Of a DNA stretch of 64,000 bases, positions 1 through 64,000 are shown in pieces. The stretch's first letter is position 1; each line of letters begins with the position of its first letter. Position numbers and translations under genes: made by a program. The stretch is taken from contig OX597830.1 in assembly GCA_951406725.2 (NCBI GenBank), forward strand, positions 52,886,001 through 52,950,000. Direction: 5' to 3'. The stretch comes from Octopus vulgaris. Taxonomy: Eukaryota. The notes below the pieces were generated by a model. That model had not been told where the DNA came from, did no database searches, and worked only from the letters and a program-made list of their open reading frames with translations.

Positions 1-591
1 TGTCCTGGCATCACTCAGCAAGACTTTTGTTAGCCGCTCTCCAGCCATCTATTTAAAACTGTATACAGCTATGGTACGACCACACTTGGAATTCGCATCA
101 TCAGTTTGGAACCCCTATCTTGCTCAGAACATTGACCTCCCGGAATCTGTCCAGAGACGTGCAACCAAACGCATACCCTCCATCAGACACCTACCATATT
201 CTGAGCGCCTTGTTTCCCTGGGCATGGATTCACTGAAGCTCCGGCGTCTGGCGACGGACTTGGTAAACACCCACAAGGTTATCAACCACCTCACCAACAA
301 CAACACTGAACACCTTTTTGATCTCCATGTGTCTAACACACATAGACATGCCTACAAAGTCAGAAAACAACACAGCTCCCATGACTTTTGGAAACATTTT
401 TTCACGCTCAGAGTTGCTGAAGCATGGAATAAACTGCCTGCGTCAGTTGTTGACTGCCATGACACTGCATCCTTTAAGGCCCTCATGCTTTCCGAAATCC
501 GCCGAAACTACACCTGATTATATATACACTTTAGATGAGTTGTAGTGCACCTGAGCACTGTACACAATTATTATTATTATTATTATTATTA
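1..591 (+). mobile_element. CR1/L2-group LINE 3' fragment (RT C-terminus, 3' UTR, (TTA)n tail)
   Basis: ORF 71-517 VRPHLEFASSVWNPY...ESVQRRATK...YSERL..LGM.SL..RR...FFTLRV...WNKLP is the typical CR1/L2 ORF2 C-terminus; followed by (TTA)n. Confidence 0.9.
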
Positions 592-592
592 T

Positions 593-1171
593 CTGAGAAA
601 AACCAAAAGCATGTTCAGTTGGAGGGGATGCTTGAGTTTGTTCAAAAGTTTCACAGCACTGTTTTTCTTCTTGTCCTTGGTGGCTTGGGATAAAAATTGT
701 CCCTTTCTCATCTTGTATGAGGAATACCGAATGTCTTCATGCACTACCTGCCTGATAAGAAACTCACACTCCCATATCCCTGGATCTGACTGACTTGGAG
801 GGATCATTGTCAATCATGGCCTGGATCTCACCAACAAATTCAGGAGTTATTTTCTTATCGGAACAATCAGAGTGAGTTTTCAGAGCTGCCATGCCTTCAT
901 ACTCACCATTTCTGAATCCTCTGCACAGTCCTCAGATTGACACCCAAACACTCTGAAATGTTCGTATTGGAGCTTCTAGTGTGAATGCCAAGCAGTACAG
1001 CATGCCATTTCCAAATTTCTGGCAGAGTAAATTGCGTCATGGCACTGTTTTCCTCACAGATGGTGCCCAACTGACCCTACTATACTCTGTAGTCAACAAA
1101 ATCAAAAACAAACAATGTGTATGCACACAATAAAAAATATGAAATGGCGACAATTTACCCATCACACCCTG
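593..1171 (-). mobile_element. Tc1/mariner superfamily (maT-like) transposon 5' part, decayed
   Basis: Minus-strand terminus CAGGGTG at 1171; decayed frames ...SECLGVNLRTVQRI and IRQVVHEDIRYSSYKMRKGQFLS...KLLNKLKHP (HTH and linker upstream of the first catalytic D). Confidence 0.7.
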
Positions 1172-1175
1172 TGTG

Positions 1176-1218
<43 letters not shown>

Positions 1219-1394
1219 TTATATATGTATTTATGCATGTATGTGTGTGGTTTGTGAGTGTGTGTGTCTGCATTTTCTTGTCTTGACATCATGTGATAGA
1301 TACTTCAATAAACTCTGTCTAATCCTTCAACCTCTATTGAGAAGAACTTGCTGATGTCAATGTTTTACCAATGAAGTCATATTAAGGCTGTCAC

Positions 1395-1643
1395 AAGTTC
1401 CCAAACCTGAAAAAATCCCCTACTTGGTAACCAATATTGCAGTAATGATGACATCATTTCTGCTGTTAATGACTTTTTAAACCAACAAGGTGAAAGCTTC
1501 TTCACCAGTGGGATCTAAACACTGCAACACTGATGGAAGAAGTGTGTGAACCACAAAGGGGACAATGTTGAAAAATAAACCATATTAGGCTATATTCCAG
1601 GTGAGTACCTTAGTCAGTCTATGAACTTTTCAGCTGGCCCTCA
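1395..1643 (+). mobile_element. mariner transposase C-terminal remnant with 3' TIR
   Basis: SFFTSGI*TLQH*WKKCVNHKGDNVEK* resembles the mariner C-terminus (W.KCV...GDYVEK); TIR-like aacttttcagctggccctca. Confidence 0.7.
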
Positions 1644-1659
1644 TATGACAACAATTGTT

Positions 1660-1940
1660 CCAGGTAATCCTGTCAACGGAAAAGCAGCTTGCAAAATTAA
1701 AGTACACATGGAGGAGAACTCCCCATAGACACACACATTTAACATAACTCTGAGGGAGATTCAGCAATGTCTAGAAAATAACAAGCCTGGCAAATTGAAT
1801 TATGACTCATTTTTGCCAGCTGAGTGGACTGTGGTAATATGAAATAAAGTGTTTTGCTCAAGGATACCACCCACTCCTAGGAATCAAATGCATGATCTTA
1901 TGATTGTGAGTCAAATCCCCTAACCACTAACCCACATACC
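1660..1940 (-). mobile_element. tRNA-derived SINE (C group), old copy
   Basis: Similar to 59285-59597 and 57626-57872; tRNA-like head at the right end. Confidence 0.65.
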
Positions 1941-1988
1941 TTTACATGCATGCACGTACTCACACACACACACATATGTACACATAAT

Positions 1989-2405
1989 AGGCGTAGGAGT
2001 GGCTGTGTGGTAAGTAGCTTGCTTACGAACCACATGGTTCCGTGGTCAGTCCCACTGTGTGGCACCTTGGGCAAGTGTCTTCTACTATAGCCTTGGGCCG
2101 ACCAAAGCCTTATGAGTGGATTTGGTAGACAGTAACTGAAAGAAGCCCGTCGTATATATGTGTGTGTGTGTGTGTATGTGTGTGTGTTTGTGTGTCTGTG
2201 TTTGTCCCCCCAACATCGCTTGACAACCGATGGTGGTGTGTATACATCCCCATAACTTAGCGGTTCGGCAAAAGACGCTGATAGAATAAGTACTAGGCTT
2301 ACAAAGAATAAGTCCTAGGGTCGATTTGTTCAACTAAAGGCAGTGCTCCAGCATGGCCACAGTCAAATGACTGAAACAAGCAAAAGAGTAAAAGAGTAAA
2401 GAGTA
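1989..2405 (+). mobile_element. tRNA-derived SINE family A, full length
   Basis: A-box TGGCTGTGTGG, degenerate B-box, internal (TA/TG)n, AAAAGAGT tail; near-identical copies at 34003, 36712, 40577. Confidence 0.9.
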
Positions 2406-2409
2406 TAAA

Positions 2410-2670
2410 ACATACATACAAACATACACACATATACATACATGCATACATACTTACATACATACATGTAGACAGACAGTCATGCATATATACTTATAAG
2501 CATACAGACAGACATGCAGACCTACATACTCATACATATATGTATGCACACACATACATAGATACACACATATACATACAAACATACACACATGCAGATG
2601 TACATGTACATACATATATATACATACATACAAAAGCAAGTACACATACACACATACATACATACATACA

Positions 2671-2702
<32 letters not shown>

Positions 2703-2800
2703 CATACATACATATACATACATACATAAGCAAGTACATATACACACATACATACACACATACATACACACATACATGCACACATACACGCATACATACA

Positions 2801-2834
<34 letters not shown>

Positions 2835-3030
2835 CATACATACATATACATACATAAGCAAGTACATATACACACATACATACATACATACATACACACA
2901 TACATACATACATACATACATACATACATACAGAAGCAAGTACACACACACGCATACATACACAAGCAAATACACATACACACACATAAATACATACATA
3001 AATGCATATATGCATACATACATCTCACAC
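2410..3030. repeat. (CATA)n/(CA)n compound microsatellite
   Basis: Direct inspection. Confidence 0.95.
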
Positions 3031-3038
3031 ATACTCAC

Positions 3039-3216
3039 AGCGTCTGATTCTAAGCAAACAAATGCCAGGCGTGCTAAGCGTGCCTGATCACGCGTTTCAG
3101 AGTCAATGACATTATCAATATCCAAGATAAGATTACAGTAAAAATCATAGAAAGAGGCATCGGAAGGAAAGTTGTTTTGAACCAACAAGTTTCGACACTT
3201 AACAGGCTTTATCATT
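3039..3216 (-). CDS. Candidate internal coding exon of an unidentified host gene
   Basis: Non-repetitive 59-codon open frame (MIKPVKCRN...ARLAFVCLESDA) between a pyrimidine-rich ...cttttgaag acceptor and a GTGAGT donor; product not recognised. Confidence 0.35.
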
Positions 3217-3311
3217 CTTCAAAAGAAGATTGCAATTGATAAGATATTTGTTCGTTAAACAACAACAACAACAGTAACAACAAAATGATATGATCTTGTT
3301 GCTAAGTTTAA

Positions 3312-3531
3312 CCCTTTCGATACCAACCCGGCTGAAACCGGCTCTGGCACTGAGTACAAATGTTTTGTTTTCATAAGTTTTGAATTAAAATCTTCCACCA
3401 AACCTTAGTCACAATTTATGTTCCTAACATTAGCTGAATGGTAACTAAGTTATTTTATTAAATTCTTTGTTATATTTAAAGTAATTGAAAGAAACACAGA
3501 ACATCTCAAAATAAATACAGTAACGAAAGGG
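3312..3531 (+). mobile_element. piggyBac-type MITE (TTAA TSD)
   Basis: TTAA|ccctttcgatac ... gtaacgaaaggg|TTAA; copies at 25087 and 55911. Confidence 0.9.
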
Positions 3532-3599
3532 TTAAACAAGTGAACAAAATAAAAGTGAAATATTTCATGAATAATTTGATTATGGAGAATTACAGTTAA

Positions 3600-4175
3600 A
3601 AAATTAAATAAAACAATTCTTATTGTCCCGAATTATCAGATCAGTTCATGTGGTACCCACTTGTCCAGCTTCTTTACTTTGCCGATTTGTTTCAGATGAT
3701 CCAATAAATTTGGAATTGTAACATCAAACCTTGTTACTAACTTACACATAGTTTGAGATGTATCTGCTTCTATTACAGTTTCCAGCACATCATTATCCAC
3801 CTTGGTCTCAGGTCTACCACAGGGCTGATTTTCAAGAGTAAAGTCACCAGACAGGAACTTCTCAAACCATCAACATACAGTGCATTCATTACATCTTCAC
3901 CAAACACCTCATTGATGTTTTGAGCTGTCTGGGATGCATTGGTTCCACAACAGAACTCATATTCATAAACAACATGAATTTTTTATCCCTCCATGGGTTC
4001 ATAAAAATTGATTTACAAGAGAAAACTCACAACAGGATCAGACACCATTTCAAAAAGTGATGATGTAACTCTTCAATGTAGTAAAACAAAGAATTGTCTG
4101 GATAAAACATTAGAGTTAATGTCTGTCAAACTTGGTGCACAAGAAAATCAGACATTTCATTCTTAATGACCTGAT
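3600..4175 (-). mobile_element. mariner (DD34D-type) transposase N-terminal remnant
   Basis: Minus-strand HLKQIGKVKKLDKWVPHEL motif and upstream YEF..GTNASQTAQNINEVFGED. Confidence 0.85.
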
Positions 4176-4231
4176 ATTCTGCATGATATATTTTGGTTAC
4201 TAAAAGAAACACTTTTATCATTATTATTATA

Positions 4232-4276
<45 letters not shown>

Positions 4277-4287
4277 TTTTTTTTCCT

Positions 4288-4593
4288 CTTTCAAATTTGC
4301 TTCCATTTCTTGCCGAGTGTCTTCCCGACTCCTAGGGCAAAGAAACTCATAGTATACATTGGTAGGCTATTAAACTAGACTCAATAGTTCGTTCATTTTT
4401 AAAATTTTTTTAAAAGTTAAATTAAAATACATGGGTAGTAATAATTCTCACATCGGCAATGCTCTTCTCAATACGTGTGATGTACCAGTTAAGACAATCT
4501 TTTGCACTTCTTGCAGGGATGGTAAGCCAGGGATCATTCTCATATAATTTTCGGTTCCCTTCTTGATCATTCCTAGTGCTCCTACGATCACTG
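4288..4593 (-). mobile_element. R4/Dong-type RLE LINE 3' fragment in (TAA)n
   Basis: PVIVGALGMIKK...QKIVLTGTSHVLRRAL C-terminus; (TTA)n on both sides. Confidence 0.8.
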
Positions 4594-4594
4594 G

Positions 4595-4650
<56 letters not shown>

Positions 4651-4651
4651 T

Positions 4652-4865
4652 AAGGTGGCAAGCTGGCAGAATTTTTAGCACCCCAGGTGAAATACTTAGT
4701 AGCATTTCATCTGTCTTTGTGTTCTAACTTCAGATTCCACTGAGGTCAACTTTACCTTTCATCCTTTCAGGATCGATAAAATAAGTACCAGTTGAGAACT
4801 GGAACTGATGTAATTGACTTAACCCTTCCCCAAAATTACTGACCCTGTGCCAACATTTGAAACCA
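4652..4865 (+). mobile_element. SINE family B, diverged
   Basis: aaggtggcaagctggcagaa...tttcatccttt...aataagtaccag shared with 6768. Confidence 0.8.
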
Positions 4866-4992
4866 TTGGTATTGCTGTTGTTATTATTATTATTATTATA
4901 ATTATGATCATTGTTGTTGTTGCTGTTGTTATTGTTGTTGTTGTTGTCATCATTATTATTATTATTATAATTATTAATATTATTATTATCAT

Positions 4993-5250
4993 TGGGTTTG
5001 CACAGCTTCTAACGTTGGAGATGTACTATGGTGTCAGCTGTTCAATACCAGTGAACTAAGGTAACACCTCTTATTTTTCGAGCACCTTCCAGAGTATTCG
5101 AGCAGTTCCACACAGTGCTGTTTTCTGCAAGTGCTCCACCATTATTACAGCCCCTATATGTTCCATGTACTTCTCAAGATTTTTATTCACTGTTCCCAGG
5201 GCTCTGACAATTATTGGTACTACTACCACCTTTTACATCGACCACAAATG
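4993..5250 (-). mobile_element. Second R4/Dong-type LINE 3' fragment (different subfamily)
   Basis: Minus-strand VVVPIIVRALGTV...HLQKTALCGTARILWKVLEK*; flanked by TTA/TGA repeats. Confidence 0.75.
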
Positions 5251-5371
5251 GAGAACAGATTTTAAATGTTGATGATGATTATTATTATTATTATGATGAT
5301 GATGATGATGATGACAACAATGACGATGACGATGATGATGATGAACACATCTATGTATGTATGTGTCTATG

Positions 5372-5548
5372 TTGCTAAAATATTAATTTCTCATAACAAC
5401 ACCGAAATGTAATTCTTATTACAAAATCTTGTGATTAGGAAACTGAGGCAAAAACATGTGATAAACATCCTATGTGAAATAGTTTGGATGTCTGTGATGG
5501 AAAACAGGGAAAACCCACAAGACAATAGTTATTTATATAAATAGTTAT
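5372..5548 (+). repeat. Unclassified dispersed repeat; inverted copy at 9387-9563
   Basis: Reverse-complement similarity over ~175 bp (gaggcaaaaacatgtgataaacatcc ... gttatttatataaatagttat). Confidence 0.75.
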
Positions 5549-5695
5549 CAGTCTTTACGTAAGTACCTAGGGTAAAAAATAATGTTGCACACACACGCAT
5601 GAGACATGCCTAAGCAGAACGTAAGTGTAGGTGCATACACATACACACACATATATGTATATATATGTATATGTATGTGTGTGTGAGTATATTCC

Positions 5696-5761
<66 letters not shown>

Positions 5762-5764
<3 letters not shown>

Positions 5765-6148
5765 TGGAAGCACTCCGTCGGTTACGATGATGAGGGTTCC
5801 AGTTGATCCGAATCAACGGAACAGCCTGCTCATGAAATTAACGTGTAAGTGGCTGAGCACTCCACAGACACGTGCACCCTTAACGTAGTTCTCGGGGATA
5901 TTCAGCGTGACACAGAGAGTGACAAGGCCGGCCCCTTGAAATACAGGTATAACAGAAACAGGAAGTAAGAGTGAGAGAAAGTTGTGGTGAAAGAGTACAG
6001 CAGGGATCACCACCATCCCCTGCCGGAGCCTCGTGGAGCTTTAGGTGTTTTCGCTCAATAAACACTCACAACGCCTGGTCTGGGAATCGAAACCGCGATC
6101 CTATGACCGCGAGTCCGCTGCCCTAACCACTGGGCCATTGCGCCTCCA
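5762..6148 (-). mobile_element. tRNA-derived SINE family C, young copy in (TA)n
   Basis: Minus-strand head GGAGGCGCAATGGCCCAGTGGTTAG ... GGTTTCGATTCCC (A and B boxes). Confidence 0.9.
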
Positions 6149-6168
6149 TATATATATATATATATATA

Positions 6169-6560
6169 CAAAATAAGAAAATGGAGAAATACATCGAAAT
6201 CAAATATCAATTACCAGATAATACTCAATCACATACTTTATTAAACCACCACATAAGAAACTATAAGGTTAAACATAATAATGCAGGGTAAAACAGTGTA
6301 CATGAAGGAGTGTACATAAAATAGTAATGTTATACAATAAGTAGAATACATATAATAGAAAATAAATATAAGTACACATAAATATAAATATAAACTATAT
6401 CTTACAGCTGTTTCGGCCATGTAGATAAGCATGTCTCATTTAACTTATATTAGCCATTTATGGTAGGTCAATATGTAGTTATAAATGAGACATTTACAGA
6501 AACATCCTAAGGCCTCTTCGGAGATTACAAATTAGATTACATACATACTTATATAGGTGT
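6169..6560 (-). mobile_element. Penelope-like pseudo-LTR fragment; same family as 38670-39045
   Basis: Reverse-complement homologue of 38670-39045; carries a hammerhead motif; abuts (TA)n. Confidence 0.75.
6399..6525 (-). ncRNA. Type I hammerhead ribozyme motif (CCGAAGA core variant, long stem II)
   Basis: atct-CCGAAGA-ggcc..(atgtctcattta/taaatgagacat)..ggcc-GAAA-C-AGCT-GUA-agat. Confidence 0.75.
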
Positions 6561-6691
6561 GGGTACATACCCATAATAAAACATATACATATACATATGA
6601 GTGCATATACTCATACTCCTATACATATAAATATACATATACAGTATATGTTATCCCATGGAGGGTTGCATTTACAAACCCTATCTCAATT

Positions 6692-6729
<38 letters not shown>

Positions 6730-6767
6730 TATATATAGATTCAGATGAGTATGGTACTTAAGTTGAG

Positions 6768-6989
6768 TTTAAGGCGTCGAACTGGCAGAAACATTAGCAC
6801 GCCGGGCGAAATGCTTAGCAGTATTTCGTCTGCCGTCACGTTCTGAGTTCAAATTCCGCCGAGGTCGACTTTGCTTTTCATCCTTTCGGGGTCGATTAAA
6901 TAAGTACCAGTTACGCACTAGGGTCGATATAATCGACTTAATCTGTTTGTCCTCTCTGTGTTTAGCCCCTTGTGGGTAGTAAAGAAATA
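6768..6989 (+). mobile_element. SINE family B with 15-bp TSD
   Basis: TSD ggtacttaagttgag at 6753-6767 and 6990-7004. Confidence 0.9.
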
Positions 6990-7079
6990 GGTACTTAAGT
7001 TGAGGCACCAGAATTTAGAATGGTATTATCCATACAATTTCAAAATAAGGTGATTAAACTCACAATAAGCCCTTATTTA

Positions 7080-7315
7080 CACCATAAATTTAAAGGTAAA
7101 AATTTCATCTGGTTTAATACCCCATACAGTTGTACATTATCCACAAACATATACAGAAAATTTATGGCTATTTTAGAAAAAAACTTCCCTACTTCCCATA
7201 GATATAATAGCATCTTTTCATGTAAGACAGTTCGAATCTCATACTCTACTCTTCCCAATATGGATACCATTATAGCTAGATTAAATAAGAAGAATATAAA
7301 ATTAGCCAGTATTGT
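7080..7315 (+). mobile_element. Penelope-like element ORF fragment (region between RT and GIY-YIG, Neptune-like)
   Basis: IWFNTPYS...TNIYRKFMAILEKNFP.SH.Y.SIF...TVRISYS..PNM matches the PLE motif IWFNPP(Y/F)S...HFP...IFN..TVKISYS..PNM. Confidence 0.8.
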
Positions 7316-7316
7316 C

Positions 7317-7356
<40 letters not shown>

Positions 7357-7759
7357 GTCAAGACGATTCGATTGTAAGATATTTTATTTGTTGAACGATA
7401 TTTCAACAGTACGTCTGTCTTTGTCAAGTTCAAAATGAGAAGTAATAAAAATTCAAAATTACAGAAATTTAAGCATAAAGTATGAACGAGAGCAAACAGC
7501 ATCTACACGCTGATGGAATGTCATCTTCAGTTTTTAAGTTACAATTTTATAACAGGCGAAAAGATAAAGACAGAAAAAAACAGAAAAAAGATGACAGAAA
7601 AAAAGGAAAGAAAAAGAGAGAAAGAAGAATATTTAATCAAACAGTTTTGTATAAATTTGATGATATTCGCCTGTCATTCATTCCTAGAGGGCGTGACGTT
7701 AATAACCTGCAAACATATTTCTCCTCATATATTCTGAGAACTGAAAGTGAAGCAGATTC

Positions 7760-7942
7760 AGAATATAGAAAATTCAGAACGCTGGAGATTATTGATGAAC
7801 TGATGTTTGACATCATTGGCCATTTCATTGAGGCATCGAGAAATTGTGTTATTACTTAGTGGGATCTTCTTCATAATATTATCAGGTTTTTCATACATAA
7901 CAGTTGACAAAACCTCTTTGATAACCGGGTGAAGTATTGATG
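7760..7942 (-). mobile_element. hAT (Buster/Charlie, ZBED5/SCAND3-like) transposase fragment
   Basis: Minus-strand ILHPVIKEVLSTVM...KKIPLSNNTISRCLNEMANDVKHQ contains the PLSNNT.SR...EMA.D signature. Confidence 0.8.
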
Positions 7943-8421
7943 AGCAATATCACTCACTTTGGGAAGCAATGAACTACAGCATTAGAGGTTTTTAGCTCTT
8001 ATTTCTAGCAATGTAGGTGTTCCAACACCCTAGTCATATTTAGGGACAATTATAGTTTTCCTTTTTGGTAAAACATTGCATACAGCTGTTCATATTAAAT
8101 TATTGTACACACATTAGCGATTTGCTGAATCTGGCAGAGAAGCAAGTCCAGAAAGTGGTCCTGAGTGATGAGGCTATGGAATTAGCTGAAACTGGCTGAT
8201 CAGTATAGGGAATTCTTGATCAGTGCTTTTGGGTGATTACGGTCTCTGTCAGTGCATATATATATATATATACAATTATGTGCGTTAACTACAGCATTAG
8301 AGCGCTTTAGCTCTTATTTCTAATAATGTGTTTTAACACCTTACTGATATTTAGTGACAATTATTCTTCTTAGTAAAACGTTGCTCATTAATAACATATT
8401 AAATTGTTATATATATATATA

Positions 8422-8797
8422 CTAATACTATGACCCGGCGTTGCCGGGTCATAGTGCTAGTGCATGCATATACAGCTGCATGCGTGCGCACATACACACG
8501 AGTACTGTCAAATCTCAGACCAATCACATACACCTAGCTGGCATTCAATTGGCGTATCAAGTTTCGGCATTTTGATTGGGTTTTGGATAGAAAATTCACA
8601 AAAAAGTCACTTCTATTGATTTTTTAATGGCTTTGCAGGGTGACTGGGGAACTGTAAAGATGTGCACGATCACCCTTGGATGGTTTTGAATGACCATAGA
8701 AAGTGCGAGCCCTCTAACTGAAAAATTGTGGATTTGTATAAAGGACACACACACAGACAGACAGACAGACAGACATTTTGCTGTTTATATATATAGA
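8422..8797 (-). mobile_element. Non-autonomous Helitron-like element
   Basis: Minus strand starts A|TCTATATATA; terminal GC-rich hairpin actatgacccggc-gtt-gccgggtcatagt (8427-8455) just before the end. Confidence 0.7.
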
Positions 8798-8845
8798 TGT
8801 GTGTGTGTGTGTGTGTGTATGTGTGTGTGTATGTGTATGTGTGTG

Positions 8846-9010
8846 TAGTTCAAATTTACAGAAAACAAAAGACGAAGACCGATGAGGGAATGACAAACAG
8901 GTGAATTAATTTGGCACTCAGGAAGAATGGAAAAGTCTTTGATGTTTAGAGCCTACACTCTTTGACAAAAAGGATTGAGAGGGAAAAAATGGTGAGAGAA
9001 ATGCAAATTA
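8846..9010 (-). mobile_element. Decayed Penelope-like pLTR fragment with degenerate hammerhead remnant (8937-8972)
   Basis: Minus strand cttt-TTGTCAA-a-gagt-gtag-gctc-TAAA-CA-TC-aaag keeps the stem I and stem II geometry but the core is mutated. Confidence 0.4.
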
Positions 9011-9208
9011 TTGATCCTCGCCCCTTCCAAGCAAAGTAATATTTCCCCAAGGCTAGACATGTTTTCACAGAATTTGGGAATTGAAGTGGTGACACTTACA
9101 ACTATTGCGCAATGGAAAAACAAAGAGGCACAAACGTACACAAACACATATGCATACATATTCATATATGTGTGTGTGTGTATGTATGTATATATATGTA
9201 TATGTATG

Positions 9209-9322
<114 letters not shown>

Positions 9323-9356
9323 GTATGTATGTATGTATATATACATATATACATGC

Positions 9357-9390
<34 letters not shown>

Positions 9391-9989
9391 CTATTTATAT
9401 AAATAACTTTGTCTGGTGGGTTTCCCCTGTTTTCCATAACAAACATCTAAACTATTCCACAACGGATGTTTATCACATGTTTTTGCCTCTACTTTCTGAT
9501 CACATGATTTTGTTCTAAGAATTATATTTACGTTGTTGTCATAAACAATTTATATTTTAGCAAAACTCTCTCTCTCTCTCTCACAAACACACACATGCAC
9601 ACACACACACGTCTGTTGGTTTGTCTGGAATATACAAAGGATATGCATTTTTTTAGAATGACAACAATTGTGAAAGAAATAAAAAGTTTATTGTATTGTT
9701 TGCTCTCCTTTCTCCAACTCTCCCCCTCCCCTCCCCTCTTCTCCTCATTCTTGTCTCGTCATCATCAAAATCAGTGGTGGTGACAGCACCATCATTATCA
9801 TTACCGTTATTGGCCAGGACTACCATCATCACCAAATATCATCATCATCATCAACTTCTCCATCTGCAACCACCACCATCCCCACTATCATAACCATCAG
9901 TACCATCATTAACATTGTCTCCATCACCAGACTTTGTGTCAGGAAATCTCTACTTAAATCAGCAAAACATATTTAATACCAAACAGTTA

Positions 9990-11445
9990 ATCAAATGAGA
10001 CTGCGCCCGAATAAGTTGAGTCAGCTGCTGATGGTGATGCAGCATCTGTTGTGGCTGCAGAGGCCCACATGGGAGCAGCAGTCTTGCATACAGCTATTGC
10101 AAAAGGCGGTGAGCTGGCAGAAACGTTAGCATGCTGGGCGAAATGCTTAGCGGTATTTCGTAGCCGTATTTCGTCTGTCGTTATGTTGTAAGTTCAAATT
10201 CCGCCGAGGTCGACTTTGCCTTACATCCTTTCGGGGTCGATTAAATAAGTACCAGTCACGCACTGGGGTCGATGTAATCGACTTAATACCTATGTCTGTC
10301 CTTGTTTGTCCCCTCTATGTTTAGCTCCTTGTGGGTAATAAAGAAATAGGTATTTTGTCTGTTGTTACGTTCTGAGTTCAAATTCCGCCGAGGTCGACTT
10401 CGCCTTTCGTCCTTTTGGGGTTGATAAATAAAGTTCCAGTTTCACACTGGGGTTGATGTAATCGACTTAATCTCTTTGTCTGTCCTTGTTTAGCCCCTTG
10501 TGGGTAGTAAAGAAATATATTGCATTTGAAGGAGTTCTTTGCAGGTGCTACTGGTTCTTCCTTCTGTCAAGTGCACCTTTCTTTGGTGGTGAGACCCTGT
10601 TTTTCATCCACTCACTTCATCCCTTTTCGCAGTATTTGTCTCCAGTGTGGGGGATCATTTGCAGCCTCCTCCCATCTCAGGACGTCCAGATCAAACAACT
10701 TCATATCCCTCTTACAGATGTCCTTGAAACAAAGATGAGGTCATCTTCGTGCTGGTGGCCAATTCCCCCTACAGGAGGTCCTTTGGGATCCTTCTCTCCA
10801 GCATGTGGTGTACATGAACAAGCCAGTGCAAACAAAACTGCTGGAGTAGGGTGAACCTGCTGGGTATCTTGGCTCAGTTGAGGACTTCGGTGTTGGTGAT
10901 GTGGTCAGTCCACTTGAAATCCAAAATGCATCTCAAACTATGAAGGTGAAAGATGTTGAGAATCTGCTCCTGTCTGCAGCAGAGACTCCACGTCTCACTG
11001 CTGTAAAGTAGCATACTAAGGACAGGGGCCTCATAGACAGTAATCTTAGTGCTTACAGCCAGTTTTTTTTTGTTTTCCCAGACTCTCTTTGTGAGCCTGG
11101 CAAGTGTGGAGGATGCTTGTCTGAATTGCCTGTTGATCTCAGGGTCCAGGGAGAGGTCATCAGTGATGGTAGAGCCAAGATAAGTGAATTTATGGACCAC
11201 CTCCAGCTTGTAGTTGTTGATGGTGGTGAGGTGCTTGACACTTTGGCCCTATATTTGGGTCTTCTTCAAACTGACAGGCTTTTGAAAGTTTGTCCATGAG
11301 GTGCTGCATTTGCTCTTCAGAGTCTGCTGTCAGGGCTGCGTTGTCTACAAACAGCATTTCTCTGATGAGTACCTGACACACCCTGATTTTGCTTTCAGCT
11401 TTGACAGATTAAACAGTTTACTGTCTGATCTGGTGTAGAGGTAAT
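9990..11445 (-). mobile_element. RTE (BovB-like) LINE 3' part, decayed, interrupted by a SINE
   Basis: REMLFVDNAAL, FTYLGSTI, LLYSSETW, C-terminal CNSC...GLCSH. Confidence 0.9.
10102..10517 (+). mobile_element. SINE family B with tandemly duplicated 3' module, nested in RTE
   Basis: Two body+tail modules; TATTGCA flanks both sides. Confidence 0.9.
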
Positions 11446-11867
11446 AAACACTTTCCTCTTTGGCCAAGGCCTCATCAACTTTTTCAAGTTCCACTTGAAA
11501 AGGAAGATGAGAGTAGAGAGGGAAGTGCTGTGTTGTAGCAAATTTATTGAAAGGTGGGTGAATGTCGGGAAAATGGCCAGTATGAATGGACCAATTCTGA
11601 GATTACACCTGTAAAAAAAAAAAAGGTAATATAAAAGGAGGAAAGGGCTCTCTACCCCTTTTTGACCAGGCTCTCGTGGCTTTTATGGGTTTTTCCACGA
11701 GTAACCTTTCGAAGCGCCTCCCCCTATTGGGAGTTTTATTTGTTATATTTTTCGTTGTTATTTTGAAAGTTTACTCGGACCTTTCTCTTTGGACAAAACC
11801 CTTTGTAATTTTCATCCTGTCTTTGTCCTTACATGCTTTTTTAATTTATGTTAGCCCTTGTGGCCAA

Positions 11868-11870
<3 letters not shown>
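11446..11870 (+). mobile_element. Tx1/L1-like LINE 3' end; same family as 26750-28120
   Basis: FFKFHLKRKMRVEREVL...ERWVNV..MA then 3' UTR ending agcccttgtggccaata(TTA)n. Confidence 0.75.
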
Positions 11871-11903
<33 letters not shown>

Positions 11904-11919
11904 CATTATTATTATTATT

Positions 11920-12130
11920 AAGGTGACAAGCTGACAGAACCATTAGCATGTCAGACAAAATAATTATTGGCATATCTTCTGTCTCTTCATTTTCTGAGTT
12001 CAAACCCTGCTGAAGTTAACTTTACCTTTCATCTTTCTAGGGTTGATAAAATAAAGTATCACTCAAGTACTGGGTTCGATATGATCAACTATTACCTTCT
12101 CAGTTGCTGGTTTTTTGACAAAATTTGAAA
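11920..12130 (+). mobile_element. SINE family B, old copy
   Basis: Similar to other B copies. Confidence 0.7.
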
Positions 12131-12316
12131 CAATTATCATTAAGGCAGTGAATAGGCAGAATCTTCAACGCATCAGACAAACTACTTTGTGACGTTTCTT
12201 CTGGATTGTGAAGTAAATTTCTTCATTACACACTCATATTCTACAACTATTTTTACCATTCCATTGAACTCACAATTTGTACAATTTTTTAAATACAAAT
12301 TAACATTTTGTAGTTG

Positions 12317-12555
12317 TATTGTGTCTGGGGAGAGTCATTTCTTTTTGTGCCTTATTATGTAACACACTCACTGGTAAAATTTCCACATTTTTCTTATTTT
12401 TATTGTCCTAAAATAAGAAAAACGTGGAAATTTTACCGGTGAGGGTGTTACATAATAAGGCACAAAAAAAAATTACTCTCCCCAGACACAATAGAATATG
12501 CTTCAACACATGAACTCATATAAACAATCTTGCAAACCAAATCCCCAAACGAAAT
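12317..12555 (+). mobile_element. Fold-back Penelope-like pLTR insertion with 13-bp TSD
   Basis: Inverted arms 12317-12400/12410-12493 plus unique tail; TSD attttgtagttgt at 12305 and 12556; same family as 48231 and 36570. Confidence 0.75.
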
Positions 12556-13819
12556 ATTTTGTAGTTGTTTTAGCTTTTATTTGTGTATTATTTTTTACAT
12601 TTATTTGTTTTAGTGTTTCACTCTGAGGGTCTCATTTTAGTAAGATGGGGATTGGGGCTTAATTAGATAAGGAATAGTGACACTGGGGATCCTATTTAGT
12701 GTCTCCAATATTGCTATTGTAAAGGTAGAAGAATCCATGTTTCATTAAGTACAACTTTTCATAATGGACTTCCTTACAGTTTCCATTCAACCAAATTTGT
12801 CTTTAATCAATGCTAGATTTTCCATGTATTGGTTAACCTGTGAGAAGCTGCTTCCAAATGTCCCTCAAATCACAAATTACCATCTTAAAGAAGAGTAAGT
12901 ACATGTTGAACAATATAGTCCTAGACACACAGAAAAGATGGGAAAGGTTAAGGATGGAAGATCTTTTGATCGTAGATCTACTCAATCAGAGCAAACTGAG
13001 GAAGGGATTAAACAGCAACAACAACAACAACAACAACTGCTATTCAATTTATGTAACAGAGCCTCAATTTATTGAAAATTATAATAAAAAAACACTTGAC
13101 TAAAGTGCTGGACACTGGGATTAAATCCATATCCTGGACAATAAGATTGCGTAGCAAACTTCTTGACATCACAGCAATACCAACACCCAGTCATTGTCCT
13201 AATATCCTCTGCAATATTGACATTCCTTATATTTAATATTGGACATTCCTTATATGTCCACCTCCACAAATGGTCCCCTATAGAAGTGGTGATCTTCGCA
13301 TGGACACTTCAAACTCACAAGGTGTGGAATTTCCGGCAACACTCAAAAACGTCACTTGACTAATTTATTTATAGCCATTATCTATTGTGTCTGCTCCTTC
13401 TTTGAACCTGATCCTCGAACCACATTGCATCATCCACAACCACCACCACCACTACCACCACCACCACTGCTACTACCCTAGCCACTACTAGTATCATCAC
13501 CATTTTAGTATCCATTACTACAACTACTGTTACCAACGCTGCCATCACCTCCTTGACCATGGCAACTGCAATCGTCATCACCACTTTCTCCTCCTCCTTA
13601 CCACAACCACCACCACTGTTATTTTTTATTCCATATTTGTTTGAAATTGAAATTTTTTTTTACTTTTTGCTGCCCTCAACCATTTTGTTATTGTACTTAT
13701 TGCTGTTGTTACTGATGTTGTGTTTGTTGTTGTTACTATTGTTACTTTCTTTTAAATAGTTGATATATTCATTTTTCATTTAAATTTACTCCAGCTTAAA
13801 CTTGAAATTTTAAAAACAA

Positions 13820-14212
13820 CTAGCAGTATTGCCTGGCATTGCTCGGGTTCGTTTCGACCCTTTAGAATTGGAATTTTTGAAAAGTAAAAATTTTGCATTA
13901 TGTAGCTTTTTATTCTCTTTAAGTGAACATTTTTCTGGTTGAAATACACCGAAAAATGGTGACACAGCAGTCACAAAATTGTAAAAAAATAGGTATTTTC
14001 ATAGAAAAAAAGCACCTTTCTAATGTAAATAATTTTTGGTGTTAACATGGTCCGATTTGAATTTTTTCTACTACGGAATGAAGAGCAAGCCTTCTTCTAT
14101 CATACTCTCAATTTTGGTCAACTTGCGCCGGAGGGTCTCAGAGAAGATAGTGTTAGTTGAAGGCTACCAAACCTGCCATACACAGACAACTTCAGCTTTA
14201 TATATATAGAGA
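13820..14212 (-). mobile_element. Non-autonomous Helitron (copies at 48744, 63564)
   Basis: Minus strand A|TC...hairpin (cccgagcaa..cc.gg)...CTAG|T. Confidence 0.85.
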
Positions 14213-14694
14213 TGTGTTTCATCATCTCCTTATACACAGACTTAGGCACAAACATAGACACATAGACACACAAACATAAACACCTACAGTTAAGACAGAT
14301 ATACACATACAAACACACACACATACTCTCTCTCTCTCTCTCTCTCTATTGTAATCACATGGGTGTGATATCACAAGTATTATTTACTTCTACTTCTTTT
14401 CCTATATTTTAACCTTTTTTATTTTTTCTTTCATTTTTCTCTCTTTGAAACGATCCAGGATTTGTCCTACAACTCAGTGTTTATACATTTACATGTGTGT
14501 GTGTATGTGTGTATGCATGTGTGGTGTATGTGTGTGTGTGTGTGTGTGTGTATCTTTGTTATATTTGAACAAAAACTTCTTTTGTTAGGGATTGCCACTC
14601 GCTCTTAGAGAAACGATCCTAGAAAAGATACTTTTTATCCAATCTATCTATCTATCTATATGAACATATACATATATATGTGTGTCTATATATA

Positions 14695-14788
<94 letters not shown>

Positions 14789-14914
14789 TAAATTAGAGAT
14801 AAAACCACTATTAGGCAAATCATACAATGAAAAACTTAAGCCAATACATAAGATTATTTAATTTATATTATTTAAATATATAACAAAATTATTTAAAAAA
14901 TATAATTAATATAA

Positions 14915-14978
14915 CACTACGATCGTTTCATGGCTGTTAATTTCTTTAAATTTTCGAGTTACAGTCATTCATCAGGTG
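14915..14978 (-). ncRNA. Minimal type I hammerhead ribozyme (canonical core)
   Basis: cac-CUGAUGA-atgactgt..acagccat-GAAA-C-GAUC-GUA-gtg. Confidence 0.8.
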
Positions 14979-15026
14979 GTTTAAATATTTAATTGATTAA
15001 ACCATCGCCAAGTTAAATATTTAAAC

Positions 15027-15090
15027 CACCTGATGAATGACTGTAACTCGCAAATTTAAAGAAATTAACAGCCATGAAACGATCATAGTG
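15027..15090 (+). ncRNA. Mirror-arm hammerhead copy (cleavage triplet GUA changed to AUA)
   Basis: cac-CUGAUGA-stemII-GAAA-C-GAUC-AUA-gtg. Confidence 0.7.
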
Positions 15091-15302
15091 TTATATTAAT
15101 TATATTTTTTTAATAATTTTGTTATATATTTAAATAATATAAATTAAATAATCTTATGTATTGGCTTAAGTTTTTCATTGTATGATTTGCCTAATAGTGG
15201 TTTTATTCTAATTTAATATAATATAATATTTTACTATAAAATTGGATTCAATCCTAAATCTGATTTTTCCCTGTAAGTTTGGATTTATTCCCTAATATTT
15301 AT

Positions 15303-15373
<71 letters not shown>

Positions 15374-15383
15374 TGTATGTATG

Positions 15384-15505
<122 letters not shown>

Positions 15506-15651
15506 CATACATCCATATATATATATATATATATGTAGTTGGCCTGCATCTGAGCCTTCGGGGTTCCCAGACCCCAGTTGAAGGTACTCAACCCATGCAG
15601 AGTAAAAGCATTTATTATATAGCGGACGTTAAACGATGATGATGATGATGA

Positions 15652-15715
<64 letters not shown>

Positions 15716-15756
15716 CTCCTTCTATACATAAATATATATATATATATATATATATA

Positions 15757-16390
15757 AGTGAAAATCAAATCAAATCAAATCAGATATCAGAAAGCAGAAC
15801 CAAAATCGAAGTCGATCAACATCAATGGAAATTGCAGCTGTGATACCAGTGCCGGTGACAAGTAAGCGAACCATCCGATTGTGACCGTTGCCAGCGCCGC
15901 CCCGACTGGCCTCCGTGGCGGTGGCACGTAAAAAGCACCATCCGTTCGTGGCTGTTGCCAGCCTCGCCTGGCCCCCGTTCCGGTGGCACGTAAAAAGCAC
16001 CATCCGTTCGTGGCTGTTGCCAGCCTCGCCTGGCCCCCGTTCCGGTGGCACGTAAAAAGCACCTTCCGATCGTGGCTGTTGCCAGCCTTGCCTGGCCCCC
16101 GTGCCGGTGGCACATAAAAAGCACCATCCGTCCATGGCCGTTTGCCAGCCCCGTCTGGCACTCGATCCGTCCGTGGCCGTTTGGCAGCCCCATCTGGCAC
16201 CTGTGCGGGTGGCACGTAAAAAGCATCCACTACACTCACGGAGTAGTTGGTGTTAGGAAGGGCATCCAGCCATAGAAACACTGCCAGATCAGACTGGGCC
16301 TGATGTAGCCTTCTGGCTTCCCAGACCTCAGTTGAACCGTCCAACCCATGCTAGCATGGAAAGCGGACGCTAAATGATGATGATGATGAT
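15757..16390 (+). mobile_element. RTE LINE 3' UTR with ~46-bp GC-rich tandem repeats and (GAT)n tail
   Basis: Units of gtggcacgtaaaaagcaccatccg..gtggc.gttgccagcc; homologous to the 3' UTR of RTE 28605-30330. Confidence 0.85.
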
Positions 16391-16409
16391 ATATATGTGC
16401 ATATATATA

Positions 16410-16523
<114 letters not shown>

Positions 16524-17299
16524 TATGTATGTATGCATGTACGTTTGTGTCTATGCTAAACATTTGAAGTATATTTCTAACAATAAGCAATATATTTTTC
16601 TCACCACACCTTTCTTTGTTCGGCTTTCAGTTTTTATTGTCAAAGTAGCAAAGATTTTGAATATGTTGGGTGACCTTTCAGTAGTGATGAAGTCATTATA
16701 AGTGTCACTGGGACACGGGTGTATAACAAGTTTCATGGTTGACTCACTTATGCATATATATATATATATATAAGGGTATGTGTTGTGCATGTGTATAGAA
16801 CACGTTTGGTTCACAAATTTAGTGTGCAAGTTATATTTTAACTTCCTGAATTACTGCCACTTCCAGGAAAAATAATCATTCACTCTCAAACAAAATTTTT
16901 CCCCAAAATATCTTGCTTTACCTGTAAGCATTTTGTAGACAAACCCTGATGATTGCAGGGTAAGACTATGACAGCTCAATCAAAGAAAAGCCAAGTATCT
17001 TCTGCCCAGTATGAAACCTAAGTTATTTGTTGCAGCTAAGACACTGCATATTACTATCAGTTTGTAAATGTAATGGAGGGTAAGAGGAGGTGATGGGTGG
17101 CAAAGAAGTAATCTGAGAGAGAGAGAGAGAGTGTGTTGTGAGTAATGAAGAGATGGAAATACTGGAGGAGAGATGGAAGGTGATGTGGCAGTAGGGTGAG
17201 CTTGGTAGAGAGCAATATACACATATGTGTGTATGTGTGTTGTATGTATGTTGTATGAATGCGTGTGTTGTGTTGTATTGTTTGTGTGTGTGTGTGTGT

Positions 17300-18510
17300 T
17301 ACAGTTTATTAACCCCTACCTTTGGGTTAGCATGAATTTTCCATAGGTTGGTGTGTCTTTTGTAGCTCTACATATTACTCCATCAGTATGGCCCTTTTGT
17401 AACCCCTTTAGTAAGAAGTAACATTTTCAAGTTAGCTTTCACCACTTCACTCTAACTCTTTCTTAGTTTCCCTCTTCCACAGGTTCCACTAACTTGGCAC
17501 TTTTGTATTCACTTTTGTATACAGCATTCACACTTCTTACACACCATATGCCTGTACCAGCACAACCCCATGTCTTGCACACTACACCTGATTCCTCTTA
17601 TTACCAGTTTTCCTTTTAGCTCATTTATATTCTGCTATTCATACATACTAGCATTGCACAGTCATCAGAGCATGCTAGTGTAATTTCTTTCTAGTCTTCA
17701 CAAATCTTCTGCATTTAACAGTCATATCATACAGCATTGCTGTTGTAATGCAAGTATCATGCTAACTGCCCTTCACTCTGAGGGAAAAGACTTTTGTTTC
17801 CAGCTGCAGTAGTAGCCGTTCAAGAATCTGGACCTGGAGATCTCCATTTCCAGCGACTTCGAGGGCCACCTCCCAGTGGTGTCGGGCATCAACGAAGAGC
17901 CCTCGACTACAAGACGACCAAAGTTTTTTTTTTTTTTCCAAGGTCTGGGGTCTCCTGCCCCTAAGCCCTAGACCATCACCAAATCACCCTTACCCGTCTT
18001 GTTGCTTAACAACAACAACAACAACAACAGCAGCAGCAGCAGCAGTAGTAGTTCTCTGAACTTTTTCCAGCTAGTTCTTACCTTGTTTGCTATACTTTCA
18101 GAGCAGTCACCCCCACCCTACTAATTGTCTCCTGGGTTACAGTAGGTTATTAACTAATTCTAGTGAGCCATTTGGGCATTTAAAAATATCTATTTCCAGT
18201 GTTCACATAGTATGTACTGCTCCATTACATCTATCACATACAAAAGCATATGTTTTCTTCTAGTCTGCTTGCAATTCCACTACATCACTTGAATATCAAA
18301 AGCTTACAATGGGTACAGCATTTGAGGGTTATACATACTCCTTTTCTGCATTGAACAAGACTACATCGTTGATAATACCAGGGTTCTGTCTTCTTTCTTA
18401 CCCACTAACATTTTAGTCATTGATAAGTTTACCTTGAGGCCCCTTCAACTCTAGGTTTAGCTTCCATGCCGAGGATTTCCTCTTTGCTTTCCCTAAATAT
18501 ACAGCTACCA
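17300..18510 (-). mobile_element. Highly decayed RTE LINE
   Basis: Reverse-complement similarity to 29400-29950 and 18610-18957. Confidence 0.65.
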
Positions 18511-18609
18511 GAACTAGATCTGGCCTTTCCTTTCTCTTCCCCATCTCTGGACTAACTAAACCAGATAGCAGCCCACTTACCTTCTCTCTCTCTCTCTCTC
18601 TCTCTCAAA

Positions 18610-18957
18610 GGATTGTTAACCAGGAAAATAGTTTTTGTGTGTGGCAGATGCACAAGGGCAATAAACACTGAAGATGCACAGAAAACAGATTTGCATCACA
18701 TGCCAGAGGGTAAAACTAGACGTTGTTAATAGCTTCCACTACTTAGGCGACCAAGTCTGTAGTGGGAGTAGTTGCTCTGAGAGTGTAGCAGCTAGAATAA
18801 GAATTGCCTGGGCAAAGTTCAGGGAGATCCTACCTCTGCTGGCAACTAAAGGCCTCTTGCTCAGGATGAAAGGTAGACTGTATGATGCATGTGTGCGAAC
18901 TGCCATGCTACATGGTAGTGAAACATGGGCCATGACTGCTGAGGACATATGTAGGCT
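18610..18957 (+). mobile_element. RTE LINE fragment
   Basis: VNSFHYLGDQV...ARIRIAWAKFRE...LYDACVRTAMLHGSETW. Confidence 0.9.
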
Positions 18958-19015
18958 TATTTATCATATATTTCTATATCGTATATTTCTATATTTATCT
19001 ATAAATACACAATCA

Positions 19016-19870
19016 ATATATATATCACTCATGTAAAATCAAGTATATGTCAAATACAGAATGTGAGCTATAAGAATAAAAATGTCTGTGTTTAAAAGTG
19101 ATATATAACAAGAAAAATTCAAATACATATTATTTGCTAGTACTAAAATGGTGATTTGAGGAAAATCACCATTTTAGTACCAGCAAAAAAAGGAAGATAT
19201 GTATTTGAATTCTTCTTGTTATGTATCGCATTTAAACACAGACATTTTTATTCTGATGTTTAATCTTATATGTTTAATCTCACATTCTGTATTTGACATA
19301 TACTTGATTTTACATGATTGATATATATATACTAATTCATATTTATAATGTATGACTTATAAATTTTAATTCTTAATATTACAAAGTATAATTTTTATTC
19401 TTAATTTTTAATTTTTTAATTCTTAACTTTTAATCTTTAATGCTTAATTATATTACTTATTTTTAAAGGGATATAAAATTAGATATATAATATTTTGAAA
19501 TAGAACCTGAAGATGTGTTGGAATAATTGTAAATCTGACGATTGTGTATATGTATTTATATATGTATGTGTGTGTATATATATATATGCATATGGGTATA
19601 CAGTTGTGTATATGTATATATATTTTAATCTTCCAATACTAAAACACGTGTAGTTCCTTCATATTTAATAAATGTAAATATTAACTAAAGTAGGATATAA
19701 CTAATGAAGTATATTATATACCCTGCTGGCAATTGTGGTTATATCCTTTAAGTATTATTTCGTGATGTGCAAACTGATACCATGAGTTTACTGTCAGATA
19801 TACTCATTAAGTTATTTTTGTATTATCTGAAACAGAATACCTACATATCAATGAATCCCCCCAAAATCGA
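19016..19870 (+). mobile_element. Fold-back AT-rich element (arms 19016-19157/19163-19330) with downstream hammerhead
   Basis: Long imperfect palindrome followed by unique sequence containing a hammerhead motif. Confidence 0.7.
19503..19656 (+). ncRNA. Type I hammerhead motif with microsatellite-filled stem II loop; G12 mutated
   Basis: gaac-CUGAAGA-(t)gtgttgga...tccaatac(t)-AAAA-C-ACGU-GUA-gttc. Confidence 0.65.
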
Positions 19871-19884
19871 GATATATATATATC

Positions 19885-20200
19885 ACCATCATCATCATTT
19901 AACAGCCATCTTCCAAGCATGCATGGGTAGGACTGTTGACAGGAGCCAGCCAGGTAAAAAACTACTCTAGGCTACTGTGTCTGTTTTGGCAGGGATTTTA
20001 TGGCTGGATGCCCTTCCTAACACCAACCACTCTGCAGAGTGGACTCAGTGCTTTTTACATGGCACCAGAAGAGGTGAGGCCTGTTTTGACATGATTTTTA
20101 CAGCTGGATGCCCCTCCAAATGCTAGCCACGTTACAGTGTGGACTGGATGCTTTTAATGTGGCACCAGCACTGACAGGGTAACCAAGTAACTCACAAGAC
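19885..20200 (-). mobile_element. RTE 3' UTR fragment, old
   Basis: ggctggatgcccttcctaacaccaaccactc is the reverse complement of the RTE 3' UTR motif. Confidence 0.7.
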
Positions 20201-20824
20201 AAGGAATTATGAGAGGAGCAGGGCATTTGAGTGGGAGAACTTGTGTCGGAGGATGGGACAAAGAGACAGAGAGACAAAAGCAGGTGTCTTGCCACAATAG
20301 AGGAGGTGATCGAGTATCAAATGATGAAAGCTATAGAGGAGGTACATGGTTACCCAGTGAGAGAGAGAGAGAGAGAGAGAGAATAGATAAAGAATGAGAG
20401 ATAGGTCGCAAGAAAGAGGCCAGAAACAAGTGTGCTAATGTATGAGAGATACTTGGTTACCCAGGCAGAAGAAAAACAAGAGAAGGAGAGAGAGAGAATG
20501 ACCAAAGGGAAATTGAGTGAGAGAGAGCAGGAAACAGCAAAAGTGTAAGAGAGAGCAGAAGAGAGATGGTGTAGTGCTAAGGTATACTCACAAGTAACAA
20601 GAGTATGATTGTAGAACCTGGTTAGCAAAATAGGGTGTGGATGTGGGTGTTGGGTGTGTGGAGAGCAGTGATCCAGGGAGCAGAGCAGTGAGAGCAATAA
20701 AGGGGATTGGGAAACAATCATAATTTATGAAAAGGAAATGTGAGAAAGAGGTTAGAAGGAGAGTTGTAGTTCAATTTCTTAGGGTAGAGTGGGTGGGACC
20801 CAACTCTTCTAGCAATCAGTTTGA

Positions 20825-21190
20825 TGGACTGGTCTTCTCTTGAACTTCATATCTCCAAACATCTCAGTCCACTGTCATTTCGTCCATGAGCCCCAACATC
20901 CTACGGTCAGTCCTCACCAATTCAACCCATGTCTTTTTGGGTCTCCCTCTTCCAAAGGTACCATCCACTTTCAGCAACAGGCACTTCTGTATACAGCTGT
21001 CTTCACTCATACACATCCCATGTCCAAACCAATGCATTTTCCTCTCCTGCATACCATATTTAATCCCTTTCATGTCTAACTTTTCTCTCAACACTGTTGT
21101 GCTCTGTTGGTCATGCACACTGATGTTGCAAATCCAATGAAACATACTACTTTCATTCCTCTCCAGCCTACGCATGTCCTCCACAGTCAG
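20825..21190 (-). mobile_element. RTE LINE C-terminal fragment
   Basis: EDMRRLERNE..M.HWFGH...GRGRPKKTW. Confidence 0.9.
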
Positions 21191-21735
21191 AGGAAAAGAA
21201 GATTATGGAATCTGGTTGATAAGGATGCTGTATGGGACAGAAACATTAAACATCATCACATGAAATAAACTAAGACCAAGCAGTTCAGGTTTTTCATATC
21301 ATTTTGACCATTCTGCAGATAACTGTGCACTTATTTTCCAAAAACGCATTGGAAGGGCGGAGGACCAAGTTGGTGCTCTATTGACTCTTATTTCTAGCAA
21401 TCCACAGACTATTTCACCATAATGTCTATATATCTCCATCCTCATAAAAAGCAAAGTTTGTTTGTTTGTTCGTTGACCACTAAAGACACTAAATAAAATT
21501 GATAATATTTCAGGTTTTTTCATGTCATTCAAACTTGATCATTTCGCAAATAACTGTGCAGTTATTTCATTGTAAGGAACTTGGGCATTATGATAGATGC
21601 CAATATGTGCCTTATGAATACATTTGAGCACAATACAGACCATGCTGAAGGCTCAGAAGCCCACTAGTTTTATTTATTTATTTTTATTTTTATCTAGTTT
21701 CAGCTCACAAGCTGTGGCCATGCTGGGGCACTGCC

Positions 21736-22520
<785 letters not shown>

Positions 22521-22532
22521 TGTATATATATA

Positions 22533-22799
22533 TCACCTTGATCACCTTGACCGACCAGTCCGTCAGGCGTCCGTTTGACACTGCTGGTCACAGCACGCTG
22601 TCCACTCCTCTCTGGATCGCGCTTTTCTCATCCACATGATCCCAATCGTCCTCCTGAAATCGTAACTCCACCGTCGTGGAGGCCTTCCGGGTGGTTGTTT
22701 CTGCTTGTGTGGGTGCCACTCGACAACTGCGTGGGTCCACTGATTATCGGTGAACTGGGTGACGTGTCCAGCCCATATAAACTTTCTGCGTGTTTACTC
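22533..22799 (-). mobile_element. RTE LINE 3' end (third family)
   Basis: Minus strand [23 protein letters not shown]....PPGRPPRRW; tail (CAAGGTGAT)2. Confidence 0.85.
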
Positions 22800-22801
22800 T
22801 G

Positions 22802-22853
<52 letters not shown>

Positions 22854-22967
22854 AATATATATATGTATATATATTTATATTTATATATATGTGTGTTTGT
22901 GTGTATAAATATATATATGTATATATATTTATATATATATATGTGTGTGTGTATGTGTATATATATA

Positions 22968-23018
<51 letters not shown>

Positions 23019-23378
23019 ATCTATCTTTCTGCCTATGTATCTATTATTTCGTATGTGAGTGTGTATATGTGTATGCGTGTGCATGTACACACATACGCAT
23101 ATGCGTTTGTCTGTATTCATGTGGGAGGGGGGAGGATGTATTAAACACACTCATATACGTAACCACATACTCAAATATACATCTCACAGCCCCCCACCCA
23201 CCCACACACACGGACGTGCACAAATGCTTATATTCATACATATATATATGTATGTGTATGTGTATAACAAAAAGTGAAGCCAAACACATGCCAGAATTGA
23301 AGTGCAACCTTAAAATCGAGGGGGATGACGATGATGATGATGATGACGCAAGCATACGCACAAGGAAAGCCTCATCTG

Positions 23379-23415
<37 letters not shown>

Positions 23416-23715
23416 CATGTAGATCTGAAAATAGAAGATAATTCCTCTGTCCATGATACTTATGTCAACACAAACACTCTCCAACCTCCTTCTCTTCTAC
23501 TTATCACATGAGTATTTATCTATATGGCTATATATGTCCATACATGTATATATATATATATGTGTGTGTGTGCATGTGTGCTTGTCTGTATGTGTTTGTA
23601 TATCACTGTTTACATATATTTATATGTAATTATGTATGTACATGTGCCTGTGTGTGCCTGTGTGGTTATATGTATATCTGTGTACGTGCGCATGTATGTA
23701 CATGTATCTGAATGG

Positions 23716-23747
<32 letters not shown>

Positions 23748-23789
23748 ACATATATCACATATATATGTTTATAGACACACATATATATG

Positions 23790-24186
23790 CACGTGATAGG
23801 AAGCTTGCTTTCGAACCACATGGTCCTGGGTTCAGTCTCACCGCATGACAGCTTGGGCAAGTGTGTTCTACAAGAGCCTTGGACAGACCAAAGTTTTGTG
23901 AGTGGATTTTGTAGATGGAAACTGAAAGCAGCTCATCATGTGTGTGTGTGTGATTATATGTCTGTGTTTGTCCCAGACCACTTCTTGACAACTGATGTTG
24001 GCATGTTTACTCCACCATTACTCTTGTAACTTATCTGTTTGTGAAAAGTGACCAATAGAATAGGTACCAGGCTTAAAAAGAAACTAAGTATTGGGGGTCA
24101 ATTCTTTTGACTAAAAATTCTTCTAGGTGTGCTCCAGCATGGCTGCACTCTAATGACTGAAATGAGTAAAAAAAAAAGATAAAAGA
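23790..24186 (+). mobile_element. SINE family A, older copy
   Basis: Similar to 1989-2405. Confidence 0.85.
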
Positions 24187-24194
24187 AACACATA

Positions 24195-24780
24195 TATGTT
24201 TCTTTATTACCCACAAGGGGCTAAACATAGAGGGGACACACAAGGACAGATAAAGAAATTAAGTTGATTACATTGACCCCAGTGCATAACTGGTACTTAA
24301 TTTATCGACCCCGAAAGGATGAAAGGCAAAGTTGACCTCGGTGGAATTTGAACTCAGAACAAAGCAGCAGACGAAATACCTATTTCTTTACTACCCACAA
24401 GGGGCTAAACATAAAGGAGACAAACAAGGACAGATTAAGTCGATTACATCAACCCCAGTCCAAAAGGCTGAAAGGCAAAGTCGACCTCGGCGGAATTTGA
24501 ACTCAGAATGTAACGACAGATGCAATATCGCTAAGCATTTCGCATGGCGCACTAACATTTCTGCCAGCTCGCCGCCTTGAAAATATATATATTTCTTTAT
24601 ATAGAAATCACATGGATCAAGTCGATTACATCGCCCCCAGTGCGTAACTGGTACTTAATTTATTGACCCCAAAAGGGTGAAAGGCAAAGTCAATATTGCT
24701 GGAATTTGAACTCAGAACATAATGGCAGACGAAATACGGCTACGCATTTCGCCCAGTGTGCTAATGGTTCTTCCAGCTCA
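24195..24780 (-). mobile_element. Cluster of SINE family B copies
   Basis: Three gaaaggcaaagt.gacctcgg.ggaatttgaactcagaa-type modules. Confidence 0.85.
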
Positions 24781-25086
24781 CACACACACACATCTTACTA
24801 TGGGGATCATGGTGGGGACCAAGATTCCTGGCAGTCTGCTGTACTTGAGAAGATGTGTCAAGCTAAGTATACAGAAATTATCTAAATATTGAAGACCATC
24901 CCACTGCACTACAACAATAAACCATTGTGGTCTGAGACTGAACTACGTAGTATTGTCATCAACTGGGTTGTTGATGTTGTTGTTGTTGTAATTTTTGTTG
25001 TTGCTGTTTAACCATGGTCGATCCTGCTCAAACAGACCTATAATCAAAGACATTTTGGCTAGGAGTAACCATACTGTCTTTTTTAA

Positions 25087-25306
25087 CCCTTTTGTTGCTG
25101 TATTTATTTCGAGAAGCTCTGTGTTTCTTTCAATTAATTTTAAATATAACAAAGAATTTAGTAAAACAACTTAGTTATCATTCAGCTAGTGTTAGGAACA
25201 TAAATTGTGATTAAGGTTTGGCAGAACATTTTAATTCAAAACTTATGATAAGAAGATGTTTGTATTCAGAGCCAGAGGCAGTTTCAGCGGGTTGGTAACG
25301 AAAGGG
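25087..25306 (-). mobile_element. piggyBac-type TTAA MITE
   Basis: Reverse complement of 3312-3531; TTAA flanks; a related older MITE follows to ~25500. Confidence 0.85.
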
Positions 25307-25584
25307 TTAATTCCTTTGTTACCATATTTCTATTGAAATGCACTGATTTTGTTTCACTTACTTTTAAAAAGAAAGAAGAATTTAGTAAAATAATTTTGTC
25401 TTTATTAAGTTGGTATCTAGAACATAAATTAACATGGAGTTTTCAGAGAAGGCTTAGATCACTTTGAAACAGGAAATTTGTTGATATCAAAAGGTTTAAG
25501 CAGTATCTGTGATTACATTATCTAAAGCATCTTTTTTCCTTTAACATGGCAAATGTTAGTTAAGAGAGCTCTGGCTGCTATTTC

Positions 25585-25862
25585 TAACTGGCAGAGAAAC
25601 TACATGGAGGAACACACTAGACAGGATTTGTGGATTACAACTGGTTGCTTGGGTAATGACTTATGTATCATAATGTTGTCACGATTCACTAGAGGTATAC
25701 ATCAACAACAATAAGCTATGCAATAACTGGCAGAGAAACTACATGGAGGAACACACTAGACAGGATCTGTGGATTACAACTGGTTGCTTGGTTAATGACT
25801 TATGTGTCATAATGTTGTCACGATTCACTAGAGGTATACATCAACAACAATAAGCTATGCAA
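25585..25862. repeat. Tandem duplication, 2 x 139 bp
   Basis: Units start at 25585 and 25724 and are nearly identical. Confidence 0.95.
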
Positions 25863-26267
25863 ATAGAGTCATATTCTAGGAACTCTATGCTTGTCTATTA
25901 TAAATCTGTGGCTTTTCTGCTTCGGTGAGGAGAAAACTTCTCGTGTCAAATTTGTAAAGTTGTATGATTTATTGCACCTTGTATTTTACCTGTTTCACTC
26001 ATTGGACTGTGGCCGTGCTGAGCACTGTTTTGAAGGGTTTAGTCAAACAAACTAACAGCAGTAATTACTTTTAAATCTGGTATTTATTCTATCAGTCACT
26101 TTTGTCGAACTGTTAAGTTATGGCAACATAAACAAACAACACTGGCTGCCAAGCTGCGGGATGTGAGGGAGGAGGGATCAACATCTTTATATTCCTTTTC
26201 TTTTAGCTTCTGTATTTGTTCCAAAGTAACAAAAAAAAAAATTGTTGTAATTATTGTTATTATTATA

Positions 26268-26476
26268 AAGGCAAGCTGGCAGAATCATAAGTATGCTGGA
26301 CAAAATGATAAATGGCATTTCATCCATTCTTACATTCTGAGTTCAACTTCTGCTGAGATCATCTTTGCCTTTCATCCTTTTGGTGTCAATAAAATAAGTA
26401 CCAGTTGAACTTTGGGGTTGATGTAATCAGCTTTTCCCCTCCCCAAAATTGATGGCTTTGAGCCAAAATTTGAAAC

Positions 26477-26480
<4 letters not shown>
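26268..26480 (+). mobile_element. SINE family B, old copy
   Basis: Similar to other B copies. Confidence 0.75.
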
Positions 26481-26527
<47 letters not shown>

Positions 26528-26749
26528 CATCATTATTATTATTATCTATTTATTTTAATTTTTATCGAGTGATCAGATATGCACATATCATGAGCCACTA
26601 AGGAACATGCTCCACTGGTTAAGGTCAACCAGTTAAGAAGTAAATCAGTGGTATTGAACAGAATATTTGCTGTAGCCCAATTTTTAACAACAAGACAAAA
26701 CATGTACATGATAACACTCCCAATCAGTTAAGATCAGAAACCATGAGAA

Positions 26750-28119
26750 GTGGTTAAATTGCTCGGGGTCTGGTTTGGTCCAGACCTCCAGGTGGAGAAA
26801 AACTAGGATGAGGTGACAAAGAGGGTGACCAATCTCATCCATAAATGGGTCAAGAGGAAGCTGTTCCTGAAAGGTAGGGCCGAGGTGGTTTAATGTGTAC
26901 ATCGCATATGTCATCTATTACCACTTGACCATTGTCCTTTACCCCGTTTGCTGGTTGACCAAGCTGGTGTGCTTACTCTTCCACTTTCTGTGGAAGGGGC
27001 ACATTCCACTGGTCAGGCACCCCATCTGCTGTCAACAACTGCTGAACAGGAGCCTGAGCATGCCATGGTTACTAATGCACTCAGGCTGTGACATCTCCAG
27101 CGTTACCTTGAGGGTGAGTAGGTGTGGTTGCTGTTCATTACACTTGCTCTTCCACAGCTCATCTCTGTGACTGAGCTGCAATCTTGGATTAAGTATAGAC
27201 CAAGAAAGAGCCCTTGGCACTTCAAGTGTCGACAAGCCCTCAAGCTCTCTACCAGTTGGGCATTGCAGTTGGTGGTAGTTCCACTCCAGTGTTCTATAGT
27301 GGGTTAGTGGAGGAAAAGTTCAACACATTTTGGAGAAACCTTGAGCGTTGACGAGGATCAACTGACTGGTCTGTTCCAGAGAACTTCAGGCCGGGTCCAT
27401 GGATAATTTCCAGAAATCTCTGGCCTGGCAGTGCTACCAAAGAGTGCTGCCAGTTCAAGATAAACTTAAAGGTACAGAAGTGCCTTCAGCCGAGCCTGCC
27501 TGAGATGTGCGCAGAGTGACAAAACCGTTTTGCACTCCCTCATCTAGTGTCTAAGCATTGCTGACCTGTGGGTTTATGCTGAACACTTGCTGTCACATGT
27601 AGGACGAATCTGACTATCAGCTGAATCCAGGGAGGGGCAGGGAATTTTTTATTTGTCTGGTAGCTGTAGTGAAAGAGGTTGAATGATTGGACACACTTGA
27701 AAGGGCTAAAGTCAGACACTTTCCTCTTTGGCCAAGCCCTCATACACTTTTCCAAGTTTCACTTGAAAAGAAAAGTGAGGGTAGAGAAGGAAGTGTTGTC
27801 TTCTAGCAAGTTTGCTGATAGGTAGGTGAATGTCAGAAGAATGGTCAATGTAAATGAACCAGTCTTGAACATGCACCTGTAAAAAGGAAAAAAGGAGAGG
27901 GCTCTTGCCCTGTTGGTTGGGCCACCTGTGGTTTTTGTGGGCTTTCCCATCAGTATCCTTCAACTGCCTCCCCCTATTGGGAGATTTTATTGTTTAATTT
28001 TAATTGTTATTTTACTGTTTACACAATTTGCAAATCCTTTGTATTGTCTTGTATTGTCTTTTCATGTTATTGTATGTCATTTTATGTTGTTTTGTGTAAG
28101 CCCTTTTGGCTAATAAAGA

Positions 28120-28120
<1 letters not shown>
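26750..28120 (+). mobile_element. Tx1/L1-clade LINE ORF2 3' part, decayed
   Basis: VKLLGVWFG, RKLFLKGRA, FHFLWKG, zinc-knuckle-like CLRC....TVLH; ends in (TAA)n. Confidence 0.75.
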
Positions 28121-28316
<196 letters not shown>

Positions 28317-28604
28317 AGTGAGAGAGCAGCACATGCCATCAAGGTGGCATTGGGGTCCAAATACATGAAGCCCAATTTGACATTTATTAGTTTCATACAA
28401 ATTTCAACTGCTTCACCTGCCACATATCTGTACAGCTGAGGTGTATGCAGCATTGCATATTTTTGTTTTTGTTGGTGTTGGAGGGGTACAGACTCTTCCT
28501 GCTACTTTGTTGCATCAGTTTGTTTTTGTTATGGGGTTTGGCTTGAGTCGCTTGTTGTATTAGTATTTGTATTGTGTGTGTAATGTGAGTTGTGTTCTGT
28601 TAGA

Positions 28605-30330
28605 TAGCTGATCGCCAGAAGGGAAGCTAGGAGACAGAGGGACCAGCTATCCGAATTGATAGTACCTTGGTAGATAAAGCAATTAAGGGTATGAAGACAG
28701 GGAAAGTCCCCGGCCCATTAGGAATCACTGCGGGAATGCTTAAAATATCTGGTGGTGTAGGCTATAGTCTAGTCGCCCATATAGTCAACCATGTGATACA
28801 TGAAGGAGTCATACCCAATGACTGGTGTAGTGGCACCATAGTCAACTGCTACAAGAGTAAAGGTGATGCTTTAGATAGGAATAATTACAGAAGTATCAAA
28901 TTGTTGGATGAGGTGATGAAAGTCACGGAGAGGGTCACAGCCCAACTAATTAGGGAGAGAGTCTTCTTAGATGAGATGCAGTTTGGTTTTGTACCAGGGA
29001 GTAACAGCACTGATGCTATATTTCTGGTAAGACAGCTGCAGGATAAATTCCTAGCCAAAGATAAACCTTTGTACTTTTTGTACTTTGTACTTGTACCTTT
29101 TGTTGACATGGAGAAAGCCTTTGACAGATTCCCTTGATCCCTTATCTGGTGGTCAATGCAGAAACTAAGGATAGATGAGTTGTTAGTGAGAGCTACACAA
29201 GCCATGTACCGGGATGCTGTCAGTAGGCAAGGATTGGCAACAAATATAGTGAAGAATTCCAGGTAGGGGTAGGGGTTCACCAAGGATCAGTCCTCAGCCC
29301 CTTCTTATTCATCACAGTCCTCCAGGCAAAAACAGAAGAATTCCAGACAGGATGCCCTGGGAACTCCTCTATGCTGATGACTTTGCTCTAATAGCTGAGT
29401 CACTACCAGAACTAGAGGATAAGTTTCAGGTGTGGAAGCAAGGTCTAGAATCAAGGGGCCTTAGAGTCAATCTAGCAAAAACAAAAGTGTAGCTGCTAGA
29501 ATAAGAATAGCCTGGACAAAGTTCAGAGAGCTCCTTCTTCTACTGATAACAAAGAGCCTCTCATTCAAAGTGAAAAGTAGACTGTATGATGCATGTGTGC
29601 GAACAGCATTGCCACATGGCAGAGAAACATGGGCTGTGACTGCTGAGGACATGTGTAGGCTTGAAAGAAATAAAGTTAGTATGGTCTGATGAATGTGTAA
29701 TGTCAGTGTGCATACACAACAGACTGTCAGTGCCCTGAAATAAAAGTTGGACATAAGAAGCATCAGATGTGGTGTGCAACAGAGACGACTGCACTGGTAT
29801 GGTCATGTGTTACATATGGATGAGGACAGCAGTGTGAAGGAGTGTCATACCCTAACAGTGGGGGGGGAACCTGTTGAAGAGGTGGACCCAAGAAGACCTG
29901 GGATGAAGTGGTGGAGCATGACCTTCAAACGTTGGGCCTCACAAAGGCAATAACTAGGGACCGAGACCTTTGGAGATATGCAGTGCTTGAGAAGACCTGT
30001 TGAGTCAAGTGAAATCATGTTGTGGCCAATGCCAGTACCGCCTGACTGGCACCTGTGCTAGTGGCTTGTAAAAATCACCATTCAAGCATGGTTGATTGCC
30101 AGTGCTGCCAGAATGGCCCCCCGTGCAGGTGACACGTAAAAAGCACTGACTACACTCTCGGAGTAGTTGGTGCTAGGAAGGGCATCCATCTGTAGAAACC
30201 TTGCCAGATCAGATTGGAGCCTGGTGCAGCCCCCTGGCTTCCCAGTCCTCAGTCAAACTGTCCAATCCATGCCAGCATGGAAAGCAGACATTAAATGATG
30301 CTGCTGCTGCTGATGATGATGATGATGACG
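28605..30330 (+). mobile_element. RTE LINE (RT to 3' UTR), 5'-truncated with internal deletion
   Basis: NYRSIKLL, QFGFVPG, FVDMEKAFD, GVHQGSVLSP, YADD, WYGHV; (GAT)n tail. Confidence 0.95.
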
Positions 30331-30851
30331 ATATATGTGTATATATATATATATATATATGTATACACACAGAAAGAGAGAGAGAGAGAAGAGACAGACC
30401 GACAGACTGAGTTTGTGCTTGTGTGTGTGTGTGTGTTTTGTTGGGAGGAGGTGGTAACAGAGAGAAAGAAGTTACATATCACTTGCCTTCGAATGGTGTG
30501 TGTGAGAAGGAGGAGTGTGTGTGTGTGTGTGTGTGTTTGGAGAGGTAGGGTTGATGGGATGCAAGTGAGGTTGGGAGGGGAGTATTTAAAACACTGAAAA
30601 ACCCCGGCGTCACAGGTTTCATTCCCAGACCAAATTACCTGAAATGAACAGATAACACCTAACTGGTCTGTCACTGATATCCTCCACAGAATATCTTCTT
30701 GCCCAAGATTTGGAATCAAATGACCTGGCTACATTAGCTGCGTCTTTATCAAAACAACAGATTAAGGTTTCACCAACAACTGAAGCGAATCCAGTGTGCT
30801 TGCTTACTTTTGTGTTGTTTTTGTTGTTGTAGCACTTCTATTTCTTCTTCA

Positions 30852-30890
<39 letters not shown>

Positions 30891-30915
30891 CATTATTATT
30901 ATCATTATCATCATT

Positions 30916-30974
<59 letters not shown>

Positions 30975-30979
30975 TATAT

Positions 30980-31200
30980 AAGGAGCAACGTGGCAGAATC
31001 ATTAAAGCGTTGGGAAAACAAATGCTTGCATTTTTTGTTCCAGTTCTTTACATTTTGAGTTCAAATCCCACTGAGATCAACTTTGCCTTTCATCCTTTCA
31101 GGAGTCTATAAAATAAGTACCAATCTAAGTGCAGGGGTCAAAGGTATTCACTAACCCCTTCCACTCAAATTTCTGGCCTTGTGCCTAAAACAGCAACCAT
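30980..31200 (+). mobile_element. SINE family B, old copy
   Basis: Similar to other B copies. Confidence 0.7.
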
Positions 31201-31229
31201 TGTCAGCATCATCATTAATTATTATAACA

Positions 31230-31309
<80 letters not shown>

Positions 31310-31313
<4 letters not shown>

Positions 31314-32920
31314 TAGTTTTATTTTTATATCGTGCTTTCACTTCACTACCAAGTGCAGCTCTGTGTGCCTTGGGTATGTGCTGTAGTTTGTTGTAATGCT
31401 CTTATGGTTGCTGTATTGAAAGTGTTTTGCGTAGAATGTGTGCAGTGCCCAGTAGTGCAATTTTCTGTATGTTATATATATTTGTAAGTCCTGGTGTTTT
31501 TGTTATGTATTTGTCTGAATATTTTTTTATCATACCTAATGCGCCTAGTATGATAGGAATTGTTTCTGTTTTTAGATTCCATATTCTAGTTACCTCTATT
31601 TCCAGGTCTTTGTATTTTGAAAGTTTCTCCATTTCTTTTAGAGACACGTTGTCATCTGCTGGTATTGATACAGCAATTAGAAAGCATTTTTTTTCTTCAT
31701 GATCTCTGACAACTAAATCTGGTCTGTTGACCTTAATTTCTCTATCTGTGTGTATTGGCACATCCCAAAGTATGGTTGCTTTCTTGTTTTCTGTGACCTT
31801 TTCTGGCATGTGCCTATACCATTTTTTATCTGTTGTTATTCCATAATATTGGCATAGCTTCCAGTGTATGTAGGTCCCAACTCTGTTGTGTCTGTGAGTA
31901 TGTTCCTTCTTAGCCAGGACTGGGCAGCCAGAGATAATATGATTTATTGTTTCTTGTCCATCTCCACATATTCTGCAATTACTCGTTATGCTTCTTTTCA
32001 TTATATGCTTTTGGTAATTTCTGGTGGGGAGGCTTTGGTCTTGTGCTGCAATTAAAAATCCCTCTGTCTCTGCTTTGAGTCCTGAGCTTCTCAACCATTG
32101 CTGGGATTTTTCTCTGTCTATTTCTTTTGCATTTAGTTTAGTCCAATATTTGCCATGAAGGGGCTTTTCTCGCCATCGTTTTAGTTTTGATTTCATTTGC
32201 TTTATAGCTTTTGTTGTGTTTTCTCCTCCTCCTCCTCCTCCTTCTTCTTCTTCTTCTTCTTCCCCCTCCTCCTTCTCTTCTTCTTCCTCCTCCTCGTCTT
32301 CTTCTTCTTCTTCTTCTTCTTCCTCCTCCTCCTCCTCCTCGTTTTCCTCTTCTGCTTCCTCCTCCTCCTCCTCGTCTTCCTCTTCTTCTTACTCCTCCTC
32401 CTCGTCTTCCTCTTCTTCTTACTCCTCCTCCTCCTCCTCCTCCTCGTCTTCTTCTTCTTCTTCTTCTTCCTCCTCCTCCTCCTCCTCCTCGTCTTCTTCT
32501 TCTTCCCCCTCCCCCTTCTCCTCTTCTTGTTCTTCCTCCCCCTCCCCCTCCCCTTCTTCTTCTTCTTCTTCTTCTTCTTCTTCTTCTTCTTCTTCATATT
32601 TGTTAGGTAGTATTTCTTGTTTGTATTTGTCAGCTTCCTTAAATACTGAGAACAGTTTTTTGTTTTGCTCGTGTTTTGCGGCTATTTGTATCAGTTTTCC
32701 TTGCTTCTGAAGTAGGTATTTTTGCAGTCCTATGGTGGTTATTTTATAATAGCTTTCCAGCTGCATAAGGCCTCTACCACCTTCTATACGTTGTATATAT
32801 AGCCTTTCTATGTCAGATTTTGGGTGGTGCATCCTAGAAACTGTCATTATTTTTTTTGTTTTCCTATCTATTTTGGTTGGTTCTTTCAGTGACCAGTTAA
32901 GGATATCGTAGCTGTAACTT
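31310..32920 (-). mobile_element. R4/Dong-type LINE 3' portion (CCHC knuckle + restriction-like endonuclease) in (TAA)n
   Basis: RLYI.R.EGGRGL, AAQDQ, CRIC...ETINHIISGC, RHN, RPD, K..KY.DL, LGALG; (TTA)n on both flanks. Confidence 0.92.
32221..32595. repeat. (CTT/CCT)n trinucleotide expansion inside the LINE ORF
   Basis: Direct inspection. Confidence 0.95.
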
Positions 32921-32951
32921 TATCGTCATTTTCTAGCCATTATTGTTATTG

Positions 32952-33008
<57 letters not shown>

Positions 33009-33138
33009 GTAGCGATATGGCGGCAATCTAGCTGAATCATTAGCATGTTGAGCAAAATGTTTGGCAGTATTTCATCAGTCTTTACATTCGACTTATCCCT
33101 TTCTACAAAATGGCTGCCCTTGTGGCAAAATTTGAAAC

Positions 33139-33175
<37 letters not shown>

Positions 33176-33257
33176 GCAAGAGTAGTAGATGGATAGACTC
33201 ATTAGAATGTCAGACAAAACTCTGCTTTCTTATCACAAATTCAGCTGAAATCATCAT

Positions 33258-33486
33258 TAACCCTTTAGCATTCAGATTTCTCTGTCAAATGTAATGCTTA
33301 TTTATTCACATTATTTCCAACTAATTATTTATCGTCTTGTAACCTTCAAATTTTGATTAGGTAATTATTCATTTCTTGAAAGATATTGTAGAGCAAGTGT
33401 AAAAGACTGAATGAGGCCATTTTGAATATAAAAAAAAGGTAGATTATTTTAGTTGGTTATGGCCAGTTTAAATGTTAATGGGTTAA
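33258..33486. mobile_element. TTAA-flanked MITE (second family)
   Basis: ttaaccctttagcatt ... aatgttaatgggttaa. Confidence 0.7.
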
Positions 33487-33581
33487 CTTTTATCCCTCCA
33501 GGGTTGATATAATAAAGTACCAGTGGAACACTGGGATCAATATAATCGCCTATTCTCTTCTCCCCAAATTTCAGGTTTTGT

Positions 33582-33770
33582 GCATAAGGCCTCTACCACC
33601 TTCTATACGTTGTATATATAGCCTTTCTATGTCAGATTTTGGGTGGTGCATCCTAGAAACTGTCATTATTTTTTTTGTTTTCCTATCTATTTTGGTTGGT
33701 TCATTCAGTGACCAGTTAAGGATATCGTAGCTGTAACTTTATCGTCATTTTCTAGCCATTATTGTTATTG

Positions 33771-33839
<69 letters not shown>

Positions 33840-33875
33840 GTAGCGATATGGCGGCAATCTAGCTGAATCATTAGC
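33582..33875 (+). repeat. Local ~290-bp duplication of 32763-33044
   Basis: Near-identical text spanning the LINE 5' truncation, (TTA)n and a SINE head. Confidence 0.95.
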
Positions 33876-34002
33876 CTATTCCCTTCTCCCCAAATTTCAG
33901 GTTTTGTGCATATATTAGAAACAGTTACGATTATTATTATTACTTTTCATTCTTCTGTGAAAACCTATGTGATCAATTGTGCTGTTCATATTTAAAAGAC
34001 CA

Positions 34003-34164
34003 GCGTAGGAGTGGCTGTGTGGTAAGTAGCTTGCTTACCAACCACATGGTTCCGGGTTCAGTCCCACTGCGTGACACCTTGGGCAAGTGTCTTCTACTAT
34101 AGCCTTGGGCCGACCAAAGCCTTGTGAGTGGATTTGGTAGACGGAAACTGAAAGAAGCCTGTTG

Positions 34165-34197
<33 letters not shown>

Positions 34198-34410
34198 GTG
34201 TATTTGTGTGTCTGTGTTTGTCTCCCCAACATCGCTTGACAACCGATGCTGGTGTGTTTACGTCCCCGTAACTTAGCGGTTTGGCAAAAGAGACTGATAG
34301 AACAAGTACTAGGCTTACAAAGAATAAGTCCTGGGGTCGATTTGCTCGACTAAAGGTGGTGCTCCAGCATGGCCACAGTCAACTGACTGAAACGAGTAAA
34401 AAGGAGTAAA
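34003..34410 (+). mobile_element. SINE family A, full length
   Basis: A-box, B-box GGTTCAGTCCC, tail. Confidence 0.9.
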
Positions 34411-34944
34411 AAAAAAAGGAGCGGCAGGAAATATTACCTTGCTTGGAAGCAGGTGATGGCAACAAGAAGGGTATCTAGCCATAGAAAACCTGCTTCAATA
34501 AGTTTTGTCCAACACATGCAATTAGGAAATGTAGACATTAACACAATGGTAACTACTGATTTGTTCATGTATGCTTTTGGTTTACTCTTTAAGGTTTTGG
34601 TTAATATCATATTTAAACTGCATAAAAAAATAATTTTTTGGGATTTATTTTTATCGAGGAAGAATTTGAATATTTGGAAGTTTGCACAAATAAAGTCTAG
34701 AGAAAAATAAAAAATAAAGGGTCTGTTGGTTGATAATCTCTTCCCTCTGTCTTGCATGCATGCTAATGATGTGGGTGCGTAATGCCTACCAAAATAAAAA
34801 TCATGAAACTGAATACATTTCCAAAGAGTTTAAGCACAAATGCAGAACAAAACTTCACAAGGATATCAAGCTGAAAACTATTGTCATTTCTAAGTGTGGT
34901 CACAGCAATAATTTTGTCAAAAACAGCAACAGTAATAAATACAA

Positions 34945-34978
<34 letters not shown>

Positions 34979-35177
34979 TTCACACACACACACACACACG
35001 TGCATGCATGCACACATACACACACGCCAAGCTTTGTGAAACAAAAGTAGCTGTATTTTTTAATGATTAAAAAATTGAGTAAAAGTCCAACCTCATCATT
35101 TGCCAATTAGACTTGCAACAAACTTTTATTTATTTTAGCATTTTCTATCTTGACTTTTTTTCCATATATATATATAT

Positions 35178-35343
35178 GACAGACTTCTTTCAGTTTCTAT
35201 CTACCAAATCCACACACAAGGCTTTGGTAGGTCCGAGACTATAGTAGAAAAAGCAGTTGCCCAAGGTGCCACACTGTGGTACTGAATCCAGAACCATGTG
35301 GTTGGAAAGCATGCTACTTGCCACACTGCCACTCTTGTGCCTA
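35178..35343 (-). mobile_element. SINE family A 5' half
   Basis: Reverse complement of the A head. Confidence 0.8.
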
Positions 35344-35692
35344 TGTGTCACTAATTACATAGAACTAGCAAAAGACAGGATATTGAAAAAAAAATTTTAC
35401 CTCTAGATAATGACAGAAAGAATTTTATGTTAACCACCGTCAGGATGTGGCCATTTTCCTGACCACCCCCAACTCTTAAATTACTCTTGAGCATTTATGG
35501 AAAAAACAACTGAAATCAGAAAAGCAATTACTGAAGGAGAGGATCTGAATCATGGAGAGCCCAGAAGGAGCATTTTCATTGTGTAGGATTAGGTTACCCA
35601 ATCTAAAACTTTCTGTGTTTTATATAATATTTAATATATATTTTTATTCACTGTTATTCTATGTATAGCTAGCAGGGATATGAATCAGTGCT

Positions 35693-35706
35693 GCGCCCTC
35701 TAGTGG
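35693..35706 (-). promoter_or_regulatory. Candidate CTCF binding site
   Basis: CCACTAGAGGGCGC on the minus strand matches the CTCF core consensus, in non-repetitive sequence. Confidence 0.5.
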
Positions 35707-36229
35707 TCAAATATCCATCACTGACATGACCAAGAAAGGTCAAAATATTGTGGTCTGGTAGCCTCAGCACTGGAAGTGGTGGGGATTTATCTTCTTGCTA
35801 GCAATATGAACAAGAATGCATTTTGCACCAAAAGCCAATATGAGAGTGTCACTCATGATATCTACCACAGTATAGTTTGTTCTAACAGAACATCCACATT
35901 TAAGTGGGGATAAATAGTATCTTTCTAAATGTATTGTCTTTAATTTACATCAAATTCTAAATATGTATGGCATCCTTACATTCATCTAATGGTCTTCCAC
36001 ACAGTTTCCATCAATATAATTTCATTCACAGCTTTTGGGTCAACCTTAAGCTCTGGTTACCCAAGATAGTACACAATAGAAACCGGAGACCTTATAATTA
36101 CTGAAGGAACTTCTCAGCTATTCAACCGTGTCTGGGTTCACATGTCTATGCACATGCAGAAAAGCAAACACTCAGGCATCAAAGACAAAATTTAATAATA
36201 AATTTTGTTTTGTACTTTAATGTTGTCAC

Positions 36230-36319
<90 letters not shown>

Positions 36320-36569
36320 GATGGTGGTGGTGGTGGTGGTGGTGGTGGTGGTGGTGGTGGTGGTGGTGGTACATTCCACCAAGACTAATCAAAGATATAA
36401 CTTCTACACCTGGCCAATAGAAAATAATAAAACAACTTTAAGTAGCAGATGAGGAATTGTCATAACAGTCTTATCACTTTTACCTGATAATGATATATAT
36501 CTTCAATATATATGTGTGCATGTGTGTGTGTATGTGAGTGTGTGTGTGTGCGTGTGCATTCTCGTTTAG

Positions 36570-36662
36570 TGCCTTATTAATTTAACACACTCACCGATTT
36601 CCACTCATTTACTTATTTATTTTTATAAAAATTTTCGTTGCGACTTGCAACCTTTTCAACAG
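36570..36662 (-). mobile_element. Penelope-like pLTR fragment with U3-A8 hammerhead remnant (36625-36662)
   Basis: Minus strand UUGAAAA-g-gttgc-aagtc-gcaac-GAAA-AUUU; homologous to 48231-48438. Confidence 0.6.
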
Positions 36663-36711
36663 ATGTTGACTCTGTCCGTTATCGGAATTGCGTTGTTTCT
36701 TGTATGCATGT

Positions 36712-36874
36712 AGGCATAAGAGTGGCTGTGTGGTAAATAGCTTGCTTACCAACCACATGGTTCCGGGTTCAGTCCCACTGTGTGGCACCTTGGGCAAGTG
36801 TCTTCTACTATAGCCTCGGGCCGATCAAAGCCTTGTGAGTGGATTTAGTAGACGGAAACTGAAAGAAGCCTGTC

Positions 36875-36926
<52 letters not shown>

Positions 36927-37145
36927 ATATATTTGTGTGTCTGTGTTTGTCCCCCCAACATCGCTTGACAGCCGATGCTGGTGTGTTTACGTCCCCTTAA
37001 CTTAGTGGTTCGGCAAAATAGACCGATAGAATAAGTACTAGGCTTACAAAGAATAAGTCCTGGGGTCGATTTGCTCGACTAAAAAGGTGGTGCTCCAGCA
37101 TGGCCACAATCAAATGACTGAAACAAGTAACAGAGTAAAAGAGTA
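36712..37145 (+). mobile_element. SINE family A, full length
   Basis: As 34003. Confidence 0.9.
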
Positions 37146-37954
37146 TGTGTATGTATCAGTGTGCGTGTGCCTTAGTGTGTATGCCCATACACATACGTAT
37201 GTATGCATGTGTGTATGTGTGTATGTATGTGCGTGCATGCATGTATGTGTGTGTGCATATACATATGTACGCATGTGTGCACGTTTGTATGTATGCATAT
37301 ACTCTGCATGTTTGTGTATGCATGTGTGTGCATGTGCATGTATATATATGTATGCATGCGTGCACGTTTGTATGTATGTATTTTGCATATCCATGTGTTT
37401 GTGTGTGTGTGTTTATGTTTGTGTTCATGTATGTGCATTTGTATGTGTGTGTATGTGTGTGTGAGTGTGTATTTGTGTGTGTACCTCTGTCTCTTTGTGT
37501 GTGCATGTTTGAATGTATCTGTGTATGAGTTTATGTGACTATGTGCATGCATCTGTTACGTATGTCTCCATATGTGTCATTGGGTGAAATGTGCATGTGT
37601 ATATATGGTCATGTGTTTCAGTCTTCATTTGTACGTATGTATGTGTGTATGTGTGTGTTTGTGCCCATCTGTCCATATTACCTATGTACCTATCTATCTG
37701 TATATCTATCTGTCCATATCTGTATCCATTTACCACATATATATATATATACACATACCCAAAATAAAGTACAAATATTTGTGTATATTTGCATGCCTTA
37801 ACAAACACTGGAGCTTGATGCAGTCTTCTGACTTATCAGATGCCGTCAAGCCACATAACACATACCAGCATGGAGGATGGACATTAAATGGTGATGGTAA
37901 TATATATGTATATGTGAGTGTGCATGCATGCGTGTGTGTGTGTAGGTATATATT

Positions 37955-38222
37955 ATGGCTGCCCCCTTGTTATTGTGTATGGCCATTGCACGAAGCTTAA
38001 CTGTTACTGGTGCTGTGATGGAATGTAACTTTTTAGCCCAGCTAAAGATCTACAATGTCTTGTACAGAATTGGCAGCTAAAACCTTTACTGGCAATAGCC
38101 GGCTGTAGTTGTAACTGGGCTTCATGTACCTTTGCATGTCGTTTAAGTCCTCCTGCCGAATTACACTCTCTTCCACATGCCCAACAGATATGATTAGTAT
38201 GGTGTGTTACACCACCACCAGT

Positions 38223-38225
<3 letters not shown>
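37955..38225 (-). mobile_element. LINE 3' end with two C2H2-like zinc fingers (probably RTE-type)
   Basis: CWACGRECNSAGGLKRHAKVH and CQFCTRHCRSLAGLKSY; no splice signals; truncated at (TA)n. Confidence 0.55.
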
Positions 38226-38288
<63 letters not shown>

Positions 38289-38525
38289 AGGATAAAATTC
38301 TTTTCGAAAAAAATATTTTCTCGAAAAAAATTTTATCAATGGCCAGCATATTAAAAAATACCTTTGACGGTTAAATTTATAAACAATTCATAAATGAGGG
38401 CAAAGGAAAAGAATTCTAATGTAAAAAATTGGACACATTGTCCATTAACCATATAATTTTTTCACAATACGCACACTACTCGAAAAAAGGTTGACAGAAA
38501 TTTCTAAAAAATTCCATTATTACCA

Positions 38526-38578
38526 TATCGGACCGATTTCAGAGTTAGCTACTAAGAGCCCTCTCTTCGTCAGTGATA
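38526..38578 (-). ncRNA. Hammerhead motif, slightly decayed
   Basis: tatca-CUGACGA-agag...ctct-GAAA-UCG-GUC-cgata. Confidence 0.6.
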
Positions 38579-38669
38579 CATGTGGTAAAAGAAATAAATG
38601 AGATACTTACTTATACCCATGGAAGGAGCAAATACTAGTAGATTATGTAATATAAATCAGTCTACATAT

Positions 38670-39045
38670 ATACCCCTCCGAAGAGGCCTTATGATTTTTT
38701 GTAAATGTCTCATTTATATCTATATATTGACCAACCATAAAGGGCTAATATTGGTAAAATGAGACATACTTATCTACATGGCCGAAACAGCTGTAAGATG
38801 TAATCTATACTTATATTTATATTTACTTATATTTATATTCTCTTTTATATATATTCTACTTATTATACAACATTACTCGTTTATGTACAATTTTTTATGT
38901 ACATTCCTTTATGTACACTGATTTGTTCTGCTTTTTATATTTAACCCTATAGTCTCTTATGTGGTGGTTTAATAAAGTATGTGATTGAGTATTATCTGGT
39001 AATTGATATTTGATTTAGATGTATTTCTCCATTTTCTTATCTTGT
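38670..39045 (+). mobile_element. Penelope-like pLTR fragment (family of 6169-6560)
   Basis: Homologous to 6169-6560 in the opposite orientation; ends at (TA)n. Confidence 0.75.
38674..38799 (+). ncRNA. Hammerhead motif (CCGAAGA variant)
   Basis: ct-CCGAAGA-ggcc...ggcc-GAAA-C-AGCU-GUA-ag; stem I reduced. Confidence 0.65.
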
Positions 39046-39065
39046 ATATATATATATATGTATAT

Positions 39066-39124
<59 letters not shown>

Positions 39125-39127
<3 letters not shown>

Positions 39128-40042
39128 GGTGTCCATAAAGTCTCTTTACAATTTAAAAAAATTATTACAAAGGCAGTTGATGAGATATTTTAACCAGATT
39201 TATTTTATTTTAATAATTGTTTATTAAAGTTTTCATTGATATTTAATTTTTGTGTTTCAGATACTCTGTTGATGGAAGGGAACTGATTCACTGAACCCTA
39301 TAAAATGAGGATGAAGTATTCCTCAAGTGAGTTTGTTTTAGTGACGAGGCGACTTTCATGTTTCAGGGAAATTAAACAGACACAATTTGAGAAACTGGGG
39401 ATCAGAACACCTCCATGTGACTAGGTTGCTTCAACGGGATAGTCCAAGAGTGAATGTGTGGTATGGAATCATGTGCAATCAAATAATTGGTTCATTTTTC
39501 TTCAACGAGGCACAATTACTGCAGATGTTTACCTCGACCTTCTGACCAAATATGTGGCACCACAACTGATTGATTTACAACCAACCATCATTCTCCAGCA
39601 AGATGGTGCACCACCACATTGGGGACGGTATGTTCATCAGTTCCTCAATCAAACATTTCCAGACCGATGGATTGGAAGGGATGGGTCAATTCCATGGCCA
39701 CTGCGTTCACCAGATATCACTCCCTTGGACTTCTTTTTATGGGGTTATGTAAAAGATATCTATATCAAACAAAGATACGGGACATTGCTGACTTGAAGCA
39801 AAGAATTCGTAATGCCATTGCCACCATTGATGAGGCTATCCTACAGTGAACATGGCAAGAAATCGAGTGCCGTCTTGATGTGCTTCGCGCAACTAACGGT
39901 ACCCATACTGAAGTCTATTAAATAACAATTAAAAAAACTTTAATAAACAATTATTACAATAAAACAAATCTGGTTAAGATATTTTGTCAATTGCTTTTGT
40001 AATAAAATTTTAAAATTGTAAAGAAACTTTATGAACATCCTG
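39125..40042 (+). mobile_element. DD41D (rosa/VS) Tc1/mariner transposon, internally deleted, both TIRs present
   Basis: ~110-bp TIRs starting CAGGGTG, TA flanks; FSDEATF, QQDGAPPH, SPDITPLDFFLWG with 41 residues between the 2nd and 3rd D. Confidence 0.92.
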
Positions 40043-40576
40043 TATATAGCTTTGTTAATACAAATGAATAGAGTCGCCACTCAGTACATAAAGTGAAATA
40101 TAATGGTTTCTGATAATAATAGCAGAAGAAAACCCAAATCATCTGTTTATATGCATGTGTGTGTGTATAGAACATGTGCATGTTTGTGTGTGTGTGTGTG
40201 TGTGTCCAAGTCCTTCTTATAACTTTAATCTGCATCCTGTAGTGGGACCCTGGTATAGGAGTTCTGGGAGTTTTGAGGAATGTGGAACTAACTCTTAGTC
40301 ACTGTTGTTCCCAGGTCTACTCTTATCCAGAGTAGTAGCATCTGTTAAGGTCCCAGCTATGGATCAACTAGCATGTGAACAACTGTGAGTGAAGGACCCC
40401 TTGTTCTTGTTAGAACTTCCTTCTAAGACAAGGTGAACTTGTACAAAAGAAATGATGTACAGTTAGTTACTGGTCACTTCAGCCTCTGCTATGCCTCTGG
40501 TTTTATAGCTGACTGCACTGAAAAGGACTGAATGTTGTGCAACACTTTATCTACTCAAAGCAGATTCATACATATA

Positions 40577-40739
40577 GGCGCAGGAGTGGCTGTGTGGTAA
40601 GTAGCTTGCTTACCAACCACATGGTCCCGGGTTCAGTCCCACTGCGTGGCATCTTGGGCAAGTGTCTTCTACAATAGACTCGGGCCGACCAAAGCCTTGT
40701 GAGTGGATTTGGTAGATGGAAACCGAAAGAAACCCATCG

Positions 40740-40804
<65 letters not shown>

Positions 40805-41015
40805 TTGTGTGTCTGTGTTTGTTCCCCCAGCATCGCTTGACAACCGATGCTGGTGTGTTTACATCCCTGTCACTTTGTGGTTCAGCAAGAGAGACTGATA
40901 GAATAATTACTAGTATGACAAAGAATAAGTCCTGGGGTCGATTTGCTTGTCTAAAGGTGGTGCTCCAGCATGGCTGCAGTCAAATGACTGAGACAAATAA
41001 GAGAAAAGAATAAAA
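40577..41015 (+). mobile_element. SINE family A, full length
   Basis: As 34003. Confidence 0.9.
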
Positions 41016-41451
41016 GAAATGGAACTCCTCGGACTCTAGAAATTTTTGCACAGACTTATTGTGTTGAAGTGGTCACAAGTTGACTTCCATCATATACACA
41101 CACACACACACACACACACAATATAATCTAGACAGGGTTATAATCCAAGCTGTGTGTTCTTGAAGCACATCTGCTTATTCCAGTACTTCAAATTTGTAGA
41201 TGTTATATTTGTATGAGGTATGCATAAGAGTTGAAAAATGCTGGAAATGATATATATCAAACCTGCAGAGTAATTACATATCAAAACTGGAGGCTGGAGA
41301 AAAATTTACTATTGTTTGATTCTCTGTCTGCAGAATTTCTGATAGGAGATGCCTTACTTGTTTCTCCTACATGTACAATTTTGTGACTCCTATTAGAAAA
41401 TGAAACACATGTAATGGTGAATAAATACTACCAAAATGTTTTTCCAATCTC

Positions 41452-41489
<38 letters not shown>

Positions 41490-41494
<5 letters not shown>

Positions 41495-42062
41495 CGTTTG
41501 CCAGCTCTGTCTGGCCCCCGTATCAGTGACACGTAAAAGCACCATCCGTTCGTGGCCGTTTGCCAACCCTGTCTGGCCCCCGTGTCAGTGGCATGTAAAA
41601 GCACCATCCGTTCGTGTCCGTTGCCAGCCTCGCCTGGCCCCCATGCCGGTGACACGTAAAAGCACCATCCGTTTTGTGGCTGTTTGCCAGCTCTGTCTGG
41701 CCCTCGTGTTGGTGGCACGTAAAAGCACCATCCGTTCGTGTCCGTTGCCAGCCTCGCCTGGCCCCCGTGCCGGTGACACGTAAGAGCACCATCCGTTTCG
41801 TGGCCGTTTGCCAGCTCTGTCTGGCCCCCGTGTTGGTGGCACGTAAAAGCACCATCCGTTCGTGGCCGTTTGCCAGCTCTGTCTGGCACCTGTGCGGGTG
41901 GCACGTAAAAAGCACCCACTACACTCACGGAGTGGTTGGCGTTAGGAAGGGCATCCAGCCGTAGAAACACTGCCAGATCTGACTGGGCCTGATGAAGCCT
42001 TCTGGCTTCACAGACCCCAGTTGAACCGTCCAACCCATGCTAGCATGGAGAACGGACGCTAA

Positions 42063-42094
<32 letters not shown>
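41490..42094 (+). mobile_element. RTE 3' UTR with ~46-bp tandem repeat array
   Basis: About nine units followed by the conserved 3' end and (GAT)n. Confidence 0.88.
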
Positions 42095-42110
42095 ATATAT
42101 ATATATATAT

Positions 42111-42355
42111 ATTATAGTGGGGTAGGCCAGTTTATGGCCTACTCCACTATAACACTGTTGACCTAAGACCCCTAAAGAGCTCTCAGGCTAGCAGTGTTTG
42201 GGGTCTGAAGATACACTGTAAGGCTAAACCCCTTATGACCGAGAAACCCAGGGTAACCCCATAAACCGTCCTACCCCACTATAATATTAACTGGTCTACA
42301 TCTTGGAGTGTGATTCTCTTCCAGATTTATGTATTTCTACTAGCCATCCTTCATT
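42111..42355 (+). mobile_element. Small hammerhead-bearing element in (TA)n with short inverted repeats
   Basis: IR 42111-42136/42260-42285; local hairpin 42112-42152. Confidence 0.7.
42200..42260 (+). ncRNA. Type I hammerhead motif with canonical core
   Basis: ggggt-CUGAAGA-(imperfect stem II, gtaagg/ccttat)-GAAA-CCCAGG-GUA-acccc. Confidence 0.72.
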
Positions 42356-42374
42356 ATATATATATATATATAAG

Positions 42375-42688
42375 CTTGCGAAGACCTGTTGAGACAAGTG
42401 AAATCAAAATCGATCAAAAAATCAACGGAAATTGTAGTTGTGATACCAGTGCCGGTGACACGTAAAAAGCACCAACCGATCGTGGCCGTTGCCAGCTTTA
42501 CCTGGCAAGTAAAAGGCACCCACTACACTCACGGAGTGGTTGGCGTTAGGAAGGGCATCCAGCTGTAGAAACACTGCCAGATCAGACTGGAGCCTGGTGC
42601 AGTCTCCTGGCTTCTCAGACCCCGGTCGAACCGTCCAACCCATGCTAGCATGGAAAACGGACGTTAAACGATGATGATGATGATGATA
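42375..42688 (+). mobile_element. RTE 3' UTR, short-array version
   Basis: Same 3' end, only 1-2 repeat units. Confidence 0.85.
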
Positions 42689-43528
42689 TATATACATACA
42701 CACACTCATACACATATAATGTATAGATGTATGTGTACATACATGCATATTTACATACATGCATGTATGCATACATATATGTGTGCGTGTGTGTGCATGT
42801 GGTGTCTAAGTTTTCAAACTTTTTTAAAATTCGAATTATCGAAATAACATTTTATCTGAGTGAGTGAAATTGTATTTCTTTACACACTCAATGTCTACCA
42901 CCGAGTTGACACAGGGGAGGGTGGTGGGATGAGAGAGTGAGGGAGGGAGGGGGAGAGAGTGCATGACAAAGAGAGTGTGAGAAAGACTGAGTAAGCAATG
43001 GTGAGTGTGAGAAGGTGAAAGGTTAAGAAGAATCGTGAAGAATGAGGGAGTGGAGAGAAAGAGAAAGAAAGAGAGAGAGAAATGACTGGAAAAAAGGTAG
43101 ATAGGGAGACAGGCATAGATAGAAATAGAGAGAGATAAAGAGGGAGAGAAGACAGAGGAAAAAGAAAGCTAGAGACACTGAATAGAGAGAGGGGGAACAG
43201 AGAGAGAAACAGAAAGACAAATGGGAAAAGAGAGAGAAACTAGGCAGAACAAATATGACAGATATATAGACATGGGGTATGGAAGATAACGAGAGATTTG
43301 GTGAAAGAGAATTAAAGAAAGACAGAGATGGATGAAGGAAGAAGGGTGGGAGATAAAGAAATATAATATGAATGAGAGAAATAGAGAGAGACAGAGAGAT
43401 AGTCATATGATGTGTCAGGGGGAGGGAGAGATAAGGAGAGAGAAAGACACACAAATACACACGCTTGTACACACCCTAGAGACATAAACACACACACATA
43501 CATGGGTATGTATATGTTTATGTGTCTA

Positions 43529-43559
<31 letters not shown>

Positions 43560-43719
43560 ATACATATAGACAGAGGGGGAGACAAGGTTAGGGAGGGAGG
43601 GGAAGAGGAAGAGAAAGATATAAGAAAAAAAACAGAAGCGAGAGAGAGAGGAGGAAAACTGATAAAGAGATGATATAAGAATGAGAGAGGTGGGGTAGAT
43701 AGACAGACAAGAAGACAGT

Positions 43720-44520
43720 CTGATCAACGAGCGACCAGCCATCTGAGTTGCCAACCCATTGCCCTCCCGCCTAATTATCAACTCACCTAACCCAGCTTCA
43801 AACACCCAACCTCTTAATTGTACCTCTTTTGTTGTATACGGAGGTGTGTGCGAACTCTTTCACACACACACACACACATACATACACACGAGATCACATT
43901 TAATATTGGGTCACAAACAGTTTTGACTTGAGGCAGAGCTGTATAGACGGGTTTATTTCACTTTTTTTTCTTCACTTAAACGTTACTGATCGCACTTGTT
44001 GAGTTGAGAAAGAATCTATAACAACAACAACAATAACATTAATATATTGTTACCATTAAAAACAACACATCCATATATAAACAATAACAACACCAGACAA
44101 GTGTTTATTGGAGCCTAAATATATATATATTTATATATAGATAGATATATAGATATAAACTTATATTTACAACTCTCTTACACACGCGCGCGTGCGCTCG
44201 CACGCACGTACACACACACACACTTTTATATATACACTTGACACTGAGAGCATTAGAATCATTTATGATTGTGTCGTGCAGTAAACAACAACGTTCGGAT
44301 ATATACACTCAGTTGACAATATGTTGCAAGTACAGTCGTCGTACCCCAGTAAAGACAATACCCCTAAATCGGTAAGTCATTCCGAGATGGGTTCTCTCAT
44401 CTAGCTGTTTCTTTTTCTTCATGTTCTTTCGCAGGTTTTTTAGTCATTGTACCTTCGCCCTGTTCTGGGACCAGTTTCAAAACAAATCATCTTTCTAAGG
44501 TGCGGAATCGAATTTCGATC
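43720..44520. promoter_or_regulatory. Candidate host promoter / first-exon region
   Basis: Mostly unique, CpG-containing; minus-strand donor AG|GTGAGT at 43787; plus-strand donor G|GTAAGT at 44371; acceptor ttctttcgcag at 44434. Confidence 0.35.
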
Positions 44521-46111
44521 CCCTACCCATACATACATACAAACATACATACATCTCACCAGAAACAGCAAAAAATAACACTTCACAAAACTTCATTAAC
44601 TTTGGTTATTTTCATTTGTATTTTCATTTGTATTATGCAATAATTAGTTGATATCTCTGATTATTTTAAAATGTTTTATGTAATTAATTTTTTTATAGTT
44701 CATTTTCTATTACAAAAAATTATATTTATTTCAATTTTTATAAATTGAATATTATTTTAAGTAAAATTATAGATAGTTCTTATATATCTGTGTATATATG
44801 TGCATGAGTTGAGTTATAATATCTCTGTGAAAGTTTTTTTTTTTTTAAATTTTAATAAGGGGTTTTAAAAAATAAAAGAACTTACAGGATATTTACTGTG
44901 AATATTTATTTTTAATCGATAAGATAAATAAAAATCGATCGAAACAAAGAAATCGAGAATCCAAAATAAGTAAATGGAAGACACATATCTGGGTCTATTT
45001 CAACCTGGTGATATCATTACAGATTTATCCCGTGAAACTTCAAAGAGAGGGGGGTCAGATGTATTTATTGACAACTGCCAAGATGACACATAATCCAAAA
45101 TTCCAACAGTTAATATTCTCTGTTGAAATTATCCGTTTAAATCCAGTTAAATATATAACCTTAGATATATTCTTTACAACCATATGGGATAACAAGATTG
45201 GAACTTTTAATATGAGCCTGGAGCTACCGTAGAGGGCTCAGGGGTTACCATTTTGAGGTATGGGTTTTGAAACTGCTCTATGGGGTTACGGTATATAAAA
45301 TTATCTAAGAATAGTATGAGAAACTTCCGTATGTGACAACTTAGAGTAGGCATCTGTATGTGACAACTTACTGTACACTTTTAACTTAGATTTTTAGCTT
45401 CTGTAGGACGCTTAAGGGGTTACCATCTTTAGGTCTGAGTTTTGAAATTGCTGTTTGAAACTAGGCTATAGAAAATATTTAGACATGTATTTAAAAGGTA
45501 TGAGGTTAGTTGTTTTGAAACCTGTATATGAAAATGAATGTTCTGAAATTTTCATCTTAAAACTTTAAAACTTCCGTGTTATGGTTTAACTATATTGATT
45601 TGTTGATTTTAAAACTCTGTAAGTGTATCTGTGTTGAAACACATATTTTAAAATATTTGTACGTGACTAACATTAATAACCATTATTTTCAAAGTTTGAA
45701 GCATCCTACGGAGGAGGGTTCAATAGTATTAAAAGTCTACACACAGCAAAGTCTACACACATCTATCACAAACGTGTATCAAGCACTCAATGTCATGGAT
45801 GAATAAACACAAACATATTCCGTTCAAAGATCTTAGTTCGAAATGCCAGGGAGTACTCGATACATGTCACAGAGTTATTATTGATACAAGAACAACTTAA
45901 TAGTTTGATATATTTTATGTAGGAAATGAAGTACCAGTCCAGTTCTGATAATCGTTCACCCAAATCTGTAGCCTTTTTATCTTGGGGTCTCATTCTGAGT
46001 TGTCTTTCACACTCGTAACTGTTGAACATGTTATAAGGTTCATGGTTTATGATGATTACATATGTTTATACTGCCTGATTGATGGTTTCTAGTTTCGAGA
46101 GGTTTTGTGAT

Positions 46112-46186
<75 letters not shown>

Positions 46187-46192
<6 letters not shown>

Positions 46193-46527
46193 ATACATGT
46201 GTTCATATTTTGAGTTCTGTTTTTCCTGTCTATATCACCATGTGTGTGTGTGAGTTAACTTGGAGATTATAACAACCGTCTAAAAGATACTTGTATCCAA
46301 TTAATCCACTGGTGGAGATCAATTGTTATTCATCAATTCTATCTCCATTCTCTGCTTTCATTATATATATATATATATTGAAGTTCATGAATTCATCTGA
46401 CGAAAACGTAATGTTTTCATTAATCAATTAAAGGCGTCGTTAGAAACGGCCGTAATGTTTTCATTAATCAATTAAAGGCGTCGTTAGAAACGGCCGTAAT
46501 GGATTGACTTCCGTACCACTAGTGTTA

Positions 46528-46532
<5 letters not shown>
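46187..46532 (+). mobile_element. Hammerhead-bearing element between (TA)n tracts
   Basis: Unique AT-rich segment bounded and interrupted by (TA)n. Confidence 0.55.
46391..46504 (+). ncRNA. Type I hammerhead with intact core and duplicated 3' half
   Basis: attcat-CUGACGA-a-aacg...cgtt-a-GAAA-C-GGCC-GUA-atg(gat); a 44-bp tandem duplication gives two GAAACGGCCGUA boxes. Confidence 0.8.
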
Positions 46533-46570
<38 letters not shown>

Positions 46571-46725
46571 GCACGTGTAGTATTATAGATCAATCTCAAC
46601 CGATTTTACCCATGGTAATCGTCAGAAGGGCTGGCGTGGCAATTCACTGACTATGTATGTATGGATGGATGGATGGATGGATGTTTACTCGAAGTGATGC
46701 TTCTCTGTATGTCTCTCTCTCTCTC

Positions 46726-46776
<51 letters not shown>

Positions 46777-46999
46777 GATTTTCTTGTTTCCAAACACCCT
46801 TATTTGTAAATCTAAATATATTATATTCCATACAGTGGAAGTGTCGCTTATAATAATAATCACATATAATATGTCATGAGTTATTGTTGTCAATTAGTGG
46901 ATCCCTAGAATACTCAGGATATCGTTTCTTCTACTTAATATTAACGGACTATTATTGTTATCTAAAGAGTTCTGTCCCAAAATCATCACACACACACCC

Positions 47000-47165
47000 T
47001 TTTATTTGTTTACTTGTTTCAGTCATTTGAGTATGTCGATGCTGGAGCACCGCCTTTGGTCAAGCAAATCGACACCAGGACTCATTCTTTGCCATACTAG
47101 TACTTATTCTATCGGTGTATTTTGCTGAACTGCTACGTTGTGGGACAAACGCAAACACACACACA

Positions 47166-47234
<69 letters not shown>

Positions 47235-47305
47235 AGTGGCTGTGTCATAAGTAGCTTGTTTACCAACTCCATGGTTCCGGGTTCAGTCCCATTGTGTGGC
47301 CTGTC

Positions 47306-47339
<34 letters not shown>

Positions 47340-47413
47340 GACAGGCCACACAATGGGACTGAACCCGGAACCATGGAGTTGGTAAACAAGCTACTTATGA
47401 CACAGCCACTCCA
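47000..47413 (-). mobile_element. SINE family A copy with an inverted duplication of its head
   Basis: 3' half at 47000-47168; head present twice as a perfect palindrome 47232-47413. Confidence 0.85.
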
Positions 47414-47672
47414 TATATATATAGAGAGAGAGAAAGGGGGAGATTGACATACTTAAAAAGATAACATGCCAAGATAATACATATACACCTATAAGCAGAC
47501 ATTATTAAATTAACAGAAAGTTTTTTGCTTAAAATTTTTTTTTTATAAGTTGGCATGTGACTTAAAAACAAGTTGTCCGAAGTTCAAACCCTGTATCCAC
47601 CTTTATTCTTTCTGTACTAGCTGTTTGTTGTTTTACTATTTCGAGTGGAGAAAAAAGAATTACTACATACCA

Positions 47673-47718
<46 letters not shown>

Positions 47719-48230
47719 TTTTTTCTCCACTCGAAATACTAGGCTTACAAAGAATAAGTCCTGGGTCGATTTCTTCGACTAAAGGCGGTGCTCCAGCATT
47801 TTTTTTACATCACAATTCTTTTTCAAAATTGTTAAGTTTCATTTTGTGGCTATATGTGATGTGTGTCAGTGTGTACTTGTGCGACTTATATTAGATTCCT
47901 ATATAATCGTAGGCATGTACACCATTTGAAAGATATCTGTAGAAAATTTCATTTAAAAATATCTGTTTTTCTGGAAGTTATGAGGAAATAAAGTCGGCAG
48001 GGGTGCACACATGTGTAGGTATGCCTATATATAAATACACACACACACACTAATGTATACACAATATTACATATATACTTACAATACAACAAAACATGAC
48101 ATACATAATATATCTAACAGGCTGCAAACATAGCATGACGTATCTACAAACATATGCATGTACATAGACGTACGTACATACGTTCGCACATATATCTACA
48201 TACATTTACATACAAACACTTATTTACATA

Positions 48231-48438
48231 TTCTGTTGTTTGGGGAGAGTCATTTTCTTTTTGTGCCCTTAACACACTCACCAGTAAAATTTTCACTTTT
48301 TTCTTACTTTTATTGTCCTAAAATTTTCGTTGCGTCTTGCAACCTTTTCAATAGTTTTGACTCTCCCCAGACACAACAGAATATGCTTCAACACACGAAC
48401 TCATATAAAGAATCTTGCAAACCAAATCCCAAAACGAA
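48231..48438. mobile_element. Penelope-like pLTR insertion (inverted + sense fragment) with ~13-bp TSD
   Basis: IR ..ggggagagtca/tgactctcccc..; TSD acttat(t/g)tacata at 48218 and 48439. Confidence 0.75.
48318..48354 (-). ncRNA. Ultra-minimal hammerhead motif, U3-A8 variant
   Basis: cta-UUGAAAA-g-gttgc-aagac-gcaac-GAAA-AU-UU-tag; palindromic AAAATTTT. Confidence 0.65.
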
Positions 48439-48743
48439 ACTTATGTACATAGATATACACATATGACTATGGTACATACAAAATACAATATGCATATATA
48501 CATGCACATACACAAACTCTTTACGTGCATGCATATATACACATAAATACGACGAGGGTGGATGCCATCCTGGACAGGAATAACTCAAGGCCCCTTCCTC
48601 ATATCTGGTTGTACAGAATCCTTTGTAATATTTTGGTGTCCTTTTGTTACTTGTAAACCGTAATTCAGACATTATCACTGAATATTAATAGCAAAAGCAG
48701 TGACATAAACCTCTTAGGACAAAATTCCTTCTTTATATTACAA

Positions 48744-49134
48744 CTAGCAGTATCGCCCGGCGTTGCTTGGGTTTGTTTCAACCCTTTAGAATTGGAATTT
48801 TTGAAAAGTAAAAATTTTACATTATGTAGCTTGTTATTCTCTTTAAGTGAACATTTTTCTGGTTGAAATACACCAAAAAATGGCAACACAGCAGTCACAA
48901 AATTGTAAAAAAATAGGGATTTTCATAGAAAAAAAGCACCTTTTTGATGTAAATAATTTTTGGTCTTAGCATGGTCCAATTTGAATTTCCTCTTCTTCGG
49001 AATGAAGAGCAAGCCTTCTATCATACTCTCAATTTTGGTCAACTTGCGCTGCAGGGTCTCGGAGGCGATAGGTGTTAGTTGAAGGCTACCGAACCTGCCA
49101 TACACAGACAACTTCAGCTTTATATATAGAGAGA
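48744..49134 (-). mobile_element. Non-autonomous Helitron
   Basis: Copy of 13820-14212 with TC start, hairpin and CTAG end. Confidence 0.85.
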
Positions 49135-49157
49135 TATATCATAAACACAGTATTTAG

Positions 49158-49380
49158 TGGAGGTGCATGGCTTAGTGGTTTGGGTGTTGGAATCATGATC
49201 ATAAGATTGTGGTTTCAATCCCTTGGACTGAACGATGTATTATGTTCTTGAGCAAATACTTCATTTCACATTGCTCCAGTCCATTCATCTGGCAAAAATG
49301 ACTATTCCTGCAATGGACCAGCGTCCCATCCAGGGAAGTATTTGCGTGAGACAATATGGGAAACCTACCCTATGAGTCTG
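49158..49380 (+). mobile_element. tRNA-derived SINE (C group), old copy
   Basis: Reverse-complement homologue of 57626-57872. Confidence 0.7.
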
Positions 49381-50294
49381 TAATGACTTTATATAGTTTG
49401 ATGCAGTGAAAATTCAATAAAAGCCTAAATCTATTTTTATTTTAAAATACATTAATTGATTGTGTTTGCACTCCTCTGCTAGTGTAGTCTTTAATGTGGT
49501 AGTTTGTAAAGCCAGTATATACATACACATAATATATATATATATATATATATATATACACCTTCATACATACATCCTAGCCATCTTACATAAACATACA
49601 CTCACAGATATGTCGTGTGTATGTGTGTGGGGGGAGAGAGAGAGAGAGAAAAGGAAGAAAATGGAGAAATTGACATGCAGACATCAGTTTATTCAAAGAT
49701 ATTCAATTCCATATAACAAAATTCCTGTCCTACAGCCGTTTCCACATCCAATTAGTTCAATTACAGAAATTAAATTAATTTAATTTAAATTTTCATATTG
49801 AAACTAGTTAATTTGGTATTTCATCAGGGAAGAATTTTCCCCAAATTTTTACACCTCTGGTATTTTTCCAAAAATTTTTTTTTTTTTTTTTTTCTAAATT
49901 ACATCTACCTATTACTTGTATTTCTATTCACCCATCTCATTATTACTCATAGCTTTCTATCTCTCATCTCCTCTCAGCCTTTGCTGATAATATCTTCATC
50001 ATTCTGCCCACTTGCCCTTCAGTGGTCCTATTCATAGGAGACTGCATTAGCCTACTACCATCTCACACACACCTTCCAATACACTAACTTCCTTATGGTG
50101 TGCTGCCAGCCAACACTCTCTCTCAGGACCATTTCTATCTCCACTCTTCACCTACTCTCACCTTTACCTCATCATCCACCTCTACTTTTGTTCACCTCTG
50201 CTATTGCTAATCACTTACACTCACCTCTAAACAACTCTAAATATCCCTACATCCTTCCCATCATTCTCTCGTTCCTTCCATCTGCCAACTCATT

Positions 50295-52645
50295 CTAGTC
50301 CTTGTCGTTGACACTGTGAGGCCCAATGTTCAAAGATCGTGCTTCACCACCTCATCCCAGGTCTACCTCTTCCACAGGTTCCCTCCACTGTTAGGGTGTG
50401 ACACTTCTTCACACAGCTGTCCTTGTCCATATGCAACACATGACCATACCAACGCAGCCACACACAAAAACTATCTTCCTTTGATATTGCTGCATTTATG
50501 TGTCTATAGCTTACACTGGGTACATCTTATGGAGTTTCTACCTATGCCTTTTCTACAAATCGAGCAGGACCGTCTACCTGAAGGGATTTGCGATTTGCCT
50601 GCCTTCCTACTAACTAAGACTTTGGTTTTTGCTAGATTGACTCTAAAGCCCTTTGATTCTAGACCTTACTTCCACACCTGAAACTTCTCCTCTAGTTCTG
50701 GTAATGACTCGACTATTAGAGCAAGGTCATCAGCATAGAGGAGCTCCCAGAGGTAGGGGCAGGGGGCTGAGGACTGATCCTTAGTGAACCCCTACTTCTA
50801 TCAAGAATTCTTCACTATACTTGTTGCCGGCTTGTACAGCTCTCACCAACCGCTCATCTATCCCTAGTTTCCACATTGACCACCAGATAAGAGATCAGGA
50901 GACCCTGTCAAGGGCTTTCTCCATGTCAATGAGAGCCAAGTACAGAGGTTTATCTTTGGCTAGGAATTTATCCTGCAGCTGTCTTATCAGAAATATAGCA
51001 TCAGTGGTGCTTCTCCCTGACACAAACCCAAACTGCATCTCGTCTAAACTAACTCTCTCCCTAATTAGTTGAGCTGTGACCCTCTCCGTGACTTTCATCA
51101 CCTGGTCTAACAATTTGATACATCTGTAATTATTCCTATCTAAAGCATCACCTTTACTCTTGTAGGAGTTGACTATGGTGCCACTACACCAGTCATTGGG
51201 TATGACTCCTTCATGGATCACCTGGTTGACTATATAGGTGACTAGACTATAGCCTTCACCACCAGATATCTTAACCATTTCCACAGTGATTCCTAATGGA
51301 CCAGGGACCGGGGACTTTCCCTGTCTTCATACCCTTAATTGCTTTATCTACCAAGGTACTGTCAATTCGAATAGCTGGTCCCTCTCTTGGGCCGACATTT
51401 GGCAGACTCTCTTTCTCCTATTTATTCTCTTCATTTAGCAACCTTTCATAGAGGTGTCTCCAAGTCTCTCTCTTTGCAGTACCATTAAATGCAAGTAAGC
51501 CATCATCCATGTAGATACATTTCTCTCCTATGACATCACGATTCTCTCTTACATACTGTCTTGCAATACTTCAAGTTTCTGGTTCTCACAATGCAGAACA
51601 CTGGCAATTTTTTTCTCATCTGCTTCCCCTCTGGCTAAGTAAACCTGTCTCCTAGATTCCCTTCTGATGATTTGATACACTTCCCTGCTACCACTGCACT
51701 TCCAGTCCCTCCATACCTGTTTCTTTTCCCGTGTGGCCCTGTCAACTACATTGTTCTACTACCAAGTTACCTTAGATTGAGAGGGGACTTTGCACCATCC
51801 ACAGATCTGGTCAGTAGCTCTGTAGGAACCTCCAGTTGTCTTCCACATTATGTGATGCTTTATCCTCCCCTTTGTTATCAAAAGTTTCAAGTAATACATC
51901 TCTAAATCTCTGTCCATCCAGAGGATCCTTAAGCTTCCAGACCCTTCTTTTCCATGCTGGTCATCTTCTGGTCAACCATTTAGCCCTGATCCTGAAGTCA
52001 CTGACTACTAACCTATGTTGTGGTGTGCATTCTTCACCTGGGAAGGTTTTGGCATTTATAAATAGCCATCTTTCCGGGTTTTCTGGTGAGAATGTAGTCA
52101 ATCTGAGTAGTGAGTCCACCTGACTGGTAGGTGAACAGGTAACTGGCAGGTTTCCTGAAGTTAGTATTACAGATCATAAGATCATTTGCATTGCAGAACT
52201 CCAGCAGCCTGGTTCCCTCCTCATTGCAGGAACCAAATCTGTAGCCACCATGTACGCCATGGAAGCTTCCTTGATGTTGTCCAACATGCCCATTGAAGTC
52301 GCCAGCCACAAAACAAGGTCCCTGTCATTCGTCGATGTGGTAGTCTGCAAGAGGGTGTCATAAAATTGGTCTTTCTGTTCATTGGGTAGCCCTGGCTGAG
52401 GTGCACAAGCTGAGATAATGGTTTCTAATCCATGTTGCAGCACTAGATTAAGCTTAATTACTCTATCATAGACTCTGACTACCTTGATTACCTTATCAAT
52501 CCATTTCTCTGCAAGGAGTATACCCATGCCCCCAACTCCATCAGTGTTCCCTGCCCAGAAAATCTTATACCTATGTTCTTTGCCTGTGAGGAACCCAGTA
52601 GAACTTCCTCTCCACCTTACTTCTTGGATGCAGCACAAATCTAAA
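50295..52645 (-). mobile_element. RTE LINE with APE endonuclease and RT, decayed and internally deleted
   Basis: LCCIQEVRW, AGDFNGHVG, TQIDYIL, NYRCIKLL, QFGFVSGRSTTDAIF, YADD. Confidence 0.95.
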
Positions 52646-52744
52646 AGTCTCTGTAAAGTGTGTATATGTTTAAAATATACTGACTGGATTGTCACAGTTG
52701 AAACTGGCTGTGTGCTTTTTCTTTTAAAATAAGTTATATGCCTT

Positions 52745-53157
52745 GTTCCATAAAGAAGAAAGTAAAGCAGATGTTAAAAATTACAAGCCTATCCTTCTGA
52801 CTTCACATGTTAGCAAAGTCATGGAACACACTGTGTCGGAAGGAAGCAGGTCACATTGTTAGATAAAAAAAAACAACATGACTTCTGTCCAGAGAGGACC
52901 TGCCTCACACAGCTACTACAGCATTTTTGATTGAGTACTGAAACAACCTTGGTATTGCTGGAAAACTAGGAGTGGCTGCATCACTTTTAAAAAGATAGAC
53001 AGACATCTAATGGTACTCTCTGTGAGGAGACATCAATTCTCAGGGGAGTCCCTCAGGGAACTGTACATGGGGCACAACTTTGTGGTGGCTCCCTCAGACA
53101 TGTCCTCAGTCATACACTCAGCCACTCTCACTAACTATGCTGATGATACAAAAGTAT
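52745..53157 (+). mobile_element. CR1-like RT fragment, highly decayed
   Basis: DVKNYKPILLTSHVSKVME, GVPQGTV, NYADDTKVY. Confidence 0.75.
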
Positions 53158-53160
53158 ATA

Positions 53161-54658
53161 CAGGCATACCTCGGCTTAAGTCATTTCGATTTAAGTCATT
53201 TTCGATTATACGTTGGTTTCAAAAATGATATATGGAAAAATAAAAATTAAGTTAAACCATTTTACTCGACTTTATGTCTGTCTGCCACAAATATTGGAAT
53301 CGTAAAATCACTAGAAAACCGATAAAAGCACATAAAATCATGTTACTGTACAATAAATAAGAATAAAAGCATATAAAATTATATTAAAATGCGTACAGTA
53401 AATGTTAAGATACACACCATAAAGTAGTGTAGCTTAGTGAATGAAATCATGAAATCAGCTGTGTTGTCTTATTTATCGGTCTTTCGGAGCTCATATTGCT
53501 CTGTAGTTCCAATATCTACTGTTAGGCGTTGTTGTCACTCATGATTCCTGCAATTGTTTTGAATTCATATTTGTTTACGTCTGTTTATCAGGTACTTTCT
53601 CATTCTCATTCATTTGTGACTTTATTTTTTACCCCCATGGCTCCTCAGAAAATTCATAGTGAAAGTACTAAGCATCATGCTATAATGCTGGAAGATAAAC
53701 TGGTCATGAGAAAACACCATGAAAAAGGTGAAAAAGTGGTAGCAATTGCACGATCTTTTGGATTGAGTCAGACAACTGTATCGACGATTGGACATAATAA
53801 GGCCAAGATTTTAGGACATATCAAATCTGATACTCCAGAGATGAAGAACACTGTCATCAATAAGAAAAGGGGCAAAATCTTTGAAGAAATGGAAAGTCTT
53901 CTTTCTCTTTGGGGTTGTTAGGTTGAATCGTCAACGTGCTACTATTAGTCAAAAAAATCATTCAAGAGAAAGTGTTGTCTTTGTTTGAGGACCTGAAGAA
54001 AAAATATCCAGATGAGAAAGATGTAGAGTTCAAGGCAAGTCAAGGATGGTTCATGAGATTTAAGGAGCGAAGAAGTTATCACTCCATTAAGAAGCAAGGT
54101 GAAAGTGCATCAGCTGACAAACAAGCAGCAGCAGAATTTCTTAATGTATTAAAGAAAACCATCGAAGAAAACGGTTCTCTTCCCAAACAGATTTTTAATG
54201 TAGACGAAACTGGATTGCATTGGAAAAAATTGCCAGAACGTTCATTCATTTCCAAGGAAGAGAAAACTATTCCGGACTACATTATGTTGGGAAGTAATTG
54301 TGCAGGAGATTTTAAGTTAAAGCCATTGCTTGTGTATCATGCACACAGACCCCGTGCTATGAAGAACATACCCAAGGCATCTCTCCATGTTATATGGATG
54401 GCAAATTCAAAAGCATGAGTTACTGTTGTTGTTTTTGAAGATTGATTCTTCAATCATTTTATCCCAGCAGCAGAGAAGTACTATAAGGTGAAGGGGATTC
54501 TTTTTAAGGTTTTACTTATCTTAGATAATGCTCCTGGCTACCCTCAAAACATCGTAGATTTTGACCCCAATGTTACTGTCATATACCTCCCTCCAAATAC
54601 CACGTCTCTTCTGCAGCCAATGGATCAGGGAATAATTGCTATATTCAAGTGTTACTAT
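53161..54658 (+). mobile_element. Tigger/pogo DNA transposon, 3'-truncated, pseudogenised
   Basis: TA|CAGG..ACCTCG left end; HTH (IARSFGLSQTTVSTI), FKASQGWF.RFK, IFNVDETGL.WK, LILDNAPG, LPPNTTSLLQPMDQGII. Confidence 0.93.
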
Positions 54659-55910
54659 ATATATATACAGATATAGTGATCATTACACTATAGGCAGCAT
54701 GAGAGGTGTCCATCCTCACTTACAGTTGTTATATAGATGTGGCTATGTTCATTTGTGTGCATGACTGAGTGAATATATGTGTGAGAGCATGCTGTGTGTG
54801 TGTGTGAGTAAAGGTCTATGTGTGAGAGCATGCTGTGTGTGTGTGTGTGAGTAAAGGTCTATGCGTGAGTACATGTTTTGTGTATGTGTGTGTGCGTGCG
54901 CATAGGCTGTCATGGGAAAATGTTTTCAAACTGGAACAGAAGACATTCTGAAATTTTATCTGAAAACTGAGAAGACATTTTATATATTTGTTACGTTTCA
55001 ATCACCCAGGCTGTTGGTGTAAAGTATAAATGTATGGGGTGGGATAGAGCATATGTGGTGTATGTTATAGTATGGCAAAGTGTATGGTATGATGTATGGT
55101 TATGTTATATATATAGTGCATGGTATGGCGTGATGTGGTATGGTGCATTATAAGCTTGCAAGTGTGGGACTGCAACCTGCATGTTGTTGTTGTTAATGCT
55201 GGAGCAGATTTCCTAATGAAGTTGCAGTTAGACCATCGACCGGCTAATACTGGTTTTTAAAAACAAATTTGCTATCTTATTATTCTGGGCTCAAATCTGA
55301 TGAAAGCGCCAAATTTGTCATTTCATTTCTTCTCACTCAGATTGAAGAGATATCTAACAGCAATTACATTAAATAAGATAACAAGTTGTATGTACTTAGT
55401 AAAGGATAAACTGCAATTAGTTAAGAGTACCCAGCAGGTAATTCAGGGTACCCTGTAGTTAGTTAAGTGTACCCACTAGTTTGTTAAATGTACCCAATAA
55501 TTAGTTAAGGGTTAATGGTACCCAGTAGTTTAAGAGTACCTTATGGTTAGTTAAAGGTACCCAGTAGTCAGTTAAGGGTACCTAGTAGTTACTTAAGGGC
55601 TGGGCTCATGCCAGAGTATTCAGTGCCCTAGGCCAGCCCTACAATGTGCACCCCCTTCTCTCAATGCAACATTGTGTGTCCCTTCTCCAATATTTTTCTA
55701 CAACTCCCTCCAGCCATCTCCTTTTTGTACGCTTTTGCATCAACATATGTATCAATGAGTAAATTTCTGGAAAAATTTGAAATGTTACATGGAAATCATG
55801 TGACCACTCATGACATTACACAACCTTTGTTTTCTCAACCTACTCATCCATGCCCTCTATTTCAGAAATGACTGATCTACACTCTTTTTTACTAAGTTTT
55901 CATGCTTTAA

Positions 55911-56130
55911 CCCTTTCGTTACCAACCCGGCTGAAACCGGCTCTGGCTCTGAGTACAAATGTCTTGTTTTCATAAGTTTTGAATTATAATCTTCCACCAA
56001 ATCTTAGTCACAATTAATGTCCCTAACACCAGCTGAATGATAACGAAGTTATTTTACTAAATTCTTTGTTATATTTAAAGTAATTGAAAGAAATACAGAG
56101 CATCTCAACAGAAATACAGTAATGAAAGGG
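55911..56130 (+). mobile_element. piggyBac-type TTAA MITE
   Basis: Copy of 3312-3531. Confidence 0.9.
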
Positions 56131-56338
56131 TTAAGTCACATTAAGAAAGCTTGTCCAAGTTGTTTAGTATTTAGCCTGGTTGAAATAACCAGCTATTAAT
56201 TTTACAAGGTTAACCACCAATTAACATTATAAAAACCACCCTCTGGTTACTCTTAAATAGATACTGGTTGCCCTTAACTAACTATTGATTACTCTAACTG
56301 ACAGTTAAATTGCTGTTAATACCACAAGTATTAATTAA

Positions 56339-56552
56339 CAAGGGGGTACTGAAAAGTTCCTGGCTTTGGGTAATAGGAAATACAGGTGGAGCAGTTAATT
56401 ATAATTTTATTTAACATATTCCCCTCTCAGGTTCACACACTTATTGCAGTGGTCCTTCAGTTTTTCTAAGCCCTGTAAAAGAACTCAGGAGGTTGGACCT
56501 CTAAGTAGGCCTTTTGCAATACTCTTAAAGCCAGGGATTTTTTAGCACCCTC
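56339..56552. mobile_element. mariner-type MITE
   Basis: TIR-like agggggtactgaaaagttcctggcttt ... aaagccagggattttttagcaccctc. Confidence 0.7.
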
Positions 56553-56829
56553 ATGTTATAGGAATAATTACTTAAGGATATTTAATTAAGTGATCTATAG
56601 TTTACTAACTAACCTATGGTTTATATTTTACCAGTGGTTTATATTTACCTAACTAACCAGTGTTTAATATTTAATTAACTAATCAGTGGTGTATATTTAA
56701 CTAATTAACCAGTGGTTTACTTTTAATTGTATTACGAGTCTTTGTAACCATTTGAGTTGGTCTTTAATACTCTTTCATGAGTCATTTTCAGTTTTTGAAT
56801 ATGTAAGTGCAAATTAATTTGAATATATA

Positions 56830-57056
56830 TATTTCTTTACTACCCACAAGGGGCTAAACACAGAGGGGACAAACAAGGACAGACAAACGGATTAAGTCAA
56901 TTACATCGACCCCATTGTGTAACCGGTACTTAATTTATTGACCCCGAAAGGATGAAAGGCAAAGTCAACCTTGGCGGAATTTGAACTCAGAATGTAACGT
57001 CAGACGAAATACAGCTATGCATTTCACCTGGCGTGCTTTTGCCAGCTCGCTGCCTT
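56830..57056 (-). mobile_element. SINE family B
   Basis: Reverse complement of 6768-6989. Confidence 0.9.
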
Positions 57057-57625
57057 ATTAATTTGAATATATATTTGTATGTGTGTACACATGTATGCAT
57101 GTGTCTGTATGTGTGTGTGTATGAATGTGCGTATACTCCTGTAATGTGTGTACATATTTTTTCGTACACGAATCTGTCTGTAATTACATTTTATGAATGT
57201 AAGTTTCTATACATGAGATGAATTGCTTGTTGCTTTTTTACAGTGTGTATTTTTGTTGTTCAGTCAACTAAATGTCTAACTTGTAAATTTATTTTATGTA
57301 TAAATGGCTGAGTATTCCACACACATGTACTGTTAATATATTTCACAAGCTATATTAGTGTGACAATCCATAATATGACTGAACATTTGAATTAAAGGTG
57401 TGATCCCTTCAACTGGCATCCATGTCCTTTCCATGTACCTAGTTTCATTCACAAGGTTTCAATCAACTCTGGGCCCTTAAAAATACACTGTCCAAGAACC
57501 GAGTCAATAAGATTGAACTTACAACCTCATGATTTCAAAGCAAATTTCTTAATCTTTGAATATGCCATCAATTCTTGTATGCTTGTGTGTGTGTATGTGT
57601 GTATATATATATATAAATAAATAAA

Positions 57626-57869
57626 TGCGCCCTTTTAAAGCCTAGCCAGGCTCATGGGCCTGGTTTCCCGGTTTCTATGGCGTATGTGTTCCCCAGCTGG
57701 ACGGGATGCCAGTCCATTGCAGCGTTACTCATTTTTGCCAGATGATTGGACTGGAGCAACATGAAATGAAGTGTTTTGCTCGAGAACACAATGCGTCACC
57801 CGGTCCAGGAATCGAAGCCACAATCTTACGATCATGATGCTGACGCCCTAACCACTAAGCCGCGTGCCT

Positions 57870-57872
<3 letters not shown>
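57626..57872 (-). mobile_element. tRNA-derived SINE (C group, CORE-like centre, alternative tail)
   Basis: tRNA head; ctcgagcaaaacacttcatttcatgttgctccagtcca; gcaatggactggcatcccgtccag motif. Confidence 0.8.
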
Positions 57873-57930
<58 letters not shown>

Positions 57931-58389
57931 CCATAAGTATATATGTGACTGTGTATATGCACCATAAGTCTACTTGCATGCACATATATACCATCAATGC
58001 ATATATGATTGAATGTATAGACTATATGTTCATTATAAGAAACTCAAACAGAGAATCTATATACCATATTTTCCAGCATAGAGTTCAGTGTAGTATATAG
58101 TGTGTAAACATGTGTAAACAATTAAAGATTTGTCACTATCTTTGCAAATCATACTGTATTTCACATGGAATTTATTTGGTCCTAAAATGTTTGTCTTTGT
58201 GTATAGATTGACCTAGCTTTTTTAGCTGCAAATTTTGGTCTGAAAAATTTAACTATATATATATACATAGGTCTGCTAGATCAAAACTGACTTTTCCTTT
58301 TTGTACTTAGTAAAAATGTTTCTATCTTTAGCATAGAAGTACCTCCTTCCATTCACCTCTCTGATACATTACAAGAATTGAGCTCAAGT

Positions 58390-58545
58390 ATTGAGGTGAC
58401 TGATCCTATATTTTATTGAATCCTGAAGGATGAAAGGCAGAATTCATCTCAACAGGATTTGAACTCAGAACAAAAGAAAAACTGAAATTGAATTCTTCTG
58501 GCATTTTGTCTGATGCACAGATAATTATGCCAACTCATTGCCTAA
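58390..58545 (-). mobile_element. SINE family B, old copy
   Basis: aggatgaaaggca...atttgaactcagaa. Confidence 0.65.
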
Positions 58546-59284
58546 AATTTATTAAGTAACAACAGGGTTTTTCAAAGTACTTACAGTTGATTCTTTATTC
58601 AATCTTCATGATATTAGATAAAAGAAGATGGATCTTACCCCACCAGCCCTAGATAAGATAGATATCAGTCTATCAGAAGCCACATTCCTTAGTGATCTAG
58701 TTGTACATCTTCCTAATAATCAGGTGTTGACTGAAGTAATGATGAATGAAGTAAACAAGCTCAGATAGACACCGAATTACCAGTAATGGAGTTGAACCTA
58801 AAACCCATGAGCTAGCTCTATATGACCAAACACCTTATCCATTCAGCCACATTGTTTCTCTGAAGACATTTCATTATGACTGGTCCAGGCCACCAACATA
58901 TGATACTGTACAATTCATTATGAAAACACCCAAACATTGTGCAGTTCACAGAGTATTTTGTTAACTGGCAGTCACTTGGTCCAATTCTGTTAGTTTGCAA
59001 TGCTGTGTTCAAGACTTGTCAAGAGTATATGACTTCAATCAAGAGGAGCCAAGCCCTATTTTGGTTGACTTGCCCAAGATACAGTCACATGACACCTATA
59101 AGACCAGGATACTGATTTCAGTCACTCCTATAAAACCCTGTGGATTTGTGAGCTGACTATTGTCATTGATGAATATAGATTAACACACATACCATGCATG
59201 CATACACATACATATTCATACAAATACATGCACACATTCATACACATGCACAAATATACACACATACTAAAAGAAAAACTGTCA

Positions 59285-59597
59285 CCCCGTTGCTTATGAT
59301 GACGAGGAATCCAGTTGATCTAATCAACAGAACAGTTTGCTTGTGAGATTAATGTGCAAGTGGCTGAGTACTCCACGGACACGTATACCCCTTCACATAC
59401 TTCTCGGGGAGATTGAACATGACACAGAGTGTGACAAGGCTGGCCCCTTTGAAATACAGATACTACTCATTTTTGCCAGCTGAGTGGACTGGAGTAATGT
59501 GAAATAAAGTGTCTTGCTCAAGGACAAAACGCATCACCAGGAATCAAATTTGTGACCCTACAATCATGAGCTAAATACCCTAACCACTAAGCCACAC
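59285..59597 (-). mobile_element. tRNA-derived SINE (C group, CORE-like centre, tail shared with 5762)
   Basis: Shares its tail with 5762-5950 and its centre with 57626-57872. Confidence 0.8.
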
Positions 59598-59679
59598 ATA
59601 CAAACATGCCTTATACCACTTGACAGCACAGCAGAGAAAACAAAAAAATGCTTTCAAGTCCTCAACAAACAAATGGTGT

Positions 59680-59710
<31 letters not shown>

Positions 59711-59854
59711 TGCGTGCACACATCTGCAAGGGATACGTTTCATCAGATTGTCTTGGCCTAAATGCTATACATAAACTTAGATATTTAAGTTCCTGTCAAC
59801 AATATCTCAAGCCAGCTTTAAATTACCAACGATTCCATCACCACCAACACCAAG

Positions 59855-60230
59855 TGGAGGCGCAATGGCCGAATGGTTAGAGCAGCAGACTTGCGGTTGG
59901 GGGATCGCGGTTTTGATTCCTAGACCGGGCGTTGTGTGTTTATTGAGCGAAAACACCTAAAGCTCCATGAAGCTCTGGCAGGGGGTGGTGGCGACCCCTG
60001 TTGTACTCTTTCGCCCCAACTTTCTCTCACTCTTTCTTCCTGTTTCTTGTCCCCAACTTCCTATGCAACCGCTGAGCCTGGATGCGCATTCATCCGTCTG
60101 TCGATGCTCTCGGTGTCGGGGGTTGAGCTGCTTTCTCTTTTGCGGGCCTTACGAATAGCAAAGGACCACGTTTCGGACTTCTCCCACTAATGGGACGAAG
60201 ACCGCTTTGCTCAACAAACAAACAAACAAA
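59855..60230 (+). mobile_element. SINE family C head/body with a different tail ending (CAAA)n
   Basis: First ~190 bp match the reverse complement of 5955-6148; remainder unrelated. Confidence 0.85.
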
Positions 60231-60949
60231 CCACCAACACCAAAACTTCTACCAGCACCAATGCCACCAGCATCACAACCACTACCTGATTTGTCCCTTC
60301 TTTGCTCTGTGAACTCTGGGTTTAGCTTGTGTGCCCTCGTCCTTTGACCCTGCAGTTCTTGCCTCAAGTCCAATCATTTACGTTTCATGATTTACTTATT
60401 GCCTGCGTTACATTTCAAACTTTCTACAATGCCTCCTCCCCCTCCTCCTCCTATTGCTGTTGCTACTATGGCTGCTGCTGCTGCTGCTAATACTTGTCCT
60501 ATAAGGTGGTCACAGTAAGAATGCTTTCGCTCATAGGGTTGTTCAGTCAGAGCTGACCTGGAGTTAAAGCTACTTCTATTACTTCCACCACCACTGCTAC
60601 TATGACTATTTTTCAAGCCTGTCCTCAATTCTATAGACATATGTATCTGTTCCAGTGATGCATGAAGTACATCAGAAACAGTGGTTTTAATATCACACTA
60701 CACTCCATTATGTACCGACCAGCCAACGCTCAGTAAATTGTATCAAATGGCCACTGATGTCACTCTTACAATTACAAACTGGGCTCGTTTTGCAATGCTT
60801 AATCATTGCTTACGTAACAGCTGCTGCTGCTGCTGCTAAGTTTAAAAAGTGGTCTATATGCAAGAGTGTAGGGAATGCAGGGGTTTTACGGGTGGTTAGA
60901 CAGAGATTGTGTATTTGGCAGTCATGTGTACTGTGGCCTTGTGCACCCT

Positions 60950-61680
<731 letters not shown>

Positions 61681-61709
61681 ATTTTATTTTTTATTTTGCA
61701 CATTACTTA

Positions 61710-61821
61710 ATTAAGACTTGGTCCTCTGACCAATCAAAATATGCAAAACAGGCATAAAATACCTGTTTTGCATATTAGCATGAATTAGATATTTTGATTG
61801 GTCAGTGGACCAAGTCTTAAT
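61710..61821. repeat. Fold-back / MITE-like palindrome with internal hairpin
   Basis: attaagacttggtcctctgaccaatcaaaatat / atattttgattggtcagtggaccaagtcttaat. Confidence 0.8.
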
Positions 61822-62083
61822 CCAGTGACTTGGTTTTGGTACAGTTTCTATGATTCAGTGCCTTGCTTTCTAACACCAACCACCTTATAGAATGTACTGG
61901 ATGCATTTTTTGTGGCACCAGCACAATAGAAGTTGCCTTGTCCTTAGCAGGACAAAAGAATCCTTTCAAACCGAATGTTGTCTCTGATCAATTTCCCTAC
62001 TACTTTACATGTAGTTTTACATGTCTCTAGAACTAGGAGGTGAATTTGTAACTGTAACTCATATATATATATATATATGTATA

Positions 62084-62142
<59 letters not shown>

Positions 62143-62198
62143 GCATAATAAGGTAAAAACCAAGGCTGTATAGATATTAGAGCATTTATAGATAGAAG

Positions 62199-62250
62199 GT
62201 CTTACAGATGTTTCTAGGATATTAATTAATAATATCCCTTAATTGGAGAC
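62199..62250 (-). ncRNA. Mirror-arm hammerhead, decayed core
   Basis: gtct-CCAATTA-ag-ggatatt..aatatcc-ta-GAAA-C-AUCU-GUA-agac. Confidence 0.55.
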
Positions 62251-62294
62251 AGTGTGAGAGGAAACTAACTATGACTTAATTTTTCCTTCACACT

Positions 62295-62336
62295 GTTTCC
62301 GATGAAGAATTAATATCCTAGAAACAGCTGTAAGAC
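62295..62336 (+). ncRNA. Hammerhead motif (CCGAUGA variant), stem II partly deleted
   Basis: gttt-CCGAUGA-...-GAAA-C-AGCU-GUA-agac. Confidence 0.65.
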
Positions 62337-62551
62337 CTTCTATCTATAAATGCTCTTATATCTATACAGCCTTGGTTTTTTTATCTTATTACGCAAAAAA
62401 CTTTTATATACACACGCTGACATAGAACCAACGTTGAACCCTTTATTCGCAATATTACCGAATCTGGAACTTAACTTACGGTCTTATTCAGCATTACCTG
62501 ACACCTTTGGGTCTCAATGACACCATTATCTCTTATAACCTCAACTTCTTG

Positions 62552-62587
<36 letters not shown>

Positions 62588-62591
<4 letters not shown>

Positions 62592-62890
62592 AAATATTAG
62601 GGAATAAATCCAAACTTACAGGGAAAAATCAGATTTAGGATTGAATCCAATTTTATAGTAAAATATTATATTATATTAAATTAGAGATAAAACCACTATT
62701 AGGCAAATCATACAATGAAAAACTTAAGCCAATACATAAGATTAATTAATTTATATTATTTTAAATATATATCAAAATTTTTTTAATAATTTTGATATAT
62801 ATTTAAAATAATATAAATTAATTAATCTTATGTATTGGCTTAAGTTTTTCATTTTATGATTTGCCTAATAGTGGTTTTATCTCTAATTTA

Positions 62891-62897
<7 letters not shown>
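62588..62897 (-). mobile_element. Fold-back pLTR, same family as 14781-15305, with shorter arms and no hammerhead
   Basis: Tail 62588-62668, arms 62669-62779/62788-62897; (TA)n on both sides. Confidence 0.85.
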
Positions 62898-62926
<29 letters not shown>

Positions 62927-63184
62927 CACATATGAATATATACATGTATACATACATACATGTAGGTAACTTCCAATGACAGTTTAAACCTCTGCTTAAA
63001 ACTAGTGTTGTATTTATATTATATCCCTTTATATTCCATAACTTAAATATTCATTAAATACAGACCCAGGAGATAAGTGGCAGACTTATATGCAGGGATC
63101 AATATTATTGCCTAAACCCTTCAAGGCAGTACTCCAGCATGGTCACAGTTCAGTGACTGAAATTATTAAAAGAACAAAAGACTC

Positions 63185-63252
<68 letters not shown>

Positions 63253-63255
<3 letters not shown>

Positions 63256-63482
63256 GGTGTCTGTAAAGTTACTATACAGTTAGGCTGAAAACAACTCTAT
63301 GACGTAAGCATATTGAAAGCTAGCTTACAATTTCAACATTTATCATAACTGTAGTAAATGTATATGATTGTCTATATTGTTACAATATTTTCTGATGTAA
63401 TATATTTTCTGAAAATCTTTTTAGTCTAACCATGATATTTCTTTATTACAAATAACAGTACAGTATCTTTATGGACCCCCTG
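63253..63482. mobile_element. Tc1/mariner-type MITE
   Basis: TIR-like cagggtgtctgtaaagttactatac / gtacagtatctttatggaccccctg. Confidence 0.75.
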
Positions 63483-63500
63483 TATCTATCTATCTATCTA

Positions 63501-63552
<52 letters not shown>

Positions 63553-63563
63553 TAATATATACA

Positions 63564-63956
63564 CTAGCAGTATAGCCCAGTGTTGCTCGGGTTTGTTTTC
63601 TTTTCAATCCTTTAGAATTGGAATTTTTGAAAAGTAAAAATTTTGCATTATGTAGCTTGTTATTCTCTTTAAGTGAACATTTTTCTGGTTGAAATACACC
63701 GAAAAATGGCGACACAGCAGTCAAAAAATCATTAAAAAATAGAGATTTTCATTGAAAAAAAAAACACCTTTTTGATGTAAATAATTTTTGGTCTTAACAT
63801 CGTCCAATTTGAATTTTTTCTTCTACGGAATGAAGAGCAAGCCTCCTTCTATCACACTATCAATTTTGGTCAACTTGCACCACATGGTCTCGGAGGAGAT
63901 AGTGTTAGTTGAAGGCTACTAAACCTGCCACACACACACAGACAACTTCAGCTTTG

Positions 63957-63962
<6 letters not shown>
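63564..63962 (-). mobile_element. Non-autonomous Helitron
   Basis: Third copy of 13820-14212. Confidence 0.85.
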
Positions 63963-63998
<36 letters not shown>

Positions 63999-64000
63999 AA

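Follow-up and report, generated by a model that had tools for sequence, protein, structure and literature searches.

Closest described systems

The accessible text of PMC4209133 describes minimal hammerhead ribozymes in the pLTRs of metazoan Penelope-like elements (PLEs), mostly as single motifs with a palindromic helix III, and reports that intact minimal hammerheads showed no cleavage as single motifs and cleaved little when dimeric or when given an engineered helix III. Insertions of PLEs are described, in the accessible part of PMC8557442, as biased toward (TA)n, with truncated inverted copies. The locus analysed here lies near 46.4 kb in a 64,000-nt stretch of octopus DNA (the window). 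It resembles the ribozymes of PMC4209133 in its type I order, in having CUGANGA plus an extra nucleotide and GAAA-palindrome-UH, in a helix III that is too short for a monomer, in the long helix II of its family, and in occurring mostly as solo truncated copies with many families per genome. It differs from the systems treated in that text in that its family is without the G10.1-C11.1 pair (A-U or A.A is found instead) and has a helix II far longer than that of the published descriptor; in this copy, moreover, helix II is broken and the 3' half occurs twice. A search of mostly open-access literature found no description of such hammerheads in octopus or cephalopods, and none of a hammerhead combining a partial tandem duplication (a partial dimer) with self-cleavage.

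Double hammerheads (ASBVd, newt satellite 2 and axolotl retrozymes; PMC6466107, PMC7229834, accessible text) likewise form helix III from two palindromic halves carried by the same RNA, but they consist of two complete tandem hammerheads with two cleavage sites, whereas the locus has a single core with one usable site, and its period is 44 nt. Identity with a double hammerhead of the ASBVd or newt type was rejected because of the single core, although a helix III paired in cis is predicted here as well. Non-LTR retrozymes (accessible parts of PMC7229834 and bioRxiv 10.64898/2026.07.22.740005) share with the locus a short tandem repeat carrying hammerhead sequence and a proposed PLE origin; their units, however, are 150-450 bp long with a complete hammerhead in each, and retrozyme identity was rejected since the 44-bp unit is without a core. 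An engineered minimal hammerhead with a dimer-mimicking helix III (supplementary Fig. S6B of PMC4209133, according to its text) also has one core and an extended helix III, but is a laboratory construct whose helix II is intact and is reported to cleave weakly, mostly at non-physiological Mg2+. By analogy, the locus would work, if at all, like a double hammerhead cut down to one core, which is the arrangement of that engineered construct.

Anatomy of the locus

The features of the locus are collected in Table 1. The original prediction described an exact 44-bp duplication with one catalytic half and two GAAAC-GGCC-GUA boxes, and direct sequence comparison agrees with it on each point, as does TRF (2.2 copies, 100%) on the duplication. 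The period-44 match spans 51 nt (46407-46457), and the 7-mer CGTAATG occurs three times, at 46407, 46451 and 46495. Exact non-simple tandem duplications with a period of 20-400 number two in the whole 64 kb, the other one sitting within a 62-bp minisatellite. On the + strand between 42205 and 50767 there is a single CTGA.GA. GAAAC is found at 46443 and 46487, and GUA at 46452-54 and 46496-98. Stem I with box 1 is 3 bp long, as had been stated; with box 2 it measures 7 bp rather than the 6 bp given earlier, with the one G-U correctly noted (46390-96/46499-505), and in the fold it gains 6 bp beyond a 4-nt bulge (46380-85/46506-11). Helix II, which the original prediction does not mention, has just 4 bp at the locus (46405-08/46438-41), with an A.A opposition as its closing base. 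The segment ACGGCCGU is self-complementary, that is, palindromic in 15.2-16.2 and loop 3 as in the minimal hammerheads of PLEs, and the type I order (CUGANGA core, helix II, GAAA, NUH, helix I) is present.

Another complex tandem duplication in the window, of 139 bp, lies at 25585-25862 (97% identical). Arrays of the 62-bp minisatellite lie at 15899-16159 and 41491-41916, within a dispersed repeat.

Table 1. Coordinates of the features of the 46.4-kb locus within the window
Feature	Position	Strand	Basis
(TA)n tract, left edge of element, likely insertion target	46362-46378		Sequence; (TA)n bias in the accessible part of PMC8557442
Solo remnant of a dispersed repeat carrying a hammerhead; most likely the 3' pLTR terminus of a PLE truncated on its 5' side	46380-46530	+	Contig placement
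Helix I 5' strand (46390-96), 4-nt bulge (46386-89) and outer extension (46380-85)	46380-46396	+	Fold, descriptor
Sole catalytic core CUGACGA (C3-A9)	46397-46403	+	Sequence
Damaged helix II, 4 bp, A.A base; 17 nt of the family 5' arm absent after 46408	46404-46442	+	Contig loose ends, folds
Duplication unit 1, 44 bp	46407-46450	+	Self-comparison, TRF
Duplication unit 2, 44 bp, identical, followed by third microhomology copy (46495-46501)	46451-46494	+	Self-comparison, TRF
UCGUUAG, predicted 7-bp trap helix with core	46437-46443	+	Pair probabilities 0.80-0.99
Box 1, GAAAC-GGCC-GUA: G12-A15.1 and predicted 5' strand of cis helix III	46443-46454	+	Sequence, fold
Box 2, GAAAC-GGCC-GUA: predicted 3' strand of cis helix III (46490-97); sole plausible cleavage site after A46498	46487-46498	+	Sequence, fold
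Helix I 3' strand (46499-505) and extension (46506-11)	46499-46511	+	Fold, descriptor
(AT)n tract, right edge of element	46531-46561		TRF

Recognition as a hammerhead

In build the locus is a minimal hammerhead of type I, a kind already described, and it stands alone as a decayed copy. A strict minimal hammerhead descriptor, composed after the motif had been seen, picks out two cores in the window (46397+ and 6521-) and none in 100 block-wise dinucleotide shuffles; three more hammerhead-type copies in the window, chosen by eye, were missed by it. Rfam gave no hammerhead match in the window at the gathering score and none at E up to 10 in 46200-46700, and the folding z-scores of the whole region are merely -0.9 to -1.6, both of which would suit a likeness that had arisen by chance. 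Five or six further motifs of hammerhead type elsewhere in the window likewise escaped the same Rfam search. Against chance stand the empty shuffles, the sharing of core, long helix II and palindrome among the copies of the family, and the presence in the window of other families with the same build and different palindromes. We regard a chance likeness as practically negligible, the family contigs, the family fold and the shuffles having already refuted it for practical purposes.

Repeat family and probable Penelope-like affiliation

The matches listed come from 21 runs, 20 of them with a share of 0.04 that probably reflects microsatellite words, and contigs of four runs were placed on 46190-46530 at 80% likeness: X1 and, from among the 20, X17, X20 and X21. 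X17 is an RNA run; the DNA runs X1, X20 and X21 all come from one study, and X20 and X21 are one sample. The numbers of contigs placed were 505 for X1, 63 for X20 and 64 for X21, while X17 had 0 at this likeness, which is no proof of absence. More than half of the X1 contigs (302/505) are less than 90% alike to the locus, and the summed X1 depth, which is not a copy number, reaches 25,186 at 46466-77 against 404-650 in the flank at 46286-46333. From this high depth and the many divergent contigs it follows that the motif is one copy of a dispersed, divergent repeat family, whose copies are mostly solo. Family contigs carry C>T and G>A changes at three CpG sites (46482/83, 46491/92 and 46495/96).

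The element is flanked by (TA)n tracts on both sides, and family contigs also run from about 46508 via 22-27 letters into (TA)n, which fits a 5'-truncated PLE. By its build and context, the element is most likely the end (pLTR) of such a copy. With 151 PLE-like proteins as tblastn queries, no remnant of a PLE ORF came to light near 46.4 kb, and no ORF was tied to the 46.4-kb hammerhead family. A pattern scan of viral contigs yielded 0 matches; two metagenome pattern matches were rejected as chance, lying in GC-richer sequence with no CUGANGA-helix II upstream. Just upstream of the element, 46190-46229 and 46250-46290 are further dispersed-repeat fragments, with raised depth and shared variants.

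Damage to helix II and age of the duplication

Among the 18 of 210 loose-end rows listed, family contigs depart from the locus after 46408 (at least 11 in X1 and at least 3 in X20) and enter it at 46452/46453 (at least 36+12 in X1, at least 9 in X20 and at least 3 in X21). Departing and entering contigs carry identical extra letters, which shows the locus to be without 17 nt of the helix II 5' arm. When family-majority letters were folded with the missing arm as a separate strand, this two-strand model gave a helix II of 14 bp with an inner hairpin. At 46435/46479 both units have C, in place of an A found in 93-100% of family depth. At 46486, T accounts for 41-61% of family depth and most of the remainder is the A of the locus; at 46442/46486, about 34-53% of family depth is neither T nor G. 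The A at 46442/46486 is thus a common family variant and the C at 46435/46479 a rare one, and both are older than the duplication.

The G10.1-C11.1 pair is absent, being replaced by A.A at the locus and, for most of the family depth, by A-U. Membership of the PLE hammerheads is still compatible with this, since a published one also starts helix II with A-U (the Marsupenaeus row of PMC4209133, in its accessible part). The descriptor in the same source permits extra N10 and N11 on both sides of helix II, and the accessible text of PMC3088659 includes active hammerheads with a U-U base or a very short helix II. The A.A base may be tolerated, since the A at 46442/46486 is not private to the locus.

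The two units show 0/44 differences, for which the chance would be 0.10, 0.01 and 0.0008 at 5, 10 and 15% divergence, respectively. This identity, together with the C and A variants that both units share, indicates that the duplication is young and postdates the decay of the copy. A microhomology of 7 nt marks its borders; 6 of these nt belong to the hammerhead family natively, as it holds GTAATG twice, 44 nt apart. In appearance the duplication is a recent slippage event, selectively neutral, in a copy that had diverged beforehand.

Predicted fold of the two-unit RNA

The fold was modelled for 46378-46515 at 37 C with nearest-neighbour models, which contain neither Mg2+ nor tertiary contacts. 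The proposal that the two ACGGCCGU palindromes pair in cis is supported by these models: they form a helix III of 8 bp (46446-53 with 46490-97) at pair probabilities of 0.71-0.99, and helix I pairs with box 2 at 0.25-0.62. In the same ensemble UCGUUAG (46437-43) occupies the core CUGACGA at predicted pair probabilities of 0.80-0.99, and helix II has a probability of 0.00 at 10, 20 and 37 C, because the copy is without 17 nt of the helix II 5' arm. At 37 C the active secondary structure makes up about 4.5e-5 of the ensemble, some 1,000 times its share in a control with a single unit (3.5e-8). That gain bears out the logic of the original prediction, yet the fold stays rare. Cooling to 20 or 10 C lowers the share further, and the active arrangement lies 4.9 kcal/mol above the minimum (-24.7 versus -29.6). 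With 231 nt of context, helix I falls to 0.00 and the active fold to 3e-7. With its core predicted to be held by UCGUUAG, the RNA would show little or no self-cleavage, and the further claim of a self-sufficient ribozyme is not supported by these models.

Two cleavage sites had been proposed. In the predicted cis fold A46498 adjoins the core, in line with that proposal, whereas A46454 lies inside the helix III loop with no second CUGANGA adjoining; cis cleavage at A46454 was rejected for want of an adjoining core and with an active fold of 5e-10. In the monomer register on box 2 the active fold is 4e-11. The A at 46442/46486 completes the trap; with the family T in its place the trap is gone, but a different misfold dominates and the active fold reaches 1.3e-5, which suggests that the missing arm, and not that letter alone, is the main lesion.

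The probability that helix II is formed and the core free was taken as a calibration measure, none of the copies compared being of known activity. It is 6e-5 for the locus; far higher, at 0.28, 0.21 and 0.035, for the copies 6521-, 38678+ and 14975-, respectively, whose helix II is intact; 2e-7 for 62299+, in which helix II is shortened; and 0.086 and 0.012 for models of the family with T and with A, respectively.

Origin of the locus and competing explanations

We consider it likely that the locus is a decayed hammerhead copy of the PLE type with a young neutral duplication and a trapped core, that it has little or no self-cleavage, and that it is functionless. A 5'-truncated end of a hammerhead-bearing retroelement, most likely a PLE pLTR, would have inserted into a (TA)n tract and then decayed by substitutions and by the loss of 17 nt of the helix II 5' arm, a loss evident against the family contigs. 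The 3' half may afterwards have been duplicated through slippage, or through microhomology-mediated repair, involving two CGTAATG repeats that stand 44 nt from each other. In a + strand transcript, the palindromes are predicted to form a stable cis helix III and helix I to pair with box 2, and CUGACGA would pair with UCGUUAG instead of folding around helix II. The locus would be neutral, with no function. Points against this account include an energy gap behind the trap of just about 5 kcal/mol in models blind to Mg2+ and tertiary contacts, the possible tolerance of the A.A base and, against inactivity, the intact core and both intact boxes of the locus, despite the frequency of CpG changes there in family copies.

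The intact core also favours a cis-active ribozyme of neutral origin, in which the duplication rescued measurable, partner-free self-cleavage after A46498 without selection. So do the strong cis helix III, the 7+6 bp of helix I, the roughly 1,000-fold advantage over a single unit and, in the accessible text of PMC4209133, the cleavage that an engineered helix III gave for the Schistosoma minimal hammerhead. We nevertheless think this unlikely, given the occupied core, a helix II absent from the models at all three temperatures, the collapse of helix I in the longer context, the missing G10.1-C11.1 pair and the mostly non-physiological Mg2+ at which the engineered case cleaved. Little weight is likewise placed on what would be its full form, autonomous cleavage after A46498 independent of RNA concentration, by a "one-and-a-half" hammerhead that a slippage duplication had made. 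If such a variant had instead been selected or amplified, as a subfamily or a domesticated ribozyme cutting without a dimer through its duplicated half, the intact core and boxes would fit, and the family's own pair of GTAATG hexamers would let the same duplication recur. This is very improbable, however: the longest pieces on the element among those listed are 84 nt and all end or start at the unit boundary, the identity of the units leaves no history of selection, helix II is damaged, the RNA run X17 has no contig on the element, the runs listed include no RNA run of organism A, and Pfam recognised no host exon in the 158 ORFs scanned. Apart from one zinc finger, at 38007-38387, every domain that Pfam assigned in these window ORFs (8 + 150, some 240 shorter ones being left out) belongs to mobile elements.

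The perfect identity of the units could also mean that the duplication is an artefact of assembly or consensus and the true locus a single decayed unit. The junction is spanned by none of the 24 pieces listed (of 667), and a perfect 101-nt fold-back 720 bp away (47222-47423) is a mild warning about the assembly. A true duplication, by our reasoning, would fragment short-word contigs below the lengths listed. Among the matches listed, which cover about 80% of X1, there is no 44-nt skip or joint in X1, a weak counter-argument, and over 147 nt of the left flank X1 record 1 agrees with the locus, with 0 differences. That rearrangements of this sort are real in this genome is shown by diverged fold-backs at other places in the window. 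An artefact is accordingly an explanation that we doubt. The 47222-47423 fold-back is centred on (TA)n and is the sole perfect complex one in the window, from either a recent inversion or an artefact; a diverged fold-back (83%) lies at 47634-47741. Returning to the decayed, trapped copy as the preferred reading, the folding models make the locus most likely a curiosity, a one-off accident rather than a working ribozyme.

Other hammerheads and mobile elements in the window

The window is repeat-rich animal DNA with microsatellites, fragments of LINE reverse transcriptase and endonuclease, and a Tc5/pogo-type transposase. Two copies of another minimal hammerhead family, at 6400-6521 (-) and 38678-38800 (+), have a CCGAAGA core and GAAAC-AGCT-GTA; their helix II of about 105 nt is closed by GGCC/GGCC and folds well. 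An ORF remnant at 6999-7391 (+), with 1,861 relatives (E up to 0.001), lies on the strand opposite to that of the 6521- hammerhead and at a distance of about 480 bp. Its long relatives contain a reverse transcriptase with YRDD, followed by a Cys linker and an endonuclease-like end, and one of 17 relatives has a weak Pfam GIY-YIG match (E 1.8e-4). We take them to be Penelope-type RT-endonucleases. A degenerate hammerhead-like sequence at 38573 (-), CTGACGA ... GAAAT-CGGTCCG-ATA with a possible AGAG/CTCT helix II, is 100 bp from the 38678 copy.

A third family forms a head-to-head inverted pair at 14800-15150, with CTGATGA ... GAAAC-GATC-GTA at 14975- and a partner at 15030+ that has ATA for GTA; such a pair is typical of inverted truncated PLE ends. 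A fourth is an inverted pair at 62130-62400, with its core at 62299+, GAAAC-AGCT-GTA at 62321 and the partner at 62214-. Both 62299+ and 62214- have an extra A before GAAAC, giving an A.A helix II base as at the 46.4-kb locus, and this base is possibly a recurring tolerated variant in this genome. Other mobile elements are a non-LTR retrotransposon ORF at 31402-32919 (-) (zf-RVT, E 1.3e-5), split by a long repeat of the (GAA/GAG) type, and a broken pogo/Tigger-type transposase at 53526-54673 (+) (CENP-B_N, HTH_Tnp_Tc5 and DDE_1).

Significance

In its most likely state the locus matters little, being one of very many dead retroelement hammerheads, distinguished by a private duplication. Should cleavage in cis take place, the locus would provide a test, set up by nature, of the 1988/2014 dimer model, and an example of how a single mutation can render a retroelement ribozyme autonomous and capable of cutting a host transcript. 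The same step could then recur in copies with an intact helix II, the GTAATG hexamer of the family being doubled 44 nt apart, and would offer a general one-step route from a dimer-dependent to an autonomous ribozyme. The more useful lead is the family itself, with its long helix II and its A-U or A.A base.

Follow-up and report, generated by a model that had tools for sequence, protein, structure and literature searches.

Penelope-like elements (PLEs) are retrotransposons whose genomic copies are marked by strong 5' truncation, by an inverted, 5'-truncated copy joined to the 5' end and by a bias towards microsatellites (PMC8557442). Their tail of 30-40 bp is often found at one end only, and Hydra-clade PLEs combine a preference for (TA)n with hammerheads proximal to the 3' end; the Hydra list includes one entry with an inverted 5'-truncated copy and one from Octopus bimaculoides (PMC8557442). 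Proteins of this clade are marked by RWK, DKT and CxCX5C motifs and by the lack of CCHH. The same paper names the origin of the tandem and inverted structures of PLEs as unresolved. In the anole, the PLE protein, a predicted dimer, cuts and extends both target strands, and its reverse transcriptase (RT) has two start positions, which delimit the tail and show no homology to the target (PMC11167929).

Here we describe two palindromic inserts, copies A and B, in a 64-kb window of Octopus vulgaris DNA (the whole stretch analysed), which is AT-rich and dense in microsatellites. Both are non-coding, have no linked RT and very probably arose separately, each by insertion of a PLE's non-coding 3' end. 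Their layout is already known, so they are not a new system; their value lies in the opportunity to test a mechanism from sequence alone.

Results

The two inserts share one anatomy (Table 1). Copy B (62589-62900) leads from (TA)n through a 78-nt unpaired tail, a 113-nt arm, an 8-nt loop and the inverted arm to (TA)n again. Copy A (14779-15305), to which copy B is inverted in the window, has these parts in reverse order, with arms of 214 and 213 nt, a 20-nt loop and an 80-nt unpaired tail; the preliminary description had put the arms at ~110 and ~210 bp, close to the measured lengths. All four insert junctions lie in (TA)n. In both copies the unpaired 3' tail is one-sided and a head-to-head inverted, 5'-truncated copy is attached, and the two tails match except for a small indel adjoining (TA)n. 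Both outer arms abut (TA)n at the identical position (n = 2), within a 5-nt TATAT ambiguity, which bears out the earlier statement that the arm stops at the same internal point in each copy. No target-site duplication was readable at either copy, no ORF start was seen in the tail, and the tail folds no better than shuffles (z -0.68), which leaves a special tail structure unsupported. Copies were collected from the 64-kb window only, where the family has two members; BLAST of A and B against the window returned no third copy, bar short TA-adjacent matches, and the tail motif matched 0 loci in prokaryotic genomes. Two smaller features touch the tail. A 14-nt AT-rich direct repeat brackets it (15224-15237 and 62586-62599), identical by eye at 13 of 14 positions with the end of copy B and at fewer in copy A, and at 5688-5700 a 13-nt match to the tail end stands beside a (TA)32 tract, as a tiny fragment or by chance.

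Table 1. Coordinates of the two inserts, their (TA)n targets and the hammerhead motifs
Feature	Position	Strand	Remark
(TA)n target left of copy B	62553..62588	.	
Copy B one-sided 3' tail, 78 nt, distal end (site 1)	62589..62666	-	matches tail of copy A
Copy B tail-bearing (inner) arm, 113 nt, RNA sense on minus	62667..62779	-	orientation via hammerhead in copy A
Copy B loop, 8 nt, colinear with tail-less arm; 3-nt ATT/AAT microhomology at turn	62780..62787	+	against native sequence in copy A
Copy B tail-less (outer) arm, 113 nt, ends at site 2; final 5 nt common with target	62788..62900	+	
(TA)n target right of copy B	62896..62923	.	
Pure (TA)n run left of copy A; array begins near 14666	14757..14783	.	
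Copy A tail-less (outer) arm, 214 nt	14779..14992	-	
Copy A loop, 20 nt, flanked by two 12-nt palindromes	14993..15012	.	polarity not determinable
Copy A tail-bearing (inner) arm, 213 nt	15013..15225	+	
Copy A one-sided 3' tail, 80 nt	15226..15305	+	
(TA)n target right of copy A	15306..15346	.	
Type I minimal hammerhead motif, intact: CTGATGA, 39-nt stem II region, GAAA, palindromic CGATCG, TA	14918..14975	-	
Second hammerhead motif, CpG-type change in stem III	15030..15087	+	

Each arm of copy A carries a hammerhead motif, which the preliminary description missed, as it did the class of the element. A strict scan of the window matched these two sites only (mean of 0 in 50 shuffles), and a relaxed scan gave five matches at four loci, while none of 200 shuffled windows had any; the descriptor was compared with PMC4209133. 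The motif orients the RNA: the 3' ends of the two arms point away from the centre, with the unpaired segment as the 3'-most part. Between the predicted cleavage site and the end of the tail lie 218 nt, and between it and the short end 133 nt; the arms of copy B turn back downstream of the hammerhead position. Stem II of copy A does not exceed shuffles in stability (fraction 0.44), stem I comprises 3 bp and the motif lacks the usual G10.1-C11.1 pair; the two stem III palindromes could pair as a dimer, at a modelled -12 kcal/mol. Rfam returned no hammerhead family for two hammerhead regions and, for the whole window at E up to 10, no hammerhead among the 150 matches listed of 360, which were all below the gathering score and were mostly miRNA models on microsatellites. 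Such below-threshold miRNA matches also lie at 14948-15060. Across the window, four of five hammerhead inserts (15013, ~62277, 38676, 46378) seem, by eye, to start within about 40 nt above the ribozyme core, and the fifth (6523) may reach about 170 nt above it; an RT stall or a short template could produce such a common start, which is subject to biased detection.

Our reading of the inserts as PLE 3' fragments follows from the inverted 5'-truncated copy, the one-sided tail, the (TA)n targeting and the hammerhead, which at motif level lies on the sense strand of the terminal region. Membership of the PLEs is probable, not proven, no RT or endonuclease gene being linked in the window, and an autonomous parent and a non-autonomous derivative are indistinguishable from these 3' fragments. 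The Hydra clade fits best, by hammerhead position and (TA)n target, although the (TA)n preference seen at 4/4 junctions is common to Hydra and Naiad (PMC8557442) and so is not diagnostic. We rejected the Naiad clade, which is without the canonical hammerhead whereas copy A has the motif; a reading by eye of Naiad_Ovul's consensus, and of the preceding record in its 3' part, gave no match to the family. A non-LTR retrozyme requires head-to-tail tandem hammerhead units and was set aside for copies that are inverted, not tandem, as was a MITE or other TIR transposon, which requires inverted repeats at both termini where one terminus here has 78-80 unpaired nt. In the PMC8557442 supplement text covered here, neither motif search nor reading found a match to published octopus PLE consensuses, and family motifs of 10-19 nt gave no relevant match there, where line breaks could hide matches. 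The architecture is already known, and the family is apparently undescribed among the PLE families compared.

Within each copy, the arms share variants. Over the 113 columns common to all four arms, 3/3 informative sites separate the arms of A from those of B (p = 0.037 under three equally likely splits) and none separates outer from inner arms, compared with an expectation of about 0.004 copy-grouping sites from parallel mutation; two further sites are single-arm changes. These are exactly the three copy-specific variants that the preliminary description had reported as common to both arms, and the clustering of left arms with left arms, looked for in the two copies of the window, occurs at 0 sites. 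The shared variants exclude independently inherited left and right arms, and on this evidence both arms of each copy derive from one source sequence. It is likely that the arms were made during the insertion concerned, as two 5'-truncated copies joined head-to-head. The earlier proposal that the inverted arm is made anew at each insertion holds as far as the single source goes, and PLEs are described as carrying inverted copies formed at insertion (PMC8557442); with n = 2, gene conversion or a later duplication fits too. Differences persist between outer and inner arms, four in 214 columns in copy A (one of CpG type) and one in 113 in copy B, and these five unconverted positions argue against full or strong arm homogenisation. 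Between the copies, the tails have 0 substitutions in ~77 nt and the arms three fixed differences in 113 nt, which is not significant (Fisher p = 0.27). The differing turn-around points may be original, or may reflect a central deletion that shortened a once longer palindrome in copy B.

We also considered A and B as a duplicated block and rejected this, since the single 400-nt repeat common to their flanks is wrongly oriented and the flanks are otherwise unrelated. That dispersed repeat (13819-14206 and 63563-63962, 88% identical, near both copies) is presumably Helitron-like.

The short end, where the outer arm meets its target, has 5 nt of TA microhomology. In a rough A/T-only nearest-neighbour model of the duplex, whose ranks depend on the bulge penalty, the end used ranks 6 of 268 positions in A and 6 of 165 in B with the standard penalty (top 2-4%); a lenient penalty lowers it to rank 18 (A) and 17 (B), the top positions then including some about 10 nt off in the same TA-rich segment. 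A perfect TA run of 7-8 nt about 100 nt earlier ranks first in the model, yet was passed in both copies, and alternating runs of at least 5 nt number six in A and four in B. Annealing at the TA-rich segment may contribute to the short end; alone, it does not predict the base used. The proposal that such annealing ends the arm is therefore weakly supported, agreeing with the microhomology and the rank of 6 and disagreeing with the better TA run that was passed and with the loop polarity of copy B. Elsewhere, a site like this short end has been tied to a second RT start (PMC11167929) or to an endonuclease cut (PMC8557442). Given that the anole enzyme has two tail-bounding starts and extends both strands, a second start site would be the simpler reading.

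Loop polarity is readable at one junction, that of copy B, with the sequence of copy A as the native reference. The minus strand of B is native from the outer (TA)n through arm and loop and then turns on a 3-bp ATT/AAT pairing, which gives the loop the polarity of the tail-less arm, opposite to that predicted for a tail-primed fold-back. Because the loop is colinear with the tail-less arm, the folded strand would be the tail-less one, and since the fold-back of a tail-less cDNA cannot supply the tail, a second cDNA from the other target end would be needed.

Other repeats of related form occur in the window. An older head-to-head palindrome at 62141-62396, 150-200 nt from copy B, belongs to a second hammerhead family (motif 62299-62332) and has (TA)n on its left and at most a few extra nt on its right. 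A third hammerhead family is un-inverted (38676-39045, plus strand; 6168-6523, minus strand), its members being 86% identical with a common 3' end on (TA)n and a well-folded stem II of 100 nt. The fourth motif (46378-46530) lies between two (TA)n tracts and has its GAAA/stem III half repeated through a perfect tandem duplication of 44 nt. At 19016-19330, an old head-to-head palindrome has a 4-5-nt loop and short TA runs at both ends, with no hammerhead found, and 61700-61831 is a decayed 55-nt inverted repeat, single-copy in the window. The perfect palindrome at 47233-47412, which has (TA)16 at its centre and (TA)n on its flanks, comes from a repeat found at five other places, which we take to be SINE-like, and is either a (TA)n-mediated inverted duplication or an assembly artefact. 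A further repeat has a fold-back version at 12314-12496 and another copy at 48232-48445 with only a 24-bp inverted repeat; the former resembles the outcome of a template switch at a short inverted repeat. Finally, at 7050-7304, with an (AAT)n tract after it, lies a fragment of a Hydra-like PLE protein that is unlinked to copies A and B. This frame has one database relative, an Octopus bimaculoides protein (66% identity), and by eye it resembles the Hydra thumb/linker alignment; Pfam found nothing above cut-off in the 6999-7391 frame or its homologue.

Discussion

Based on these results, we propose, tentatively, that the leading candidate for the origin of both inserts is priming at both cut (TA)n ends with one of the cDNAs folding back. 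The enzymatic steps that we infer would be as follows. A GIY-YIG endonuclease would cut both strands of (TA)n and, because this target is self-complementary, would leave two equivalent 3' ends, each of which could prime cDNA on the element RNA. One cDNA would begin at the distal start and include the tail, and the other at the proximal, TA-rich start, without the tail. Being of the same polarity, the two could not pair together; one would instead fold back on a few bases (in copy B the tail-less one, with 3 bp and an 8-nt loop), and the new sense strand would then pair with the other cDNA and be completed through the tail. The combination of a PLE 3' end, head-to-head joining at insertion and two-ended priming is our best explanation of the whole, although it falls just short of what we would call probable. 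The wider statement, that PLE inverted repeats arise when a dimeric RT-endonuclease primes both (TA)n ends at two tail-bounding starts and the fold-back of one cDNA seals the insertion, is possible but doubtful. In the open-access literature, the scope of our search, we found neither a proposal of two-ended priming nor a loop-polarity test for PLEs.

The head-to-head arrangement of the second hammerhead family near copy B (62141-62396) was counted in favour of two-ended priming. Against it stand the number of copies (two, with polarity readable in one), the fact that the polarity in B could also result from a later central deletion, a tail twice the usual 30-40 nt, the anole RT starts without target homology as against the TA microhomology here (PMC11167929), and the fold-backs without PLE features in the same window (12314-12496, 47233-47412).

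Other routes lead to a similar product. In the one first proposed for these inserts, a tail-primed cDNA folds back, copies itself and then pairs with (TA)n by its 3' end, at the TA-rich segment, and the centre of copy B is trimmed later. cDNA snap-back by an R2 protein before 5' joining has been seen in cells (PMC11371274), and the 5-nt microhomology at an end within the top 2-4% of positions under the standard bulge penalty agrees with annealing; the loop of B, however, has the reverse of the predicted polarity and demands the extra deletion, several alternating runs of at least 5 nt (six in A, four in B) were available, the 7-8-nt run was passed, and the lenient penalty moves the site to rank 17-18, so that we consider this route unlikely. 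The published alternative makes the palindrome by self-priming on an antisense template, after which the endonuclease resolves it and trims the tail on one side, with site 2 as a cut site that mimics (TA)n (proposed in PMC3846280 and PMC8557442). It allows either loop polarity, and the arms of A do start at a 12-nt palindrome, but an antisense transcript cannot be shown from this sequence and the limits of the tail have since been mapped in vitro to positions where RT begins on sense RNA (PMC11167929); we regard it as improbable here.

The non-PLE fold-backs in the window imply that host processes can make such structures, and a single-arm copy might have been duplicated after insertion by template switching during replication or repair, or its arms homogenised by gene conversion. 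Indeed, one non-PLE repeat occurs as a fold-back whose parent has no more than a 24-bp inverted repeat, a perfect palindrome around (TA)n is built from the SINE-like piece, and un-inverted hammerhead copies exist. The identical outer end in two inserts and the persistence of five unconverted arm differences nevertheless make a host origin very unlikely, the divergence of tail versus arm (p = 0.27) neither showing nor excluding conversion. We give almost no credence to an inherited palindrome, whether MITE-like or from a palindromic master, or to an assembly artefact: assembly can go wrong at long palindromes that lie between (TA)n tracts, and B is derivable from an A-like palindrome through a central deletion, but with 78-80 nt on one side only the ends do not form terminal inverted repeats, the arms carry age-type differences and the layout recurs at two unrelated sites.

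Priming at both target ends, if true, would jointly explain inverted pLTRs, one-sided tails and microsatellite targeting, and the loop polarity of genomic copies would record which cDNA folded back. Where copies are short, young and bounded by (TA)n, the ancestry of their arms, their end points and the polarity of their loops are countable genome-wide, and such counts discriminate between two-ended priming, simple snap-back and antisense self-priming. It should also be noted that short PLE palindromes could be mislabelled as MITEs or miRNA hairpins.

Among the known systems, twin priming by L1 inverts the 5' part of the element without duplicating its 3' end. Its likeness to our proposal is that the second target end primes internally (10.1101/2024.12.14.628481), and it differs in that both primings here would lie near the 3' end, while the R2 snap-back shares cDNA fold-back at 5' junctions (PMC11371274). 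Non-LTR retrozymes are likewise short, non-coding, PLE-derived and equipped with type I hammerheads but are defined by head-to-tail tandem units, where copies A and B are head-to-head (10.64898/2026.07.22.740005). Penelope/Poseidon elements (Adineta Pen2a, PMC3846280; anole PAc, PMC11167929) are closer, with head-to-head inverted pLTRs, an optional one-sided tail, palindromes at the turn and two RT starts bounding the tail; their tail measures about 30-40 nt against 78-80 nt here, and the TA microhomology at the short end is found here. Copies A and B are known from 3' fragments without an ORF to place them, and their hammerhead, with its longer stem II region, differs in copy A from all those in the table of the PMC8557442 supplement; even so, they resemble the Hydra-clade PLEs (Hydra-1_Obim, Penelope-13_HM) in (TA)n targeting, in the inverted 5'-truncated copy and in a type I hammerhead 100-200 nt from the 3' end (PMC8557442).
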